A stretch of DNA of 50,916 nucleotides from Acidobacteriota bacterium (GTDB lineage: Bacteria > Acidobacteriota > Thermoanaerobaculia > Multivoradales > JAGPDF01). The notes beneath the pieces were generated by a model that was given only the letters and a program-made list of their open reading frames with translations, had not been told where the DNA came from and did no database searches. The stretch is taken from assembly GCA_017860005.1 (NCBI GenBank), contig JAFNAE010000003.1, positions 1-50,916 of the forward strand, read 5' to 3'. Made by a program: the position numbers and the translations under genes. Shown here one piece after another: positions 1-50,916 of the stretch (the first letter of the stretch is position 1; each line of letters begins with the position of its first letter).

Positions 1-10
1 ACGAGACCCC

Positions 11-2722
<2,712 letters not shown>

Positions 2723-2738
2723 AATCCGCAGAGGTCTC

Positions 2739-3374
2739 ATGTCACGGCTCGTGCTGGCCCTCGCCGCCGTCGCGTTCGCCGCCGCTCCCGTGTTCGCGGG
2801 GAAGGTCGAGATCTCGGTGCGCGAGGACGGGGTGCGGGTGATGAAGAACGAGCCCGCCGAGGCGCGTGCGCGCCGCCTCGCGCATCGCTTCGTGGCCATT
2901 CCCGACGACCGCGTGGCCGGCCTCATCGAGCACTGGGCGTTCGAGCGCGAGCTCGATCCCCGGGTGGTGCGCGCGGTGGTCCAGGTCGAGTCCGGGTACA
3001 ACGTTCGCGCGCTCTCGAACAAGGGCGCGATGGGGCTGATGCAGCTCATGCCCGACACCGCGCGCGAGCTCAAGGTGACCGACCCCTGGAGCCCCGAGCA
3101 GAACGTGCGCGGCGGCACCGCGTATCTGAAGCGGCTGCTCGACCGGTTCGGCGACCTCGAGCTCGCGCTCGCCGCCTACAACGCCGGTCCCGAGGCGGTG
3201 CTCCAGCACTCCGGCGTGCCGCCCTACGCCGAGACCCGTGAGTACGTGCGCAAGATCCGCTGCCTGCTCGACGGCGGCTGCGAGGAGACCGACGAGCTCG
3301 ACGGTCGGCCGGTCAGGATCGAGCGCGGCCCGGACAACCGGATCCGAATCACGACCTCCGGCGCGGGCGGGTGA
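2739..3374 (+). CDS. Secreted lytic transglycosylase (SLT domain)
   Basis: Signal peptide MSRLVLALAAVAFAAAPVFA; motifs VQVES (catalytic Glu), GAMGLMQLMP, ALAAYNAG, ETREYV; GAGG before ATG 2739. Confidence 0.92.
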   Translation: MSRLVLALAAVAFAAAPVFAGKVEISVREDGVRVMKNEPAEARARRLAHRFVAIPDDRVAGLIEHWAFERELDPRVVRAVVQVESGYNVRALSNKGAMGLMQLMPDTARELKVTDPWSPEQNVRGGTAYLKRLLDRFGDLELALAAYNAGPEAVLQHSGVPPYAETREYVRKIRCLLDGGCEETDELDGRPVRIERGPDNRIRITTSGAGG

Positions 3375-3937
3375 AGAACCTCCCGAACATCCTCACCGTG
3401 ACCAGGATTCTCCTGGTCCCCATTCTCGTGACCGTGCTGTTCACCAAGGTAGCGGGAAAGGAGTGGTACGGGCTGGCGCTCTTCCTCGCCGCCGCGCTGA
3501 CCGATTTCCTCGACGGCTACCTCGCTCGGCGGTTCCGGCTGGTCACCAAGCTCGGCCAGCTCCTCGACCCGGCGGCCGACAAGATCCTCGTCGCCTCGGC
3601 GTTCATCTCGCTGGTCGAGCTCGACCCGAAGGTCACTCCGGCCTGGATGGTGGCGGTCATCCTGGCGCGCGAGTTCGCGGTCGGTGCGCTCCGCAACGTG
3701 GCCGCCAGCGAAGGCCAGGTCATCGCGGCGGGCTGGAGCGGCAAGACCAAGACCACGGTCCAGATCGTCGCCATCTCGCTGCTCATCATCTACAACCAGC
3801 TCGGTGAGTTCCGGCACCTCGCCCCGATCTCGCTCTGGGTGGCGATGGTGGTGACCGCGCTGTCGGGCTTCGACTACTTCCTCCGCTACCGCCGGGTCCT
3901 CGCCGGCCAGGCCGCGCCGCGAACCGCCGGGCCGTGA
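3371..3937 (+). CDS. pgsA: CDP-diacylglycerol--glycerol-3-phosphate 3-phosphatidyltransferase
   Basis: NLPNILTVTR start; CDP-alcohol phosphotransferase motif DFLDGYLAR...GQLLDPAADK; GTGA overlap with upstream gene. Confidence 0.92.
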   Translation: MKNLPNILTVTRILLVPILVTVLFTKVAGKEWYGLALFLAAALTDFLDGYLARRFRLVTKLGQLLDPAADKILVASAFISLVELDPKVTPAWMVAVILAREFAVGALRNVAASEGQVIAAGWSGKTKTTVQIVAISLLIIYNQLGEFRHLAPISLWVAMVVTALSGFDYFLRYRRVLAGQAAPRTAGP

Positions 3938-6489
3938 TCCGCCGCCACTTCCTCGAGCGCCTCCTGGTGGGCGCCGGACGGAGACCGCGTGTCGTGTTCG
4001 CGGCCACCCTGGTCGTGATGGCGGTGGCGCTCGCTCTCGCGACCCGGCTCCGCTTCGACCCGGACGTGCTCAAGCTGCTGCCCGAGCGCGACGAAGCCGT
4101 CAACACCTACCGCGAGACGCTAGAGCTGTTCGGCACCGCGGACTACCTCGTCGCAGCGGTGAAGATCCCGGAGGGCGTGCCCCTCGACCCCTACGCCGAG
4201 TTCGCAGACGCGCTCGCCGAGAGGATGCAGGCGAGCGGGCTGTTCACGTCGGTCGAGCACCGGTTGGGCGAGCCCGAGGACCTCCTGCGCGAGTTCCTGC
4301 CCAGGGCGCTGCTCTTCCTCGACGTGGTCGAGCGCGAGCGCGTGTCCGCGAAGCTCACCGACGAGGCGATCGCCCGGCGTGTCGAGGAGCTCCGGCGGAC
4401 CCTCGGCACGCCGCAGTCGGTGGCGCTCAAGGACCTGCTCAAGCTCGATCCGCTCGGCCTCTCCGAGGTGTTCCTGGAGCGGCTCTCCTCCGGGCGCGGC
4501 CCGCTGGCGGTGGACTGGACCAGCGGCCGGTACCTGTCCCGCGACCACCGCATGGTGCTGGTCCTCGGCCGGCCCTCGCGCTCGCCCCAGGATCTCGCCT
4601 TCAATCACCGCCTGTTGGAGACGATGACCGCCGAGGCCGGGGCGCTCGCCGCGCGCTGGGGCGAGTTCGCACAGGGAGCCGAGCTGGCGGCGCCGGAGAC
4701 GATCTGGGCCGGGCGGTACGTGATCACGCTCCACGACGAGTCGCTGATCTGGCGCGACGTGGCCACGAACGCCCTGACCTCGATCCTGGGCGTGCTCGTG
4801 CTGTTCTGGCTCGCCTACCGGCGCGCGAGCCTCCTGGCGCTCGTCTTCTCCCCGCTCTTCTTCGGTCTGGCGATCACCTTCGGCTTCGCCTCGCTGGCAG
4901 TGGGAGTGCTCGCCTCGACCACGGCCGGCGTCGCGGCGCTGCTGGTCGGGCTCGGCGACGACTTCGTGATCGTGCTCTACGGCCGCTACGTCGCCGAGCG
5001 CCGGCGCGGCGCGTCGGTGGAAGACTCCATGCGCGCCATGGGGGGAGCCACCGCGCGCGGCGTGATACTGGGCGCGGTGACCACGGCGGCGACCTTCTAT
5101 GCCTTCCTGACCACCGACTTCACCGGTCTCTACCAGATGGGCCTGATCGTGGGCACCGGCATCCTCTTCTGCCTGCTCGCCGTGCTCCTGCTCGTGCCCG
5201 CCATGATCGGCTGGAGCGAGGAGCATCATCGCAGGCGCGAGAGCGAGCCCAGGCTCCACATCTTCGCATTCGGCATCGAGCATGTGACCCGCCAGGCGAT
5301 GCGCTGGCCGCGCGTGACCCTGGCGGTGGCGGTGGCGGTGTCGCTGGCGGCCGTGGCGGCGGCGCCCGGCCTGCGTTTCGACGACAGCGTCGAGGCGCTC
5401 AGACCGCGGGGCAACCGCGGCATCCTGGCGCAGCAGACCATCAACGAGCACTTCGGCGCCGGCTTCGACCACATGTCGCTGGTGGTCGGAGCGGCGACGC
5501 TCGACGAGACGCTGGCGCTGGCCGAGCGCGCCGCAGAGGGCGCGCGGCGCCTGACCGCGGACGGCCGGCTGGGCGGTTTCGACGCCGTGAGCTCGGTGCT
5601 GCCGCCGCTGGCGCGCCAGCGCGCAGCGCTCGACTGGCTCGAGCGCGGACGAGCGAGCGGTGCGCTCTCGGCGGAGCGCGTGCGCGCGGCCTTCGGGCGC
5701 GCGGCAGCGGCGGAGGGCCTGCGCGTGGAGCCGTTCGAACCCGGTCTGGACCTGGTGGCGCGCGCGCTCGCGCCGGCCGGACCGGTGACGATGGAGGCCG
5801 TGCTCGCCCTGCCGCAGGGCCGGCCCCTCCTGGACCGGTATCTGCGCGAGGTGCCAGGTGGCTGGAAGAGCGTAGTCAAGCTCTACAACCTGCCCGGACG
5901 GCCGAAGCGCGAGGTGCCGCAGCCGGCGGTCGACCTCGCCGACTCGCTCGGCGAGGGCGCGCGCCTGACCGGCATGAACACGCTGTCGCGCAGCCTGCGC
6001 GGCGAGATCCGCCACGACGCTTTCGTATCCGGGCTGATCGGGCTGGTGGCGGTTGCCCTGCTGCTGTGGATCGACTTCCGCTCGATCCGCGCCGCTTTCC
6101 TCGCGCTCGTGCCGCTCGGCATCGGCATTCTGTGGATGATCGGGGCGATGGTGCTCCTCGGCCTCCACCTCAACTTCATGAACATCTTCGTGATCACGAT
6201 GATCCTCGGCATCGGCGTCGACTACGGCATCCACATCATCCACCGCTTCCGCGAGGAGCGCGACCGGCCGGGAGGCAACGCCGTGCACGCGGTGGAGGAG
6301 ACCGCGCGCGGCGTGCTGCTCGCCGCGCTTACCACCGTGGTCGGCTTCGGATCGCTCGCCACCTCGCACTACCCGGGCCTGGTCTCGATGGGCCTGGTCT
6401 CGATGCTCGGCACCCTCGCCACCGCGCTGGTGGCGGTCGCCGTGGTGCCGGCCTGGCTCGCCTGGCGCCACGACCTCAGAGTCCGCTAG
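3934..6489 (+). CDS. MMPL/RND-family lipid exporter
   Basis: Two repeats of TM + periplasmic loop + multiple TMs; TM motifs GLGDDFVIVL and GIGVDYGIHI; LTTVVGFGSL. Confidence 0.88.
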   Translation: MIRRHFLERLLVGAGRRPRVVFAATLVVMAVALALATRLRFDPDVLKLLPERDEAVNTYRETLELFGTADYLVAAVKIPEGVPLDPYAEFADALAERMQASGLFTSVEHRLGEPEDLLREFLPRALLFLDVVERERVSAKLTDEAIARRVEELRRTLGTPQSVALKDLLKLDPLGLSEVFLERLSSGRGPLAVDWTSGRYLSRDHRMVLVLGRPSRSPQDLAFNHRLLETMTAEAGALAARWGEFAQGAELAAPETIWAGRYVITLHDESLIWRDVATNALTSILGVLVLFWLAYRRASLLALVFSPLFFGLAITFGFASLAVGVLASTTAGVAALLVGLGDDFVIVLYGRYVAERRRGASVEDSMRAMGGATARGVILGAVTTAATFYAFLTTDFTGLYQMGLIVGTGILFCLLAVLLLVPAMIGWSEEHHRRRESEPRLHIFAFGIEHVTRQAMRWPRVTLAVAVAVSLAAVAAAPGLRFDDSVEALRPRGNRGILAQQTINEHFGAGFDHMSLVVGAATLDETLALAERAAEGARRLTADGRLGGFDAVSSVLPPLARQRAALDWLERGRASGALSAERVRAAFGRAAAAEGLRVEPFEPGLDLVARALAPAGPVTMEAVLALPQGRPLLDRYLREVPGGWKSVVKLYNLPGRPKREVPQPAVDLADSLGEGARLTGMNTLSRSLRGEIRHDAFVSGLIGLVAVALLLWIDFRSIRAAFLALVPLGIGILWMIGAMVLLGLHLNFMNIFVITMILGIGVDYGIHIIHRFREERDRPGGNAVHAVEETARGVLLAALTTVVGFGSLATSHYPGLVSMGLVSMLGTLATALVAVAVVPAWLAWRHDLRVR

Positions 6490-6534
6490 CGAAGAAGAGA
6501 CCGCGCCTCGCCGTCGCGCGCGGATGCTCGATCC

Positions 6535-8994
6535 GTGAGACGAACCGCCACCACCGAATGCCGTCGACGACGCTGGCGAGAGGCGGCTCGCATCGCGGCC
6601 GTCGGGGCTGTGGCCTGCGCTCCGATTCTCCTCGCGCTGCGCGACCTCCTGCCCGATCTCGCCGCCCGCGTCGCGCCCCGCAACGCCGATGTCCGCCTCG
6701 TCGTCTTCCTCCTCGACTGGGGCGCCGAGCGGTGGTCGGCGGGGCTCGGGGGCTTCTGGGACGCGCCCTTCTTCTTCCCGACGCCCTCCACGATGACGCT
6801 GTCCGAGCACCTGCTGCTGCCCTCCGCGCTCGTGGCGCTGCTGCGCGCGGCGGGCTCCACCACCGTGGCCGGCTACAACCTGCTCCTCGTCGCGAGCTTC
6901 GCGCTCACCGCGGCGGCCGTCTACGCGCTGCTGCGCGGTGCCGTGCGCGCCCGACCGTGGTGGCTCGCGATCCTCGCCCTCGCGGTCGTGCATGCGCCCT
7001 GGCGCTGGGGCCAGCTGCCGCATCTCCAGATGCTGTGGGCGCCGGGACCGCCGCTCGCGATGCTCCTGTTCGACCGCCTTCTGCGGCGGCCGCGGCGCGG
7101 ACGGGCGTCGGCCTTCCTTCTCGCCTACGCGATCACCGTGCTCTCCGGCGGCTACCTGGCCTATTTCACGCACGCCGCACTCTTGACCACGGTCCTGCTG
7201 CGCTGCGCGCGCCGGGCCGATCGGCATCGATGGGCGGCGCGGTGGAAGCCGCTCGTCGCCACGCTCCTGCTCGGCGCCTCGCTCACCGTTTCGATCTACC
7301 AGCCGTACCTGGCGGCGAGTCGCCAGCTTCGCCTGAGCCGCAGGGCGACAGAGGTGGAAGCGCTCGGCGTACGGAGCGCGGATTGGCTCTCGCCGTCCAT
7401 TCTGAACCGGTACTCGGGGCCGGCCCTCCGATCCTGGTGGCGACCCGAGGGCGACCTCTTCCCGGGCTTCCTGCTCGGCTTCGGAACGGTCGTCGGGCTC
7501 GCCGGGCTCGCTCTCGGCCCGCGGCGGGGCCGCCGGTGCGCGCACCTGTCCGTGCTCGGACGGGCGCTCGTGGTCTCGGGCGCTGCGCTCGCCGTGCTCG
7601 AGAACGGACCGGTCTTCGCCGGTGTCGCGAAGGTCTTGCCGGGGCTCGCGGGCCTGCGCGCGCCGACGCGCCTCCACTTCTTCGTCCTGCTCGCGGCGGC
7701 GGTCCTCACCGGTCGCGCGCTGGCCACCGTGCGGCGGCGATCGGGCTCGCGTTGGGCACCGCGCATCACCGGGCTCGCCGCGCTCCTCCTGCTCGTGCCG
7801 GAGGTCTGGGTTCGGCCGCTGCCTCGCTCCGACGGGCTCGAGCCCGAGCGCGCCGGGCAGCTTCCGGCCCACGTGCGATGGCTGGGCTCTCATCCGGTTC
7901 GCGCCGTCGCGCACCTGCCGTTCGTGGACGCGCACGTCGAGGCGGCGAGGATGTGGAGGACGCGCTTTCACCGCCGACCGATCGCCAACGGGTACAGCGG
8001 CTATCTGGCGCGGTCCTTCCTCTACTTCCGCCACGAGTGCCGCGCGCCGCTGGGCGCGGTCTCGGCGCGCTGCCTGGACGCGCTCGAAGCGCTGGGCGTC
8101 TCGCACCTCGTGGTCGAAGACGCGTCGCGGGGGCTCGAACCGGGCGACCTCCGGGGGCGGCTGGCGGCGGCGCTGAGGAGGGACGCGAGGTCCCGCCTCA
8201 CCCTGGAGTTCGCCGACGACGAAGCCCTCGTCCTGGCGCTGCGGGCCAGCGACGCCCGCACGCTGCGCTCAACGACGCCGCAGCAGCAGGAGCAGGATCG
8301 GGCCGGCGACGAACCCGGCCAGGTGGGCGTACCAGGCGACGCCGCCCGCGGCCGAGCCCGGGGGCGCCAGGAGCGCACCGGTGAGCTGGAGCGCGAACCA
8401 GCCGGGGATGAAGAGGAAGGCGCGGCTGCGCAGGGGCAGGACGAGGCAGCCGACGGGGAGCACTCCGGTCAGGCGGGCGCGCGGGAAGAGCACCAGGAAG
8501 GCGCCGAGCACGCCGGCGATGGCGCCCGAGGCGCCGACCAGCGGCAGCGCCGAGCGCGGCGTGGCAGCGATCTGGGTCAGCGACGCGGCCAGCCCCGAGA
8601 GCAGGTAGAGAGCCAGGAAGCGCGCGCGCGGCAGCCGGCCCTCGACGTCGTCACCGAACACGAGCAAAAAGGCGAGATTGCCGAGCAGGTGGATCCAGCC
8701 CGCGTGCAGGAAGAGCGAGGCGAGGAGCCGGAACGGCAGCGCGAGCGGCTCGGAGAGCGCGACCACCTCGGCCGGCGAGATCGCCACGCGCGCGAGCGCG
8801 GCGCCGGCGCCGGGACCGAGCGAGAGCTCCCAGGCGAAGGCCGCGGCGTTGGCGGCGGCGAGCCCCCAGGTCGCCAGCGGCGCCCGCCGGCGCTTCTGCG
8901 CGTCGCGGATCGGGATCAAGCGCGCCGGCCGGAGCGCTCCGCGACGCGGTGGATGCGCAGCAGGTTGGTGAGCGGTCGGTCCTGGATCGGATAG
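6535..8994 (+). CDS. Polytopic membrane protein, probable GT-C (YfhO-like) glycosyltransferase; plausible part ends near 8280, remainder is antisense read-through
   Basis: Many TM segments; D..LVVFLLDW..FWDAPFFFP..TLSEH loop and C-terminal NGYSG motif; no in-frame stop until 8994. Confidence 0.6.
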   Translation: MRRTATTECRRRRWREAARIAAVGAVACAPILLALRDLLPDLAARVAPRNADVRLVVFLLDWGAERWSAGLGGFWDAPFFFPTPSTMTLSEHLLLPSALVALLRAAGSTTVAGYNLLLVASFALTAAAVYALLRGAVRARPWWLAILALAVVHAPWRWGQLPHLQMLWAPGPPLAMLLFDRLLRRPRRGRASAFLLAYAITVLSGGYLAYFTHAALLTTVLLRCARRADRHRWAARWKPLVATLLLGASLTVSIYQPYLAASRQLRLSRRATEVEALGVRSADWLSPSILNRYSGPALRSWWRPEGDLFPGFLLGFGTVVGLAGLALGPRRGRRCAHLSVLGRALVVSGAALAVLENGPVFAGVAKVLPGLAGLRAPTRLHFFVLLAAAVLTGRALATVRRRSGSRWAPRITGLAALLLLVPEVWVRPLPRSDGLEPERAGQLPAHVRWLGSHPVRAVAHLPFVDAHVEAARMWRTRFHRRPIANGYSGYLARSFLYFRHECRAPLGAVSARCLDALEALGVSHLVVEDASRGLEPGDLRGRLAAALRRDARSRLTLEFADDEALVLALRASDARTLRSTTPQQQEQDRAGDEPGQVGVPGDAARGRARGRQERTGELEREPAGDEEEGAAAQGQDEAADGEHSGQAGAREEHQEGAEHAGDGARGADQRQRRARRGSDLGQRRGQPREQVESQEARARQPALDVVTEHEQKGEIAEQVDPARVQEERGEEPERQRERLGERDHLGRRDRHARERGAGAGTERELPGEGRGVGGGEPPGRQRRPPALLRVADRDQARRPERSATRWMRSRLVSGRSWIG
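8269..8919 (-). CDS. Rhomboid-family intramembrane serine protease
   Basis: (M)IPIRD start (TTG, overlapping pyk stop as TTGA), FLHAGWIHLLGN, catalytic GASG and AHLAG. Confidence 0.9.
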   Translation of the reverse strand: MIPIRDAQKRRRAPLATWGLAAANAAAFAWELSLGPGAGAALARVAISPAEVVALSEPLALPFRLLASLFLHAGWIHLLGNLAFLLVFGDDVEGRLPRARFLALYLLSGLAASLTQIAATPRSALPLVGASGAIAGVLGAFLVLFPRARLTGVLPVGCLVLPLRSRAFLFIPGWFALQLTGALLAPPGSAAGGVAWYAHLAGFVAGPILLLLLRRR

Positions 8995-10409
8995 CCCATG
9001 AGCAGGATGATGCACTCGCCGGGCCGGATCAGCCGACGGATGAGCAGCTCGCGCTCGACCACCTCGATCAGGTCGTCGCGGTGCTGGACCTCGCGCTCGA
9101 GGCGGATCGGCCGCGTCCCCCAGAGCAGCTGGATGCGGCGCGCGACGCGCTCGTCGGTGGTGAAGACGAGGGTCGGCACCACCGGCCGGTAGCGCGCCAG
9201 CCGCCGCGCCGTGAAGCCGCCCTGCGAGAAGGCCACGATGAGGCTGCCGTCCAGCTTCGAGGCCGCGTGCACCGCGGCGTCGGCGACCACGTCCGCGATC
9301 TCGATCGCGCCGCCCGCCGCCAGGGCCTCGGGATCGCGTCGCGAGGATGCGGCGAGCTCGTCCGCGGCGGGCGCGGGCTCGGACGGCCGGGCGCCGTCGG
9401 CGAGCTGCTTGAGCCGGTACGATTCGGCCTCGACCACGATCCGGGCCATGGTGCGCACGGCTTCGACGGGGAATCGCCCGGCGGCGGTTTCGCCGGACAG
9501 CATGAGCGCGTCGGCGCCGTCGAAGACCGCGTTGGCGACGTCGGAGGTCTCGGCGCGCGTGGGCCGCGGCTGGGCGATCATCGACTCCAGCATCTGCGTG
9601 GCGACGATCACCGGCTTGCCCGCCCGGCGTCCGGCGGCGATGATGCGCTTCTGCAGCACCGGCACCTGGTGGAGCGGCACCTCGACGCCGAGGTCGCCGC
9701 GCGCCACCATCACCGCGTCCGCCGATGCCACGATCTCGTCGATGTGCTCGACCGCGACCGCCCGTTCGAGCTTGGCGACGAGCGGGATGTCGTCGCCCAG
9801 CGCGCGCACCGCCGCGCGCAGCGCCTCGACGTCGCGCGCGCGCCCGATGTAGCTGCCCGCCAGGTAGTCGGCGCGCTCGGCGACCGCGAAGGCGAGATCG
9901 GCGCGGTCCTTGGCGGAGATCGTGAACGGGATGCTCGAGTCGGGGAGGTTGATGCCCTTGCGCGTCGAGACCGAGCCGCCGTCGACCACGCGCGCGGTCA
10001 CCCGGCGCGCCGACTTGGCGAGCACCTGCAGGGCGACCAGCCCGTCCGCGATGAGCACCCGTTCGCCCTGCTGGAGATGGCGCAGGAACCCGGGGTCGTC
10101 GACCGGGAGATCGACCTCGCCGGGGTCCGCCCCCAGCGTGACGCGCTCGCCGCGGCGCAGGAGGCGGGGCTCCGCGAGCGCGCCCAGGCGGAAGCGCGGG
10201 CCCATGAGGTCGAGCAGCACGGGGACGTGCTTGCCGAGCTCGGCGGAGACGCGGCGGATGGTCTCGATCGTGCGCCGGTGCCCGGGGTGGTCGCCGTGCG
10301 ACATGTTGAGCCGGAGCACGTCGGCGCCGGCCCGCAGCAGGCGGGCCAGGACCACCTCGTCGGACGAGGCGGGGCCGACCGTCGCGACGATCTTCGCGCG
10401 TCTCTCCAT
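8916..10409 (-). CDS. pyk: Pyruvate kinase
   Basis: KIVATVGPAS, RLNMSHG, KGINLP, AKLE, VMVARGDLGVE, VATQMLESM..PRPTRAE.SDVANA. Confidence 0.97.
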   Translation of the reverse strand: MERRAKIVATVGPASSDEVVLARLLRAGADVLRLNMSHGDHPGHRRTIETIRRVSAELGKHVPVLLDLMGPRFRLGALAEPRLLRRGERVTLGADPGEVDLPVDDPGFLRHLQQGERVLIADGLVALQVLAKSARRVTARVVDGGSVSTRKGINLPDSSIPFTISAKDRADLAFAVAERADYLAGSYIGRARDVEALRAAVRALGDDIPLVAKLERAVAVEHIDEIVASADAVMVARGDLGVEVPLHQVPVLQKRIIAAGRRAGKPVIVATQMLESMIAQPRPTRAETSDVANAVFDGADALMLSGETAAGRFPVEAVRTMARIVVEAESYRLKQLADGARPSEPAPAADELAASSRRDPEALAAGGAIEIADVVADAAVHAASKLDGSLIVAFSQGGFTARRLARYRPVVPTLVFTTDERVARRIQLLWGTRPIRLEREVQHRDDLIEVVERELLIRRLIRPGECIILLMGYPIQDRPLTNLLRIHRVAERSGRRA

Positions 10410-10433
10410 GGGGCCCCTGACAATACGGGAAAT

Positions 10434-10514
10434 CCGGTGTCAGAGCACCGGTTTCCGCTTCGCTCGCCCGCGGGGAGACCGGTCGGCGTCGAGAAACCGG
10501 TGCTCTGACACCGG
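10434..10514. repeat. Perfect 22-bp inverted repeat, each arm itself palindromic (REP/REPIN-like or twin operator)
   Basis: CCGGTGTCAGAGCACCGGTTTC (10434-10455) and its exact reverse complement (10493-10514), 37-bp spacer; each arm contains CCGGTG-N6-CACCGG. Confidence 0.92.
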
Positions 10515-10538
10515 TTTTTCGGTAGGCTCGCGGGCCGG

Positions 10539-11861
10539 ATGTTCGAGGGGCTGAGCGAGAAGTTCCAGGAGGTCTTCCGCCGACTCCGCGGCGAGGGGCG
10601 GATCACGCCGGAAGACCTCTCCTCTGCGCTGAAGCAGATCCGCCTCGCGTTGCTCGAGGCGGACGTCCACTTCCGCGTGGTCAAGGAGCTGCTCGCGCGC
10701 GTCGAGGCGCGCGCGCTGGGCGAGAAGGTGCTGGAGAGCCTGTCGCCGGCCCAGCAGGTGATCGCGATCGTGCGCGACGAGATGGCGGCGACGCTGGGTG
10801 GGGAGGATGCCCGCGAGCTGCGGCTCGACGGCGCTCCGGCGGTGGTGCTGCTGTGCGGACTCCAGGGTTCGGGCAAGACCACCACGGCGGGCAAGCTCGG
10901 CCGGCGCCTGGCCGGTCGCGGCAGGTACCCCCTGCTGGTGGCGGCCGACCTCCAGCGCGCGGCCGCGGTCGAGCAGCTGGTCCAGGTCGGCCGTGCCGTC
11001 GAGCTGCCCGTCCTGGTGCCCGACGAGGGCGAGCCGGTGGTGGAGCTCGCCCGTCGCTCCCTGCGCGAGGCGCGCGAGCGGGGCCGCGACGTGGTCCTGA
11101 TCGACACCGCCGGACGCCTCCACGTCGACCAGGCGCTGATGGCCGAGATCCGGGCCGTGGCCGACGCCGTGACCCCGGACGAGATCCTCTACGTCGCCGA
11201 CGCGATGACCGGGCAGGACGCCGTGCGCAGCGCCCAGGAGTTCGCGCGCGTACTGCCCCTGACCGGGGTGCTGCTGACCAAGCTCGACGGCGACGCGCGC
11301 GGCGGCGCGGCGCTCTCGGTGCGCGAGGTCACGAAGGTCCCGATCCGCTTCGCCGGCGTGGGCGAGAAGCCGGAGGATCTCGAGCTCTTCTCGCCGGCGC
11401 GTATGGCCTCGCGCATCCTGGGCATGGGCGACGTGCTGGCCCTGATCGAGAAGGCCCAGCAGGCGGTCGACGCGCAGGAGGCGGAACGGCTGGCCGAGCG
11501 GCTGACCAAGAGCGAGTTCACGCTCGAGGACCTGCGCGACCAGCTCAAGGCGGTGCGCCGGATGGGACCCCTGCGCGGGGTGCTCGACGCGCTGCCCCGC
11601 GTCGGCCCGATGAAGGGCCTCGACAAGCTCGGCGACGTCGACGAGAAGCGGGTGGTGCGCACCGCCGCGATCATCGACTCGATGACCCCCCAGGAGCGGC
11701 GCGCGCCCGGGATCCTGAACGCCGGGCGCAAGCGTCGCATCGCGCGGGGCTCGGGCACCAGCGTGCAGGAGGTCAACCAGCTGCTCAAGCAGTACCTGCA
11801 GATGCGCAAGCTGATGAAGGGCTTGCGCGGCGGCTGGCTGCGCAAGGCCTTCGGCCGCTGA
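10539..11861 (+). CDS. ffh: Signal recognition particle protein
   Basis: ALLEADV, GLQGSGKTTT, DTAGR, DAMTGQDA, TKLDGDARGG, RILGMGD, M-domain RRIARGSG. Confidence 0.97.
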   Translation: MFEGLSEKFQEVFRRLRGEGRITPEDLSSALKQIRLALLEADVHFRVVKELLARVEARALGEKVLESLSPAQQVIAIVRDEMAATLGGEDARELRLDGAPAVVLLCGLQGSGKTTTAGKLGRRLAGRGRYPLLVAADLQRAAAVEQLVQVGRAVELPVLVPDEGEPVVELARRSLREARERGRDVVLIDTAGRLHVDQALMAEIRAVADAVTPDEILYVADAMTGQDAVRSAQEFARVLPLTGVLLTKLDGDARGGAALSVREVTKVPIRFAGVGEKPEDLELFSPARMASRILGMGDVLALIEKAQQAVDAQEAERLAERLTKSEFTLEDLRDQLKAVRRMGPLRGVLDALPRVGPMKGLDKLGDVDEKRVVRTAAIIDSMTPQERRAPGILNAGRKRRIARGSGTSVQEVNQLLKQYLQMRKLMKGLRGGWLRKAFGR

Positions 11862-11975
11862 GACTTGCGCCGGGGGACGGACCCCGGGCGCTGTGGTAGA
11901 GTGCCGCCCTCAGCGCCCGCCCCGGAAAGGCCGCGCCGGCGGGATCGAAACCGTAACCGAAAGGGAAGCGAAGCG

Positions 11976-12218
11976 ATGCTGAAGATTCGGCTCCGCCGGA
12001 TGGGGACCACCAACCGGCCGTTCTACCGCGTGGTCGTCTCCGACTCGCGCCGCGCGACGAGCGCCTCGGCGGTCGAGGAGATCGGCTTCTACGATCCCCG
12101 CCAGACGCCGCCCCGGGTCGAGATCGACCGCGCGCGGGTCGAGTACTGGGTGGGGAAGGGCGCCCAGCTCTCGGACACCGTGCGCCAGCTGGTCGGTCGC
12201 AAGGCGGCGGCGAACTGA
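11976..12218 (+). CDS. rpsP: 30S ribosomal protein S16
   Basis: MLKIRLRRMG..NRPFYRVVVSDSR, GAQLSDTV; canonical position after ffh. Confidence 0.97.
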   Translation: MLKIRLRRMGTTNRPFYRVVVSDSRRATSASAVEEIGFYDPRQTPPRVEIDRARVEYWVGKGAQLSDTVRQLVGRKAAAN

Positions 12219-12222
12219 CGCC

Positions 12223-12465
12223 GTGAGCGCCGCCGGCGAAGATCTGCTCGCGGTGGTGCGATTGCTGGTCGACGACCCCAAGGCCGCGCGGGTCGAGGAG
12301 GTCGCGACGGGCACGTCGATCGAGTTGTGCCTGGGCCTCGCCGAAGCGGACCGGGGCAAGGTGATCGGGCGCCGCGGACGGACCATCGACGCACTGCGCG
12401 CGCTGGCGCGCTCGCGCGGCGAGCGGGAGGGGCGCGACTATGCCGTCGAGCTCCTCGAAGACTGA
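12223..12465 (+). CDS. khpA: KH-domain RNA-binding protein (KhpA/YlqC)
   Basis: D.GKVIGRRGRTIDALR KH motif; lies between rpsP and rimM. Confidence 0.88.
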   Translation: MSAAGEDLLAVVRLLVDDPKAARVEEVATGTSIELCLGLAEADRGKVIGRRGRTIDALRALARSRGEREGRDYAVELLED

Positions 12466-13009
12466 AGCCCTCCGGAATCTCCCCGAACAGGTTCTGGTCG
12501 GAATCGTGCTGCGCCCGCACGGCCTGCGCGGCGCGGTGGTGGTCGAACCCTGGTCGGACGTGCCGGCGCGTTTCGCGGCGGGGTCCGAGCTCGCGCTCGC
12601 GCCGCGCACGGGCGGGCGCCGCGGCGTGCGGGTGTGCGAGTCGTCGCCGGCCGCCGGTGGCGTGCGCCTGCGCTTCGAGGGGGTCACGACGCGCGAGGAG
12701 GCCGAGACCCTGCGCGGCGCGCGGCTCGAAGTGCCCGCCGCGGCGGTGGTGCCGCCCCCGGCGGGCGCCTACTACCTCTTCGAGCTGGTCGGCTGCCGGT
12801 GCGTGGACCGGCGGCGGGGCGAGCTGGGAGTCGTCGTGGACGTCGTGGAGGGCGGCGGCGGCTGGCTGATCGTGGTCGAGGGCGAGGGCGGACGGCGCTG
12901 GCCGCTGCCGTTCGTCGAGCGCTATCTCGCGCGCGTGGATCGCGGCGCGGGACGGATCGAATGGGAGCTGCCCGAGGGGCTGATCGAAGCGTGCGAATCC
13001 AGGTCCTGA
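12440..13009 (+). CDS. rimM: Ribosome maturation factor RimM
   Basis: VGIVLRPHGLRG, REEAETLRG, YYLFELVG, PFV; operon context; exact start uncertain. Confidence 0.92.
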   Translation: MPSSSSKTEALRNLPEQVLVGIVLRPHGLRGAVVVEPWSDVPARFAAGSELALAPRTGGRRGVRVCESSPAAGGVRLRFEGVTTREEAETLRGARLEVPAAAVVPPPAGAYYLFELVGCRCVDRRRGELGVVVDVVEGGGGWLIVVEGEGGRRWPLPFVERYLARVDRGAGRIEWELPEGLIEACESRS

Positions 13010-13752
13010 CCATCTTCCCGGAGCTCTTCGAGCGCTTCCTCCAGGCCTCGCTGGTGGGCAAGGCGATCGAGAAGGGGGTCCTGCAGGTGTCGGTGCGCGA
13101 CCTGCGCGACTTCGCGCCCGACCGCCATCGCACGGTGGACGACGTGCCCTACGGCGGGGGCGGCGGCATGGTCATGGTGGCGCCGGTCTGGCTGCGCGCC
13201 GTGCGGGCCCTGGCCGGGGAGGCGCGGCCCTGGCGGGTCCTGCTCTCGCCCCAGGGCCGGCGCCTGGACGACGCCCGGGTGCGGGAGCTCGCCGGCCGGG
13301 GCGATCTGCTCCTGCTCTGTGGCCGCTACGAAGGCCTCGACGAGCGCGTGCGCGAGCTGGTCGTGGACGAGGAGGTCTCGATCGGCGACTACGTGCTGTC
13401 GGGCGGCGAGCTGCCCGCGATGGTCCTGATCGAGGCGGTGTCGAGAGAGGTGCCGGGAGTCGTCCAGCTCGCCGACTCGGTGACGCGCGACAGCTTCCGC
13501 TCGGGTCTGCTCGATCACCCCCACTACACCCGTCCGCCGGAGGTCGAGGGGCTGAGGGTGCCCGAGGTCCTGCTCTCCGGGGACCACGCGGCGATCGAGC
13601 GCTGGCGCGAGCTGGCGGCGCTCGAGGCGACGCGCCGGAAGCGCCCGGATCTGCTCGGGCAGGCCCGGCTGTCGCCGGCCCAACGCCGGGAGCTGGACCG
13701 CCTGGGGGCCGCGGCCGGGGCCGGCGGGGTTGCCGGAAGTCGAGATAGTTGA
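12991..13752 (+). CDS. trmD: tRNA (guanine37-N1)-methyltransferase
   Basis: (M)RIQVLTIFPE, VDDVPYGGGGGMVM, CGRYEGLDER, SIGDYVLSGGE, YTRP, LLSGDH. Confidence 0.97.
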   Translation: MRIQVLTIFPELFERFLQASLVGKAIEKGVLQVSVRDLRDFAPDRHRTVDDVPYGGGGGMVMVAPVWLRAVRALAGEARPWRVLLSPQGRRLDDARVRELAGRGDLLLLCGRYEGLDERVRELVVDEEVSIGDYVLSGGELPAMVLIEAVSREVPGVVQLADSVTRDSFRSGLLDHPHYTRPPEVEGLRVPEVLLSGDHAAIERWRELAALEATRRKRPDLLGQARLSPAQRRELDRLGAAAGAGGVAGSRDS

Positions 13753-13783
13753 GACAATTGCCAGTCCTTTTTGAGGTGCCGTG

Positions 13784-14155
13784 ATGAGCCAGCTGCTGGA
13801 GATCGAACGCGCGTTCCTGCGTCCGGAGTTCCCCGAGTTCCGACCGGGCGACACGGTGCGCGTACAGGTCAAGGTCGTGGAAGGCGAGAAGGAGCGCCTG
13901 CAGGCGTTCCAGGGCGTCGTGATCTCGCGCAAGGGGGGCGGGACGCGCGAGATGTTCACCGTGCGGAAGATCTCCGCCGGGGTGGGGGTCGAGCGCATCT
14001 TCCCGTTGCACGCGCCGGTGGTGGACAAGATCGAGGTCGTCCGCCGGGGCCGGGTGCGCCGGGCGAAGCTCTACTACCTGAGGCAGTTGCGCGGCAAGGC
14101 GGCGAGGATCGAAGAGCGCCGCGACGAGGTTGCGACCGTCCGCAACGAGGACTGA
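13784..14155 (+). CDS. rplS: 50S ribosomal protein L19
   Basis: [40 protein letters not shown]; GAGGTG RBS. Confidence 0.98.
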
Positions 14156-14195
14156 CCGGACCGTCGCGCGAAGGCGGCGGCTCGGGGAGGAGAGG

Positions 14196-14849
14196 TTGGC
14201 CACCATCGCGGATCTGTGGGGGGAGCTCCTCCGGCTCGGCTGGATGAGCCGGCTGGAGGAGGCGCTCGGCGCCGCTGCATGCGGCGATGTGGCCGGCGTG
14301 GACGAGGCCGGCCGCGGCGGTCTGGCCGGGCCCGTGGTGGTCGCCGCGGTGATCCCCGAGCCGACGCGCCGGGTGGCGGGCGTGGACGACTCCAAGAAGC
14401 TCGACGCGCGCGCCCGCGAGCGGCTCGCGGTCGAGATCCGGCTCGGCGCCCGCGCCTGGGCCACCGCCGCGATTCCCGCCGCCGAGATCGACGCCACCGA
14501 CGTGCTCGCCGCCACCCGCCACGGTGCCCGCGAGGCGCTGGCCCGCCTCGGCCGGCGCCCGGCCGTGGTGGTCACCGACGCGCTCCCCCTGCCGGGCCTC
14601 GAGATCGCCTGCCTGCCGGTGGTCAAGGGCGACGCCTGGTGCTATGCCGTGGCCTGCGCCTCGATCCTGGCCAAGGTCGAGCGCGACCGGCTCCTGACCG
14701 ATCTCGATCGCGACTTCCCGCACTACGGGTTCGCCCGGCACAAAGGCTACGGCGCGCCCGAGCACCTCCGGGCGCTGGCACGCTTCGGCCCGAGCCCGGT
14801 TCACCGCCTCACCTTCGCGCGCGTCGTGCCGCGGCGGGAGGCCGCCTGA
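14196..14849 (+). CDS. rnhB: Ribonuclease HII
   Basis: GVDEAGRG.LAGPV, DSKKL, KGD, ASILAKVERD, HKGY; start uncertain (TTG 14196 with GGAGG, or ATG 14244). Confidence 0.93.
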   Translation: MATIADLWGELLRLGWMSRLEEALGAAACGDVAGVDEAGRGGLAGPVVVAAVIPEPTRRVAGVDDSKKLDARARERLAVEIRLGARAWATAAIPAAEIDATDVLAATRHGAREALARLGRRPAVVVTDALPLPGLEIACLPVVKGDAWCYAVACASILAKVERDRLLTDLDRDFPHYGFARHKGYGAPEHLRALARFGPSPVHRLTFARVVPRREAA

Positions 14850-17329
14850 TGGCGCTGAACCGCGAGAAGGTCCTCGAGGTCGCGGAGAAGCTGATCGCCC
14901 GCGGCAAGGTGGACGCCGCGATCCAGGAGTACCGCAAGCTCCTGGCCGACAATCCGAAGGACATCGCGCTCCTCAACAGGGTCGGGGACCTCTACGTCCG
15001 GATCAGCCGCAACGACGAGGCGGTCCGGCTCTTCCTGCAGCTCGCGGCGCGCTATTCGGAGGACGGCTTCTTCGTCAAGGCGATCGCGATCTACAAGAAG
15101 ATCCTGAAGTTCGATCCGACGCGCCTGGTCGTCTACGAGAAGCTCGCGGACCTCTACCACAAGCAGGGCCTGGCCAACGAGGCGCGCGCCCAGTACGAGG
15201 TCCTGGTCGACTACCACCACAAGCACGCCGATCCCAGGTCGGCCGCCGGCGTCCTCGAGAAGATGGCGGAGCTCGACGCCGACGACCCCAAGCCGCGCGC
15301 GCGCCTGGCGGAGATCTACCACCAGCTCGGCGATCGCGAGCACGAGCTGCGCGAGTACCGGACCCTGGCCGAGCTGATGATGAAGCACGGGCGCTGGGAC
15401 GAGGCGGCGCAGGTCTACGGGCGGGCGCTCGCCGTCGCGCCCGACGACCTGTCGTTCGTCACCGACGCGGTGCTCGGCCTCAAGGACGCCGGGCAGGTGG
15501 GAGCCGCCGCGAAGCTGCTGGCGATCGCGGTGGAGAAGAACCCGCAGGCCGAGCGCATCGCCCGCCTGGCGGGCCTCTCGCGCGAGCCGCGCGCGGCGGC
15601 CCAGGCTCCTCCGGCGGCGAAGCTGGACACGACGAGCGCCGGGTTGCGCGTGCGCGACGTGGCGCCGCCGCCGCCCGAGCTCGAGGTGCGTCCGCCCGAG
15701 CCACCGGCGCCGGAGCAGGCGCTCGAGCCCGAGTTCATCGTCGAGCTGCCCGACGAAGGGCTGCCCTCGACCGAAGTGCGGCCGACCGAGGAGATGCTGC
15801 GCCGGTCGCCGGAGTCGCCCTGGTTCGCGGCCGAGGAGTTCGTGCTCGAGATCGAGGGCGTCGAGGCGGAGGCGCCCCTGGCGCCGGAGGCGGCGGCGCC
15901 ACCGGCGCCCGCCGCGCCGGCTCCGCCGGAGATCGACTGGAGCTTCGAGGCGGAGCCGGAGCTCGAAATCGAGCTGCCCGTGCTGCCGGAGGTCGAGCCG
16001 GCCGTGGCTCCGCGCGACGAGGCTCCGCCGCCCGCCGAGCCCGCGCCTCCCGCGCCGCCGGTGTCGGTGCCATTCGAGGTCGGACTGGACCTCGAAGAGC
16101 TCGAGCGCACCGCCTACGAAGTGGCTCCGGTGGAGGTTCCCGTGGGCCGGCGCCTGGCCGACCTGCTCGCCGAGGCCGAGGTGTTCCGCAAGTACGGGCT
16201 GCGCGAGAAGGCCCACGACCGGATCCGCGAGATCCTCCACCACGAGCCGCAGCATCTCGAGGCGATGGCCCTGCTGGTGGCGCTCCTGCTCGAGGAAGGC
16301 AAGCACGACAAGGCGCTCGCGCGCGCCCAGCAGCTGGCCGGGATGGTCTCGGGGCGCGCCGAGGCCGAGACGCTCTGGCCGGGCGTCGAGCAGAAGCTCG
16401 CCAAGGCCGGCTACCGCATCGAAGCCGGACAGCCCGTGGCGCCGCCAGCGCCGAAGAAGGTGCGCAAGGACTCGGTGGCGGCCCTGCTCGAGGACCTGGT
16501 CGGCCTGACCGGCGAGCCGAAGAAGGCGCGCCCGGCCGCGCGCAAGGCCGGGGCCGCCGCTCCGGCGGTGCCCGAGACGCTCCCGGCGCCTCCGCCACCG
16601 CCGGCCCGCCGACCCGCGCCGGCTCCACCGGCGGTGCCGGCCCCTCCGCCGCCCGCCGCCCAGGCCCCTCCGCCCGCGGCCGGCGCCGACGAGGGACTCG
16701 GCTGGCTCGAAGAGCCGAAGGCCCGGACGCCCGCGCCGCCGCCGCTCTCGGCGCCGCCGCCCGCGGCCGCCCCGGCGCGGCCGAGCGCCGACGAAAAGCT
16801 GTTCGAGGACGAGGAGGGCTTCTTCGACCTCGCCGCCGAGCTCGAGGAGGAGCTCTCGAAGGAGGAGCTGCTCGCCGCCACCGGCCCGCTCGGGCGCGAG
16901 GAGCCCTCGCTCGAGGAGATCGTGGAGGGATTCAAGAAGGGGGTCGCCGAGAGCCTCTCCGCGGAGGACTACGACACCCACTTCAACCTCGGCATCGCCT
17001 ATCGCGAGATGGGCCTGATCGACGAGGCGATCGGCGAGTTCCAGCTCGCGGCCAAGGACGCGAAGTACCTGATCGACTGTTGCTCGCTGCTCGGCGGCTG
17101 CTTCCTGGACAAGGGGCTGCCGGAGCTGGCGGTGAAGTGGTTCCGCAAGGGTCTCGAGGTGCCGGACCTGCCCGAGGAGGCGACCCTCGGTCTCCTCTAC
17201 GATCTCGGCAATCTCTACCTCACCACGGGTGAGCGCGAGCGGGCCCTCAAGACCTTCGTCGAGATCTACGGCATCAACTCCAACTACCGCGACGTGGTGG
17301 CGAAGCTCGAGGAGCTCGGGCACCACTGA
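14849..17329 (+). CDS. TPR scaffold protein with acidic Pro/Ala-rich linker (SgmX/FimV-like)
   Basis: N-terminal TPR array, EAEVFRKYGL helix block, long low-complexity linkers, C-terminal DYDTHFNLGIAYREMGLIDEAIGEF TPR; TGATG coupling to rnhB. Confidence 0.8.
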   Translation: MALNREKVLEVAEKLIARGKVDAAIQEYRKLLADNPKDIALLNRVGDLYVRISRNDEAVRLFLQLAARYSEDGFFVKAIAIYKKILKFDPTRLVVYEKLADLYHKQGLANEARAQYEVLVDYHHKHADPRSAAGVLEKMAELDADDPKPRARLAEIYHQLGDREHELREYRTLAELMMKHGRWDEAAQVYGRALAVAPDDLSFVTDAVLGLKDAGQVGAAAKLLAIAVEKNPQAERIARLAGLSREPRAAAQAPPAAKLDTTSAGLRVRDVAPPPPELEVRPPEPPAPEQALEPEFIVELPDEGLPSTEVRPTEEMLRRSPESPWFAAEEFVLEIEGVEAEAPLAPEAAAPPAPAAPAPPEIDWSFEAEPELEIELPVLPEVEPAVAPRDEAPPPAEPAPPAPPVSVPFEVGLDLEELERTAYEVAPVEVPVGRRLADLLAEAEVFRKYGLREKAHDRIREILHHEPQHLEAMALLVALLLEEGKHDKALARAQQLAGMVSGRAEAETLWPGVEQKLAKAGYRIEAGQPVAPPAPKKVRKDSVAALLEDLVGLTGEPKKARPAARKAGAAAPAVPETLPAPPPPPARRPAPAPPAVPAPPPPAAQAPPPAAGADEGLGWLEEPKARTPAPPPLSAPPPAAAPARPSADEKLFEDEEGFFDLAAELEEELSKEELLAATGPLGREEPSLEEIVEGFKKGVAESLSAEDYDTHFNLGIAYREMGLIDEAIGEFQLAAKDAKYLIDCCSLLGGCFLDKGLPELAVKWFRKGLEVPDLPEEATLGLLYDLGNLYLTTGERERALKTFVEIYGINSNYRDVVAKLEELGHH

Positions 17330-17334
17330 CGCCC

Positions 17335-18486
17335 ATGCGACGGCGTCGCCGGGCAGGAGAGGCGCCGGACTCCGAGCCCACCGCGTCCCGCCGCGAAGGC
17401 GGCGCGCGGTGGGCCTGGTGGATCGCCGCCGGGGCGCTCGCGGCGCTGCTCGCCGCGCGCTACGCGCCCCGCCTCACGGGCTCGTTCGCGCCGCGTGCCC
17501 TGGCCGCCCACGTGGCGCTGCTCGCCGAGGGCGAGGCGGTGGCGAGCGACGGGCCGCACGAGCTCGCCGCCGGCCGGGCCTTCCGCCTCCACGCGGTGCT
17601 CGAAGCGGAGACGATCACCGGCCGCAGGGTCTGGTTCAGCGAGGCGCCGGCGCTGCGGCTCGGCGGCCGCGACGTGCCCGCCGACGCGATCCGACCCTGG
17701 CCCGAGGCCTCGACGGCGCGCGTACGCTGGCTCACGGTCGAGGGCTTCGCTCCCTTCGTGGAGGCGGCTTCGGCGGCCGACCTCGACCGCTTCGCCTACC
17801 TCGAGACCTTCCACCCCGAGTGGGGGAGCGGCTGGACGGTCGAGGGCGTCGTCGACCCCCGCCTCGCCCTCGCCGACTCCGATCTCGCGCTGCGCCCGCT
17901 CGGCTTCGGCGTTCAGCGCTGGACCGTGCGCATCGAGCGTTACGAGGCCGCGGCGGCGCTCACCCCCAGCGAGCGTACCGTCGCGCCGGGCGCCGCCCGG
18001 CTGCTGACGTCGCCCGCGCTGGTGACCTCCGCGGTGGCGACCCTCCCGGCGCCGCTCGCGGCGGTCTCGGCCGCCTTCGGGCGGCCGCTCGTGGCGCCCG
18101 CGGCCGGCCTCGACGCGAGCGGGATCGAGCGCATCGAGGGCTGGGTCGCCGCGGGGCTCGCGGTGCGCGGCGACCGCCTGCTCGCGGCGCACCTGATGGC
18201 AGCGGGTCGGCGCGTCGAGGACCTGACCTTCGAGGTGGTGGAGCTCGGCGCCGAGGGCCCCCGCTGGGGCGACGAAGCCGCGGCGGGTGACCTGTTGCGC
18301 GCCGGCGGACGGATCGTGATCCTCTTCCGCGACGCGGGCGAGCCCGGGCGCCTCGATCCCGCGGATCTCGCCTTCGACCTCGGCCGAGGCCTGCGCGTGC
18401 AGCGCCTGGACCGCCTCTTCCTGGCCGAGGGCGGGCGCCTGCGCCTCGACCTGGCGAGGCTCGCGCCGGCCCCGGGCGGGACCTGA
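17335..18486 (+). CDS. Hypothetical membrane-anchored protein
   Basis: Fills the gap between co-oriented genes; single N-terminal TM (WAWWIAAGALAALLA); typical codon use. Confidence 0.65.
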   Translation: MRRRRRAGEAPDSEPTASRREGGARWAWWIAAGALAALLAARYAPRLTGSFAPRALAAHVALLAEGEAVASDGPHELAAGRAFRLHAVLEAETITGRRVWFSEAPALRLGGRDVPADAIRPWPEASTARVRWLTVEGFAPFVEAASAADLDRFAYLETFHPEWGSGWTVEGVVDPRLALADSDLALRPLGFGVQRWTVRIERYEAAAALTPSERTVAPGAARLLTSPALVTSAVATLPAPLAAVSAAFGRPLVAPAAGLDASGIERIEGWVAAGLAVRGDRLLAAHLMAAGRRVEDLTFEVVELGAEGPRWGDEAAAGDLLRAGGRIVILFRDAGEPGRLDPADLAFDLGRGLRVQRLDRLFLAEGGRLRLDLARLAPAPGGT

Positions 18487-18512
18487 GCCGGGGCGGTGGG
18501 AGAATCCCGACC

Positions 18513-19898
18513 GTGCGCGGCCCGACCCTGTTCGACGACGGCCCGGAGCCCGCGGCGAGCCGGCCCGCGGCCGGATCTCCGCTCGCCGACCGCATGCGCC
18601 CGCGCGCGCTCGACGAGGTGGTCGGGCAGGCGCGCGTGGTGGGGAGCGGCGGCTTCCTGCGCCAGGCGATCGAGGCCGACCGCGTCCCCTCGCTCGTCTT
18701 CTGGGGTCCGCCGGGCTCGGGCAAGACCACGCTCGCCCGGCTGATCGCCGCCTCGACGCGGGCGCACTTCGTGCCCTTCTCGGCGGTGGTCTCCGGGATC
18801 CAGGAGATCAAGCGCGTGATGGCCGACGCCGAGCGCCTGCGCGCCGCCACCGGGCGGCGCACGCTGCTCTTCGTCGACGAGATCCACCGCTTCAACCGCG
18901 CGCAGCAGGACGCCTTCCTGCCCTACGTCGAGCGCGGGGACATCGTGCTGGTGGGCGCCACCACCGAGAATCCGTCGTTCGAGCTCAACTCGGCGCTGCT
19001 CTCGCGCTGCCGCGTGGTGGTCCTCGATCCCCTCTCGCCGGAGGACCTCACGACGCTGGTCGAGCGTGCCCTCCGGGACCGCGAGCGGGGCCTGGGCGGG
19101 GCGGCGACGGAGCTCGATCCCGGGGCCGTGGCCGCGATCGCCCAGCTCGCCTCCGGTGACGCCCGGCGGGCCCTGTCGCTGCTCGAGACGGTGGTCGCCG
19201 ACGCCGTCGCGTCGGGGCGGGGCCAGCTCGGGCCCGAGGACGTGATCCGCGTGGCGCAGCGCAAGGTGCTGCTCTACGACAAGGCGGGCGAGGAGCACTT
19301 CAACCTGATCTCCGCCCTCCACAAGTCGCTGCGCGAGAGCGACCCGGACGCGGCGCTCTACTGGCTGGCGCGCATGCTGCGGGCCGGCGAGGACGCCGAC
19401 TACGTGGCGCGCCGCCTGGTGCGCTTCGCGGTCGAGGACGTCGGGCTCGCCGATCCGTCCGCGCTCGAGCGCGCGCTGGCCGGCTGGCAGGCGTACGAGC
19501 GCCTGGGCAGCCCCGAGGGCGACCTGGCGCTCGCCCAGGTCGTGGTGGCCCTGGCCCTGGCGCCCAAGAGCGTCTCGGTCTACCGGGCGTGGGGCAGGGT
19601 CCTGGAGACGATCGAACGGCGCCCGGCCGACCCGGTTCCGCCGGCGATCCGCAACGCGCCGACACGCCTGATGCGCGAGGTCGGCTACGGTGCCGGCTAC
19701 GTCTACGCGCCCGACACGGAGAGCGGCGTCGCCGGGCTCGGCTGCCTGCCCGAGGCGCTCGCGGGCACGCGCTTCTGGGAGCCGACACGCAACGGCCTCG
19801 AGGCGCGGCTCGCCGAGCGCCGTGCCGAGCTCGACCGTCTCCGCGCCGAGGCGCGGCGCCGTGCGGGCGAGCCGGGCCCCGGCGGCTCCGAGCCCTGA
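18513..19898 (+). CDS. rarA: Replication-associated recombination protein A (MgsA/RarA AAA+ ATPase)
   Basis: PLADRMRP, GPPGSGKTT, FVDEIHRFNRAQQD, GATTENPSF, ISALHKSLR.SD, EDVGLAD. Confidence 0.96.
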   Translation: MRGPTLFDDGPEPAASRPAAGSPLADRMRPRALDEVVGQARVVGSGGFLRQAIEADRVPSLVFWGPPGSGKTTLARLIAASTRAHFVPFSAVVSGIQEIKRVMADAERLRAATGRRTLLFVDEIHRFNRAQQDAFLPYVERGDIVLVGATTENPSFELNSALLSRCRVVVLDPLSPEDLTTLVERALRDRERGLGGAATELDPGAVAAIAQLASGDARRALSLLETVVADAVASGRGQLGPEDVIRVAQRKVLLYDKAGEEHFNLISALHKSLRESDPDAALYWLARMLRAGEDADYVARRLVRFAVEDVGLADPSALERALAGWQAYERLGSPEGDLALAQVVVALALAPKSVSVYRAWGRVLETIERRPADPVPPAIRNAPTRLMREVGYGAGYVYAPDTESGVAGLGCLPEALAGTRFWEPTRNGLEARLAERRAELDRLRAEARRRAGEPGPGGSEP

Positions 19899-19997
19899 GC
19901 GGCGCTGCCGGGGCGAGCCGCCGGCGGGCGGGGTGCAGGGCGCTGGCGGGGCTGGTAACCTCGGCCCAGGTTCTGGAACGCCTCCGCCGGAGGGAGC

Positions 19998-20372
19998 ATG
20001 TCGATGGAGCAGGGGCAGGGCCTGTCGTTCGCCGACCGGGTCCGTATCCGGAACGCGCCGGAGACCGTCGCGCGCAGGCTGGCCGGCCGCGTCGGCGAGA
20101 TCCACGGTTTCACCATGCCGGCCTCGTCCGGCGTCGACGTGATCGGCGCCTCGGCCCACGAGGTGGCGCTCGGCGTCTACTTCGACGAGCTCAAGGAGGC
20201 GCTCTGGTTCGCGCCCGAGCTGCTCGACTTCGTCGATCACGGCGAGGGCACGACGATCCGCGTGCAGGGCAGCGACGTCGAGTGGGTCAAGACCGAGCGC
20301 GGCGACTGGCTGCAACAGCGCCGCCAGGTGCCGTGGCGCGCCCGCTTCGTGCGCTGGCTCGCGGGGCAGTGA
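19998..20372 (+). CDS. Hypothetical protein, probably small beta-barrel
   Basis: GGAG RBS, typical codon use, globular-looking sequence. Confidence 0.65.
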   Translation: MSMEQGQGLSFADRVRIRNAPETVARRLAGRVGEIHGFTMPASSGVDVIGASAHEVALGVYFDELKEALWFAPELLDFVDHGEGTTIRVQGSDVEWVKTERGDWLQQRRQVPWRARFVRWLAGQ

Positions 20373-20483
20373 GGCGTTCGCGCCGCGGCGTGCGGCGCGC
20401 TCGCCTCGTCGAGGTCCACCGGAGGGCGAACTGGATGGGCGGCGCGGCCTGCTGGCGGGTCGCCGCCGGCTCCCGGAGGGCGC

Positions 20484-20960
20484 ATGGACGGCAAGGTCGA
20501 GATGCTGCGTCACACTCTGGCGACGCTCGCCTACCGGGGCGGCAAGGCGATGCGCGGAGCGCCCGCCGGGTTCGGCGAGGTCCGCGCCGCGCCGGAGAGC
20601 CGCTGCGCGGGCGAGATCCTCGCCCACGTCGGCGACCTGCTCGACTGGGCGCTGGCGCTTGCCGACGGCGAGCACCGCTGGCGCGAGACGCCGAGGAGAG
20701 GCTGGGAGGACGACGTGCGCCGCTTTCACGACGGCCTCGCCGCGCTCGATGCGCGGCTGGCCTCGGGCGCGCCGCTCGGATTCCCGCCCGAGCGGCTCTT
20801 CCAGGGGCCGGTGGCGGACGCGCTCACCCACGTCGGCCAGATCGCGCTCCTGCGCCGGCTGGCCGACGCCCCCGTGCGCGGCGAGAACTACTTCAAGGCC
20901 GAGATCGAGGCCGGCCGGCTCGGCCCGGCGCAGGCGGCGCCGCGGCGCGAGTTCGACTGA
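20484..20960 (+). CDS. DinB/YfiT-like four-helix protein
   Basis: EILAHVGD and DALTHVGQIALLRR His motifs; GGAGG RBS. Confidence 0.75.
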   Translation: MDGKVEMLRHTLATLAYRGGKAMRGAPAGFGEVRAAPESRCAGEILAHVGDLLDWALALADGEHRWRETPRRGWEDDVRRFHDGLAALDARLASGAPLGFPPERLFQGPVADALTHVGQIALLRRLADAPVRGENYFKAEIEAGRLGPAQAAPRREFD

Positions 20961-20978
20961 GGGCCGTGGCGGCGCGGC

Positions 20979-21003
20979 GGAACTTCGCCCGGCGCGCCAC
21001 GTA
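20979..21003 (+). promoter_or_regulatory. ECF sigma-type promoter upstream of the PspC gene
   Basis: GGAAC (20979-20983), 16 nt, CGTA (21000-21003). Confidence 0.6.
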
Positions 21004-21028
21004 GAGGAGCTCGAAGGGGGGTGCCGTC

Positions 21029-21238
21029 ATGTCGACCGCCATCGTCGAGCGCCGCCTCCGGCGCAGCCGCCGGCACGCGATGCTGGGCGGAGTGATCGGA
21101 GGCTTCGCGGAGTACTTCGACCGCGATCCGACGCTGCTGCGCGTCCTCTACGTGCTGGTCTCGATCCTCTCGGCGGCGTTTCCGGGGATCCTGGTCTACC
21201 TGGTGCTCTGGCTGCTCATCCCGCGCGCGGAGTCCTGA
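21029..21238 (+). CDS. pspC: PspC-domain protein
   Basis: RLRRSRRHAMLGGVIGGFAEYFDRDPTLLR...YLVLWLLIP. Confidence 0.9.
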   Translation: MSTAIVERRLRRSRRHAMLGGVIGGFAEYFDRDPTLLRVLYVLVSILSAAFPGILVYLVLWLLIPRAES

Positions 21239-21262
21239 GCGCGGCGGGCGGGCCGGGCCGAT

Positions 21263-23095
21263 TCACGGCGAGCGCCGGCCGGCCTCCTCGATCGCCGCGA
21301 GGACGAGCTCCTTGCCCAGCAGCTCGGGCAGCAGCCGCGGCTCGCGTCCCGGCCGGTACAGCATGTAGAAGGGGATGCCGTAGCGGCCGTGGGCGGCCAG
21401 GAAGTCGCCGATCGCGTCGTCCCGGTTGGTCCAGTCCGCCTTCATCGGCACCACCCCGTGGCGCGCCAGCGCCGCGCGCACCTCGGGCGTCTCCAGGATC
21501 AGCCGCTCGTTGACCTTGCAGGTCACGCACCAGTCCGCGGTGACGTCGAGGAAGACCGGCGTGCCCGCGGCGGCGAGCCGTTCGGCCTCGGCCGGGTCCC
21601 AGGCGCGCCAGGCGATGCGGCCGGTGTCGCCGCTCACCTCGATCGTGCGCGCGGCCGGTCCGCCGCCGGCGGCGAGCGCGATCGAAGCCGCGGCCAGGGC
21701 GATCGCGGCCCCGCCCCAGAGCCGCCGCGCCACCGAGCCGAGCCGCGCGCGGTGGGCGAGCCAGACGCCGAGCGCGGTGGCGAGCAGGGCAGATTCGACC
21801 AGCGCCAGCCGCTCGGGAGCGACCTGGTTGCCGAGCACGTAGAGCAGCCAGACCAGCGCGCCCGCGAGCAGGAAGCCCATCACCCCGCGGAGCGTCTCCA
21901 TCCAGGCCCCGGGTCGTGGCAACAGGCGTGCCGCGGCAGGCGCGGCGGCCAGCGCCAGGTAGGGGAGCGCCATGCCGAGGCCGATCGCGGTGAACACGGC
22001 GGCGACGATCGGTGCGCTCTGCGCGAGCGCGAAGCCGACCGCGGTGCCGAGGAAGGGCGCCGAGCACGGCGTCGCCATCAGGGTCGCGAACAGCCCCGAG
22101 ACGAAGTGTCCGGCGACGCCCTCGCGCCCGCCCTCGCCGGCCGCGGCGGCGAGCCGGCCCGGCAGCTGGATCTCGAACAGGCCCCACAGGTTGAGCGTGA
22201 AGAGCAGGATCACCGCGGCGAGGAAGGCGACGAAGCCGGGGCGCTGGAACTGCACGCCCCAGCCGACCGCGGAGCCGGCCGCCTTGGCGGCGATCGCGGC
22301 GCCGGCCAGGACCCAGAACGAGACCAGGATGCCGGCCGCGGTGGCGAGCGCGCCGACCCGGACGTGGCGACGTCCGGCGGCGGCCGAGCGCACCAGGCCG
22401 AAGACCTTGAGCGAGAGGATCGGCAGCACGCAGGGCATGGCGTTGAGGATCAGCCCGCCGACCAGTCCGAGCAGCAGGACGACGGCGAGCCCGCGTCCGC
22501 CTTCAGGGCCCGATGGGGCTCCGTCCTCCGGCCGCGTCGCCCGGGCGGGCTCGGCGGCGAACAGCTCGGCGTGGGTCGGCGCTCCGGCGCCGCCGATTGC
22601 GAGGTCGACGCCGGCGGTGCGCTCGACCGGCGGCAGGCACGACCTGTCGTCGCAGGCCTGGTAGCGGAGCGTCGCTCGCACTGCCGCCGCGCCCGCGGGC
22701 GCGGCGGCCGGAACCTCGACCTCGAAGAAGAGGCGGACGCGCCCCTCGTAGACGGCCAGGGGCTCCTCGGCGAAGGCGAAGCGGGCGAGGTCGGGCTCCG
22801 GATAGCGCACCGCGCCGGCGCTCCAGCCCGGCGGGACCTCGACGCGGAGCTCGGTCGGAATCAGGTAGTCGAAGGTCGGCACGTGCGCCTGCGCGTGCCA
22901 GCCCGGCTCGATCTCGACCACCGCGACCAGCCGCGCGACCTCGCCCGGCGCGTACGACGAGCGGTCGGCGGCGAGCGTGAGTTCGGCCTTCTGGACGCGC
23001 TCCGGCTGGGCCGCGGCGCCGCACACCAGGGCCAGACCGGCGGCCACGGCGAGCGTGGGCGCACGCCACGCGAGTCGGTCCCGGATGCCGGTCAT
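21263..23095 (-). CDS. DsbD-family protein-disulfide reductase
   Basis: Signal peptide; N-domain QACDDRSCLPP; TM domain NAMPCVLP and ATPCSAP; thioredoxin DWCVTCK. Confidence 0.92.
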   Translation of the reverse strand: MTGIRDRLAWRAPTLAVAAGLALVCGAAAQPERVQKAELTLAADRSSYAPGEVARLVAVVEIEPGWHAQAHVPTFDYLIPTELRVEVPPGWSAGAVRYPEPDLARFAFAEEPLAVYEGRVRLFFEVEVPAAAPAGAAAVRATLRYQACDDRSCLPPVERTAGVDLAIGGAGAPTHAELFAAEPARATRPEDGAPSGPEGGRGLAVVLLLGLVGGLILNAMPCVLPILSLKVFGLVRSAAAGRRHVRVGALATAAGILVSFWVLAGAAIAAKAAGSAVGWGVQFQRPGFVAFLAAVILLFTLNLWGLFEIQLPGRLAAAAGEGGREGVAGHFVSGLFATLMATPCSAPFLGTAVGFALAQSAPIVAAVFTAIGLGMALPYLALAAAPAAARLLPRPGAWMETLRGVMGFLLAGALVWLLYVLGNQVAPERLALVESALLATALGVWLAHRARLGSVARRLWGGAAIALAAASIALAAGGGPAARTIEVSGDTGRIAWRAWDPAEAERLAAAGTPVFLDVTADWCVTCKVNERLILETPEVRAALARHGVVPMKADWTNRDDAIGDFLAAHGRYGIPFYMLYRPGREPRLLPELLGKELVLAAIEEAGRRSP

Positions 23096-23967
23096 GTGCA
23101 GCGCGGTCCCGCGTCGGCGCGCAGGCGCGCCAGCGCGCGGCGCGCTTCGCCGAGCAGCGGGCTCGACGGGTGGTCCTTCTCGAAGCGGGCCAGCAGACCG
23201 GCGGCGTCGCCGCAGTCGCGCGCGCTCTCGGCGATCCAGAAGGGAAGCAGCGCGAGGCGCTCACCCAGCTCGGGGTCGGACGCCCCGGCCCGTCGCCGGG
23301 CGCGATCGGCGCCGGCGGCCGCGGCGCGCGCCTGGTCCAGGTCGCCGGCCATGCGCCAGGCGTCCGCCAGCAGGTACCGGCTCCAGGCCTCGCGCTCGGG
23401 CGGCAGCGAGGCGACGGCGAGCAGCTTTTCGAGAGCGGCCGCCGCGCGCGCGCCGTCCCGGCGCTGCCAGCGCTCCAGGGCGACGGCCTCGAGCGCTTGC
23501 GCGTCGCCGCCGGCGAGTGTGCGCTCGTAGGCGGCGAGCGCGCGCTGGTGGGCGGCGATCTCGGCGCGCACGCTGCGCACGAGCTCGCGCGCGGGCGCGA
23601 AGCCGGACACGGCTCCGACGTAGGCTCCCGAAGGCTCGAGCAGGATCAGGGTCGGCAGCGAGACCGCGCCGTAGGTTTCGGCGAGCTCGGTGCCCTCGCC
23701 GCCGTCCTCGACGTCGACGCGCAGCAGCACCAGCTCTTGCGCCATTGCGACGAAGGCCGGGTCCGGGAAGACCTCGCGCTCGAGCCGCTCGCACCAGCCG
23801 CACCACTCGGCGTAGGCGTCCACCAGAACCAGCCTTCCCGAGGCGCGCGCCTGCGTCATCGCGCTCTCGACCCGCCGCTCCCAGCGCGGCGGCGGCTGGC
23901 CCTCGAGGGCCGTCGAGAGCGTCGCGGCCGCAGCCAGAAGCGTCACTGCAAGACGTTGATTCAGCAC
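23092..23967 (-). CDS. Exported thioredoxin-fold protein with C-terminal TPR-like helices
   Basis: Signal-like N-terminus, VDAYAEWCGWC, LPT cis-Pro loop; ATGA overlap with the DsbD gene; start approximate. Confidence 0.82.
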   Translation of the reverse strand: MLNQRLAVTLLAAAATLSTALEGQPPPRWERRVESAMTQARASGRLVLVDAYAEWCGWCERLEREVFPDPAFVAMAQELVLLRVDVEDGGEGTELAETYGAVSLPTLILLEPSGAYVGAVSGFAPARELVRSVRAEIAAHQRALAAYERTLAGGDAQALEAVALERWQRRDGARAAAALEKLLAVASLPPEREAWSRYLLADAWRMAGDLDQARAAAAGADRARRRAGASDPELGERLALLPFWIAESARDCGDAAGLLARFEKDHPSSPLLGEARRALARLRADAGPRCT

Positions 23968-24147
23968 GGTTTGGGGGGCTTCCTCGAAGGCTCCAGGAAG
24001 CGCCGCGATGATAGCACGGCGAGCCTGGGCGAGCGGCGCGACGGTATCTCGAGCCCGGTCGGGCTCCGATAAGCTAGCGCCGCGGAGCCCGGTAGCCGGC
24101 GCCAGAGCGGGGCCGGCTCCCGGAACGACCCGAAGGAGACCGGAGAC

Positions 24148-25989
24148 ATGTCCATGCCACGTTCGCGGTCGAGCCGCAGGCTCGCCGTCGCGCTCGCAGG
24201 AGCCCTCGCCACGATGCTCGACTCCCCCGTCGCCGCCCAGCCGCAGGGCCCGCCCACCGTGGAGGAGGCCCAGAGCTTCCTCGTCGACGCCGAGGCCCGG
24301 CTGCTCGACCTCTGGATCCAGCGCGAGCGCGCGTCCTGGGTCCAGTCGACCTACATCACCTACGACACCGAGCTGCTCGCGGCGCGCGCCAACGAGGAGA
24401 CGATCAAGGCCACGATGGAGCTGGCGCGCGCGGCTACCCGCTACGACGCGCTCGAGCTGCCGGAGCCGTGGGCGCGCAAGCTGAGGCTGCTCAAGATCGC
24501 GCTCACCCTGCCCGCGCCCTCGGACGCGGCGCAGCGCGCCGAGCTGACCCAGATTGCGGCGCGCATGGAGGGCACCTACGGGCGCGGCAAGTGGTGCCCG
24601 GGCGAGGGCAAGGAGTGCCTCGACATCGCGGCGATCTCGGACCTGCTCGCGGCGAGCCGCGACCCGAAGGAGCTCGAAGCGGCCTGGCAGGGCTGGCACG
24701 ACATCTCCACCCACGGCATGCGCGAGGACTACCGCCGCTTCGTCGAGCTCGGCAACGCCGGCGCGCGCGAGCTGGGCTTCCAGGACCTGGGCGCGCTCTG
24801 GCGCTCCAAGTACGACCTCGACCCGGTCGCCTTCGAAGTCGAGCTCGAGCGGCTCTGGCTCCAGGTCAAGCCGCTCTACGATTCGCTCCACTGCTACGTG
24901 CGCGCGCGGCTGACCGAGACCTACGGCCCCGAGGTGGTGCCCCCCGGCAAGCCGATCCCCGCCCACCTGCTCGGCAACCTCTGGGCCCAGCAGTGGGGCA
25001 ACGTCTACGAGCTGGTCGAGCCGAAGGGCGTCGCCGACCCCGGCTACGCGCTCACCGAGCGCCTCGAGAAGGCCGGCTACGACCCGATCAAGATGGTCAA
25101 GACCGGCGAGGCCTTCTTCACCTCGCTCGGGCTTGCACCGCTGCCCGAGACCTTCTGGGAGCGCTCCATGTTCGTCAAGCCGCGCGACCGGGACGTCGTC
25201 TGTCACGCCAGCGCCTGGTCGGTGGACCAGAAGGACGACCTGCGCATCAAGATGTGCATCCAGGTCAACGAGGAGGACTTCAACACCATCCACCACGAGC
25301 TCGGGCACAACTTCTACCAGCGCGCCCACAACACCCAGGATCCGCTCTTCCGCGACGGCGCCAACGACGGCTTCCACGAGGCGCTGGGCGACACGCTGGC
25401 GCTCTCGGTGACGCCGAAGTACCTGATTCGCCTCGGCCTGATCGACAAGGAGCCGCCCGCCGACGCCGACGTCGCGCTGCTGCTGCGCCAGGCGCTCGAC
25501 AAGGTCGCCTTCCTGCCCTTCGGCCTGGTCATCGACAAGTGGCGCTGGGGCGTCTTCTCGGGCCGCATTCCGGCCGACCGCTACAACCAGGCCTGGTGGG
25601 ACCTCAAGCTCAAGTACCAGGGCGTGGCGCCGCCGTCGCCGCGCAGCGAGGCGCAGTTCGATCCGGGCGCCAAGTACCACGTGCCCGGCAACACGCCCTA
25701 CATGCGCTACTTCCTCGCCCACATCCTCCAGTTCCAGTTCCACCGCGACCTGACCGCCGCCGCCGGCGAGACCGGCCCGCTGCACCGGCGCTCGATCTAC
25801 GGCAGCAGGGTGGCCGGGGAGAGGATCGAGAAGATGATGCTCATGGGCGCGTCGAAGCCGTGGCCGGACGCGCTCGAGACGCTCACCGGATCGCGCGACA
25901 TGGACGCCTCGGCGGTGCTCGAGTACTTCGCGCCGCTCAAGACCTGGCTCGACGAGCAGAACCGCGGCCAGGTGTGCGGTTGGCAGTGA
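24148..25989 (+). CDS. M2-family peptidyl-dipeptidase (angiotensin-converting-enzyme-like)
   Basis: IPAHLLGNLWAQQW, CHASAW, HHELGH, GANDGFHEA, FDPGAKYHVP, PYMRYF; signal peptide. Confidence 0.95.
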   Translation: MSMPRSRSSRRLAVALAGALATMLDSPVAAQPQGPPTVEEAQSFLVDAEARLLDLWIQRERASWVQSTYITYDTELLAARANEETIKATMELARAATRYDALELPEPWARKLRLLKIALTLPAPSDAAQRAELTQIAARMEGTYGRGKWCPGEGKECLDIAAISDLLAASRDPKELEAAWQGWHDISTHGMREDYRRFVELGNAGARELGFQDLGALWRSKYDLDPVAFEVELERLWLQVKPLYDSLHCYVRARLTETYGPEVVPPGKPIPAHLLGNLWAQQWGNVYELVEPKGVADPGYALTERLEKAGYDPIKMVKTGEAFFTSLGLAPLPETFWERSMFVKPRDRDVVCHASAWSVDQKDDLRIKMCIQVNEEDFNTIHHELGHNFYQRAHNTQDPLFRDGANDGFHEALGDTLALSVTPKYLIRLGLIDKEPPADADVALLLRQALDKVAFLPFGLVIDKWRWGVFSGRIPADRYNQAWWDLKLKYQGVAPPSPRSEAQFDPGAKYHVPGNTPYMRYFLAHILQFQFHRDLTAAAGETGPLHRRSIYGSRVAGERIEKMMLMGASKPWPDALETLTGSRDMDASAVLEYFAPLKTWLDEQNRGQVCGWQ

Positions 25990-26003
25990 GGGCCTGAGCG
26001 GCG

Positions 26004-27158
26004 ATGGACGACGACGCCACCGAATCCCGCGTCCGCCGCGGCGGCGAGGGAGGGTCTCCGTGGTCGGTCCGCATCGGCGCCCTCGCGGGCATCCCGATCC
26101 GGATCCACCTGACCTTCTTCCTGCTGCTGCTCTGGTTCGGCAACGTCTCCTCCGACCAGGGCGAGGGGTTCCTGGGTGGCGTCGTCTTCATGCTCCTGCT
26201 GTTCGGTTGCGTCGTCCTGCACGAGCTCGGCCACGCCCTGGCGGCGCGCCGCTTCGGCGTCGCGACGCGCGAGATCGTGCTCTATCCGTTCGGCGGCGTG
26301 GCGCGCATCGACCGCATGCCCGCTGGCAAGGCGGAGCTGGTCATCGCGCTCGCCGGACCGGCGGTCAACCTGGTGCTGGCGGCGCTGCTGGGTGGCGCCC
26401 TGTTCGCCCTCAGGGCGCACGCCCCGGACTCCGCCGAGGAGGTGATCGCCGACGCGCCGGTGCTCTGGCAGCTGCTCTGGGCGAACCTGGTGCTGTTCGG
26501 CTTCAACCTCCTGCCCGCGTTCCCGATGGACGGCGGCCGCGTGCTGCGCGCCACGCTCTCGCTCTTCCTGGGCGAGACGCGCGCCACCAACATCGCGGCC
26601 GCGGTCGGGCAGAGCCTGGCGCTGGTGTTCGCGGTGCTCGCCTTCGTGCCGCCGCCGGTCAAGCCGGTGCTGCTGCTGATCGCGTTCTTCGTCTTCGTGG
26701 GCGCCGGACAGGAGGCGTCCTACCAGCGCAGCCGGGCCGCCGTGCGCGGGCTGACCGCCTCCAACGCCATGGTGACCCGCTTCGAGACGCTCGCGCCCCA
26801 GGACCCGCTCTCGCGCGCGGCGCAGCTGCTGCTCGCCACCCAGCAGCAGGACTTCCCGGTGCTCGACGCCTGGGACCGGGTGGCGGGCGTGCTGCACCGG
26901 TCGGCGCTGCTCGCGGCGCTCGCCGGAGAGGGGCGCGAAGGAACCGTGCTCGAGGCGATGGACCGGGAGCCGCCGGTGGTGCGCCCCGACGCGCCACTCG
27001 AGGAGGTGCTGCGCCTGCTCCAGGCGCGGCCGATGCAGCCCGTGCTCGTGGTCGGCGAGCGCGGGCTCGAGGGCATGATCACGCTCGAGAATTTCGGCGA
27101 GCTGCTCGAGATCGCCGAGAGTCTCGGCCGTACCGGCGCGATCCGGATCCGCTCCTAG
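26004..27158 (+). CDS. Site-2 protease (M50) with CBS domains
   Basis: HELGH, AGP, FNLLPAFPMDGGR, C-terminal CBS pair. Confidence 0.93.
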   Translation: MDDDATESRVRRGGEGGSPWSVRIGALAGIPIRIHLTFFLLLLWFGNVSSDQGEGFLGGVVFMLLLFGCVVLHELGHALAARRFGVATREIVLYPFGGVARIDRMPAGKAELVIALAGPAVNLVLAALLGGALFALRAHAPDSAEEVIADAPVLWQLLWANLVLFGFNLLPAFPMDGGRVLRATLSLFLGETRATNIAAAVGQSLALVFAVLAFVPPPVKPVLLLIAFFVFVGAGQEASYQRSRAAVRGLTASNAMVTRFETLAPQDPLSRAAQLLLATQQQDFPVLDAWDRVAGVLHRSALLAALAGEGREGTVLEAMDREPPVVRPDAPLEEVLRLLQARPMQPVLVVGERGLEGMITLENFGELLEIAESLGRTGAIRIRS

Positions 27159-27162
27159 CCGC

Positions 27163-29214
27163 TCACCAGACGGTGCAGGTCGGCTCGGCGACCATCGCGT
27201 CGCCGGGCTCGCACGAGAACGCCTCCCGGAACGCGCGCGAGTTGCGCGGCGCGCCGACCGCGCGGAACATGCCCGGGGAGTGCGAATCGGTGGTCACCTG
27301 GCGGCGCAGGAACTCGGGCGTCGTGAGCGTGCACCAGACCTGGCCGAAGGCGACGAACAGCAGCTGGTCGTTGCTCAGCCCGGGGGCCAGGGGCGCGGGC
27401 GAGCCGTGGCGCGCCTCCCAGGCCTTGTAGGCGTCGTAGGCCTGCTCGACGCCGCCCAGGTCGGCGATGTTCTCGCCCAGGGTGAGCTTGCCGTCGACCC
27501 TGACGCCCGGTTCGACCTCGAGCTTCGCGTACTGCTCCTCGACGCACCTGGCGGCCTGCTCGAACTTGGCCGCCACCTCCGGCTCCCACCACTCGCGCAG
27601 CACGCCGTCGCCGTCGGACTTGCGTCCCTGGTCGTCGAAGCCGTGGGTGAGCTCGTGACCCATGACGGCGCCCACGCCGCCGTAGTTCATCGCGGCGGGG
27701 AAGTCGCGATGGAAGAAGGGCGGCTGCAGGATCCCGGCCGGGAAGGCGATCTCGTTGTTGGTCGGCTGGTAGTAGGCATTGACCAGCTGCGGCACCATCA
27801 GCCATTCGCCCCGATCCACGGGCTTGCCGACCTTGGCGAGCTGGCGCGCGACCTCGAAGCGCGCGGCGGACCCGGCGCTGCCGAAGTAGTCGGCGCGGCG
27901 CACGGCGACCGGCGAGTAGTCGCGCCAGGCGTCGGGGTAGCCGATCTTGTTGGTGACCTTGCGCGCCTTCTCGACCGCGCGGGCGCGGGTCACGTCGTCC
28001 ATCCACGACAGGTGGGCGAGGTTGGCCTCGAACGCCTTCTCGATGTCCTCGATCATCTCGACCGCGACGCGCTTGCTGTCGCCCGCGAACTCCCTCTCGA
28101 CGTAGAGCTTGCCGACCGCTTCGCCGAGCAGCCCGTTGACCGCCGCGACGCAGCGCTTCCAGCGCGGCTGGATCTCGGCCTGGCCCGAGAGCGTGCGCCC
28201 GAAGAACTCGAAGTCGGCGACCGCGAAGCGCTCGGGCAGGAAGTCGGCGCTCTGGTTCACCACGTGCCAGCGCAGATAGGCGCGCAGCGTCTCGGGGGTC
28301 GCGGCGGTCACCGCTCGGTCGAGCGCCTGGTAGAACTCGGGCACGGCGACGTTGATCGAGCGGATCTCCGGGGCGCCGAGCGCCTCGAAGTAGGCGGCCC
28401 ACGGCAGCGACGGCGCGAGCTTCTCGAGCCCCTCCCGATCGACCTTGTTGTAGAGCTTGTCGCGATCGCGCATCCGGGCGCGCGGGCGCGAGGCGCGCGC
28501 CAGCTCGGCCTCGAACGCGACCACGCGGCGGGCGTCCGCCGCGGCGCCCTCCGCGTCCTGGCCGAGCAGCCCCAGCATTCTCCCGACGTGCTTCTCGTAC
28601 GCGGCGAGGATCTCCTTCTTCCTGGCGTCCTCCGATACGTAGTAGTCGCGGTCCGGCAGGCCGAGCCCGCCCTGGGACATGAAGAACAGGGTCATGGTCG
28701 GGTCCTTGAAGTCGGCGACCGCGCCGGAGCCGAGCAGGACGTCGATGTCCGCGCGGCCGAGCTCGCCGGCCGCGCGCAGGAGCGTGGCGGCGTCGCGCGC
28801 CGAGCCGGCGATCGCGAGCAGCGGCTCGAGCGGCGTGGTGCCGGCCCTCTCGATCGCCGCCTCGTCCATGCAGGCGCCGTAGAAGTCCCCGATCTTCTGG
28901 CGCTCCGTCCCGGGCTCGCCGGGGTTCGCGGCGGCGTCCTCGAGCAGCGCCCGGACGATCTCGCGATTGCGCTCGGAGATGCTCGAGAAGCTGCGCGCCC
29001 AGCGCGCCTCGTCGGCGGGGAGCCTGGTGGTGTCGAGCCAGCCGCCGCAGGCGTAGCGGTAGAAGTCCTGGCACGGGTCGGCGCGCGGGTCCATCGCGGA
29101 GAGGACGGAGTCCCGGATCGCGTCGGGCGAGAGGCCGGTCGTCGCGGGCGCCGACTCGGCCGCCGCGGCTGCGAAGGGGGAGAGCAGGAGCAGGACGAGG
29201 ACGGTGGGCTTCAT
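27163..29214 (-). CDS. M13-family metallopeptidase (neprilysin/ECE/PepO-like)
   Basis: DPCQDFYRYACGGW, VNAYY, HELTHGFD, GENIADLGG, HSP; signal peptide. Confidence 0.95.
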   Translation of the reverse strand: MKPTVLVLLLLSPFAAAAAESAPATTGLSPDAIRDSVLSAMDPRADPCQDFYRYACGGWLDTTRLPADEARWARSFSSISERNREIVRALLEDAAANPGEPGTERQKIGDFYGACMDEAAIERAGTTPLEPLLAIAGSARDAATLLRAAGELGRADIDVLLGSGAVADFKDPTMTLFFMSQGGLGLPDRDYYVSEDARKKEILAAYEKHVGRMLGLLGQDAEGAAADARRVVAFEAELARASRPRARMRDRDKLYNKVDREGLEKLAPSLPWAAYFEALGAPEIRSINVAVPEFYQALDRAVTAATPETLRAYLRWHVVNQSADFLPERFAVADFEFFGRTLSGQAEIQPRWKRCVAAVNGLLGEAVGKLYVEREFAGDSKRVAVEMIEDIEKAFEANLAHLSWMDDVTRARAVEKARKVTNKIGYPDAWRDYSPVAVRRADYFGSAGSAARFEVARQLAKVGKPVDRGEWLMVPQLVNAYYQPTNNEIAFPAGILQPPFFHRDFPAAMNYGGVGAVMGHELTHGFDDQGRKSDGDGVLREWWEPEVAAKFEQAARCVEEQYAKLEVEPGVRVDGKLTLGENIADLGGVEQAYDAYKAWEARHGSPAPLAPGLSNDQLLFVAFGQVWCTLTTPEFLRRQVTTDSHSPGMFRAVGAPRNSRAFREAFSCEPGDAMVAEPTCTVW

Positions 29215-29293
29215 GGTGGATGAATCTAATCCCGCGGGCGCGGCCCGCCGAGTTCGCCGGGACGAGCCGGTCCCGCGGGGGTGCGGGCGCCGG

Positions 29294-29959
29294 TCAGGCC
29301 GGCTCGATGCAGGCCGGCTCGTCGCGCGCCGGATTGTTGACGAGCTTCGAGACCGGGAACGCCTCCATCCCGTCGGCGGGGAAGGGAGCGAGCAGGGGCG
29401 CGAGCTCGGAGGGCGAGGCCGCGGGGGCGAGCCAGGCGGCGTGGAGCGCGCGCGGCAGCAGGACCGGCATGCGGTCGTGGACGGTCGCGGCGAGCTCGTT
29501 GGGCGCCGTGGTCACGATGGCGCAGCTCTCGAGCGGCTCGCCGCTCGCCGGATCCCGCCAGCTCGACCAGAGGCCGGCCATGCCGAACACGCCGCCGCCG
29601 CGCAGGCGCAGCAGCCAGGGCTGCTTGCCGGCGCCGACCTTCTGCCACTCGAAGAAGCCGTCGGCCGGGACCAGGCAGCGGCGCTTGCGGTACGAGTCGC
29701 GGAAGGCCGGCTTCTCGGCCAGCGACTCGGCGCGCGCGTTGATCAGCCGGTTGCCGATCGCGGCCTCCTTGGCCCAGAACGGCACCAGCCCCCAGCGCAC
29801 CAGCGCCAGCTCGCGGCCGCCGCCGCCGGCCGCGCGCACGATCGGCACGCGCTGGCTGGGCGCGACGTTCCAGCGCGGCGCCAGCTCGGGCATCGCGTCG
29901 AGCCCGAAGGCCTCCGCCAGCACCGCGCCGGGGGTGGTCAGGAAGTAGCGGCCGCACAT
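29294..29959 (-). CDS. SOS response-associated peptidase (SRAP/YedK abasic-site protein)
   Basis: MCGRY N-terminus with Cys2, WGLVPFW, INARAES, RCLVPADGFFEW, HDRMP. Confidence 0.95.
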   Translation of the reverse strand: MCGRYFLTTPGAVLAEAFGLDAMPELAPRWNVAPSQRVPIVRAAGGGGRELALVRWGLVPFWAKEAAIGNRLINARAESLAEKPAFRDSYRKRRCLVPADGFFEWQKVGAGKQPWLLRLRGGGVFGMAGLWSSWRDPASGEPLESCAIVTTAPNELAATVHDRMPVLLPRALHAAWLAPAASPSELAPLLAPFPADGMEAFPVSKLVNNPARDEPACIEPA

Positions 29960-30030
29960 GGCGGGAGGATAACGGACCGGCTGTGGCGAGGGGCACAGGG
30001 GCCGGCCGGCTCCGGTGCTACCTTCCCGGC
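29960..30030. promoter_or_regulatory. Back-to-back putative leaderless promoters
   Basis: Minus: TATCCT (29966-29971) 6 nt before ATG 29959; plus: TGC-TACCTT (30016-30024) 6 nt before ATG 30031; no SD on either side. Confidence 0.6.
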
Positions 30031-32049
30031 ATGGCGCGGGAGCTCTCGATGCCGGTGCGGCGCGCGGTCGTCCTCGCGGTCCTCGCCCGCCTCCTGGCCG
30101 TGGGGGCGGGCTCGGCCCAGGGCTCCGCCCAGCTGGTCTCGGTCGCGACCTGGGGCAACTTCCACGCCGGCGGGGTGGTGGCGACCATCGCCGGCGACGC
30201 CGATGGCGACGCCAGCGCCGCGCTCGCCTGGCGCCGCGCCGGCCAGCCCGCCTTCCGCGCCGCGCAGCCCCTGGTGCGCGTGGACTCGACACGCTTCGTC
30301 GGCAGCCTGTTCGGGCTCACCCCGGGCGGCTCGTGGGAGGCGCGCGTGACGCTGTCCGACCCGGACGGCGTGACCGGCGAGCCGGAGCAGACGGCCTCGC
30401 TCGCCACGCGCGCGGCGCGCCTCGCCGAGCCGACGCTGCGCACCCTCTACGTCGCGCCCTGGGGCGACGACGGCAACGCGGGGACCGACCCCGACTTTCC
30501 GCTCGCGACGGTCCAGGCCGCCTCGGACCGCGCCCAGGCCGGCGACCTGGTCTCGATCGCCCCCGGCGTCTATCGCGAGGGGGTCGCGGTGACCGCCTCC
30601 GGCACCGCGGCCCAGCCGATCGTCTTCCGGGGCGCCGGACCGGCGGCCGTGCTCGACGGCGCCGACGCCGCGATCGCCGCGGGCGTGCCGTGGACCGACG
30701 CCGGAGGCGGCGTCTGGTCGCGCGTCACGGGCTTCCCGACCGGCCACGTGGTGACCGAGCAGGGCAGGCTCTTCCGCTACGACTCGCTCGCCGACCTCGC
30801 CGCCCTCGCGGCCGGGCCCCCCGGCGGGTTCTGGTTCGACGGCGCGACGCTGCGCGTGAAGTTCTCGGACGGCTCGGCGCCGGCGGCGCACTCGATGCAG
30901 GTCGCGCGCCTCGACAACGGCTTCGTGCTCGACGGGGTGGCCCACGTGCGCGTCGAGAACCTCGAGATCCGCCACTTCGGCAGCGGCGACTACGGCAAGG
31001 GGGTCTACCTTCGCTGGTCCGACGACTGCGCGGTGCGCTCCTGCCGCATCCACGAGGTCGGGGCCGCCGGCGTGTGGATCAAGGGCGGCGCCCGCAACCT
31101 GGTCGAGGACAACGAGCTCTGGGACACCTCGATCCCCGGCTGGGACTGGAACTGGACCAAGGGCTCGAGCGCCGAGAACAACGGCGTGGCGATGACCGAC
31201 GATCTCGGGCGCGGCAACGTCGTGCGCAGGAACGTGCTGCACGGCACGTTCAACGGCATCGGCGGCTGCGGCAGCGCGGCGCCGCCCGACGGCTTCACGT
31301 CGGAGACCGACCTCTACGACAATGTCCTCTACCAGCACAACGACGACGCCTTCGAGCCCGAGGGCTGGTGCGCCAACGTGCGCATGTGGGGCAACCGGAT
31401 CGAGGACGTCCACATGGCTTTCGCGGTCGCGCCCGCGGCGCCCGGCCCGACCTGGATCGTGCGCAACGTGGCGTGGGACTTCGGCAACACGCGCACCAGC
31501 CAGCAGGACGGCTACCTGGCGAGCGCGCTCAAGATCAACAGCGGCTATCCGACGCCGGTCGGTCCCCTGCTGCTCTACCACAACACGTTCTGGAGCACCG
31601 CCGCCGGCACCGCGGCGCTGGCGCTGCTCGATCCCGGCGAGAGCACCTGGGTGCGCGCCCGCAACAACCTGTTCGCCGGCACCGGGGAGGCGATCTACAA
31701 GGTCAACCCGGTGCTCCTCGACTTCGACCACGACGACCTCTGGCGCTCGACTGCCGGCCGGCTCGCCTGGTGGGAGGGCGCCTCCTTCGCCGACCTCGCG
31801 GCGCTGCGCGCCGGCACCGGCCAGGAGGCCGCCGGCATCCAGGCGCCGCCGGCGCTGGTCGCGCCGGAGGCGGGCGACTTCACGCCCACGGCGGCGAGCC
31901 CGCTGGTCGACGCCGGGATGCCGTTGCCGGGGCTCAACGACTCGCCGATCGGCGATCCGCCCGACCTGGGAGCGGTCGAGCGCTCGCTGCTGTTCGCCGA
32001 CGGCTTCGAGGAGGGCGCCACCGCGAGGTGGTCGCAGGCCGAGGTCTGA
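30031..32049 (+). CDS. Secreted right-handed parallel beta-helix protein with C-terminal FADGFE tail
   Basis: Signal peptide; YVAPWGDDGNAGT..P.ATVQ.A..GD.V.IAPGVYRE; Asn-ladder repeats; SPLVDAG..PDLGAVE; ends LLFADGFEEGATARWS. Confidence 0.85.
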   Translation: MARELSMPVRRAVVLAVLARLLAVGAGSAQGSAQLVSVATWGNFHAGGVVATIAGDADGDASAALAWRRAGQPAFRAAQPLVRVDSTRFVGSLFGLTPGGSWEARVTLSDPDGVTGEPEQTASLATRAARLAEPTLRTLYVAPWGDDGNAGTDPDFPLATVQAASDRAQAGDLVSIAPGVYREGVAVTASGTAAQPIVFRGAGPAAVLDGADAAIAAGVPWTDAGGGVWSRVTGFPTGHVVTEQGRLFRYDSLADLAALAAGPPGGFWFDGATLRVKFSDGSAPAAHSMQVARLDNGFVLDGVAHVRVENLEIRHFGSGDYGKGVYLRWSDDCAVRSCRIHEVGAAGVWIKGGARNLVEDNELWDTSIPGWDWNWTKGSSAENNGVAMTDDLGRGNVVRRNVLHGTFNGIGGCGSAAPPDGFTSETDLYDNVLYQHNDDAFEPEGWCANVRMWGNRIEDVHMAFAVAPAAPGPTWIVRNVAWDFGNTRTSQQDGYLASALKINSGYPTPVGPLLLYHNTFWSTAAGTAALALLDPGESTWVRARNNLFAGTGEAIYKVNPVLLDFDHDDLWRSTAGRLAWWEGASFADLAALRAGTGQEAAGIQAPPALVAPEAGDFTPTAASPLVDAGMPLPGLNDSPIGDPPDLGAVERSLLFADGFEEGATARWSQAEV

Positions 32050-32071
32050 GCGCACGCACCACGCGCCCGGC

Positions 32072-32830
32072 TCAGCGCTCCGGCCGGTACCAGTAGCGCT
32101 CCGCGAACTCGGTGGCGGCGCTGCGGCGGAAGAGCATGCGCCAGGCCAGCCCGGGCATGGTGCGGAAGTAGTGCCAGTCGCCGTGGCGATCGAACTTGCG
32201 GGTCGAAGCCACCGCGCGCACGCCGCGGAGCCGGAGCAGGCGGCGCCCGTCCCGGCGCCCGAGGCGGGCAAGCTGCGCGAGGAAGGCCACGTCCTCGCCG
32301 TAGAGCCGGCTCTCGTCGTAGCCCCCGATCGCCAGGAAGTCGCGGCGCCGGCAGAAGACGACGCCGGTGTCGAATCCGGTCGCCCAGACCATGGGCAGGA
32401 AGAGCGCGTAGGTGAGGGCGAGCCCGAGCGACCAGCGCTCGAGCGTGACGCCGCTCGCCCCGCCCACGATCCGCGGGCGAGCGAGGGCGGTCTCGATGGC
32501 GTCGAACGTGCGCGGGTGGATGCGGCCGTCGGCGTCGGTGAAGGCGAGGATCTCGCCGCGCGCCACCGCGGCGCCGCCGTTGCGGGCCGCGGCGATGGCG
32601 CGCTTCGCGACGCCCACGACCCGGCAGCCGCGCCGCCCGGCGATCGCGGCGGTGGCGTCGGTCGAGGCGTTGTCGGCGACCACCACCTCGACCGCGCCGG
32701 GACCGGATGCGAAGAGCGAGCGCGCCCGGTCCACGCTGTCGAGCAGGCGCTCGAGGTAGCTCGCCTCGTTGAAGGCGGGGACGATCAGGCTGATGCGCGG
32801 CGCGGCCGCGACGGACGGCGTCTGGAGCAC
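32072..32830 (-). CDS. Family 2 glycosyltransferase
   Basis: ISLIVPAFNE, DNASTDAT, ARNGGA, FTDAD, GGYDE..GED, STRKF. Confidence 0.9.
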   Translation of the reverse strand: MLQTPSVAAAPRISLIVPAFNEASYLERLLDSVDRARSLFASGPGAVEVVVADNASTDATAAIAGRRGCRVVGVAKRAIAAARNGGAAVARGEILAFTDADGRIHPRTFDAIETALARPRIVGGASGVTLERWSLGLALTYALFLPMVWATGFDTGVVFCRRRDFLAIGGYDESRLYGEDVAFLAQLARLGRRDGRRLLRLRGVRAVASTRKFDRHGDWHYFRTMPGLAWRMLFRRSAATEFAERYWYRPER

Positions 32831-32881
32831 GGCGCGAGTGTAGCTCCGGTCCGGCCCCGGCGTCCGGCTAGAATGTCCGCC
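32831..32881. promoter_or_regulatory. Back-to-back putative leaderless promoters
   Basis: Minus: TACACT (32837-32842) 6 nt before GTG 32830; plus: TAGAAT (32869-32874) 7 nt before ATG 32882. Confidence 0.62.
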
Positions 32882-34912
<2,031 letters not shown>

Positions 34913-34926
34913 CGCCGGACGCCGGC

Positions 34927-36768
34927 TTGTCCGTCCGCCCGGCCGCTGCCCTCGTCGTCGCCGCCCTGTTGGCGGGAGCCGCCGTCGCCACCGGCGCGGT
35001 CCTGGGCACGCTCGGGCTCTCCCGGCTGCCGCTCTGGGACGAGGCCGGGAACCTGTGGGGCGCAGCGGAAGTGTGGGCCGCCGTGGCCGACGGACGCCTG
35101 CTGGACGCGGCCGCGCGTCTGAACGCGCAGGACCGTTGGCCGTTCGGCTTCTCGCTCGCGCTCCTGGTGCCGATGCTGCTCGGCGGCGGCGCGCGCGAAG
35201 CCGCCGTGGTGGTGAGCGCGGCGGCGTTCGCCGCCACCGCGCCGCTGCTGGTCTGGGCGGGAGCGGAGGTGGACCGCGGCGTGCGCGGGCTCCTCACGGG
35301 CGCCGTGGCGGGCGCGCTCTGGCTCGCCGCTCCGCTGCCGCGCGCGCTGGCGACCGTCGTCCTGCGCGAAACGACCGGCGCGGCGCTCTCGATCGCGCTG
35401 CTCGCGGCCTGGCTCGCGGCGCGGCGGCGGGGCGACCTCGGAGCCTGGCGGCGCGCGAGCCTGCTGCTGCTCGCACTCTTCTTCGTCAAGTCGAACTACG
35501 CGCTGCTGGCGGGCGTGGCGCTCGCCCTCCACGCCGCCCTCGATGCCGGCGGCGAGCGGCGGCGCGCCCTGCTCGCGCGGCTGCGCGGCGCGGTCCTCGA
35601 CTCCGGCTGGCGCGCACCCGCGCGCTGGCTGGCGCTGGTCGTGGCGGCGGCCGGCGTCTCGCTCGCGGCCGGGCGCAATCCGGGCGGGCTGCTCTACGGC
35701 GCCCTGATCGTCGCCACCGTCGCCCTCGTGCGCGCGCACGGGCGCGCGCTGCTCAGCCCCGGGATTCTGCTGGCGCGATGGGCGCCGCCGGCGCGCGCGC
35801 TGGTCGAGTGCTTCGCGATCCCGGTCTGGCTCTGGTGCCTCTCTCCGGATCCCGTCCATCCGCGCAACCTGATCGCCTTCCTGGTCAACCGGGAGAGCAC
35901 CTTCGCGGGCGACCGCCTGGAGGCGGCGCTCTTCTACCCCCGCGTGCTGGCCGGGCAGTTCGCGCCGGCCACCGGCCTCGGGTGGACGCTGGTCGCGCTC
36001 GCCGCGCTCGGCGCCGCGCTCGGCCTCCGGCGTCCGGGTCCGTCGCGCGGGCTGGCGAGCGCCGCGCTCGTCGGCGTCGCCCTGGTGGCGCTCCACCCGC
36101 TCAAGGAGCCGAGGTTCGTGGCCACGGTGGCCCCGGCCGTGCTCCTGCTCGCGGCGCGCACCGCCGGCCTGCCGCTCGCCGCCGCGGCCGGGCGGGCGGG
36201 ACCCGGCGCGCGCGGCGCCGGGGCGGCGGGCCTGCTCCTGGCGCTCGCCGTCGCGCCGCTGGCCCTTCCCGGCGCGACCGCCGGGCGCCGACTCGAGGCC
36301 GATCATCGGCTGCTCACCGGCGACGCGGTCTTCCGCGCGCCGCTCGACGACCTGGTGGCGCGCGTCACGGCTCCGGCGTCCGAGGAGGGCGCACGCGTCG
36401 CGCTGCTGGGGGTCTCCAATCAGCTCTCCGACGGACTCGTGCGCTGGCAGGCGTGGCGCGCGAGCGGGCGCGAGGCGCCGCTGCTGCGGCCGCTGCGCGG
36501 GCTCGACGCGCGCGACCCTCCGGGGGAGGTGCGCGCTCGCCTGGCACGCTGGCTGACGAAGGGCCGCCCGGCGCGCATCGTCACCGTGCGGCCGCTGGCG
36601 CGCGGCGCCCTGGCGGCGAGCGAGGACTATCGGCGCTGGAACGCGTGGCAGGGCGAAGCGCTCGCCGCGCTCGCCGCGGACGCGGCCTGGCTCCCGCGCC
36701 AGCGTCGACGCTACCCGCGCGCGGGAGTCGAGATCACCACCTGGGTCCGGGCGCCGGGTCGCGGATGA
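34927..36768 (+). CDS. Polytopic membrane protein, probable GT-C (ArnT/PMT-like) glycosyltransferase
   Basis: LPLWDEA motif after the first TM, many TMs, LKEPRF; start approximate. Confidence 0.62.
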   Translation: MSVRPAAALVVAALLAGAAVATGAVLGTLGLSRLPLWDEAGNLWGAAEVWAAVADGRLLDAAARLNAQDRWPFGFSLALLVPMLLGGGAREAAVVVSAAAFAATAPLLVWAGAEVDRGVRGLLTGAVAGALWLAAPLPRALATVVLRETTGAALSIALLAAWLAARRRGDLGAWRRASLLLLALFFVKSNYALLAGVALALHAALDAGGERRRALLARLRGAVLDSGWRAPARWLALVVAAAGVSLAAGRNPGGLLYGALIVATVALVRAHGRALLSPGILLARWAPPARALVECFAIPVWLWCLSPDPVHPRNLIAFLVNRESTFAGDRLEAALFYPRVLAGQFAPATGLGWTLVALAALGAALGLRRPGPSRGLASAALVGVALVALHPLKEPRFVATVAPAVLLLAARTAGLPLAAAAGRAGPGARGAGAAGLLLALAVAPLALPGATAGRRLEADHRLLTGDAVFRAPLDDLVARVTAPASEEGARVALLGVSNQLSDGLVRWQAWRASGREAPLLRPLRGLDARDPPGEVRARLARWLTKGRPARIVTVRPLARGALAASEDYRRWNAWQGEALAALAADAAWLPRQRRRYPRAGVEITTWVRAPGRG

Positions 36769-36787
36769 GGCGAGCCCGGCGCGGCGC

Positions 36788-38062
36788 TCACCAGCGCCAG
36801 CTCGCCGAGACCGACCAGACCTGGGAGTGACCCGAGTAGCTGCCCTCGACCGCGGGATCCGCCTCCTGCGCGAGCGCCGGCTGGTCGGAGAGGTCGTGGT
36901 AGGACCAGCCGAGGTCGAAGCGCAGCCAGCCGACCGACCAGCCGGCGCCGGCCGCGTAGACCCAGGCGTCGCCGCGCGGGGCGCCGGGATCGATGGCGCT
37001 GGCGGTCACCGGCGAGGGCTCGTAGGCCACGCCGGCGCCGAGCGACCAGGCGGGAGAGAGGACGATTTCCGCGCCGGCCCGCACCGAGACGGTGTCGTCC
37101 CGGCCCGCCCGGCGCCCGATCTCGAAGCCCGGTCCGAGCTTCCCGGGCTCGTCGGTCGCGACCGGTGCGTCGGCCGCGCTCCAGCGCGCGAGCTCGGCGT
37201 CGAGCTCGAGCTTCAGCCGCTCGCCGGCGGCCCACCAGACGCCCGCGGCGAGGCGCGCCGGGAGCTCCTCGGAGAGCCGGCTCGAGCCGGGGGCGAGGCG
37301 CGCCGACTCGGCCGCCAGCACGTCGGCGGGCAGCGCCCCGGGATCGCGGATCAGGTAGTTCAGGTCGCCGCTGCCCTCGATCTCGACCGCGCTCTTCCAG
37401 ACCGCGCCGAAGCCCCAGCGCGACGACTCGTAGTGGGCGCCGAGATCCCAGCCCAGGCCGTCGGCGGTCGCCTCGGCGAGCCGGTCCACCTCGTATTCCA
37501 GAGGATCGGCCGCGCCCGGCGCGGTCGCGACACGGGCGTCTCCGAAGCCCAGGCTGCCGCGCACCCAGCGCAGGCCGCCGCCCACGCTCCAGCCCTCGGT
37601 CAGGCGCCAGGCCGCCACCGGATGGAGCTCCAGCAGGCGCTGATCTCCCCGGCGCGCGACGTAGCGGCCGGGAAAGTCGAAGGTCTGCCAGTCGACCAGC
37701 TGCCAGAGCGGGCTGTCGAGGCCCAGCCCGAGCGCGAGGCGGGCCTCGGGGCGGCGCCAGGTCAGGTAGAGGGCGGGCGGGAACTGGATCTGGTGCTCGG
37801 CCTTGGCCGCGCCGGTGGCGCTCGACCAGCGATCGGTCGGCGCCTCGAAGTCGAGGCCGGCGAGCAGACCGACGCCGGAGGAGCGGGCGATCGCGGCCGG
37901 GTTGTAGCCGACCGCGGCGGGGTCGTCGGCGCGCGCCACGAAGGCGCCGGCCTGGCCGGTGGCGCGGCCGCCGTGCTGGAAGCGGCCGAAGGAGGCCGCG
38001 TTCGCGCCGGCGGCGGGCAACAGGCCGAGGACGGCGAGGGCGAGGGCGGCGCGGGGCGACAT
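36788..38062 (-). CDS. FadL/OmpP1-family outer-membrane transporter
   Basis: Signal peptide; GGRATGQAGAFVARADDPAAVGYNPAAI hatch motif; amphipathic strands; terminal aromatic residue (SASWRW). Confidence 0.88.
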   Translation of the reverse strand: MSPRAALALAVLGLLPAAGANAASFGRFQHGGRATGQAGAFVARADDPAAVGYNPAAIARSSGVGLLAGLDFEAPTDRWSSATGAAKAEHQIQFPPALYLTWRRPEARLALGLGLDSPLWQLVDWQTFDFPGRYVARRGDQRLLELHPVAAWRLTEGWSVGGGLRWVRGSLGFGDARVATAPGAADPLEYEVDRLAEATADGLGWDLGAHYESSRWGFGAVWKSAVEIEGSGDLNYLIRDPGALPADVLAAESARLAPGSSRLSEELPARLAAGVWWAAGERLKLELDAELARWSAADAPVATDEPGKLGPGFEIGRRAGRDDTVSVRAGAEIVLSPAWSLGAGVAYEPSPVTASAIDPGAPRGDAWVYAAGAGWSVGWLRFDLGWSYHDLSDQPALAQEADPAVEGSYSGHSQVWSVSASWRW

Positions 38063-38190
38063 GGTCGGGACCTCCGGTCGGTGCACTGGGCGGGGAGTCT
38101 AGCCGCTGGCCGACGGCTCCGCGCGAGGGCGACGCCGCTTGAGGCGCGCCGCCCCGGTTGCTAGAGTCGGTTTCCGCTCCCCGGGGCACC

Positions 38191-38532
38191 ATGATCGTCG
38201 AGAAGCGCCGCATCGGAGACCACACGATCCTCGCCGTCGAAGGCGTGATCAAGCTCGGCGAGAGCGCCCAGTTCCTCGCCGAGACGCTCGAGCGCCTCCT
38301 CGAGGAGGCCGACGGGCACGTCCTGCTCGACCTCGAGCGGATCAACTACATCGACTCGACCGGCATCGGCGAGCTGGTCGGTTACCTGGGCCGCTTCGGG
38401 GAGCGCCAGCGGCGCCTGGTGCTCGTGCACCCCTCGGAGCGCATCCGCCGCCTGCTCCAGGTGGCTCAGCTCGACGACCTGTTTCCCACCTACGACGATC
38501 TGGAGGCGGCGACCGCTGCGGAGTGCCGCTGA
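38191..38532 (+). CDS. STAS-domain anti-sigma-factor antagonist
   Basis: LLDLERINYIDSTGIGELV with phospho-acceptor Ser. Confidence 0.9.
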   Translation: MIVEKRRIGDHTILAVEGVIKLGESAQFLAETLERLLEEADGHVLLDLERINYIDSTGIGELVGYLGRFGERQRRLVLVHPSERIRRLLQVAQLDDLFPTYDDLEAATAAECR

Positions 38533-38578
38533 GCCGGGGCACACCCCGCTCGCCTCGGTCCTGCGCGGGCCGGCCCTC

Positions 38579-39343
38579 GTGCTGGGGCTCGCGGTCGTGG
38601 CCGCGGGCTGCGCGGCGATCGAGCGGCGGCTGGACGGGCGCTCGGAGTTCCGGCGCGTCTCGGCCAACGTCGCCTTCGAGATGATGCGCGACTCGCCGGG
38701 CCTGCCCGTGGTCGACCTGCGCGAGCCCGAGGAGTTCGGCGGACCGACCGGCCACCTGCGCGGAGCGCGCAACGTGCCGCTCGCCGATCTCGAGCGCCTG
38801 CTGCGCGACGCCGCGCACTACCGCAAGCTGCGTCCGCTGCGCGAGTCCACCTTCCTCGCCTACTGCCGGGAGCTCGACAGCTGCGCGGAGGAGGGCATGC
38901 GCCGCTTCGTCGCCGCCGGCTACCGGAACGCGGTGATGATCGACGGCGGCATCGAGGCCTGGAGCCGCGAGGGCTACGGCGTGCTCGGCCCGGGCGCGCA
39001 GGCGGCCGGGGACTCGACGCGCAGCGAGATCGGCACCACCCACTGGCGCCGCGTCTCCGACGGGCAGCTCTTCGAGGGGGGACGCGAGCAGGCCACGGGC
39101 CTGTTCGTGGCGGGGCGCCTCAAGGGCGACCGCTTCGTGCCCGCGGGAGGCGTGGAGGGGATGGGCGAGTTCTGCATCGCGCTCGAGCGTCGCTCGCCGC
39201 GCCGGCCGCGCACGGGGTGGCTCGAGCTGCGCGACGGCCGTTACTTCGCCGATTCCAGCCCGCGCGACCCGGCGCGCCCGTACGTGCGCGGCTGCCTGGA
39301 CGTCGAGGGCCGCTTCCTGCCCGAGTCCCGCGAGGTCTACTAG
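38579..39343 (+). CDS. Rhodanese-domain putative lipoprotein with extra C-terminal domain
   Basis: VAAGC lipobox, VVDLREPEEF..GHLRGARNVP, AYCR, DGGIEAW; start uncertain. Confidence 0.78.
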   Translation: MLGLAVVAAGCAAIERRLDGRSEFRRVSANVAFEMMRDSPGLPVVDLREPEEFGGPTGHLRGARNVPLADLERLLRDAAHYRKLRPLRESTFLAYCRELDSCAEEGMRRFVAAGYRNAVMIDGGIEAWSREGYGVLGPGAQAAGDSTRSEIGTTHWRRVSDGQLFEGGREQATGLFVAGRLKGDRFVPAGGVEGMGEFCIALERRSPRRPRTGWLELRDGRYFADSSPRDPARPYVRGCLDVEGRFLPESREVY

Positions 39344-39454
39344 AGCCAGCGGAGCTTGCCAGGCCGGGCGGCGATCCGGGAGAATCGCGGCCTCGGCGGC
39401 GCCGGCCGCCGCCGGGATTCCCGTGAAATCGCCGTTCGAGGAGACCTCGTCGCC

Positions 39455-40465
39455 GTGGCTGCCGTGGCCCGAATCGCCCTGCTGACCGGAGGCTCGACGC
39501 CGGAGCGCGACGTCGCGCTCGCGGGCGCCGCCCAGGTGGCGCCCGCGCTGCGTTCGCTCGGGCACCGCGTGACGGTGATCGACACCGCGGAGGGCCCGCT
39601 CGACGCGGAGCGCGAGAGCGAGGTGCTCGGCCCCTCGATTCGCCGCGAGCCGCCGTCCCCGGAGCACCTGCGCGAGCTCGCCCGCCGCGAGGACCTGCCG
39701 CGCCTGATCGCCGAGCCGGCGCTCGCCGGCGCCGACCTGGTCTTCCTGGTCCTGCACGGCGACCAGGGCGAGGGCGGATCGCTGCAGGCCCTGCTCGGCC
39801 TCGCCGGCCTGCGCTACACCGGCAGCGACGCGCTGGGCAGCGGCCTCGCCATGGACAAGGAGGTCGGCAAGCGGCTGCTCGCCCAGGCCGGGCTGCCCCA
39901 GGCGCCCTGGGTGCGCTGGCCGGCCGAAGAGCCCGAGCTCGAGCCGCTCGGGCTGCCGTGCGTGGTCAAGCCGTCCCGCGCCGGCTCGTCGGTCGGGGTC
40001 TCGGTGGTGCACTCGGCCGCCGAGCTGCCGGCCGCGGTCGCCGCCGCGCTGGAAGTCGACCACGAGGTCCTGGTCGAGAGCTTCCTGCCCGGCCGCGAGT
40101 TCTCGGTCGGGGTCGTGGGGGAGCGAGCGCTCGCGGTCGGCGAGATCGTGCCGCGCCACGAGATCTTCGACTACGAGTGCAAGTACACCCCCGGCATGTG
40201 CCGGGAGATCTTCCCCGCCGAGATCGCGCCCGCGCTCGCCGGGCGCATGCAGGAGCTCGCGCTCGCCACCCATCGCACGCTCAAGCTGCGCGATTTCTCG
40301 CGCGTGGACTTCAAGCTCGCCGCCGACGGGACGCCGTGCGTGCTCGAGGCCAACACGCTGCCGGGCATGACGCGCGGCAGCCTGCTGCCCCAGTCGGCGG
40401 CGGCGGTGGGCCTCGGCTTCGTCGAGCTCTGTGCCGAGCTCTGCGCGCTCGCGCTCGCGCGCTGA
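39455..40465 (+). CDS. ddl: D-alanine--D-alanine ligase
   Basis: GGSTPERDVAL, LHG..GE, AMDK, KP.RAGSSVG, FDYECKY, RVDF, EANTLPGMT. Confidence 0.93.
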   Translation: MAAVARIALLTGGSTPERDVALAGAAQVAPALRSLGHRVTVIDTAEGPLDAERESEVLGPSIRREPPSPEHLRELARREDLPRLIAEPALAGADLVFLVLHGDQGEGGSLQALLGLAGLRYTGSDALGSGLAMDKEVGKRLLAQAGLPQAPWVRWPAEEPELEPLGLPCVVKPSRAGSSVGVSVVHSAAELPAAVAAALEVDHEVLVESFLPGREFSVGVVGERALAVGEIVPRHEIFDYECKYTPGMCREIFPAEIAPALAGRMQELALATHRTLKLRDFSRVDFKLAADGTPCVLEANTLPGMTRGSLLPQSAAAVGLGFVELCAELCALALAR

Positions 40466-40485
40466 GGGCGCCCCGCCCGCCCCAG

Positions 40486-40520
40486 AAAGAAGAAGGGCGG
40501 CCCGCGAGGGCCGCCCTTTC
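40486..40520. terminator. Rho-independent terminator between convergent genes
   Basis: Stem AAGGGCGGCCC-GCGA-GGGCCGCCCTT with a GNRA loop; U-rich tail on the minus strand (plus-strand AAAGAAGAA), short TTT on plus. Confidence 0.85.
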
Positions 40521-40543
40521 GACACGGGGAGAGCCGGTCCGGC

Positions 40544-41911
40544 CTACTGGAAGTAGTCGACGTTCAGGTTGTAGTACTTCCAGCCGTACTGCAATGCCTC
40601 CGGTCCCTCGCCGGTCGGCCACGAGCCGGTGGCGAAGAACATGCCGCCCACCGTGAACGAGCCCCGGTTGATGGCGATCGACTTCTGGGCCCGGATCGAG
40701 CCGCCCGCGGTGCGCAGCGTGAACCACACCCGGCGCGCGACGCCGTCCCACTCGTAGTGGACGTGGTAGGTGTTGCCGGGCTGGCTGGCCGGGCCCGAGT
40801 CGACCTGCGTGACGACGCCGTACTTGACCTGGAAGCGCATGACGCCGGCGCTCCTCGAGGCGATCAGGTACCCGAACAGCCCGCTCGACCAGCTCGAGCC
40901 GTTCTGGAGCCACATGTGGATGTGGGTCTTCTTGGTCGGATCCCAGTTGTGGTGGTAGACGTCGAAGTCGACGACGATCTTGCGGAACTGGCGGCCGGAG
41001 ACGCGGCCGTCCGAGAGCGACGTCTTCCAGAACTTGTTGTAGCGGGTGCACTCGAGGAACTGGCCCGGGAGGCGGAAGTTGAACTGCCCGCCGGGCGGCG
41101 GCGGCGGCGGCTCGGCACCCGGCTGCTCCAGGGTGGAGTTGGCCAGCGAGTCGGTGGCCAGGATCGGGCGCGTGTCGCCGTTGGTGGCGTTGTGGCGCAC
41201 GCCCACCACGTAGTAGGAGCGGTTGCAGGAGAACTTCGCCCAGGAGCTCGGCGGCACCTCGAGGGCGGGCGTCGTCCCGGTCGGTCCGAAGATGTCGGCG
41301 GCGACGAGCGAGGAGTAGGCCGGGATCGCGAAGGCGACGCCGGAAGCGATCATCGTGCCGCCGGCACTGTGCACGTCCATGGTGCAGGCCGCGGCGGTGG
41401 TGCCCAGGTTGAAGACGCCGAGGTCGGTGACCACGCCGCTGTTGGCCCCGCGCTCGAGCCCCTGCAGGAACGCCGCGCTGTCGGCGGGGCGCACGTTCGA
41501 CGACGAGATGGCGGGCAGGTCCACGTGCTTGAGATAGGCGCCCGGCTTCTCGTACACCAGGCGGCCGCCAACGATCAGCCCGGCGGTGCCCGGGAAGAGC
41601 TCGAGCATGCCCGCCTTGTCGACCGGCAGGGTCGCGACCGGCACGGTCGTAATCGAGGTCCCGCCCGCGGCCACGTAGAAGACCGGGAAGGGGCCCGCCG
41701 GCAGCGGGCTGCCCGAGACGTTCTGCTCGATGAAGCGGTAGCGGAGACCGGTGATGTTGACCTGGTCCTGGTTCGAGAGGACCACCTGCGTCTTGCGCAG
41801 GACTCCGTCTCGGGTCACGTTGGCGGCGGGAACGTACACGACGCCGGCCAGGGCCGGGTGCGCGGCGGCCGCCACGAGCGCGGCGACGAACGCGAAGCGA
41901 GCTGCTCTCAT
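40544..41911 (-). CDS. Secreted two-part beta-rich hypothetical protein with poly-Pro linker
   Basis: AAGGAG RBS, signal peptide MRAARFAFVAALVAAAAHPALA, PPPPPP linker, aromatic-rich C-terminal domain. Confidence 0.8.
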   Translation of the reverse strand: MRAARFAFVAALVAAAAHPALAGVVYVPAANVTRDGVLRKTQVVLSNQDQVNITGLRYRFIEQNVSGSPLPAGPFPVFYVAAGGTSITTVPVATLPVDKAGMLELFPGTAGLIVGGRLVYEKPGAYLKHVDLPAISSSNVRPADSAAFLQGLERGANSGVVTDLGVFNLGTTAAACTMDVHSAGGTMIASGVAFAIPAYSSLVAADIFGPTGTTPALEVPPSSWAKFSCNRSYYVVGVRHNATNGDTRPILATDSLANSTLEQPGAEPPPPPPGGQFNFRLPGQFLECTRYNKFWKTSLSDGRVSGRQFRKIVVDFDVYHHNWDPTKKTHIHMWLQNGSSWSSGLFGYLIASRSAGVMRFQVKYGVVTQVDSGPASQPGNTYHVHYEWDGVARRVWFTLRTAGGSIRAQKSIAINRGSFTVGGMFFATGSWPTGEGPEALQYGWKYYNLNVDYFQ

Positions 41912-41976
41912 CCGGGACTCCTTTGCTACCAAAGTTGGTGGACTGACTCCCTCGCCCCGTACGAAAAAGTCATGTA

Positions 41977-42007
41977 AGTGTAACACGAATAACCCGTTCC
42001 GAAGCAA
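41977..42007 (-). promoter_or_regulatory. Sigma70-like extended -10 promoter in an AT-rich patch
   Basis: Minus strand TTGCTT-N19-TACACT with TGn extension. Confidence 0.5.
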
Positions 42008-42100
42008 GGCCGGGTCTGTGGAGGAGGCCTCCGGGCGGGCGTGGAGGGCCTCACCGGTGGGCCGGCGACCGGCCGCCTGCTGATAGCCTCCTCGACCGCC

Positions 42101-42952
42101 ATGGCCGCGACCCGCCGCATCCGCATCGCCCACAGCCCAGATTCCGACGACGCCTTCATGTTCTACGCCCTCACCCAGGGCGTCCTCGACATCGACGGGC
42201 TCCAGATCGACCACGTGCTCTCCGACATCGAGAGCCTGAACCAGGCTGCGTTCGACGGCGCCTACGAGATCACGGCGCTCTCCTTCCACGCCTACGCCCA
42301 CCTGGCCGACCGCTACCTGCTGATGCCCTCCGGGGCGAGCTTCGGGGACGGCTACGGACCGGTCGTGATCGCCACCCGCGAGGTCGGCCGCGAGGAGCTG
42401 CCCGGCCTGACCACGGCGGTGCCGGGCGAGCTGACCACCGCCGCGCTCGCGCTCAGGCTCTGGCAGCCTGCGGCCAGGACGCGCGTCGTGCCCTTCGACA
42501 GCGTCTTCGAAGAGGTGGCGAGCGGCCGCGCCGACGCCGGCGTCGTCATCCACGAGGGGCAGCTCACCTTCGAGCGGCGCGGCTTCGTGCCGGTGGTGGA
42601 CCTCGGGGCTTGGTGGCAGCGCGAGACCGGTGGGCCGCTGCCGCTCGGTGGCAACGGCATCCGGCGCGACCTCGAGCCGGAGCTGCGCCGCCGCCTGTGC
42701 CGGCTGCTCACCGAGAGCATCGCCTACGGGCTCGAGCACCGTGCCGAGGCGCTCTCCTTCTCCTCGCGCTACGCGCGCGAGCTCGAGGGCGAGCCGGCGC
42801 TCCAGGACCGCTTCGTGGGCATGTACGTCAACGACTGGACGCGCGACTACGGCGAGGCCGGGCGCCGCGCCGTGCAGCTCCTGCTCGACCGCGGCGCGGA
42901 GGCGGGCGTGCTGCCGCGGCGGGTCACGGCGGAGTTCGAAGCCGTCGCATGA
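42101..42952 (+). CDS. mqnD: 1,4-dihydroxy-6-naphthoate synthase (futalosine pathway)
   Basis: IAHSPDSDDAFMFYAL, DIESLN, SFGDGYGP, PGELTTA, IHEGQL, LPLG, MYVN. Confidence 0.9.
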   Translation: MAATRRIRIAHSPDSDDAFMFYALTQGVLDIDGLQIDHVLSDIESLNQAAFDGAYEITALSFHAYAHLADRYLLMPSGASFGDGYGPVVIATREVGREELPGLTTAVPGELTTAALALRLWQPAARTRVVPFDSVFEEVASGRADAGVVIHEGQLTFERRGFVPVVDLGAWWQRETGGPLPLGGNGIRRDLEPELRRRLCRLLTESIAYGLEHRAEALSFSSRYARELEGEPALQDRFVGMYVNDWTRDYGEAGRRAVQLLLDRGAEAGVLPRRVTAEFEAVA

Positions 42953-43602
42953 CGGCGCCGCGCGCGGTCGTCTTCGACCTCGACGGCACGCTGGTCGACT
43001 CGCGCCACGACCTCGCCGAAGCGGTCAACCGGACCCGAGGCGAGCTCGGCCTGGCGCCGCTCGCGCTCGCCGAGGTCGTGGGCATGGTCGGGCAGGGCGC
43101 GCGCGAGCTGGTGCGCAAGGCGCTCGGCGGCGCGCCGCCGGTCGAGCTGGTCGAGCGCGCGCTGACGATCTTCCTGGCGCGCTACGAGCCGATCTGCACC
43201 GAGCGCACGCGGCCGTACCCGGGCGTCTCCGCCCTGCTCGAGGAGGAGTCCCGGCGCCGCCCGCTCGCGGTGCTCACCAACAAGCCGGAGCGGCCGACCC
43301 GCCGGATCCTCGAGCGCTTCGGCTGGACGCCCCGGTTCCGCCACGTGATCGGTGGCGACACCCTCGCCGCGCGCAAGCCGCAGCCGGACGGCCTGCTGGA
43401 GATCGCGCGCCGGCTGGGGCTCGAGCCGGCCGAGGTGGCGATGGTCGGCGACAGCGCGATCGACCTCGCGACCGCGGCGGCGGCGGGTTCGCCGTTCGTG
43501 CTCGTCGAGTGGGGGTTCCTGGGCGCGGCCGAGGGCGCGGGTCTCGGGGACGTCGCGCGCGCCGGCGACGTCGAGGCGCTGCGCCGCTGGCTGGCGGGCT
43601 GA
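42949..43602 (+). CDS. HAD-family hydrolase (phosphoglycolate phosphatase-like)
   Basis: FDLDGTLVDS, LTNK, KP.P, MVGDS..D; ATGA overlap with mqnD. Confidence 0.9.
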   Translation: MTAPRAVVFDLDGTLVDSRHDLAEAVNRTRGELGLAPLALAEVVGMVGQGARELVRKALGGAPPVELVERALTIFLARYEPICTERTRPYPGVSALLEEESRRRPLAVLTNKPERPTRRILERFGWTPRFRHVIGGDTLAARKPQPDGLLEIARRLGLEPAEVAMVGDSAIDLATAAAAGSPFVLVEWGFLGAAEGAGLGDVARAGDVEALRRWLAG

Positions 43603-43617
43603 GCGGCGGCGCGGCGA

Positions 43618-46260
43618 TCAGTAAGCGGTCAGGAAGCCCGAGACCGGGCCCGCCTGCGCGGCGCGGCGCGCGACGCAGATGTCCACGATGCCGAGCACCT
43701 GGTCGAGCACGATCTCGCCGCCGGGCAGGGCGGCCGTGCGCGGGCGGAAGAACTGGTCGGCCTCCTTGCGGTGCTCGGCGTCGCAGAAGCCGACCGCGGT
43801 GTAGGCCAGGGCGGCCGTGAACTGTGCCGGGAGCCGGGCGGCGAGATCCTCGAACGATCCCCGGGTCCAGTCGAAGAGCCGCTGTCGGCTGTCGCGCTCG
43901 GCGATCATCGTCCACAGCATCCAGCCCGCCTCGCGCAGGTCGAAGCGGCCGGATGCGAACAGCTCGAGCGCGCGGTCGACCAGCGCCGGCTCGCGGAACG
44001 AGCCGAGCGCCTCGAGCAGGCTGCGCCGGGCGCGCGCGTCCTGCTCGCGCCCCGCGGCGTCGAGCAGCCGGTCGAAGAGCGGCCCGTCGCCGTGGCGGGC
44101 GGCCACCTTCAGGTAGGCGGCGACGAGGTCGGGGGCCAGGGCCGCACGGTCCGCCAGCCAGCGCTCGACGCGCAATCGGACCGCGGCCGCGAGCTCGGCG
44201 TCCTCGCCCGGCCCGGTGAGCAGCGCCACCAGGCCCGGGCGCAGCAAGGCGTCGTCGCCGGGCTCGCCCGGGCGCGAATCGACGCCGAGCGCCTCGAGTC
44301 GGGCGCCGAAGACGGCGGCCAGGAAGCGCCGGTAGTGCGGGCGCGCGGCGTCGGAGACCAGGTGGTCGTCGATCGACTTGGCGATCTCGATCGCCGACTC
44401 GACGACGCGCCGGTGGGGGCTCGCAGCGAAGCGCGGCAGGAGGCCGAGGACGGCTTCGGGCGGGAGCTCGCCGGCGGCGAACAGGCGCGCCGCGTCCTCG
44501 AGCAGCGCGATCTGCTCGCCCGCGTCGAGCCGGTCGGCGTGCTCTGCGGCGCGCGCCAGCAGGTCGCCCTGGTAGGCGGAGAGGTAGTAGCCGATGCCCT
44601 CCTCGTTGCCCGCCACCCACTGCGGACAGAACGGCAGGTCGACCGTCTGCCGCTCGGCCTCGAGCAGGACGCGCACCGACTCGACGCGCGGGTCGGAGCC
44701 GATCCGGAGCCGGATCGGAATCGCCCAGCGCGCGGGCGCCTGCGCCGGCGTGCCGAGCGGCAGGTACCTGCGCTGCGCGAGCTCGAGGCGCGCCGGTCCG
44801 CCCTCGTCGCAGCGCAGTGCGAACGAGACCGTCGGGGCGCCCGGCTGGTCGAGGAAGCTGGCGAATGCGCTCGCGACCTCGGGCCCTCCCTCCTCTGCGA
44901 GCGCGGCCAGGAAGTCGGCGGAGGTGGCGTTGCCCCACGAGTGGCGCTGGAGATAGCGGCGGATGCCGGCCCGGAAGCGCTCCGGCCCCATCCAGGCCTC
45001 GAACATCTCGAGCAGCGAGGCGCCCTTGCCGTACGCGATGCCGTCGAAAGCGGTGACGATGTCGTCCTTGCTCGCGATCGGCCGGCGCACCTGGCGCGCG
45101 GAGGCGAGGCTGTCGGCGCCTACCGCGCGTCCGCGCCGCTCCGCGCGTTCCGCCGCGGAGAACCACTCCGGCTTCCACGCGGCGATCACCTTGTCCGAGA
45201 TCCAGCTCGCGAACCCCTCGTTGAGCCAGATGTCGTCCCACCAGGCCAGGGTGACCAGATCGCCGAACCAGAGGTGGGCGTTCTCGTGGCCGGCGGTCGA
45301 GGCGTAGCCGCGGCGGGGGGCGAGGGCGGCGTTCGCCGGATCGACGAGCAGGACCCGCTCGGCGTAGGTGATCAGCCCCGGGTTCTCCATCGCGCTGAAC
45401 GAGACGGTCTGCGGGATGACGAGATTGTCGAGCTTGGCGAACGGATGCGGGATCTCGAAGTAGTCCTCGAGGCGCGCGAGCAGCGCGCCGGTGGTCTCGG
45501 CGGCGTAGCCGGTCCTGCCCTCGCGGCCGCGGGGCACGACGATGCGCACCGGCGTGCGCGCGCGGCCCCAGACGCCGGCGTCGACGGCCACGAACGGTCC
45601 GACGCCGAGCGCGATCAGGTAGGAGGGCAGGGGCGGCGTCTCGGCGAACTCCACCGCCTTCATGCCTCCCTCCTCTTCGCGCTCGGCCACCACCGGCGAG
45701 TTGGAGACCGCCATGTGCTCGCGCCGCACGTGCAGGGTCAGCCGCCAGGGCGTGCGGAACGAGGGCTCGTCGAAGCAGGGGAAGGCGCGCCGGGCGTCGG
45801 TCGCCTCGAACTGGCTGTAGGCGTACCACTCGTCGCCGTCCTGCTGGCGGAAGAGGCCCTCGGTCTCGACCGGATCGAGGCGGCCGCGGTACGCGATCTC
45901 GAGCGTGGCGGCTCCGGCCGGCACCTCGCGCTCGAACTCGAAGCCGACGAAGTCCTCGCCGCCCGGCAGGACGCGCGCGGCGAAGGCCTCGCCGCCGGCG
46001 AGCAGGCGCGCCTCGCCGATCTCGAGCGCGGTGGCGTTGAGCCAGAGCCGCGCCGCCGGACGCTCGAGCACGATCTCGGCCGCGACGCGGCCGTCGAAGG
46101 TCTCGAGCTCGGGCCGGACGGTCAGGTCGACGGTCATGCGCACCGGCCGGGCACCGGCAGGCAGGCGCAGCTCGGGGGGCGCGACGGGTTCGGCGGCGAG
46201 CGGGGCGGCGAGCGCGAGCAGGGCGAGCAGCAGGACGGGGCGGTGGCGCGGCGCGGGCAC
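43618..46260 (-). CDS. M1-family aminopeptidase with ERAP1-like C-terminal domain
   Basis: SQFEATDARRAFPCFDEP, SAMENPGL, HENAHLWFGDLVT..WLNEGFA, AYGKG; signal peptide; GAGGAG RBS. Confidence 0.93.
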   Translation of the reverse strand: MPAPRHRPVLLLALLALAAPLAAEPVAPPELRLPAGARPVRMTVDLTVRPELETFDGRVAAEIVLERPAARLWLNATALEIGEARLLAGGEAFAARVLPGGEDFVGFEFEREVPAGAATLEIAYRGRLDPVETEGLFRQQDGDEWYAYSQFEATDARRAFPCFDEPSFRTPWRLTLHVRREHMAVSNSPVVAEREEEGGMKAVEFAETPPLPSYLIALGVGPFVAVDAGVWGRARTPVRIVVPRGREGRTGYAAETTGALLARLEDYFEIPHPFAKLDNLVIPQTVSFSAMENPGLITYAERVLLVDPANAALAPRRGYASTAGHENAHLWFGDLVTLAWWDDIWLNEGFASWISDKVIAAWKPEWFSAAERAERRGRAVGADSLASARQVRRPIASKDDIVTAFDGIAYGKGASLLEMFEAWMGPERFRAGIRRYLQRHSWGNATSADFLAALAEEGGPEVASAFASFLDQPGAPTVSFALRCDEGGPARLELAQRRYLPLGTPAQAPARWAIPIRLRIGSDPRVESVRVLLEAERQTVDLPFCPQWVAGNEEGIGYYLSAYQGDLLARAAEHADRLDAGEQIALLEDAARLFAAGELPPEAVLGLLPRFAASPHRRVVESAIEIAKSIDDHLVSDAARPHYRRFLAAVFGARLEALGVDSRPGEPGDDALLRPGLVALLTGPGEDAELAAAVRLRVERWLADRAALAPDLVAAYLKVAARHGDGPLFDRLLDAAGREQDARARRSLLEALGSFREPALVDRALELFASGRFDLREAGWMLWTMIAERDSRQRLFDWTRGSFEDLAARLPAQFTAALAYTAVGFCDAEHRKEADQFFRPRTAALPGGEIVLDQVLGIVDICVARRAAQAGPVSGFLTAY

Positions 46261-46313
46261 GGAGCGTCTCCTCGGGTTCGGGGCCGGCGGCGGGCCGGCG
46301 GTTCGGTCGCCGG

Positions 46314-46706
46314 TCAACGCACCGGCAGGCGGAACGGGTCGGGGAACAGCTCGCCCAGGCGCCGCTCGCGGCGCCGTCCGTCGGGGGCGGCGAGCAGGAT
46401 CGGGAGCTCGGGGCCGGCGAACTCGGCGAGCGTCTCGCGGCAGAGGCCGCAGGGCGGCGCCAGGGGATCGGCGTCGGCGACCACCGCCACCGCCGCGAGC
46501 TCGCGCGTGCCGGCGGCGAGCGCGGCGGCCACCGCCGCGCGCTCGGCGCACAGGGTCAGGCCGAAGGAGCGGTTCTCGACGTTGCAGCCGACGAACAGGC
46601 GCCCATCGGCGGTGAGCACCGCGGCCCCGACGGCGAAGCGGCTGTAGGGCGCGTAGGCCGCCTCGCGCACGCGCGCGGCCGCGGCGACCAGGGGCTCCCA
46701 GTCCAT
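46314..46706 (-). CDS. cdd: Cytidine deaminase
   Basis: AYAPYSRFAVGAA, GCNVEN, CAER, PCGLCR. Confidence 0.95.
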   Translation of the reverse strand: MDWEPLVAAAARVREAAYAPYSRFAVGAAVLTADGRLFVGCNVENRSFGLTLCAERAAVAAALAAGTRELAAVAVVADADPLAPPCGLCRETLAEFAGPELPILLAAPDGRRRERRLGELFPDPFRLPVR

Positions 46707-46777
46707 GGCCGGGCAGGCTAGCACGGGGTGCGCGCGGCGGCGACCCGGATCGCGTAGGCTCGCGCTCCGCTCCGGCG

Positions 46778-46802
46778 GGAACCCGCGCCGCGCCCGCACG
46801 TA
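46778..46802 (+). promoter_or_regulatory. ECF sigma-type promoter upstream of the PP2C gene
   Basis: GGAAC (46778-46782), 16 nt, CGTA (46799-46802). Confidence 0.6.
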
Positions 46803-46822
46803 AAGAGGACGAGGACCGGCCG

Positions 46823-49234
46823 ATGCCCAAACCCCTCCGCTCGACGCTGGTCTGGCTCGCGGTGCTGCTGGCCGGCGCCCTCGCCGTGGCCTGGGCCTTC
46901 CCGCGCGCGTTCCCGTTCACGCCCCGCGCCTGGACCGTGTCGCGCGAGGCCGCGCGGGAGATCGCGCTCGAGAACCTGCGCGCCCTGGGCCCGCTGCCGG
47001 CCGACCCCTACGTGGTGACGCGCATGGAGGACAACGCCCGGCTCGAGGTCCGCCTGCTGGAGCGGCTCGGCGCGGGCGGGCGCGGCACGGTCCTGGCCAG
47101 CGACCTGCCCGAGCGCGTCCTCGCCTGGCAGGTCACCGTCTACGGCGCGGGCGCCCACCCGCGGGACTGGAGCTACCAGGCCGAGGTCGGGCTCGACGGC
47201 CGCCTGCTCTCGATGCGGCGGGGCTTCCCGGCCAGCGAGCCGGGCGGCGCCCTGGCCGAGACGGACGCGCGCGCGCGCGCCGAGGAGTTCCTGCGCGGGC
47301 AGGGCGTCGATCTCGGTCGCTACGAACCGCCGGCGGTGCGGCGCAAGGACCTCGACAAGCGCACCGACCTCGCGGTGCGCTTCGTCGAGCGCGCGCGGGC
47401 GCTGGGGGAGCGCATCGGCTACGGGCTCGAGGTCTCCTTCGCCGGCGACGAGCTCGCCGGGTCCGCCTTCTTCGTCGACGATCCGGACGACGACCAGATC
47501 ACGGTGGCGCTCCAGCCGATCGGGCTGTTCGGTCAGGTCGCGTTCTTCTCGACCTTCCTGGCCCTGCCGCTGGTGGCGCCGCTCTTCCTCCGGCGCTACC
47601 ACCTGGGCGAGCTGGGCGTGAAGCGCGGCCTGCAGATCTTCGCCCTGTGCATGCTGCTCGGCCTCGCCTTCTTCGCCCAGGTCTCGAGGGGCTCGACCCA
47701 GGACTCGATCTGGGGCGTGCTCTCGCGCCAGCAGATGACCTGGGTGTGGGGCGCGCAGATGATGGTGATCTTCGTCGGACCGCTCGCCATCGCCTCGTTC
47801 CTCTCCTGGTCGACGGGGGAGTCGCTGTGCAGAGAGCGCTGGGGCCGCAAGCTCGCGGCGTTCGACGCGCTCTTCCAGGGCGACTGGGCGAACCGCACGG
47901 TGGCGCTCTCGTCGCTGCGCGGCTACGCAGCGGGCTTCGCGAGCGCGGCGGGCACGCTCCTGCTCGTGCTCCTCGCCCAGCGCGGGGGCGCCACGGCGCC
48001 GTTCGCCTTCCAGATGGGCCCGTTCTGGAACCACGCCCGCTTCCCGGGCATCGCCCTGGTGTTGTTCCTCATCCTGTTCGGGCTCTACACGACGCTGTTC
48101 GGGCGGCTCTTCCTGCTGCCCGCGCTGGTCCATCGACTCGGCCGCTGGGCCGGCGGGGGGCTGGCGACCCTGCTCACCAGCTTCGTCTTCTTCGCGCCGG
48201 TGATCCTGCTGCCGCTCAAGTCGGCGGCGCCGATCTGGATCGCCTACAGCGCGGTCACGGTCGTGCTCTTCCTGGCCACCGACCTGCTCACCACGATGCT
48301 GGCCGGCATCACCGGCGCGGCGGTGCTCTCCGCCTACCCGCTCGCGGTGGCGGCCTCGCCCGCGGTCCAGCTCCAGGGCTGGATCGGCCTGCTGGCCGGG
48401 GCGGTACCGATGCTGCTCACCGCCCGCCATCTCGTCTCCGAGCGCGAGTTCGTCTACCGCTACGAGGACGTGGCGCCGCACGTGCGGCGCATCGCCGAGC
48501 GCGAGCGCCAGCGCGTCGAGCTCGAGACCGCGCGCAACATCCAGAGCTCGATCCTGCCCCAGCTGCCGGAGGCCATCCACGGCGTCGAGATCGCCCACGT
48601 CTACCTGCCCGCGACCGAAGTGGGCGGGGACTTCTACGACGTGCTCGGCCTCGAGGACGGCCGGCTGGCGGTGGCGGTGGGCGACGTCGCCGGCCACGGC
48701 GTCTCCTCCGGGCTCGTGATGTCGATGGCCAAGTCGGCGCTCGCCGTCCAGGTCACCTTCGACCCCGAGGTCGAGGCGGTGTTCCGGACCCTGAACCGCA
48801 TGGTCTACCAGAGCGCACGCAAGCGCCTGCTGGCCACGCTCTGCTACGCGCTGCTCGACCCCGTCCGGCGCGAGATGAGGTTCGCCAGCGCCGGGCACCT
48901 GTTCCCGTACCGCATCCCGGGCGAGGGCCGCGTCGAGGTGCTGGAGTCGGTGGCCTACCCCCTGGGCGTGCGGCCGACCCTCGACGTCGTGCCGAGGCTG
49001 GCCCGGCTGGCGAGCGGCGACACGGTCTTCCTGTGCAGCGACGGGCTGGTCGAGGCACGCCGGGAGGGTTCCGACGAGCACTTCGGCTTCGACCGGCTCG
49101 AGCGCCTCCTCGCGGGCCTCGCCGGCCGCCCACCCCGGGCGCTGTGCGAAGCGGTGCTCGCCGAGCTCGCCGCCTTCGCAGGCGACTCGCCGCGCGAGGA
49201 CGACCTCACCCTGCTCGCGCTGCGCATCCCCTGA
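46823..49234 (+). CDS. Membrane-bound SpoIIE/RsbU-type PP2C phosphatase
   Basis: Periplasmic domain, multi-TM region, [37 protein letters not shown]. Confidence 0.9.
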
Positions 49235-49303
49235 CCGGGTCCGCGGCTGGGATAGACTCCTCGCGCCGTCGTCCGACGGCATTCCTCTCGAGGAGGAGAA
49301 CTT

Positions 49304-50472
<1,169 letters not shown>

Positions 50473-50473
<1 letters not shown>

Positions 50474-50916
50474 TGGCGATCTGGCTCAACCAGGACACGC
50501 GCCTGCTCGTGCAGGGCATCACCGGCAAGGAGGGCAAGTTCCACGCCCTCGGCTGCCGCGACTACGGCACGCAGCTGGTGGCCGGCGTGACGCCGGGCAA
50601 GGGCGGCGAGATGGTCGAGGGCATTCCGGTGTTCGACTCGGTCGCCGAGGCGCGCGCCGCGACCGGCGCCAACGCCTCGATGATCTTCGTGCCGCCGCCG
50701 TTCGCCGCCGACGCCATCCTCGAGGCCGCCGAGGCGGGCATCGAGCTGATCGTGGCCATCACCGAGGGCGTGCCGGTGGCCGACATGCTGCGCGTGGACG
50801 CCTTCCTCGCCGGGCACCCGAAGGCGCGCCTGATCGGACCCAACTGCCCGGGCATCATCACGCCCGGACAGGGCAAGATCGGCATCATGCCGGGCCACAT
50901 CCACCGCCCGGGCCGG
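50473..50916 (+). CDS. sucD: Succinyl-CoA synthetase alpha subunit (truncated by window end)
   Basis: [46 protein letters not shown]; TGATG coupling to sucC. Confidence 0.96.

Follow-up and report, generated by a model that had tools for sequence, protein, structure and literature searches.

The divergently transcribed genes pyk and ffh of this Acidobacteriota genome are separated by a pair of nested palindromes placed with exact symmetry between the two start codons. The question raised by the locus is whether this arrangement is a control region shared by both genes or a mobile repeat lying between them. An earlier note on the sequence had left both readings standing and had argued that random insertion would not be expected to give such symmetry. 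The window analysed here is the whole stretch of 50,916 nt, and positions given without a contig name refer to it.

Structure of the pyk-ffh intergenic region

The features of the locus are collected in Table 1. The inverted repeat was perfect over 22 bp, with arm 1 at 10434-10455 (CCGGTGTCAGAGCACCGGTTTC) and arm 2 at 10493-10514 as its exact reverse complement, and each arm was a hairpin of its own with a 6-bp stem and the loop TCAGAG. The arms are centred on (10434+10514)/2 = 10474, and this position coincided with the midpoint of the pyk and ffh starts, (10409+10539)/2. The layout was identical on both sides of 10474, running from the arm through 8 nt to a hexamer and through 10 nt to the ATG. 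The geometry reported in the earlier note was therefore correct in full, as all coordinates of the perfect repeat with self-palindromic arms, the position of the dyad axis and the layout on each side agreed with our own count. With 80% complementarity, the arms found by the repeat search were 49 nt long (10407-10455 and 10493-10541), and the hairpin within each arm was also recovered. With up to 3 mismatches, the 18-mer of the arm had 3 matches in the window against 0.13 expected, a number that 0 of 100 shuffles reached. A stretch of 99 nt was predicted to fold into one long hairpin with −39.6 kcal/mol as DNA (z −8.0) and −67.9 kcal/mol as RNA (z −8.3).

Table 1. Features of the pyk-ffh locus in the window.
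Feature	Position	Strand	Evidence and remarks
pyk (pyruvate kinase) CDS	8916..10409	-	Start codon 10407-10409 (CAT on + strand); NCBIfam TIGR01064, 453 bits (cut-off 306)
Native -10-like hexamer of pyk, ACAATA (TATTGT on - strand)	10420..10425	-	10 nt before ATG; kept in relatives; presumed promoter role
Left REP unit, AAATCCGGTG-TCAGAG-CACCGGTTTC	10430..10455	+	Fits the family consensus from 37 units
Doublet spacer, 37 nt, top of the long hairpin	10456..10492	.	Hairpin fold; no resemblance to spacers of other doublets by eye
Right REP unit, inverted (- strand reads AAAACCGGTG-TCAGAG-CACCGGTTTC)	10493..10518	-	Family consensus; dispersed copies
Native -10-like hexamer of ffh, TAGGCT	10523..10528	+	10 nt before ATG; kept in relatives; presumed promoter role
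ffh (signal recognition particle protein) CDS	10539..11861	+	NCBIfam TIGR00959, 549 bits (cut-off 473)

The N-terminus of pyk aligned from residue 1 in relatives. A consensus promoter scan of 10250-10700 gave 0 matches, and a terminator scan of the same interval (requiring a GC-rich hairpin and, after it, at least 5 T in 8 positions) gave 0 terminator-like sites. The Rfam scan of 9800-11200 in E-value mode produced nothing relevant, its sole match being a chance hit to mir-718 (E 7) inside ffh. The right REP unit precedes TTTTT, and an intrinsic terminator was considered at this place; it was rejected since these bases are part of the extended stem and the scan was negative. CTGACA precedes each -10-like box by only 12 nt and was considered as a -35 element brought by the insert; it was rejected as a new promoter element because 12 nt is too close for a sigma-70 spacer.

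Dispersed repeat family in the genome

Search of the genome with ACCGGTGTCAGA at up to 1 mismatch showed 41 units compared with 4 for the reversed control, so that the genome-wide count proposed in the earlier note turned up many dispersed copies. The consensus of 37 units was gAAACCGGTGTCAGAGCaCyGgTTtc, a hairpin of 26 nt, and no conserved GTAG or CGTC was found outside it. The 5' half of the unit (AAACCGGTGTCAGAGC) was nearly invariant while the 3' half was variable. As a 16-mer, AAACCGGTGTCAGAGC occurred 26 times in the genome and was the only one among the top 25 16-mers that was not low-complexity and GC-rich. At the pyk-ffh locus, the left unit carries the exact 18-mer core, which has 9 exact copies genome-wide, and deviates from the consensus just outside CCGG (T for A), while the right unit carries, at 10502-10517, the 16-mer that occurs 26 times in the genome. 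Because the assembly consists of 319 contigs and is 90% complete, all copy counts are lower bounds. A copy number of about 40 is modest.

Most units were paired, as 32 of the 41 formed 16 inverted doublets with the conserved halves facing outward. Fifteen doublets spanned 44-87 bp and the remaining one, the longest, 256 bp (C181:3175-3430). Their spacers varied between copies in length and sequence and appeared unrelated when compared by eye, with no alignment run; such spacers suit REP dimers with variable spacers and suit less well a doublet copied as one piece. Partner arms co-varied in their variable halves (140 matched positions against 119.3 ± 6.0 for random pairings), and 11 of 10,000 permutations reached the observed value. 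In this respect the doublets behave as units.

The copies were mostly extragenic according to proxy gene calls (GC3 ≥0.85 and GC1 > GC2). By these calls, 10 of the 16 doublets followed a gene 3' end at a distance of at most 40 nt and 2 were placed between divergent starts; 13 overlapped no called ORF, 2 shared 19 nt with the end of an ORF and 1 (C86) was inside a called ORF. Of the 9 singlet units, 6-7 had a contig end no more than about 320 nt away. Inspection by eye of the flanks of the 16 doublets showed no consistent target-site duplication, and 256 bp was the greatest length of any element with these ends in this fragmented assembly, which could hide an IS. A further candidate repeat, AAGGTGCCAGC at up to 1 mismatch, gave 66 matches against 52 for its reversed control, which was not counted as an excess, and it was discarded as a family; of the two forms, only the longer, AGGTGCCAGCCGMTTG, seems to be a genuine second repeat family.

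The pyk-ffh spacer in related genomes

The motif matched 37 times in this genome, against 0-1 matches apiece in 40 relatives; controls gave 0-2. It was absent from the pyk-ffh spacer in all 16 relatives with the same divergent arrangement, so the comparison of relatives called for in the earlier note gave the outcome that the REP reading predicts. The shortest spacers in relatives were of 38, about 44, 60 and 60 nt, and relatives kept both -10-like boxes about 10 nt from each ATG. On the pyk side, AGGATA (TATCCT on the - strand) was located 8-11 nt from the pyk CAT, the same place as 10420-10425. On the ffh side, GATAGGCT, GATAAGCT, GATAGACT, GATAGCCT or GATACGCT was located 10-11 nt before the ATG in eight relatives (G013, G009, G005, G001, G012, G002, G010 and G006). 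Only the ffh-proximal block aligned well in the MAFFT alignment of the spacers, and the boxes on the pyk side were matched up by visual comparison. The identification of both boxes is based on this conservation and not on a match to the sigma-70 consensus. The gap between the two boxes, measured by eye in G013, G006 and G009, was 5-28 nt. Other inserts were present in the same gap, of about 520 nt in G001 and G012 and of 991 nt in G010.

RAYT-type transposase gene and its homologues

An ORF of 227 aa at C206:23670-24353 matched Pfam Y1_Tnp with 43.7-45.5 bits (cut-off 23). Its best PDB match was E. coli TnpA_REP (4ER8, E 9.7e-6) over residues 1-140, in which the HVH, Tyr and Asn of the ORF align with H59-M60-H61, Y115 and N119 of 4ER8; the residue roles are those given in PMC3479197. 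The best NCBIfam match was NF047646 (REP-associated tyrosine transposase, equivalog), which covered profile positions 1-146 of 146 with 69.3 bits, below the cut-off of 80. The gene was single-copy, with one match in the genome when its own protein was the query, and three more distant Y1_Tnp-like matches adjoin a different repeat. Matches in named genomes came from distant phyla (Planctomycetota, Sphingomonadales, Elusimicrobiota, Acidobacteriota and others) at 42-54% identity.

A REP unit was located 120-147 nt after the stop codon, and the commonest 16-mer in the downstream flank was the 26-copy REP word; the search for a RAYT-like gene beside the motif, which the earlier note had suggested, was thus positive at one REP copy. 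A degenerate GGGTGTCAGACC was present about 140-155 nt before the start, so that a good unit was found on the downstream flank only. The contig ends 2 nt past that unit, and the full downstream flank is therefore unseen.

Of 13 same-genus genomes, 11 contained homologues of the transposase with 42-59% identity. Flanking inverted repeats, 13-31 nt long, were present at 8 of the 11 homologue loci examined in relatives, and the flanking repeats were located about 70-160 nt upstream of the gene in 11 loci. The repeat flanking the homologue was dispersed in G005 (48 copies), G012 (59) and G001 (49), with controls of 0. In G004 it had 15 copies, all within about 50 kb (control 0).

Agreement with contigs of other studies

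Contigs from three other studies matched the doublet with 0 differences (X2 over 10200-10523, X3 over 10388-10523 and X10 over 10400-10523). They continue into pyk at the left, and overlapping contigs run into ffh. X5 contigs had a depth of 0 over 10409-10503; the doublet was poorly covered there and they give no evidence either way. All four runs compared are DNA contigs, and runs marked as RNA contained at most 0.33 of the sampled words. An assembler-made chimeric or collapsed palindrome could be suspected in a fragmented metagenome bin of 319 contigs, and palindromes can arise from assembly error. Since the same doublet is present in contigs of three other studies, it is not an assembly artefact; this explanation is refuted for practical purposes and its probability is negligible. 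A single- versus double-REP polymorphism of 63 nt at pyk-ffh is possible in other samples, namely those behind X3 and X10.

Origin of the element

The feature between pyk and ffh is very probably one REP doublet (REPIN-like, about 89 bp, 10430-10518) of a family found only in this species among the genomes searched. The first proposal of the earlier note, an uncatalogued REP family with REPIN architecture mobilised by a RAYT, is supported by the dispersed copies, the RAYT-type neighbour and the 16 of 16 relatives without the element. Within the REP/REPIN-RAYT systems, the element would be closest to the TIRYT variety. Several observations run counter to a REP/RAYT assignment, among them a consensus without a GTAG or CGTC tag, a transposase score under the NF047646 cut-off, a good REP unit on one flank of the RAYT gene only, doublet spacers that look unrelated by eye and a modest copy number.

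If the analogy to IS200/IS605 and E. coli TnpA_REP holds, the REP units most likely spread as hairpins formed in single-stranded DNA, which the single-copy RAYT-type HUH/tyrosine transposase (C206) would recognise and cut or join. The doublet would have inserted into the few nt between native back-to-back, near-leaderless pyk and ffh promoters. Because it would lie upstream of both presumed transcription starts, neither mRNA is expected to contain it. If expression were affected, this would be incidental, for instance through the -10 boxes having been moved from about 5-28 nt to 97 nt apart. The transposition mechanism, the promoter function of the boxes and the non-transcription of the element are what we infer here. 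Since it is one copy of a genome-wide repeat, the doublet would be an ordinary mobile element and not a dedicated control switch.

The symmetry can be explained in the same way. As the gap between the boxes is only 5-28 nt, an insert that spares both must sit within a few nt of the midpoint, and a palindromic insert in a symmetric native promoter pair would give the exact symmetry. The argument that random insertion could not produce it does not stand, given that the native boxes are kept about 10 nt from each ATG in relatives. A dedicated regulatory element, either a pair of operators bound by a dimeric or tetrameric regulator or a cruciform that depends on supercoiling, under selection for joint control of pyk and ffh, would account for the exact symmetry about the midpoint of both starts and for the very stable predicted hairpin (z about −8), and with arms 8 nt from both -10-like boxes a bound protein or cruciform could affect both promoters. 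However, the sequence is missing from the spacer in every one of the 16 relatives while the boxes are conserved, the sequence occurs about 40 times in the genome, mostly just past gene 3' ends (10 of 16 doublets), quite different inserts occupy the same gap in G001, G012 and G010, and native promoter geometry accounts for the symmetry. The operator or cruciform proposal of the earlier note is consequently not supported, as the sequence is not conserved at the locus and most copies follow gene 3' ends, and we consider it highly improbable.

A MITE of a conventional DDE-type IS, with the arms as terminal inverted repeats on which an IS transposase acts in trans instead of the RAYT-type enzyme, is very unlikely. 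The outward conserved halves resemble terminal inverted repeats, several copies are at contig ends as multi-copy IS ends would be, and the 256-bp element on C181 has the same ends. On the other hand, the 16 doublets lack a consistent target-site duplication by eye, no larger element with such ends turned up in the assembly, the individual ends are complete hairpins, singlets exist and doublet spacers appear unrelated. Moreover, the Y1 transposase adjoins a REP unit, and its homologues in G005, G012 and G001 adjoin the dispersed repeats of those genomes. There is a slim chance that the REP doublet, once inserted, was co-opted, with the formerly overlapping, near-leaderless promoters of these two central genes parted (from about 5-28 to 97 nt), the same sequence placed upstream of both, a possible cruciform, and promoter competition relieved or retuned. 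If this were true, the single- and double-REP alleles that apparently coexist in natural populations would be expression variants under selection.

A palindromic mobile repeat between symmetric native promoters can thus mimic a regulatory module, which calls for caution in sequence-only scans. The pyk-ffh spacer offers a natural series of no insert, a possible single REP, doublet and, in other species, larger inserts, and the series is usable to ask how inserts affect tightly packed divergent promoters.

Comparison with known REP systems

Most catalogued REP families are defined by a 5' GTAG (or CGTC) tag, according to PMC3733652. The same source (Di Nocera et al. 2013) describes TIRtrons, in which inverted repeats without GTAG stand at similar distances on either side of a TIRYT gene encoding HUH and Tyr; in the portions cited, some TIR repeats show self-complementarity, reach moderate abundance and form dimers, many contain the motif GGGGWSAS, and tail-to-tail dimers tend, as a rule of thumb, to have variable spacers. 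The present system is similar in having an HUH/Tyr transposase adjoined by GTAG-less inverted repeats that are self-complementary and occur in dimers, and its variable spacers agree with the rule for tail-to-tail dimers (cited portions of PMC3733652). The REP unit holds GGTGTCAG, which matches 7 of the 8 positions of GGGGWSAS with T for G at the third base, and the flanking repeats of relatives hold GGGGACAG, GGGGACAC or GGTGACAG (motif as given in the cited part of PMC3733652). Unlike in the TIR/TIRYT systems, the host here is a high-GC (73.8%) metagenome bin.

As in the REPINs and RAYTs of Pseudomonas fluorescens SBW25, as far as they are covered in the cited sections of PMC3116915 and PMC5581495 (Bertels & Rainey 2011; Bertels et al. 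2017), a 16-mer is over-represented, inverted doublets have a predicted hairpin, the spacer is less conserved than the arms, families are lineage-specific and a single-copy RAYT has the abundant 16-mer in its flank. In contrast to SBW25 as described there, about 40 units were found here against hundreds to more than 1000, the GTAG head is lacking, the spacers appear wholly unrelated and not merely less conserved, and about 85 of the 227 residues of the RAYT extend past the region aligned to E. coli TnpA_REP.

The E. coli REP/BIME and TnpA_REP system (4ER8; Messing et al. 2012, PMC3479197) is similar, in the sections cited, in its hairpin repeat substrate and in the HUH, Tyr and Asn119 that align. 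According to these sections, E. coli REPs depend on a 5' GTAG guide and on an imperfect stem with a bulge, whereas the family here is without GTAG and its invariant part is the 5' half, AAACCGGTGTCAGAGC. His123 of TnpA_REP aligns with Gly in the transposase described here.

The present analysis adds a GTAG-less REP family and a tyrosine transposase from an uncultured lineage with 74% GC. Species of the same genus carry clearly different REPs beside transposases that are 42-59% identical, which provides material for the study of joint change in REP/RAYT specificity.

Paired palindromes between pyk and ffh

The sequence between the divergent genes for pyruvate kinase (pyk) and ffh, both scoring over the cut-offs of their equivalog models, agreed with the palindrome pair, coordinates and axis described in the earlier note. 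Each of the two arms (Table) is a hairpin in itself (CCGGTG, loop TCAGAG, CACCGG), and position 10474 is the midpoint of the arms as well as of the start codons. The order on either side is arm, 8 nt, a TAnnnT-type hexamer, 10 nt and ATG. A repeat search extended the inverted repeat to 49-nt arms with 80% complementarity, and 10425-10523 was predicted to fold into one long hairpin (DNA -39.6 kcal/mol, z -8.0; RNA -67.9 kcal/mol, z -8.3). The core 18-mer had three matches in the window at ≤3 mismatches against 0.13 expected, and none of 100 shuffles reached three. Judged from the sequence, the left end of the element is uncertain (10430 or 10434) because the left flank ATACGGGAAATC is also present in G006, a relative without the insert. 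A strict consensus scan of the pyk-ffh region showed no promoter and no terminator. The CTGACA of each arm was rejected as a -35 element since it lies 12 nt from the box, which is too close.

Table. Positions of the REP doublet, matching contigs of other sequencing runs, transposase genes and further repeats
Feature	Source	Position	Remarks
REP arm, left	window	10434-10455	CCGGTGTCAGAGCACCGGTTTC; perfect reverse complement of right arm
REP arm, right	window	10493-10514	perfect reverse complement of left arm
pyk start codon (CAT)	window	10407-10409	
ffh start codon (ATG)	window	10539	
Contig with doublet	run X2	window 10200-10523	833 nt
Contig with doublet	run X3	window 10388-10523	136 nt
Contig with doublet	run X10	window 10400-10523	124 nt
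Transposase ORF	G000, C206	23670-24353	227 aa
Degenerate REP-like sequence	G000, C206	23512-23580	L009 1300-1369
Element with REP units at both ends	G000, C181	3175-3430	256 bp
AGGTGCCAGCCG[CA]TTG repeat	G000, C3	~6751	
AGGTGCCAGCCG[CA]TTG repeat	G000, C43	4559-5868	
AGGTGCCAGCCG[CA]TTG repeat	G000, C222	40599-41852	
Repeat GGGGACAGCATACGGAT	G004, C2	1439952-1490619	all 15 copies, in ~50 kb
RAYT homologues in same stretch	G004, C2	1449304-1449903; 1455537-1456187	

Dispersed REP family

The genome-wide count of the palindrome in the window's own genome (G000; 3.28 Mb, 319 contigs, 73.8% GC, 90% complete) showed many dispersed copies. The exact 18-mer had nine copies, with 40 at ≤3 mismatches against 15 for the reversed control, and the most conserved 12-mer, ACCGGTGTCAGA, gave 41 units at ≤1 mismatch against 4 for the control. 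The 16-mer AAACCGGTGTCAGAGC was present in 26 copies and ranked 11 among all 16-mers; the rest of the top 25 were low-complexity GC-rich words, save one overlapping REP word. The consensus of the 37 units with full flanks, gAAACCGGTGTCAGAGCaCyGgTTtcc, has a 10-bp stem and the loop TCAGAG, with a nearly invariant 5' half and a variable 3' half (CACCGG, CACTGG, CCCTGG, CACCGT and others).

A total of 32 of the 41 units were paired in 16 doublets of +/- orientation, 15 spanning 44-87 bp and one 256 bp. Six or seven of the nine singlets were at most ~320 nt from the end of a contig, so the assembly may lack their partners, and the singlet on contig C193 looks like a chance match. Doublet spacers were of varied length and by eye looked different in sequence. 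In their variable halves, partner arms agreed at 140 positions against 119.3 ± 6.0 for random pairings, a value reached by 11 of 10,000 permutations. According to proxy gene calls from codon-position GC, 10 doublets followed a gene 3' end by ≤40 nt (four being between convergent genes), two were between divergent starts (the window copy and one on C214) and one was inside a called ORF.

RAYT-type transposase gene

A search for a gene like that of a REP-associated tyrosine transposase (RAYT) flanked by the repeat, as the earlier note had proposed, found a RAYT-type ORF on contig C206. Four places in G000 matched Pfam Y1_Tnp, of which this ORF was the best (43.7 bits, cut-off 23). Among families it matched NCBIfam NF047646 "REP-associated tyrosine transposase" best, along the whole profile, with 69.3 bits (below the cut-off of 80), and its best solved-structure match was E. 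coli TnpA_REP (4ER8, E 9.7e-6). Alignment to 4ER8 placed the HVH, Tyr and Asn at H59-M60-H61, Y115 and N119, with H123 opposite Gly; residue roles were as described for TnpA_REP in excerpts of PMC3479197. A REP unit was located 120-147 nt past the ORF stop, 2 nt from the contig end, and a degenerate GGGTGTCAGACC ~140-155 nt ahead of the start. The commonest 16-mer of the downstream flank was the 26-copy REP word, and that of the upstream flank had 2 copies. With the C206 protein as query, one copy was found in G000. The REP search of G000 showed no REP unit on the contigs of the other three Y1_Tnp-like hits, which adjoin a different repeat, AGGTGCCAGCCGMTTG.

The ORF upstream of the C206 transposase looks like a transhydrogenase beta-subunit from its translation read by eye. 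The degenerate REP-like sequence in the table falls within its last codons, so its C-terminal tail may be read from inserted sequence.

REP and transposase in relatives

The REP 15-mer at ≤1 mismatch had 37 matches in G000. Each of the 40 relatives, comprising 13 same-genus genomes, a further 11 from its family and 16 from its order, had 0-1 (controls 0-2). Transposase homologues (E 1e-10 or better) were present in 28 of the 41 genomes including G000, and in 11 of the 13 same-genus genomes. The closer homologues had 42-59% identity, and more distant ones (42-54%) occurred in several other phyla. Of the 11 relatives' transposase loci examined, eight had 13-31 nt of inverted repeat shared by the two flanks, upstream and downstream, and three had 11-nt repeats at the same offsets. 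The heads of these repeats were GGTGACAG, GGGGACAG, GGGGACAC or TCGGTCAGAG. The flanking repeats were dispersed in G005 (48 copies), G012 (59) and G001 (49), and in G004 all 15 copies were within ~50 kb; none of these four genomes' repeat words was found in G000 (controls 0). These differing families beside the transposases indicate that the lineage holds pairs of REP and tyrosine transposase in which the REP sequence differs between species groups. The G004 repeat GGGGACAGCATACGGAT forms a local cluster rather than a dispersed family, and its stretch holds two RAYT homologues.

Origin of the symmetry

All 41 genomes had ffh, and in 16 of the 29 relatives' loci fetched pyk was divergently adjacent to it. 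Comparison of these 16 pyk-ffh spacers showed the REP motif in none. Short spacers were 38 nt in G013, ~44 nt in G006 (an internal CAT taken as pyk start) and 60 nt in G009 and G020. What was conserved was a pair of -10-like boxes, AGGATA (read as TATCCT on the pyk strand) at 8-11 nt from the CAT of pyk and GATAGGCT, GATAAGCT, GATAGACT, GATAGCCT or GATACGCT 10-11 nt ahead of the ffh ATG; in G013 the boxes are merely 5 nt apart (AGGATA-GCTGA-TAGGCT). Unrelated inserts of ~520 nt (G001 and G012), 991 nt (G010) and 706 nt (G040) occupied the same gap, which thus tolerates insertions, and the ffh box was retained in G001, G012 and G010 despite them.

The ~520-nt insert (loci L015 of G001 and L014 of G012) combined a tandem GC-rich unit of ~65 nt with a tail unusually rich in AT and rich in CT (TCTTTGTCTTTCCCTTC...), with the ffh box GATAGACT retained. 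The 991-nt spacer (L026) could accommodate one or two small opposite-strand genes.

The palindromes had been read either as a REP family or as twin operators co-regulating both genes, with the exact symmetry relative to both starts held against random insertion. The operator reading gained no support, given the motif's absence from the relatives' spacers and its dispersal in G000, and the same two results bear out the REP alternative. Nor did the symmetry argument find support. Judging from the conserved boxes, pyk and ffh would have native near-leaderless promoters back to back, and the REP element would have inserted in the short gap between the boxes. Since the boxes are ~10 nt from the ATGs and both are probably needed, a palindromic insert sparing them has to sit no more than a few nt from the midpoint, so exact centring is a mild coincidence, estimated from gap lengths at roughly 1 in 6 to 1 in 16. 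The boxes are now separated by 97 nt, and the upstream sequence of both promoters is identical. Lying upstream of both presumed starts, the doublet should be absent from both mRNAs; any effect would be at the DNA level.

Support from other samples

Fifteen listed runs from several studies contained half or more of the words sampled from 10200-10750, and four of the runs were compared as contigs, not raw reads. Three contained the doublet with 0 differences (Table); the fourth, X5, lacked coverage of the doublet. The ffh side was reached by separate contigs starting at 10494, and breaks at the arms are expected from a repeat in a de Bruijn graph. Beside the doublet form, X3 and X10, which come from two other studies, showed a joint from 10430 to 10494, skipping 63 nt, within a 72-nt contig (depth 2.38) in X3 and a 770-nt main contig (depth 6.07) in X10. 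In the joined form, one REP unit would remain with the same pyk and ffh flanks. In X3, the doublet branch and the joint (5.7 + 2.38 = 8.1) summed to near the flank depth of 8.4. With just 29 nt on the shorter side of the joint, and contigs as the data, this possible single-REP form is a lead. A deletion between direct repeats AAnCCGGTG, which arise from the palindromic nature of each arm, could explain the form if it is real; alternatively, the single unit would be the older state.

Comparison with known systems

The architecture of the G000 family matches the REP/REPIN definition in the excerpted text of Bertels & Rainey 2011 (PMC3116915), namely an over-represented 16-mer, inverted hairpin doublets, spacers less conserved than arms and a nearby RAYT, and it agrees with the flanking-16-mer criterion as excerpted from Bertels et al. 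2017 (PMC5581495). Unlike the classical REPs described in excerpts of PMC3733652, it has no 5' GTAG or CGTC tag; in E. coli the GTAG tag is required for binding and cleavage (PMC3479197). The closest description, compared by repeat and gene layout, is the TIRYT/TIRtron variety in the excerpts of Di Nocera et al. 2013 (PMC3733652), in which tyrosine transposase genes have GTAG-less inverted repeats at similar distances. Some of these TIR repeats are self-complementary, moderately abundant and in dimers, and many have GGGGWSAS; the G000 unit has GGTGTCAG (7/8) and relatives have GGGGACAG or GGGGACAC. The rule of thumb in the same excerpts that tail-to-tail dimers have variable spacers fits the G000 doublets, with conserved halves outward. 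By sequence comparison, this is a GTAG-less REP family with a tyrosine transposase in a high-GC lineage, limited to this species among the genomes searched, and the window copy is a REP presumably caught by insertion between two tightly packed native promoters. The window doublet is mainly a cautionary example, and the pyk-ffh locus offers a small natural series (no insert, single REP, doublet, other inserts) for REP dynamics and promoter spacing.

Probable second repeat system

The repeat AGGTGCCAGCCG[CA]TTG, often after short tandem GGTGC-type repeats, was also found on C70, C105, C163, C181, C279 and C295. It is inverted around the three other Y1_Tnp-like genes of G000 (open frames 333-425 aa), with which it probably forms a second transposase/repeat system, and on C181 and C105 it is interspersed with REP units. 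The C181 element in the table has an inner second inverted repeat, AAGGTGCCAGC...GCTGGCACCTT, and is a composite of the two repeat families.
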